Shown here: positions 1 through 19,614 of the stretch, in pieces
Layout of the letters: every line of letters begins with the position of its first letter
Position numbering within the stretch: the first letter of the stretch is position 1
Assembly (NCBI GenBank): GCA_964534625.1
Contig: CAZHRF010000050.1
Location: forward strand, 1-19,614
DNA from: an uncultured archaeon
GTDB taxonomy: Archaea > Asgardarchaeota > Heimdallarchaeia > Heimdallarchaeales > Heimdallarchaeaceae
Reading direction: 5' to 3'
DNA: 19,614 bases
The notes under the pieces: generated by a model
The model's database searches: none
What the model was told of the DNA's origin: nothing
What the model saw: only the letters and a program-made list of their open reading frames with translations
Program-made: the position numbers and the translations under genes

Positions 1-9
1 TATACTTGC

Positions 10-47
10 GGGTAACCGTGGGTCACGTACCCAAAAGTACCCAAAAG
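10..47. repeat. Dyad-symmetric array of four GGGT/ACCC half-sites, including the direct repeat GTACCCAAAA x2 (candidate operator)
   Basis: GGGT at 10-13 and 20-23, ACCC at 29-32 and 39-42, symmetric about position 26; GTACCCAAAA at 27-36 and 37-46. Confidence 0.5.
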
Positions 48-100
48 AACTCATGTAATCAGTAGATTTATTTCTAGCATGCTTTTAATACTATCCTCGC

Positions 101-109
101 TTTTATATA
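101..109 (+). promoter_or_regulatory. Putative archaeal TATA box for the histidine kinase gene
   Basis: TTTTATATA 23-31 nt upstream of ATG 132, the spacing expected for a leaderless archaeal transcript. Confidence 0.4.
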
Positions 110-131
110 CTAGTAAAAAATTATATATTCA

Positions 132-1610
132 ATGAGTTCGTTTATCTGGCTTGTACTACAAGTGATTATTTATTCGTCTTTGGGTATGCTTTTTTACAAA
201 CTACGAGAATTCTTCTCTTTAATCCCCTTTTATTTATATCTAGGGTCTTTGGAACTCCTTGTGAGTTTGTTAAATAGTGTCTATGTATTAGAAATAACTC
301 AAAACATTGTAATTGGAGGGGGTCAGGTAGTCTATACAGCAATCATTTGGTCAATTATGCTCATTTATCTAATGGAACGTGATCAGAAAATTGTTACTTT
401 TATCATTTATTGTTTAGTTATCATCCAGTTGATGTATGTTGTAATTTATCCGTTTATCTATATAATGCTAGAAAAGAATTTAGTCGCTAATCCTCTTTCA
501 ATTCCTCCAGCCTTGTTTAAAACTTCATGGTGGATATTTATTATAGGCAACTTTCTAAGATTAGGAGAATCATTTATTATGATATATCTCATTGAAAAAA
601 TACAAAAGAAAGCACCCAACTTTCCTTGGCAAGTTACTAGTCTAGTTGTATTTAACTTTGTGTTAATTATTGATGGAATACTTTTTCCTTTACTTGTTTT
701 TCCAGTAATTTCGTCGCTCTCACTTTCTAAAGGGTTGTATGGAATATTAATTAAACTTATTTTAGGCTCTTTATTTTCAATTACTTTAATATTAGCAATG
801 TTCATTCTTCGATCATCGTTTGATGAAAAAGAAACAGACGAAATCTCTTTACTTAAGTTACTTTCGCTCCCAAAAGTAGATCTTATTCAAAGATATCAGA
901 TTGTAAGAGATGAACAACGAATGAATCGATTACTTCTCAATTTGCTTTCACATGATTTGAACAACTATATCATAAATACGTTAGGAAGAGTCGATATGAT
1001 TTTAGAAGATGATGGGGAAAATCTCTCCAAATCTACCCAAAACCTTCTTAAAACTATAAGGCGGATACAATATGAATCAGATTTTCTTGTAAATAATGCT
1101 CTCAATCTAGACAAAATTAAAACAAAAAAAATTGAGCTTACTGAAGTTAATCTTCAAGAATATGTTTTAGATTCTTTAGAGAGAATTAAAAGAATGTATC
1201 CAAATATAGAACTAAAAGTCAGCGGTGTGGATCAACTCCACAACGTAAAAGTTGTTGCCAATTCTTTATTAAGTAATGTGTTCCTAAATCTGTTTATTAA
1301 TTCAGTTAAATACAGAAAAAAAGATCAGAATAATGTAGAATTGCAATTCAATCTAAACTTCAAGGTAAATGAACATGTGTGTTTGTGTATCACCGATAAT
1401 GGAAAGGGTATACCGGATACTATTAAACCCAACATTTTCGAATATGGTAACTTTGAAAAAAAGAGAGCTAAATTAGGACTTTATCTCACCTCGGAAATAT
1501 TAAAGATGCATGAAGGAAAAATAGAAGTATATAATCGCCCTGATAGCCCAGATGATTATACAAAAGGAACTATGTTCAAAATATATTTTAGAAAGGTAGG
1601 AAGACAATAA
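132..1610 (+). CDS. Membrane-bound sensor histidine kinase (multi-TM N-terminal domain + HisKA + HATPase_c)
   Basis: About 7 hydrophobic segments in the first ~225 aa; H-box LLSHDLNN, N-box VFLNLFINSVKY, G1 DNGKGI, F-box NIFE, degenerate G2 KLGLYL, terminal GTMFKIYF. Confidence 0.92.
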   Translation: MSSFIWLVLQVIIYSSLGMLFYKLREFFSLIPFYLYLGSLELLVSLLNSVYVLEITQNIVIGGGQVVYTAIIWSIMLIYLMERDQKIVTFIIYCLVIIQLMYVVIYPFIYIMLEKNLVANPLSIPPALFKTSWWIFIIGNFLRLGESFIMIYLIEKIQKKAPNFPWQVTSLVVFNFVLIIDGILFPLLVFPVISSLSLSKGLYGILIKLILGSLFSITLILAMFILRSSFDEKETDEISLLKLLSLPKVDLIQRYQIVRDEQRMNRLLLNLLSHDLNNYIINTLGRVDMILEDDGENLSKSTQNLLKTIRRIQYESDFLVNNALNLDKIKTKKIELTEVNLQEYVLDSLERIKRMYPNIELKVSGVDQLHNVKVVANSLLSNVFLNLFINSVKYRKKDQNNVELQFNLNFKVNEHVCLCITDNGKGIPDTIKPNIFEYGNFEKKRAKLGLYLTSEILKMHEGKIEVYNRPDSPDDYTKGTMFKIYFRKVGRQ

Positions 1611-1893
1611 AAAACTGAGGAGAATAAAGCATACTAAAATTTAGATTTAAAACGTAACATGCAAACGCACGTAGAAGCACATGAAAGTAGATTGAATCAA
1701 AAATAAAAAGGCTCAAGAAATCTACTAATCCCATTTTTAACTCTCCAAGATCAGCTTTGCAGGGATAATATATTTTCAAAAGTTTATAGAGAATGCGAAA
1801 ACGCTGAAAAAAGTCATTATACTCATGTATCTGCTATCGACAGTTTTTAAAGCTCGATAAATAAGCAAGCTTGTAGTTGGGGAAGATTAGAAA

Positions 1894-1943
1894 TAAGCGA
1901 TTATTTTGATGAAGTTTTTTTCAACGTCAGAGATAATTGCTTA
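1894..1943 (+). promoter_or_regulatory. Putative RNA stem-loop in the 5' leader of the DEAD-box helicase gene
   Basis: 1894-1911 pairs with 1925-1943 over 18 bp with three G-U pairs and one bulged G (1930); TATA-like TTTTTAAA at 1844-1851 lies upstream. Confidence 0.55.
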
Positions 1944-1998
1944 GAATCATAGCTTCAAAGCATTGATTGTTAGGTTAATTATAGATGGTATGATATCA

Positions 1999-3219
1999 AT
2001 GAAATTTGAAGAATATAGTTTAAACCCTAGTATAGTACGTGCATTAAATGATATGGGAATTTGTCATCCCACAGAAATTCAAGAAAAAGCTATCCCTAAA
2101 CTGTTGAATAGCGGAAAGGTTCATATTTTAGCTCAAGCAAAAACAGGAACAGGAAAAACATTAGCTTTCTCCATTCCTGTAGTAAATCAAATTAGTCCAA
2201 AAGAAAAATCAGTTCAAGCTGTAGTTTTAGTTCCGACAAGAGAACTTTGTAAACAAGTTTACACTGTTATTCAAGATTTGACAAAATATAGAAAATTGAA
2301 AGCTGTTGCTGTTTATGGCGGAGTTTCCATCAATAACCAAAGAAAGAAAATTAAAAGTGGAACGCAAATTGTTATTGCAACGCCAGGAAGGTTAATGGAT
2401 CTATATCGAAGAAAATATATCTCGTTTCATAATGTACGCTTTGTTGTTTTAGATGAAGCAGACAGGATGCTTGATATGGGATTCTTGCCTGACATGCAAT
2501 ATATCTTGTTTAAAGCTATGCATAATGTTAAACCACGATTGTTATTGTTTTCGGCAACAATGTTAAAACAAATAGCTCATATAGCTCGTCAGTTTAGCCA
2601 TGGGGAACAATTATTTGAGATTAATGTAAGTAAAGATGATATTACTGTTGCTAATTGTCAACAATTTTATTACGCGGTAAAAGATAACAGAACCAAATAT
2701 TCTACCTTTGTCTCTATTTTACATAAAGAACAACCTGAATCATCAATAGTTTTTGTTAATACTAAAAGATGGATCAAAAAGTTGAAACAACGTCTAAGAA
2801 AAGAAAGAAGCCTTCCTATTAGATTTGATACTTTACATGGTGATAAGACTCAAGCACAACGTGAAAAAGTCTTGGCTAAGTTCAGAAATAAAAACATCGA
2901 TTGTTTAATCGCTACAAATGTGGCAGCAAGAGGATTAGATATACCTCACGTAACTCATGTCTTTAATTATGATTTACCACGTGAAGGACCTGAAATATAT
3001 GTACATCGAATCGGTCGAACTTCTAGAATGGAAAGCGATGGAAATGCAATTTCAATAGTTACAGGTGCCCAAATGAAAACTCTTCACAAAATTAAAAAGT
3101 TTACAAATAAACCGATTAAGAGGCTTTCTCTTAAAACAAATGAAAAACTTTCTAAGAGTAAAAATCCCAAAAGATATGGTTCAAATAAAAAGATCCATCA
3201 ATCTCATGCTGGCGACTAA
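1999..3219 (+). CDS. DEAD-box ATP-dependent RNA helicase (DeaD/CshA-like)
   Basis: Q motif (PTEIQ), I AKTGTGKT, Ia PTREL, Ib TPGRL, II DEAD, III SAT, V ARGLD, VI HRIGRTSR, basic tail. The ORF is open from TTG 1963; ATG 1999 (MKFEEYSL) matches the usual family N-terminus and ATG 1990 is an alternative. Confidence 0.95.
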   Translation: MKFEEYSLNPSIVRALNDMGICHPTEIQEKAIPKLLNSGKVHILAQAKTGTGKTLAFSIPVVNQISPKEKSVQAVVLVPTRELCKQVYTVIQDLTKYRKLKAVAVYGGVSINNQRKKIKSGTQIVIATPGRLMDLYRRKYISFHNVRFVVLDEADRMLDMGFLPDMQYILFKAMHNVKPRLLLFSATMLKQIAHIARQFSHGEQLFEINVSKDDITVANCQQFYYAVKDNRTKYSTFVSILHKEQPESSIVFVNTKRWIKKLKQRLRKERSLPIRFDTLHGDKTQAQREKVLAKFRNKNIDCLIATNVAARGLDIPHVTHVFNYDLPREGPEIYVHRIGRTSRMESDGNAISIVTGAQMKTLHKIKKFTNKPIKRLSLKTNEKLSKSKNPKRYGSNKKIHQSHAGD

Positions 3220-3225
3220 GGTAGA

Positions 3226-3249
3226 ATAGAAAACTTCTATCTGTTTTTT
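3226..3249 (+). terminator. Putative terminator of the helicase gene
   Basis: ATAGAA-aac-TTCTAT hairpin followed by ctgTTTTTT just after the stop at 3219. Confidence 0.35.
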
Positions 3250-3279
3250 CTGCTGTGTATTATTGCTGTTCATACTATT

Positions 3280-3862
3280 TCAACTTTGAGATAATATGGC
3301 GAGGAGTTCGTGTGGTATTTCTTTCTCCATCGTTTCCTATAACAATTATTTTATCAGTATTAGTTTGTTTATGTTTTACCTAAATATTTTTTGGATTACC
3401 ATGTTTTATAAAATTATCAAAAAGATTAGTAAACACTTGACTTATCTTGATAGGATCACAAGAAACCGATCCTAGTGTGTCTTTTGTGAAAGTTATTGTT
3501 TTTGGGATTGTTACACTAGCTAATTTTTCAATGAGAAGATCAAGGTTAACATTTTCTTTAATTGATAATTGCATACCTGTCTCAACCATTAAAATGCTCT
3601 TTTCTATTAAATCAGAAATAAGTTGGATTCTTTTTTTTGCTCTATGAAGCAGTTCAGTATCATTGTTTTCAAGATAATAGCTTAAATAGCCGTCAATTGC
3701 TAGTAAAGAATTGTTTACATCATGACTAATGAAACTGACAAATTCATTTAAATCTTGTCTCTTTCTGTGTAGTTTTTTCTCTTTTTCTATGCGGTTTTTT
3801 ACCTCTTCTTTAAGCCTGAGGTTTTTATCCTCCAACTCTTTTTTTAACAGTTGGCTACAGTA
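3280..3862 (-). pseudogene. Degraded histidine kinase (HisKA + partial HATPase_c)
   Basis: ORF 3835-3380 has H-box FISHDVNN and N-box QVFTNLFDNFIKHG. Past the TAG at 3382-3380 the frame continues VKHKQTNTDKIIVIGNDG; skipping one base at about 3325 gives KEIPHELL (G1 box NDGxxIP). No G2 box was found, there is no sensor domain, and an in-frame TGA lies upstream at 3865-3863. Confidence 0.75.
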
Positions 3863-3925
3863 TCATTTATGATTTTTGCAGAATCAGGATCAGTAGAAAC
3901 TAGATTTGTAGATCGTTTTTTATTT

Positions 3926-5023
3926 TCATTTTAGGAATCTTACTTGTAGATTCAACTTTATGTATAGCTCGCCATTTTCTTCATAAATCTTACCAAATTT
4001 CCATCTTCCTGAAGAAGCAGTATCAAGCTTTACATTATTCATTAGATAATGCGTAAACTCTTCACGTCCTATATGATAACAGATTAACTCCCCATCTTCT
4101 CTCGCAATAATGAATCCACTGGTTATATCAAAATCTTCATCCCATATTTCAGATGGTACCATCCCCAATGCCGAATGAATGATAAATTTCTTAACTCTGC
4201 TTTCATAAAAAGGCTGATTATGCTCAAGATCAAATCCACAAATGTTTTCCTTTTTTACTTGTTCTATTAAATCTAAAACTTTATTTCTTTTGGAGCTATA
4301 ATAATCTAAAACCATGGCACCCATTATTTGAGGCAAAGAAGTATCAATGAATTCCATGTTAAGAGTATATTCTTTTGAATCTATTCTATTAAAGCATAAT
4401 TTACCCCCCTTTTCTTCTATTTTCTTTAGTCTCTTTTTTATTTTATTCCTCGATTTGATTGAGTTTACTTCTTTTATAAGATTAGAATCATATTTCAATC
4501 CCTTGATTTTATAAACAAAATTTGTATTACCACTTGCATTTACTAGGGTTGCCGAGTTCCCTATTTGTGATTTGATACTAAAACCCATTTTCAAATCAAT
4601 ATCTTTTTCATAATCATGAACTACAATTATAATGTCGCTTGTTTCAGTATTATCTTGACGTATATGTTGTATTTTTATCCATTCCATAAATTGTTCAGTT
4701 TTGGGAAACGCAAAAGTTCTCTTTCTTTTCGGAGGATTTTTGAGTTTTCTTAGAAGGGTACTAGCTTCTTCTACAAATCTTTCAATTGGTACTTCTAGCA
4801 CCATTTCACCTGTATCTCCATTAACCACTTTTACAATGGAATTTCTTCTATATTCCCAGTTTTTTTCTTGTTCCTCTCTTATTATTGTAAGTATTTTGTA
4901 AAATTCTTCAGGTATTTTTTCTAGACTTTCATCTGCATGGTGTAATTTGCCTTCTGCCAGCAATTTAAAAAAGACATAAATTTCCGTCCATTCTCCTTTA
5001 TTTGCAGTTAGATGATTAGACAT
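3926..5023 (-). CDS. HpaII-family type II restriction endonuclease
   Basis: N-terminal NKGEWTEIYVFFKLLAEGKL, SDIIIVVHD, GFSIKSQIGNSATLVNAS and C-terminal IKLNLQVRF, all recalled R.HpaII-family signatures. The ORF is open from 5080; ATG 5023 is preferred from family alignment and the upstream TATA box. Confidence 0.92.
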   Translation of the reverse strand: MSNHLTANKGEWTEIYVFFKLLAEGKLHHADESLEKIPEEFYKILTIIREEQEKNWEYRRNSIVKVVNGDTGEMVLEVPIERFVEEASTLLRKLKNPPKRKRTFAFPKTEQFMEWIKIQHIRQDNTETSDIIIVVHDYEKDIDLKMGFSIKSQIGNSATLVNASGNTNFVYKIKGLKYDSNLIKEVNSIKSRNKIKKRLKKIEEKGGKLCFNRIDSKEYTLNMEFIDTSLPQIMGAMVLDYYSSKRNKVLDLIEQVKKENICGFDLEHNQPFYESRVKKFIIHSALGMVPSEIWDEDFDITSGFIIAREDGELICYHIGREEFTHYLMNNVKLDTASSGRWKFGKIYEENGELYIKLNLQVRFLK

Positions 5024-5045
5024 ATTGAATATTGTAAAACATGGG

Positions 5046-5062
5046 TTTTTAAATGTTTTCTG
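5046..5062 (-). promoter_or_regulatory. Putative BRE-TATA promoter of the endonuclease gene
   Basis: Minus strand CAGAAAACA-TTTAAAAA, with the TATA element 23-30 nt upstream of ATG 5023. Confidence 0.4.
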
Positions 5063-5089
5063 AATTTTATCTATTAACATTTGGCATTA

Positions 5090-6457
5090 CTATTTGTTTT
5101 TCTTTTTATTAGGTGGTAATTTAACAAAGTATGAATCTAACTTTCTGTTTTGATTTGTACGATGTTTTCCATTAAGCAATTGTCTAACTGTTTTTCTAAA
5201 GACTGATCTGTTTTCAGTATCCAATATTTTCTTATTCATTTGTACCATGGAACCATCAATTTTCAATAACCCATTTTTTTGCATAAAATTAAGCAGTTCC
5301 TTAAAATTGTCTACTCTTATACATTTCCTTTCAATATACCTTTCAATGGTAGAGACATACTTTCTTCCCGTTTCTGTTATTTGATTGTCTTCATAGAGAG
5401 AAACCATAAGATCTATGACTGTAAGTGTTTTTTCTTCATCTGCATTCAGTTTAATTATATCCTTCTTGTCCAATGCTTCTTTCATCTTTTTGGCTATTTC
5501 TTTTACTACTGGTATTGGGACGGAATTTGCTATTAATTTATACTTTCTAGTCATTGCAACAGGAAATTTATAAGACTCGGGGAATCCTTGTAATCTTGCC
5601 CATTCCCTAGGTGTCATTTTTCTAATTCCTTCGTTATTTCTTAAGCTGATATCATCTCCCTCTTTCTTCCAACAGTTTTCCAATATTTTGTCTTTAACAA
5701 GATTTCTTTCTTTTCCCATTCCTCCCAAAACTATAGTATTAGCTATACCATTCCTTGATACAACTTCGTAGCCAAATCCATGACCCTTTGCTTCATGTCT
5801 CGCTCTATGTTTTTTTAGACCATTTAAATATTCTTGTGATAAATAGTATTTATCTGGAACATCTTTTTGCAAGATATCGTCCAATACAGCTTCCTTATTT
5901 GTAGGTTCAGGAAAATCAAATGCCAATCTTTCTCTAAACCCTACTACATATATTCTCTCTCTGTTTTGGGGAAGTCCAAAATCTTTAGCGTTTAGGATCT
6001 TATAATATACTTGATATCCTAAATCTTTTGTTAAGACATCTTTAATTATTCTAAATGTTCTTCCTTTATCGTGATGTTTGAGATGCTTAACATTTTCCAA
6101 TAAAAAGGCTTCAGGTTTTTTTTCGCGTAATATTTTAGCAATATAGAAGAATAGAGTCCCCCTTGTATCATCAAACCCTCTTTTATGTCCAGCGAGAGAA
6201 AAAGCTTGACATGGAAAACCAGCCACAAGTATATCAAAATCAGGTATATTTGCCATACTTTCTTTTGTTATATCGCCATCAGGATCTTCGTTAAAATTTG
6301 CTTCGTAGGTTTTACATGCATACTTATCAATTTCATTTGCATAAACAAAGTCTATTCTATTTTCAAAAGCTTCTTCAAAAGCTATTCTTGTTCCACCTAT
6401 ACCTGCAAAAAGATCAATTGCTTTGTATATCTTATTTTCATCTGTTTGGACATTCAA
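5090..6457 (-). CDS. dcm: DNA (cytosine-5)-methyltransferase, M.HpaII-like (probable CCGG), with ~125-aa C-terminal extension
   Basis: Motif I DLFAGIGG, IV GFPCQAFS, VI LENV, VIII PQNRERIY, IX TPREWARLQGFP, X ANSV. The target-recognition region KYYLSQEY..RHEAKGHGFGYE..IANTIVLGGMGKERNLV closely resembles M.HpaII as recalled. Adjacent to an HpaII-family endonuclease. Confidence 0.96.
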   Translation of the reverse strand: MNVQTDENKIYKAIDLFAGIGGTRIAFEEAFENRIDFVYANEIDKYACKTYEANFNEDPDGDITKESMANIPDFDILVAGFPCQAFSLAGHKRGFDDTRGTLFFYIAKILREKKPEAFLLENVKHLKHHDKGRTFRIIKDVLTKDLGYQVYYKILNAKDFGLPQNRERIYVVGFRERLAFDFPEPTNKEAVLDDILQKDVPDKYYLSQEYLNGLKKHRARHEAKGHGFGYEVVSRNGIANTIVLGGMGKERNLVKDKILENCWKKEGDDISLRNNEGIRKMTPREWARLQGFPESYKFPVAMTRKYKLIANSVPIPVVKEIAKKMKEALDKKDIIKLNADEEKTLTVIDLMVSLYEDNQITETGRKYVSTIERYIERKCIRVDNFKELLNFMQKNGLLKIDGSMVQMNKKILDTENRSVFRKTVRQLLNGKHRTNQNRKLDSYFVKLPPNKKKNK

Positions 6458-6501
6458 TGCATTAACATTTACATTTTTCTCTTTAAAAAACTTGTTTATT
6501 A

Positions 6502-6909
6502 TTATGTGACATTCAATTCTGCTTCAATTTTCAAGACAACTTCATCTATGTTCTTTTTTATTTCATGTCCCCAAAACCTTAATACGATCCATCGCTCTTT
6601 TTTCAGCTTCTTATCAACTTTTTTTGCTCTGTTCTTATTTTGTTCAAATTTATTTAACCAAAATTCCTTGTTAGTTTCAGGTATTTTTCTACATTCGGGA
6701 CATCCGTGCCAGAAACACCCATCACAGAAAATAGCTATTTTCTTCTCTGGAAATGCTATATCAATTTTTGCCACTTGTTTGTATTGGGTTTCGAATTTGT
6801 GCCCTCTTTCTTCTAATGCTTCTTGAAGCGCTTTTTCTATTCCTGTATCTTTTGTTTTGATTTTACTCATAAATCGACTTCTCTCTTTTTTTGTAAATAT
6901 ATCGGGCAT
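6502..6909 (-). CDS. vsr: Very short patch repair (G:T mismatch) endonuclease
   Basis: N-terminal D..T...RS..MS.I...DT..E, KIDIAF, FCDGCFWHGC, TNKEFW..K...N..R, VLRFW; sits next to a C5-methyltransferase. Confidence 0.93.
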   Translation of the reverse strand: MPDIFTKKERSRFMSKIKTKDTGIEKALQEALEERGHKFETQYKQVAKIDIAFPEKKIAIFCDGCFWHGCPECRKIPETNKEFWLNKFEQNKNRAKKVDKKLKKERWIVLRFWGHEIKKNIDEVVLKIEAELNVT

Positions 6910-7264
6910 ATTATCAAAAATAGATAAAGTGCATAGTATTTATTATTTCTTTTAGTGTTTTTCTTTGTTATATCTTTATACAACACCATCATGATATTAT
7001 GGTAATTATATCAAATTTATTAAAATTATGCCATTGCCCTCTATTCATTATTCTATGTTGTTTAAGCATTATTGAGAAAATTCCAAGAACCCCGTTATTA
7101 GAATAGTACTTCCTACAAGGAGACTTATCTCAAAAGATCACACCTATTTGGCAATGGAAATTAGGAAAAGTTCCAGTGGAGGAGAAGGGGTATAAAAATG
7201 AAATGATTTGATTGTTTATTGAAAGACTCAAAAAGAATGTTTGAAAACCATATCTAGTTATAGT

Positions 7265-8590
7265 TTACTTCGTTTTTGATTGGGAAAAACTATAATGTAC
7301 CTCACCCAACAATATTCCAAAAGGATTGGTTTTTCTATCAAACAAGAATTGTATACTTCGTAAAATCCATTCATAGGTAAATATAAAACCTAATTTCTCC
7401 CATACTCTCATTATCAGCTCCCAGTAGACAAATGCAATCACCATAAAAAACAAAATCTGGATGATATTCCACGCTAAGTATGGGGTATTTTCATTAAGCC
7501 TTACTGATATCCCCCAAACTTGGCTAAATGAGGAATACAGTAGTCGAGAGATTTTTGAATCAAAAGTATAAATAGTTAAAGAGATAACGCTATATCGGCG
7601 TATCCATTTAGTTTTTTCTATTAAACGTTTTTTATTGAGATGGGTATTAAAATCAAATGTTTTCAAGAAAAGAGAAAATCCTCCCATCATTAATGCTATG
7701 TTTACAAATTGCAATTCAGTAGAAATATCTTCAGAAGCATAATTAACAAGGTGGGATACATCAATAATTGTTAAAATGGAAAAGAGATAGATCCCTATTC
7801 CAAGAATTATTAGTGTCATTTGTTTAATTCTAGTAAAAGAATACTTTCGATATAGCATCGTTCCATAACTCACTCCTATGAGCGAGAAAGCCATGGTTTG
7901 CATTAATTTAAACCTTCCTTGAGTAAATTTTGACAGAATATAGGCTTTTAGATTAAAACCTGTTATTGTTATATTCTCTAAAGCGCTTTGTCCTAAAATA
8001 ATGAATATGGGACTTATAATCAACAGAAGAAAAGAAAGAAAGATAAAAAGATAAACGGTCATACTCCCATCTTGAGTTTTATCCACATGTTGCAATATAA
8101 AATATAAATAAACACAAAAGATTCCCCCCCAAATAATAGAATCTAGAGCCTCAGCTTCATACATGTAACACCAGCTTATATGAAAAGTATACTTGGGGTT
8201 TAGTAAGGCTTTAAGACCCCAAGCAAATCTGTTTAAAATTATGATTAACGCACCAATAAATGTTTTATTAACTAAATAAATGATCTGTCTTTTGCTGTTC
8301 TCCTTACCTATTTTGTTTAGTTTAATAACTATCCCTAACACATACAGAAAAGTAAATACAGTCCCCCACATTGAAAGAATAAATAATGGAATAAGAATGA
8401 TCATCACATAAAAAGGCGCATTACTAAAAATAATCCCGGCTAATTCATAATTTGTCTGTCCTATTTGTTGCACTAGAACATGAACAAGTACCATCAGAAG
8501 AATAGCTATACCTTTAGCTATATCAACGGCTAAAAATCTTTTTGAGTAGAACCCATTTTCTTCTTGTGGTAAATCTTCTTGCATGGACAT
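7265..8590 (-). CDS. Polytopic membrane protein, HGSNAT-catalytic-domain/DUF1624-like putative acyltransferase
   Basis: N-terminal RFLAVDIAKGIAILLMVLVH motif, about 10-11 TM segments, SLTIY and C-terminal TYEWILR motifs. The ORF is open from 8623; ATG 8590 is preferred because TTTTATAT (8620-8613) looks like its TATA box. Confidence 0.75.
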   Translation of the reverse strand: MSMQEDLPQEENGFYSKRFLAVDIAKGIAILLMVLVHVLVQQIGQTNYELAGIIFSNAPFYVMIILIPLFILSMWGTVFTFLYVLGIVIKLNKIGKENSKRQIIYLVNKTFIGALIIILNRFAWGLKALLNPKYTFHISWCYMYEAEALDSIIWGGIFCVYLYFILQHVDKTQDGSMTVYLFIFLSFLLLIISPIFIILGQSALENITITGFNLKAYILSKFTQGRFKLMQTMAFSLIGVSYGTMLYRKYSFTRIKQMTLIILGIGIYLFSILTIIDVSHLVNYASEDISTELQFVNIALMMGGFSLFLKTFDFNTHLNKKRLIEKTKWIRRYSVISLTIYTFDSKISRLLYSSFSQVWGISVRLNENTPYLAWNIIQILFFMVIAFVYWELIMRVWEKLGFIFTYEWILRSIQFLFDRKTNPFGILLGEVHYSFSQSKTK

Positions 8591-8899
8591 ATACCTTATT
8601 GTATGAAGATAAATATAAAACATTCTCTTAGAAGAGAATTTAATTCGTTATTATTATTTTTATTTTATTTTAGTTTGGTACATTGTCCACTTAAAAATAA
8701 AAGATAAAATGAGCTAGCACATTACTCTCTTGCTGTTTATTCCTTATCGTTGGTTTTAATGACTCTTTATTCATTCATTTGAATACACTTGTTTTTGAAA
8801 AATAGCCCATTGATTTGATTAATTCAGACACAAGAAACTTGATATTGGAATCTATTTGTAAACAATAATAGATAAATAAACATCTACTGTACATCTCTT

Positions 8900-10021
8900 A
8901 TGAGCTCCCAAGAGAGTACTGTAAACGAGATAAATCAAGCTCTCATAACTACTTTATCTGCCCAAAAAGAAATTAGTCTTATTCTTTTATATGGCTCACG
9001 CGCGAAAGGAACCCATTCACCAAAATCTGATGTGGAATATATTGTAGTGCTTGAAACTAATAGGGGAAATAAACTATCTTTTGAATGCATCTACAAAGGT
9101 ATTCCTGTTTCACTTTTCAGTATCTCATGGGAACAATTAAACAAAATAGCTAGTAGAGACGAGTATTGGATCTTACCAGCAGGTTCGTATGTTAGTGCTA
9201 AAGTTATTTATTCCAGATCGGAAGATGATTTAGCATGTTTTAAAGAATTTCAAACAAATCTTGGATTTCAAGAAAGATTTGAGAGTAAGCATTTAGATAA
9301 CGCTCTTCATTCTTACGATAAACTGACCAATGCATTAGGACAAATGCTTATAGCTAAACGTAATGGTGATATAAGAGAAGCGCGTAAAGCAGGTTGGGAG
9401 TTATTAATAGCTGCTTCATTTATTGTAGGGCATATCAACCAGAGATACTATCTAAATAACTGGGGAGATAATTTATACGAGGCTTTTGAATTTCAAAGCA
9501 TACCCCACAATTTTAAACAACTTACGAATATCATCTCGCATATTGCAGACATTGAGTTGATGTTACAATCTGCTGTAGAGCTAGTTAATGGGTTAAGAAT
9601 GTTATTGATAGATAAATTGGAGGGCAAAGAAGCTAATGATGCACATGAACTTGAAATCCTCAAACCTAATAGTACAGATGCACTTTCATATAATAATAAA
9701 ATTAGAAAAGCTGCTCAAAAAGAAGATATAATAGCTGCTAGCTATGCTGTTCATGATTTCCAGATATTAATGGTACGAGACTTATTAAAGCAAAGTAACA
9801 AGTGGGATAAAGCATCCAAGCTTCGTCTCTATTCTGATTTAATGACTGAATATATGCAACAAGGCTTTCCTGATTTCAATCATCTCATTTCTCAAAGAGA
9901 TTTCAAGAAAATGTTAGAAGTAACAGATCGGGTAGAAAAAGAGTTAGAGGCTTTGTATAATCCTGATCATCAAATAAATGAATATGGGCAGTTTTTAGCA
10001 TTTATTAACAACACTATATAA
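8900..10021 (+). CDS. Pol-beta superfamily nucleotidyltransferase, kanamycin nucleotidyltransferase (KNTase)-like
   Basis: LYGSRAKGTHSPKSDVEY (GS...SDxE) catalytic motif followed by an all-helical C-terminal region; substrate unknown. Confidence 0.75.
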   Translation: MSSQESTVNEINQALITTLSAQKEISLILLYGSRAKGTHSPKSDVEYIVVLETNRGNKLSFECIYKGIPVSLFSISWEQLNKIASRDEYWILPAGSYVSAKVIYSRSEDDLACFKEFQTNLGFQERFESKHLDNALHSYDKLTNALGQMLIAKRNGDIREARKAGWELLIAASFIVGHINQRYYLNNWGDNLYEAFEFQSIPHNFKQLTNIISHIADIELMLQSAVELVNGLRMLLIDKLEGKEANDAHELEILKPNSTDALSYNNKIRKAAQKEDIIAASYAVHDFQILMVRDLLKQSNKWDKASKLRLYSDLMTEYMQQGFPDFNHLISQRDFKKMLEVTDRVEKELEALYNPDHQINEYGQFLAFINNTI

Positions 10022-10387
10022 AAATTAACCTTGTATTTTAATAGTACTTTGGAATTAATAGTTCTGCACAACAAAAGTGGTACGTTTTTCACCCCTATGA
10101 AAAGATGAAGGAGAACTGTTAGTGTGGTGTTTCATAAAATCCAAGTTTTGTTTGAAATTGTTTACTTTCTTTACATAAGCGTGCCTGCGTTTCTCTATTA
10201 GTCTAATCTAAAGAGGGGATGAAACACTTACCAAAAGTGTAGGTGAATTTGGAAAAAAATGATCTCATTTTAAATTACTTATAATAGGTCTAAATTGTTT
10301 TTTAGAATAATTCACATATATTTGACTCTATTCAAGAAGTACTACTTAATGAGAATAGTTTTTAAAGGGTAGACTTTCTCTATTTAT

Positions 10388-12058
10388 TTGATAAATATGG
10401 TATTTCTTAGACGGTTTAGAAACATTTTCAGAAGAATCAAACAAAGAAAGATAGAATGGGTATATATTGATCTAGTACAATCGCTACCCGAACGACCAGC
10501 TCCCCCAAGAAACTTTTTTATGAAACGAGTACTGCCCGAACCCAAACCAACGATTAGTTTTCTAAGAAAGCTAATGTTACGATTATCTACAGTTAAGAAT
10601 GTTAAAGGAGTTATAATACATTTTAGAGATGAACAGTTAGGCAATGCTAGAATTCAAAGCATTAGAAAAATTTTAGCTGACTTTAAAGCCACAGGTAAGA
10701 AAGTTATTGCCTATGCAAATAGTTATTCTTTTCTGGATTATTATGTTGCAACAGTAGCAGATGAAATATATATTCAACCTGGTGGATCAATTAATCTAGT
10801 TGGCGTTGAAATGAATAAAATGTTTCTCAAGGATTTGCTGGATAATCATAAGATTAAATTTGATGCGTTACCCATATCTCCTTACAAATCCGCTGCTGAT
10901 ACTTTTACCAGAGATACTATATCAGAAGAAGATAGAGAACAATATGAAGCTATAGTCGAAACAGTTTTTGAAGAGGTTATAGAGGCGATAATGGAAAAAA
11001 TAGGCAAATCAAGAGAGGAAGTTATAAAACTAATAGATAATGCCCCCTATATTGATACAAAAGCCAAAAAGTTGGGGTTAATAGAAGATTCAATTTCCAA
11101 TGAAGAACTTGCAACAGTCGTTAAAGAGGAAGAGAATAAAAAAGGACCCAAAATCTATTCATGGGATCAAGTTAAAGATATGCTTGTTATACCTAAATCT
11201 GGTCCAAGAAACAACCAGATAGCGATTATTAGTATTCTTGGTCCAATAGTTGATGGCGAATCTAAAAGACCTCCAATGAAATTTCCGATACCTATATTTG
11301 GTAGTGCTCAATCAGGTGATCATACCGAAGTGGCTAAAATACGCAAAGCGATGAATAATAGGAATGTAAAAGCGGTTGTGTTAGAAGTTAATTCTCCTGG
11401 TGGTTCAGCTGAAGCTTCTGAAGCAATACGATCTGCCACTAAAGAACTGACTAAAAAGAAACCTCTTGTCGCTTATTTTAATGACGTATCCGCTTCAGGA
11501 GGATATTATGTGAGTACAGGAGCCAACTATGTGGTAGCTCAACCTATGACTTTAACAGGTTCAATAGGTGTTATACTAGGTAAAATGGTTTTAGATGACG
11601 CTTTAGATAAAAAGGGCATTAAAAAGTCCTATATCCGTATGGGTAAACATGCTGGAATGTTTAGTCCTGATGATACCTTTTCTGAATCAGAAAAAGCATT
11701 GTTAAAGGAGCACTTACATAATATCTATGATAATTTCGTTGATCATGTGGCTGAATTGATAGATAAGAAACCAGAAGAATTTGAGCATCATTGCAGAGGA
11801 CGAGTGTGGTCAGGTAAGGATGCGCATACGATTGGTTTGGTTAATGAGCTTGGAGATCTTGATACAGCAATAAAAAAAGCTGCAGAATTAGCTGGATTAG
11901 GCAAAAAATATTGTGTTACTGATATCTATGAACCAGATAGTTCAGTTCCAATTTGTGAAGAAGATGGAACTATTAAATTTTCACTTAAGGAGTGGTTAAA
12001 ACCATTTACAAAGACAAATACATGGTATCTGATGCCTGAAGAAATAGAGATTAACTAA
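10388..12058 (+). CDS. sppA: Signal peptide peptidase SppA, long tandem-domain type (peptidase S49)
   Basis: Two S49 domains; catalytic Lys motif YKSA; VNSPGGS, catalytic Ser motif SASGGYY, TGSIGV, GRVWSG..A...GLV.ELG. Start is TTG 10388 or ATG 10397. Confidence 0.93.
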   Translation: MINMVFLRRFRNIFRRIKQRKIEWVYIDLVQSLPERPAPPRNFFMKRVLPEPKPTISFLRKLMLRLSTVKNVKGVIIHFRDEQLGNARIQSIRKILADFKATGKKVIAYANSYSFLDYYVATVADEIYIQPGGSINLVGVEMNKMFLKDLLDNHKIKFDALPISPYKSAADTFTRDTISEEDREQYEAIVETVFEEVIEAIMEKIGKSREEVIKLIDNAPYIDTKAKKLGLIEDSISNEELATVVKEEENKKGPKIYSWDQVKDMLVIPKSGPRNNQIAIISILGPIVDGESKRPPMKFPIPIFGSAQSGDHTEVAKIRKAMNNRNVKAVVLEVNSPGGSAEASEAIRSATKELTKKKPLVAYFNDVSASGGYYVSTGANYVVAQPMTLTGSIGVILGKMVLDDALDKKGIKKSYIRMGKHAGMFSPDDTFSESEKALLKEHLHNIYDNFVDHVAELIDKKPEEFEHHCRGRVWSGKDAHTIGLVNELGDLDTAIKKAAELAGLGKKYCVTDIYEPDSSVPICEEDGTIKFSLKEWLKPFTKTNTWYLMPEEIEIN

Positions 12059-12110
12059 TTAATAAGTAAGTTTGTAAATCTCTTTTACTGGTTATAAGAA
12101 AATAATTAAT

Positions 12111-12129
12111 CTCTTTTTCTTTTTTTGTT
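12111..12129 (+). terminator. Putative oligo-T terminator of sppA
   Basis: CTCTTTTTCTTTTTTTGTT about 55 nt after the stop codon. Confidence 0.35.
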
Positions 12130-12357
12130 ACCTTAAGGTTTTTAGATGGATCTAAACCGTCTATCATTCTGGATTGTCCTTTTGAAAAGTCTTGTAGTTA
12201 AATAGGAGGTTGTGATGCTCAATCTAAAGTCTGTAAAGGAAGATAGTGTATAAAGAAGAAGAACTGAAAAAAATAGTGTGCAATACTTACTCAAATTATT
12301 TCTTAAGAAGTTCGACAACTCAACTCAACTAAAAAAAGAAGAAGAGAAAGTATTTCT

Positions 12358-15300
12358 TCAATTTCTTTTAGTTGTACTGTATTTTATTAGAGCAATACTG
12401 ATTATCGATATACCAATGATCACTACGTGGATAAATGAAATGGATTTTGTTAATTCTTCTTCATTTTCATCATCAGGGAGATCATCATCGTCATCCTTAG
12501 TTTCTTCTAGGGGACTAATTGTTAAATTGATTATATCACTTTCCGCTGTATTCTCTGCAGTATCTGTAGCTACAATATAAAAGTCTACTACAGTACCCGC
12601 TTCTAAAGGTCCAATGGTTACTGAATAGGTTGATTCATCTTCAGAAGACATACTAAGGTTCTGCCATGAACCGCTATTCGTCCTATAGATTAAAAGCACA
12701 GTGTCCACTTTAACATTATCTTCTACTATAGCGGTTACAGTTATTTCATCATCTTCATGTGGATTTTCTGGCATATAGTTTATGTTACTTATTACTGGCG
12801 GTATGTCGTCTAGTATAGTTAAAGAGATTATATCGCTTTCCGCTGTATTCTCTGCAGTATCTGTAGCTACAATATAAAAGTCTACTACAGTACCCGCTTC
12901 TAAAGGTCCAATGGTTACTGAATAGGTTGATTCATCTTCAGAAGACATACTAAGGTTCTGCCATGAACCGCTATTCGTCCTATAGATTAAAAGCGCAGTG
13001 TCCACTTTAACATTATCTTCTACTGTAGCGGTTACAGTTATTTCATCATCTTCATGTGGACTTTCTGGTATATAGTTTATGTTACTTATTACTGGCGGTA
13101 TGTCTTCTACTATAGGATAAAGATCCTCTGAACCAGCTGAACCATCAATAGAATATGAGCCAGAACCTGACCAATCAGACCATAAATTCCCTCGCTCAAG
13201 TGTCTCATTGTACCATGTATTATTTTCCCCACTATCATATGCTTGAGAGGAGCTTCCCCCATTATCAACAAAGAGATTATTGTAAATGGTAGCCTCTATT
13301 CCTGAATCTATGTAGATACCATAGTTTGAGTTATCGTAAATATTATTGCTAGTAATAATGTTGCTATCTGCTTCGTTTAAATAAATTCCATACAAATTCA
13401 TTAGTAATGAGTTATTGATTATAGTGTTATGGTTAGAAGTCCATAACCCCATTCCAATTTCTTCATGATTGGTGATTGTGTTGTTACTAAAAATATTTGT
13501 TGTTGATGAATCGCCTATATTGAAACCACGCCAGTTATCTGATAAAGTGTTATTAGTTATAGTATTGTTGCCAACATTCCATAAACCCATTCCTATTTCT
13601 TCATGATTGGTGATTGTGTTATTAGTAAAAATGTTTGATACACACCCATCTCCAATGTTAAAACCTCTCATATTGTTAGACAAAAGATTACTAACTATCG
13701 AATTTGTCTCTGCATTCCACATCCCTATTCCAATCTCGTGATTATTCTTAATTGTATTATTCTCGATAAGATTAGAGAAAGAATTATTTTCTAGTATCAT
13801 ACCATAATCATTTATGTCAATAGTATTAGATTCAATAATACTGTCTGAAGCATCAGATAAATATATCCCAATCCAATTATTAGTGATTTTATTATTAATG
13901 ATTTGTCCATTACTAACCGAGGTTAAGTTTATCCCTATACCACTCCCATAGACAAAATTCTCTATTTCACAATTTTCTATAACGAAATGTGCATCAGTAT
14001 TCGTGATTTTTATTCTTGCTGTTCCGGTATATGAGATATAATAACCTTGAATTCTGTAAGGATCTTCTTGTGTTCCTGTTCCTGGAAAACCATACTTTAA
14101 ACTGAAATCATCGTTGCTTTCAATTATTATTGGGTCAGTAATCATTAAATCCGTTACCTTGACATTTGTAATAATAAGATTATTTTTTATATATTCTTCA
14201 TCTGGAACAGGCTCAACATAAGCAGTTATATTGTAAATAGAAGTATCAGATGGTGTCCATTCATAGGTTAGGGTGTAATTTTCCTTAGGTTCCAAACTTT
14301 CAATGATTACACTCTCGACCATCACTTCATTGATATATAGATACATTTCCACATTATTTTCTGTATGGAGACCATTGTTGATTGTTGTTGTATTTAATAA
14401 CAAGGTTTCTCCAAATTTGCTAATTGTATCGACTTCAAGCTGTATAAAGAGATCATGTTCTGGGAATCCTTCCATTGCCCTTGAAGCATTAATTCTCCCA
14501 TGCCCAAATTGTACATCAAACCCTTCTGGACCAAGATCATCAGCAGTTAGATAAAGTAATTCTGTAACTTGTTCTGATGTATAATGGGAGAATTCACTCA
14601 TAATAAGAGCAATAAGTCCCGATACATGAGGAGTAGCCATAGAAGTACCGCTTAAATAATCGTAATTATTTCCCGGTATTGTGGAAAGAATATTTACTCC
14701 GGGAGCAGCAACAGCTATTTCTTCTCCATAATTGGAAAATGAAGCCAAATTATCTTCTTGATCAGTAGCACTCACAGCTATTACATCGGGCAAATTGGCA
14801 GGAAAACTTACTGGACCACCATAATCATTACCTGCTGCAGCTACAACGATACTTCCATTATTAACCGCATTAGTAACCGCATCAGCTATTATTTGAGAGT
14901 AACTACCTCCACCCCAACTATTACTAATGACATGAGCACCTTGCTCTGCAGCATGATCTATTGCAGCAGCTGCGTTAATATCACCAGTGTAATTCCCATC
15001 TCCATTGAATATTTTCTCGGCAAAAATAGAAACATTAGCGACACCAGCTATACCTAGACCATTGTTAATAATTGCTGCTACTGTACCAGCACAATGAGTA
15101 CCATGATAATGATCATCAAATGGATCATTGTCATCATTATACCAATCATAACCAATATCCAGATATGCATCTGCTAAATCTTCGTGGTTATAATCAATTC
15201 CAGTATCAACAATAGCCACACGAATGCTTCTATTACCAGTATTGACTTCCCAAGCATCTTCTAGGCCTATTAACTGCGGACCCCACTGATTATGCCAACT

Positions 15301-15939
15301 AGGATCATTAGGTGTAAAAAGAAGTGAACGATATTGATGAGGCTCTAGATAATCAAAACCTAAAATATCTTCAAGTTGTGATTGTAACTGATCAACTAGC
15401 CCTATAGGGACTTTTACTACATATGCATCTAATCTACTCTGATTTATTACAATTTCTGCTTCAACATTATTCAAAACCATCTCGAAGTAATTTATATCAA
15501 AGTTTTTGTCTACTTTTATAACTACTTCAATAGCATTATCCACTATTTTCATGATGGGTGAATTGCTGAACGAGTTTTGAGCAACAGAATAGTGATTTGG
15601 TTCATAGTAGTAATAATCAGAACCAGGTTGTGTGATCTGAAAATACTCCTTTTTTGGGCTAAAGCTGTTTTTATAGTTATAAATTGTTTGACCAAAATTA
15701 CTGGAAGAATAGTTAACTTTTATATTCTTTTCACTCAAATTTGATTGTTCATATTTTTTCCCCCTACTTATCTCTTCATGCGTATATTGTTGATTATTAA
15801 AATAATCGTAAAAAAAGGCAGTAGGCTCTGATATGTCCTTACTTGACTGAGTTTTTCCACCTGAAAAAAAACTGGTGGAAAAAACAGTTGATGCAAGTAT
15901 TATAGCTATTACAATTAAGCTAATCTTTTTTTGTTTCAT
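12358..15939 (-). CDS. Cell-surface subtilisin-like serine protease (S8) with propeptide, CARDB-like domain, NosD/CASH-like beta-helix, two Ig-like repeats and C-terminal TM anchor
   Basis: Signal peptide; catalytic motifs IVDTG, HGTHCAG, GTSMATPHV and oxyanion AAAGN; NNTI..N..GI beta-helix repeats; duplicated 99-aa beta-sandwich; acidic linker, TM helix and basic tail. Confidence 0.93.
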   Translation of the reverse strand: MKQKKISLIVIAIILASTVFSTSFFSGGKTQSSKDISEPTAFFYDYFNNQQYTHEEISRGKKYEQSNLSEKNIKVNYSSSNFGQTIYNYKNSFSPKKEYFQITQPGSDYYYYEPNHYSVAQNSFSNSPIMKIVDNAIEVVIKVDKNFDINYFEMVLNNVEAEIVINQSRLDAYVVKVPIGLVDQLQSQLEDILGFDYLEPHQYRSLLFTPNDPSWHNQWGPQLIGLEDAWEVNTGNRSIRVAIVDTGIDYNHEDLADAYLDIGYDWYNDDNDPFDDHYHGTHCAGTVAAIINNGLGIAGVANVSIFAEKIFNGDGNYTGDINAAAAIDHAAEQGAHVISNSWGGGSYSQIIADAVTNAVNNGSIVVAAAGNDYGGPVSFPANLPDVIAVSATDQEDNLASFSNYGEEIAVAAPGVNILSTIPGNNYDYLSGTSMATPHVSGLIALIMSEFSHYTSEQVTELLYLTADDLGPEGFDVQFGHGRINASRAMEGFPEHDLFIQLEVDTISKFGETLLLNTTTINNGLHTENNVEMYLYINEVMVESVIIESLEPKENYTLTYEWTPSDTSIYNITAYVEPVPDEEYIKNNLIITNVKVTDLMITDPIIIESNDDFSLKYGFPGTGTQEDPYRIQGYYISYTGTARIKITNTDAHFVIENCEIENFVYGSGIGINLTSVSNGQIINNKITNNWIGIYLSDASDSIIESNTIDINDYGMILENNSFSNLIENNTIKNNHEIGIGMWNAETNSIVSNLLSNNMRGFNIGDGCVSNIFTNNTITNHEEIGMGLWNVGNNTITNNTLSDNWRGFNIGDSSTTNIFSNNTITNHEEIGMGLWTSNHNTIINNSLLMNLYGIYLNEADSNIITSNNIYDNSNYGIYIDSGIEATIYNNLFVDNGGSSSQAYDSGENNTWYNETLERGNLWSDWSGSGSYSIDGSAGSEDLYPIVEDIPPVISNINYIPESPHEDDEITVTATVEDNVKVDTALLIYRTNSGSWQNLSMSSEDESTYSVTIGPLEAGTVVDFYIVATDTAENTAESDIISLTILDDIPPVISNINYMPENPHEDDEITVTAIVEDNVKVDTVLLIYRTNSGSWQNLSMSSEDESTYSVTIGPLEAGTVVDFYIVATDTAENTAESDIINLTISPLEETKDDDDDLPDDENEEELTKSISFIHVVIIGISIISIALIKYSTTKRN
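12529..13104. repeat. Intragenic tandem duplication, 297-bp period (99 aa)
   Basis: 12529-12807 versus 12826-13104: 279 nt aligned by eye, 5 mismatches, no gaps. Confidence 0.95.
13435..13770. repeat. Degenerate 138-bp (46-aa) periodic repeat in the beta-helix region
   Basis: NNTI(T/K)N..EIG(M/I)G(L/M)W occurs three times; matching nucleotide anchors at 13454, 13592 and 13730; TCATGATTGGTGATTGTGTT is identical at 13463 and 13601. Confidence 0.75.
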
Positions 15940-16269
15940 TGATCAGTCAGACTCCAATGTAATATTAAACTAAAATATAAAAAAGGTTTGGATAGTTAAA
16001 TTGCATGTTTAACACTATTCTAAAATCATTATAATTAACAATTAATAATAATCGATAATCGTTCAGAGTTAAAAGAAATTCATTCAATTCATAATCGCTT
16101 TTAATGCTGGTCCTATGATTTAGAAACCAGCTGGGGAAACTTAATTATTAATAAAAAGCTTATGTACCCCTTACTCTTTTGAAACAAGCTAAATTCACTA
16201 TTCCTTGATTTTATTAAGAATATAAATAATAGAAAAAAGGTTAGAAAAGGAAGAGATAGATTGTATATT

Positions 16270-19137
16270 CTAGTCTCTCTTCATTTTTTTATTGTATGTA
16301 TGTACTATTATCCCACCTATCAACATTGATAGACTAATCATTGTAATTGGGGCGAAAGAGATTCTATTCATTTCTTCTTCTGTCTCTTCAGTCTCTGGAG
16401 TAGTTTGATCGGTTTGTGTTTCATCACTATGTTCAATTTCGAAAGAGATAGTCTCACTTTCTACAACATTGCCAGATGTATCAGAGGCAAAAATATAGAA
16501 CTCTATAGTTGTTTCTGCTTCAAATGGACCAATTGTGGTAGAATAAATGGAACCATCAGCTGTCATCGCTTTATGTTGCCAATTTTCTTCATTAGTCCGA
16601 TAATACAATTTTACATTTTCTAACTCCACGTTATCTGTTACGTGAGCAGTAATAGAAATTTGGTCATCATCAGTAGGAGAACTAGGAGAGTAAACTATAT
16701 CCTGGATTGTAGGAGCTATGTCATCTTCAGGAATATTGTATATTTGAAAAGGTATTAGTTGACCAATTGATAATCCATTATTGTCTTGTGCTATAAAGTT
16801 TAATTGATAATAGCCGTTTACATAATTAGTTGTATCTAATGTAACTATTAACTCGTCTGTCGAAGTATTATACTCTATTCCTTGTATAGTCATTGAAATG
16901 CTTTTTATTCCAGAATAATCTGAAGCTTGGGCAGTAATTGTGATGTTCCCTGAAACTTTTTCTTCTTCAGATATACCATATACTGATAGTTCTGGGGATA
17001 CATTGTCAAAATTGACCTTGTAGATATTTAACCCGAGCAGAGATCCAATATACAGTTTACTATTTGTGGAACAGTAATCCATTCTTGAGATAAAATAGGT
17101 AGATAATCCATGTTCTTCACCTTCCCACTTTAATAAATTATTTGTACGATTATATGCATACAATCCTCTATTTGTTGAAAAGAAAATTTCATTTCTTGTA
17201 GGTATGTAGTATATGTCATTTACAGTAGGTATCCATGATGAAGAATGAGAAAAATCTTCGAAGGTTTTGGTGGTGGGATCATATATCCTTACTAAAGGAT
17301 GTGTATCTAGTCCAATCCATATTTTTCCTTCAATCAAAGCTACTGTTTTTATATTTCCTTCAGTTTCAAAGTATTTCTGTTCAACTTCTAGGGTTTCTAA
17401 ATTAAAGATAACAAGACCTAAATTTGTAGCAACATATAATAGATCATCTGAGGGATCATGTAAAGTCTTTTCTACAGTAAGAAGAGATTTATTAAATCCA
17501 AAATTATGTACTGTGTAATTTTCAGTTATCCGATTATAAATGATTAATGAGCCATTGCTTCCACCTGGCGATTGATAAGGATCCTTGCTCCCTACTGAAT
17601 AATAAATGAGCGTATCATTAGGAGATGAAGATATGTCTTTTATGTGTCCGTATTCATCAAATGGGAGAGATAATTCAGAATAGTTACCAGCTGTAATATT
17701 GTACTGGTAGCGGTGATGAAACATTAATCTATCAGCTATTAGAAGTTCACCTGCAGTAGACCCTCCAGAACCTGGTGCTTCAATGAGTAGCTCAATGTGC
17801 TTTGTATGGGGATCAACTCGGTTTAATCCTAAAAGAGTGGAAATAAATAGTTTATCCTCTTGAGGATCATAATTAACATCAGAAGCAATATTATGAGCTA
17901 ATCCTTCAATTGGACTTTGTGTAAGGTTGGATGTGCCTTCGGGGTCAAAATCCAGTATTTGGATTCTGCGAACAGTACCAATAACTATTTCTCTTGTAGA
18001 ATTGATTAAGGCACTTGTTGCCAATAATCCTTCAATATACGGATCTGTATCTAAGAATGGTAATGTTGAACTACCCGCTCCATGCTGAGAACGGGTTATC
18101 CCTTGCATTGTTGTAATGTTAAAAATATACAATCCACATTCAGCATTGGGTGTATAGAAAGACGCTACATATCCGTAGTCACGAAGTGGATCTAAGACCA
18201 AACTGCTTACAAACATCGGATTGAAATCGCCTGTTGTAAGTGTATAATTGTGAACAGTATTATTATTTAGAAAAATAACCGATAATCCGCCACTAAGTGA
18301 CATTTCCTCTGAATCATCAACTGTATGGAAAAACAGTCTGTTATATTCGGGAGAATGCTTAACCAGACGAGTAAAATTGTATGCCATACCATCATCAGTA
18401 GAGAAGTGTGTGGTTGTATTGGTTGTTGTATTTAAGGCATAAATACCCGAAGTTGAACCAAAATAAAAGATTTCATTATCTTCATCTTGATCAATAGCTA
18501 ATAACCCATCTGAAGGAATATCGAATTCAGTATGGTCGACTTGTTTCTCGTTAATAGGATCATAGATATAAAGCCCAGTGTCTGGAGCAGCTACCCAAAG
18601 ATAATGAGTAGAAGGATCAACATACATATTGTGTGCAGTACTGAACCCTAAAGACCCAAGTCCTATATGCGCAATAAATTCCACTTCATAAGGAATTCGG
18701 GAATAGTTTAATACATCTAAACTGATAATGGTCTCAATGTATAAGAGTTTGAGCTCTATATCGATGGCTAATCCTATAATATGGGATTCAGATAACCCAA
18801 TTTCTATTCCATAATCAGAACGATTGGTAAGATCGTCTAATTGGATAACAGCTAACCCCTTGTGGGAGTTCGTAAAGATCACATTGTCTTCTTCACTTAT
18901 TGCTAAAGCAGTATGACCTGGAGATCCATAAATAGTCGAAAAAGCTGTTTCTTCACTGGCTAATAAATTAATAGTATTTAGTTGTGCATTATGGCTTTGA
19001 GAGAGATGAGTAGAAGAAGAATTGACCAGATTTTTCCGAATAATAGAATCGTTTCTAGAAACGATAGGAGTGGTAATTAGTGAAAATAACAATATGAAAC
19101 TAATAAAGACAAAAACTGTCTGTTTAAAAGGTTTCAT
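16270..19137 (-). CDS. Secreted, C-terminally anchored surface protein with beta-propeller repeats (two-component regulator propeller-like) and two Ig-like domains
   Basis: Signal peptide; blade motifs GLSESHIIGLAID, DDGMAYNFTR, GLAHNIASDV, GLSTYFISRMD and repeated G(L/I)y(I/A)(y/f)(D/N) strands; Ig-like VSGNITITAQASD..G domain; Ig-like domain homologous to the protease repeats; T/E-rich linker, TM helix and KKMKRD tail. Confidence 0.8.
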   Translation of the reverse strand: MKPFKQTVFVFISFILLFSLITTPIVSRNDSIIRKNLVNSSSTHLSQSHNAQLNTINLLASEETAFSTIYGSPGHTALAISEEDNVIFTNSHKGLAVIQLDDLTNRSDYGIEIGLSESHIIGLAIDIELKLLYIETIISLDVLNYSRIPYEVEFIAHIGLGSLGFSTAHNMYVDPSTHYLWVAAPDTGLYIYDPINEKQVDHTEFDIPSDGLLAIDQDEDNEIFYFGSTSGIYALNTTTNTTTHFSTDDGMAYNFTRLVKHSPEYNRLFFHTVDDSEEMSLSGGLSVIFLNNNTVHNYTLTTGDFNPMFVSSLVLDPLRDYGYVASFYTPNAECGLYIFNITTMQGITRSQHGAGSSTLPFLDTDPYIEGLLATSALINSTREIVIGTVRRIQILDFDPEGTSNLTQSPIEGLAHNIASDVNYDPQEDKLFISTLLGLNRVDPHTKHIELLIEAPGSGGSTAGELLIADRLMFHHRYQYNITAGNYSELSLPFDEYGHIKDISSSPNDTLIYYSVGSKDPYQSPGGSNGSLIIYNRITENYTVHNFGFNKSLLTVEKTLHDPSDDLLYVATNLGLVIFNLETLEVEQKYFETEGNIKTVALIEGKIWIGLDTHPLVRIYDPTTKTFEDFSHSSSWIPTVNDIYYIPTRNEIFFSTNRGLYAYNRTNNLLKWEGEEHGLSTYFISRMDYCSTNSKLYIGSLLGLNIYKVNFDNVSPELSVYGISEEEKVSGNITITAQASDYSGIKSISMTIQGIEYNTSTDELIVTLDTTNYVNGYYQLNFIAQDNNGLSIGQLIPFQIYNIPEDDIAPTIQDIVYSPSSPTDDDQISITAHVTDNVELENVKLYYRTNEENWQHKAMTADGSIYSTTIGPFEAETTIEFYIFASDTSGNVVESETISFEIEHSDETQTDQTTPETEETEEEMNRISFAPITMISLSMLIGGIIVHTYNKKMKRD

Positions 19138-19158
19138 AATAATAAATAGACATGGTAC

Positions 19159-19166
19159 TATATAAA
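19159..19166 (-). promoter_or_regulatory. Putative TATA box for the beta-propeller gene
   Basis: Minus strand TTTATATA 22-29 nt upstream of ATG 19137. Confidence 0.4.
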
Positions 19167-19331
19167 GTATGATTAATAGATGAAAGTTTAGTACAAATTG
19201 ATACCTGGCTTTATTGTAATTATTAATTATTACTCAAGTTAAATTTAGTGGCCAAGCATAATCTTTTTCTTTCACAATATTTTTATGTTCTGGTTAAGAT
19301 ATTCTATAGTATGAAACTAATATTTAGAGTT

Positions 19332-19614
19332 ATGAATAAAGATACTATCGAGTCAACTTTTTCGAATATGGCAGATCATTTTAAGACCGATGTTCACGCA
19401 GATGATTATGGTTACTCCTACATTATTTCAAAACCGAATAAATTACAAATTGCTCAAAAAGAGGTTAAAGGAGAATACCAAGTTTATGTTTGGGGTGCAA
19501 ATGAAGAACAATTGGGTTACTTCAAATCCGTTTTAGGTGACCCTCTTAAAATAGTTGAAGAAAAATTGTCTCCAGTAGATTTTGCAAAAGAATTAGCAAA
19601 CATACCCGATGTTG
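19332..19614 (+). CDS. Hypothetical protein, partial (runs off the window end)
   Basis: Own translation from ATG 19332: MNKDTIESTFSNMADHFKTDVHADDYGYSYIISKPNKLQIAQKEVKGEYQVYVWGANEEQLGYFKSVLGDPLKIVEEKLSPVDFAKELANIPDV; 94 codons with no stop in AT-rich DNA. Confidence 0.75.
   Translation, partial: MNKDTIESTFSNMADHFKTDVHADDYGYSYIISKPNKLQIAQKEVKGEYQVYVWGANEEQLGYFKSVLGDPLKIVEEKLSPVDFAKELANIPDV

Follow-up and report, generated by a model that had tools for sequence, protein, structure and literature searches.

A PIP-box-like tail on the methylase of an HpaII-family restriction-modification system suggests docking to the host clamp in an Asgard archaeon

Restriction-modification (R-M) systems and the PIP box, the motif by which proteins dock on PCNA, are each known already; for the combination of an R-M methylase with a clamp we found no description in the literature searched, which included few subscription papers. 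Closest to it comes an observation from Pyrococcus abyssi, in which an adenine methylase co-purifies with NucS and PCNA (PMC4929162); a 2025 review counts among open matters how protective marks are propagated as DNA replicates, and makes no mention of clamps. The PIP boxes of archaea are C-terminal, Q at position 1 is absent from 34% of 77 confirmed PCNA motifs, and affinity for PCNA is increased by basic flanks (PMC6881253); in haloarchaea the consensus is QxxLxxFx (PMC7776575). Among C5-cytosine methylases, M.HpaII targets the inner cytosine of CCGG (PMC11879396), and eukaryotic DNMT1, which carries a CXXC and other regulatory domains and prefers hemimethylated DNA ~80-fold (PMC10359454), gains only 2-fold from PCNA binding, which is not required (PMC1934996).

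The locus described here lies on contig C50 of a 3.37 Mb, 89.8% complete genome from a microbial mat metagenome. By the window we mean the whole stretch of DNA analysed (19,614 nucleotides). The region is letter-for-letter identical and gapless in four DNA runs (all from one study, possibly the source), and no RNA run was listed as carrying the operon, which bears neither way on its expression. On its minus strand, an operon encodes, in order, Vsr (6909-6502), a C5 methylase (6457-5090) and an HpaII-family endonuclease (5080-3926), with the following features:

6502..6909, minus strand: Vsr T:G mismatch endonuclease (PF03852, TIGR00632 above cut-off)
5090..6457, minus strand: methyltransferase gene, entire (455 aa, TTG start)
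5480..6427, minus strand: C5-cytosine methyltransferase catalytic domain (aa 11-326; PF00145 E 5e-100; TIGR00675)
5165..5443, minus strand: winged-helix domain (aa 339-431, pLDDT ~90)
5126..5152, minus strand: PIP-box-like motif Q-NRKLDSYF (aa 436-444; N437 at position 1, L440 at position 4, Y443-F444 at positions 7-8)
5093..5125, minus strand: basic C-terminal flank (aa 445-455, net charge +5, low pLDDT)
3926..5080, minus strand: HpaII-family restriction endonuclease (PF09561 E 2.5e-109)

The methylase belongs to the C5-cytosine DNA methyltransferases (PF00145), with the catalytic Pro-Cys and motifs I, IV (Cys83), VI, VIII, IX and X all intact and a catalytic domain ending at about aa 326-331. 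Its gene adjoins a PF09561 endonuclease gene, the arrangement that identifies an HpaII-family Type II R-M system, as do the genes of relatives L007, L010, L012 and L138. We read it as a mobile HpaII-family (CCGG) Type II R-M system in an Asgard archaeon, with recognition of CCGG and methylation of its inner C predicted from the endonuclease family. The methylase gene occurs in 11 of 400 Asgard genomes and in none of 30 other members of the host's family. CCGG is absent from the operon and found at 1,152 sites in the host genome. The endonuclease probably starts at an ATG at 5023 rather than at 5080, as the Pfam and homolog matches open at residue ~20-27. Scans for repeats and sigma-70 sites near the operon gave results at chance level; a related-locus search with the methylase alone returned 2 distant loci, and one with the host PCNA as query returned none.

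Other genes of the window include, directly downstream of the R-M operon, a short HisKA histidine-kinase ORF (3380-3835, minus strand) that has an early stop in the ATPase domain and is possibly broken, and a membrane histidine kinase with a VUPS domain (vitamin uptake-like sensor, PF20973; 132-1610, plus strand). By reading, two large minus-strand products look secreted, one subtilisin-like with beta-helix repeats (12358-15939) and one beta-propeller-like (16270-19137), and their C-termini appear to have in common a repeat domain of similar kind and a membrane anchor.

A preliminary description of this DNA had named a bacterial host lacking PCNA as one finding that would count against clamp docking; the host is instead an Asgard archaeon of Heimdallarchaeaceae type, whose genome contains an archaeal 16S rRNA, and it encodes one PCNA (contig C1; L001:1495-2301), whose named relatives are from Heimdallarchaeaceae or Heimdallarchaeota (63-67% identity). 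The motif itself, NRKLDSYF at aa 437-444 (nt 5149-5126) preceded by Q436, is confirmed from the ORF translation. The tail had also been described as probably disordered, with a basic cluster behind the motif, and this agrees with pLDDT values below 50 from aa 432 onward in both structure models and with net flank charges of +2 before and +5 after the motif. The methylase thus presents a terminal, disordered site with basic flanks, the setting expected of a PIP client. The original picture of a methylase with a PIP-like tail needs one amendment, in that the tail is present but does not directly follow motif X; a winged helix of ~95 aa stands between them. Measured against the strict consensus Qxx[LIM]xx[FY][FY], positions 4, 7 and 8 fit and position 1 is N; RNase HII, NucS and PolB of the host likewise lack Q there. 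The full-length structure model is poor in the recognition region, and a complex predicted for host PCNA with the tail (aa 424-455) scored 0.45, against 0.58 for one unrelated control, a result that speaks neither for nor against binding. We rejected a PIP-degron reading, as there is no TD at positions 5-6 and a Pro stands at +4.

PIP-box C-termini are found in the host on the RFC large subunit, Fen1, DinB, Hel308, UDG, NreA, PolD DP2, PolB, NucS and RNase HII. That of RNase HII (QNRKLEEYF) is identical to the methylase tail (QNRKLDSYF) at 7 of 9 residues. Position 1 of the RNase HII motif is mostly T, S, N, E or K, and not Q, in 20 further genomes of this family, which makes N normal there for the lineage. 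The idea that the tail DNA was captured from the gene for host RNase HII is not supported: codons for the residues in common show several synonymous differences, and the flanking sequences are dissimilar.

The bare spacing [LIM]xx[FY][FY] is uninformative, occurring at 128 of 2,653 host C-termini where control windows give 130 and 124; [QN]xx[LIM]xx[FY][FY] is only weakly enriched (19 host C-termini versus 11 and 9). We therefore rely on a profile built from 10 host replication and repair clients and scored on the 2,653 host C-termini. On this profile the methylase motif ranks 11th, and not one of 25,127 internal 30-aa host segments attains its score; when RNase HII and NucS are left out of the profile, the methylase ranks 24th and 0.36% of internal segments attain its score. 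No PIP-like end was found on the endonuclease or on Vsr, both of which score below 2 bits at both ends, the endonuclease below 1 bit. Judged by its sequence, the tail is probably a PIP box of the host's own type, and we expect, with good though not full confidence, that the tail peptide binds the host PCNA. The proteome offers further candidate PCNA clients: a 341-aa protein with a strict PIP box and no Pfam hit (C30:8056-9081, plus strand), a DUF2797 protein (C1:114146-115066, plus), a DUF72 protein (C24:15942-16793, minus), a 177-aa protein without an assigned family (C16:47373-47906, plus) and a TGT-family protein (C13:41689-42867, minus).

Tails of this kind are not confined to the C5 methylase. 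Four of the 8 DNA methylases found in the host, the C5 enzyme included, have a terminal profile score above 10 bits, and the remaining 4 have no such motif. An Eco57I-type methylase (C21:11699-13285, plus strand) has a strict PIP box with the top score of the proteome, a D12/Dam-type methylase (C107:2437-3327, minus strand) has a PIP-like end, and an N6/N4-type methylase (C4:104855-106102, minus strand) has a PIP-like N-terminus. Since these unrelated adenine/N4 methylases have such ends, the PIP-like tail is not tied to 5mC or to CpG.

A quick tree built from 193 core domains places the enzyme in a clade of 77 rows (SH-aLRT 91, no bootstrap), the labelled members of which are all Asgard, most rows being unlabelled metagenomic proteins. 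The pattern [QN]xx[LIM]xx[FYW] occurs in 26 of 67 clade tails, versus 3.6 +/- 1.8 in shuffles, and at 127 of 2,653 host C-termini (4.8%); scores of at least 5 bits on profile positions 1-7 are reached by 30 of the 67 tails, versus 5.5 in shuffles and 6.9% of the host proteome. Clade members are kin rather than independent, so that shuffle counts of this kind overstate significance, and some of the patterns were picked after inspection of the tails. The strict C-terminal PIP box is found in 0 of 67 tails: position 8 is often non-aromatic, and many tails read QxxLxxF, resembling the haloarchaeal consensus. In roughly half of the clade neither end carries a scoring motif, so the motif is dispensable. 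The expectation that the motif would be conserved in otherwise variable archaeal tails is borne out in the Asgard clade, where it recurs far above shuffles in about half of the members, though never as a strict C-terminal PIP box.

The placement of the motif also varies. It is present in 18 of 33 clade members with the winged helix and in 12 of 33 without it, and in a sub-branch that lacks the C-terminal motif, a strict PIP box stands at the first residues of P0044, P0047 and P0050, with a similar sequence in P0057; P0050 begins MQIRIDQYF, and its gene adjoins an HpaII endonuclease. Within a bacterial branch, an archaeal member from Methanomethylophilaceae (L030) has a PIP-like tail (8.6 bits), whereas its bacterial neighbours have none. 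One kind of motif is thus found in at least three placements, which argues for selection. Two loci of the Asgard clade have an HhH-GPD glycosylase in place of Vsr (L138:1002-1667 and L139:2767-3477), likely an alternative T:G repair partner, and one Asgard contig (G241:C5) carries three HpaII-like methylase genes within ~11 kb (L009, L017 and L018), one of them split.

The nearest relatives outside the clade are bacterial R-M methylases; in the nearest bacterial branch, the core is 50-57% identical and the genes mostly adjoin an HpaII-family endonuclease. As the preliminary description had anticipated, the PIP-type motif is at chance level in bacterial tails (2 of 39 versus 0.7). Bacteria have a different clamp-binding motif, QL[SD]LF, which binds the beta clamp. 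QLx[LFI], which is of this type, ends 9 of 39 bacterial tails versus 0.7 expected by chance, and Qxx[LI]F stands directly before motif I in 13 of 49 bacterial N-terminal extensions versus 0.7. QxxLF before motif I is present in 80 of 118 members of one bacterial branch, in which the neighbouring linker residues are equally conserved; given this conserved linker, the motif before motif I may be structural, and the C-terminal cases would weigh more. Beta-clamp-type motifs on some bacterial relatives make clamp docking look like a general trait rather than something new to archaea. Gene fusions occur among these relatives: in a Clostridium locus (L049, ORF from ~2994, plus strand) a single frame of 693 aa encodes both the methylase and the HpaII-family endonuclease, and in five Bacteroidota loci (L036, L043, L048, L051 and L052) Vsr precedes the methylase and shares its frame fully or almost so, as Vsr-methylase fusions.

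For the winged helix that separates the catalytic domain from the tail, fold searches returned no more than generic winged-helix matches, the best being to the MCM8 winged helix (Z 8.0; rmsd 2.1 across 68 residues), and we claim no kinship with MCM8 or Cdt1. The domain may serve in DNA binding or in protein contact. When 1.84 billion representatives were searched with its profile, only 29 proteins matched, methylases among them. The same domain forms the C-terminus of an Asgard family of ~700-770 aa with no Pfam hit (E 1e-13 to 1e-9; hhalign probability 98%), members of which include P0294, P0295, P0302, P0304, P0309, L140:5001-7130 and L142:5001-7262. This family often has a PIP-like end, such as QGINSFF in P0295, and is present in 12 of 400 Asgard genomes; with the same query it was not found in the host genome. 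One member is encoded in GCA_008000775.2, which we take to be Promethearchaeum syntrophicum MK-D1. In both loci examined (L140 and L142) the gene follows an ORF of ~200-230 aa. Atlas features indicate an AAA/KAP-like P-loop fold, and no Walker A motif was found in the family. A module of winged helix plus tail may have moved between the methylase and this family.

We consider it fairly likely that, through its tail, the methylase is held on PCNA at replication forks and repair patches, so that hemimethylated CCGG is completed faster and the chromosome is kept safe from the untethered endonuclease. L440, Y443 and F444 would enter the hydrophobic pocket of PCNA, with the basic flanks lying on the acidic surface of the clamp. 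PCNA left behind the fork on new DNA could hold the methylase near hemimethylated CCGG sites, and PCNA loaded at repair patches, for example those opened by the Vsr of the operon, could do likewise; Vsr repair of deaminated 5mC would itself leave hemimethylated sites at such PCNA-loaded patches. By speeding full methylation, the tail would keep the chromosome protected from a cognate endonuclease that has no such tail. The site is palindromic, and a hemimethylated daughter is usually already protected. Given this protection, and the 2-fold effect in DNMT1, the gain from clamp tethering may be small.

The same observations could be read as a chance likeness, or as a hydrophobic end that packs on the winged helix or on another subunit and never binds PCNA. 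The bare LxxYF spacing is indeed common, N replaces Q, and the motif drops to rank 24 once the two training motifs closest to it are left out; set against this, the motif recurs in the clade at either end, is nearly identical to that of the host RNase HII, and has low pLDDT and no packing in the models, and we regard this reading as unlikely. Alternatively, the tail could bind PCNA and yet be of little use to the methylase, having been inherited within a winged-helix-plus-tail module from another Asgard protein. The match of the winged helix to the C-terminus of the ~700-770 aa family, several members of which have PIP-like ends, fits such an origin, which is nevertheless quite improbable in our judgement, as short members without the winged helix end in the motif too, others carry it N-terminally, unrelated host methylases also have it, and the motif in the methylase looks tuned to the host's type.

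The preliminary description had linked the enzyme to DNMT1 and to CpG maintenance, that is, to a methylase that prefers hemimethylated DNA and copies a CpG pattern as an epigenetic system. A C5 methylase that bears a PIP-like motif, in an archaeon closely related to eukaryotes, invites this comparison, M.HpaII methylates the CpG cytosine that such a system would use, and CCGG is the 4th most depleted 4-mer of the host genome (o/e 0.76); GGCC (0.64) and GCGC (0.78), however, are as depleted as CCGG. The link is not supported, as the enzyme is a patchily distributed Type II R-M methylase with intact endonuclease and Vsr alongside, found in the few Asgard genomes and in none of the other family members counted above, with bacterial R-M methylases as its nearest outside relatives. 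A gene of the DNMT1 type would be a conserved host gene without a cognate endonuclease; here the endonuclease is present and the gene patchy. Nor was a DNMT1-type N-terminal regulatory region (RFTS, CXXC, BAH) found: the catalytic domain starts at aa 11, with no Pfam hit to any of these domains and no CxxC. Because a cognate endonuclease would require methylation of all sites, there should be no pattern to copy, and we hold a DNMT1-like role to be very improbable. The best reading is clamp tethering of an R-M methylase, matched to the host clamp, rather than a DNMT1-like epigenetic system.

On this best reading, R-M methylases would acquire a terminal motif for the host's own clamp, and the Asgard methylase would be one case of a wider habit. 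We put forward tentatively, at somewhat less than an even chance, that R-M methylases of both prokaryotic domains are commonly clamp-tethered, the motif being gained or swapped according to the host and the endonuclease remaining free of the clamp; the motif types in such swapping would be the PIP box in archaea and the QLxLF type in bacteria, at either the N- or the C-terminus. If true, this would be a general, undescribed way for protective methylation to keep pace with replication and repair, and would mean clamp-coupled 5mC writing in Asgard archaea, independent of DNMT1. The link between DNMT1 and PCNA would then be seen as a solution at which methylases arrive again and again, and not as the trace of an Asgard ancestor of DNMT1. 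The locus contributes one family with C-terminal, N-terminal, absent and beta-clamp-type forms, plus a shared winged-helix module. As a model the HpaII-family clade is well suited, since forms with a tail, without one and with an N-terminal tag can be compared with one another and with bacterial relatives. A clamp-docking tail on R-M methylases allows a direct test with one peptide, one double mutant and one small clamp.

Compared with the systems already described, DNMT1 is likewise a C5 methylase with a PCNA motif (putative in the present enzyme), but its motif lies within a long disordered region, unlike the terminal tail here (PMC6881253), and we see none of its CXXC and other regulatory domains in the methylase; the sequences give no sign of a common origin of the two motifs. 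The HpaII R-M system (M.HpaII, R.HpaII and vsr) and its bacterial kin share with this locus a C5 methylase adjoining a PF09561 endonuclease and Vsr. Bacterial HpaII-family methylases, however, stop shortly behind motif X, and in many of them QxxLF directly before motif I is present instead of a PIP-like tail, whereas the Asgard methylase adds a C-terminal winged helix and the PIP-like tail. We take M.HpaII to carry a QxxLF motif near its N-terminus and presumably to resemble the methylase in its recognition region. Archaeal PIP clients (RNase HII, Fen1, the RFC large subunit, PolB, PolD DP2, NucS and NreA; PMC4929162) have the same terminal, loose tail with a hydrophobic residue at position 4 and aromatics at positions 7-8, and differ in that no R-M methylase is among the clients given in the reviews consulted. 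The bacterial beta-clamp motif, putative on methylases, follows the same logic as the PIP tail, with another clamp and another spacing.
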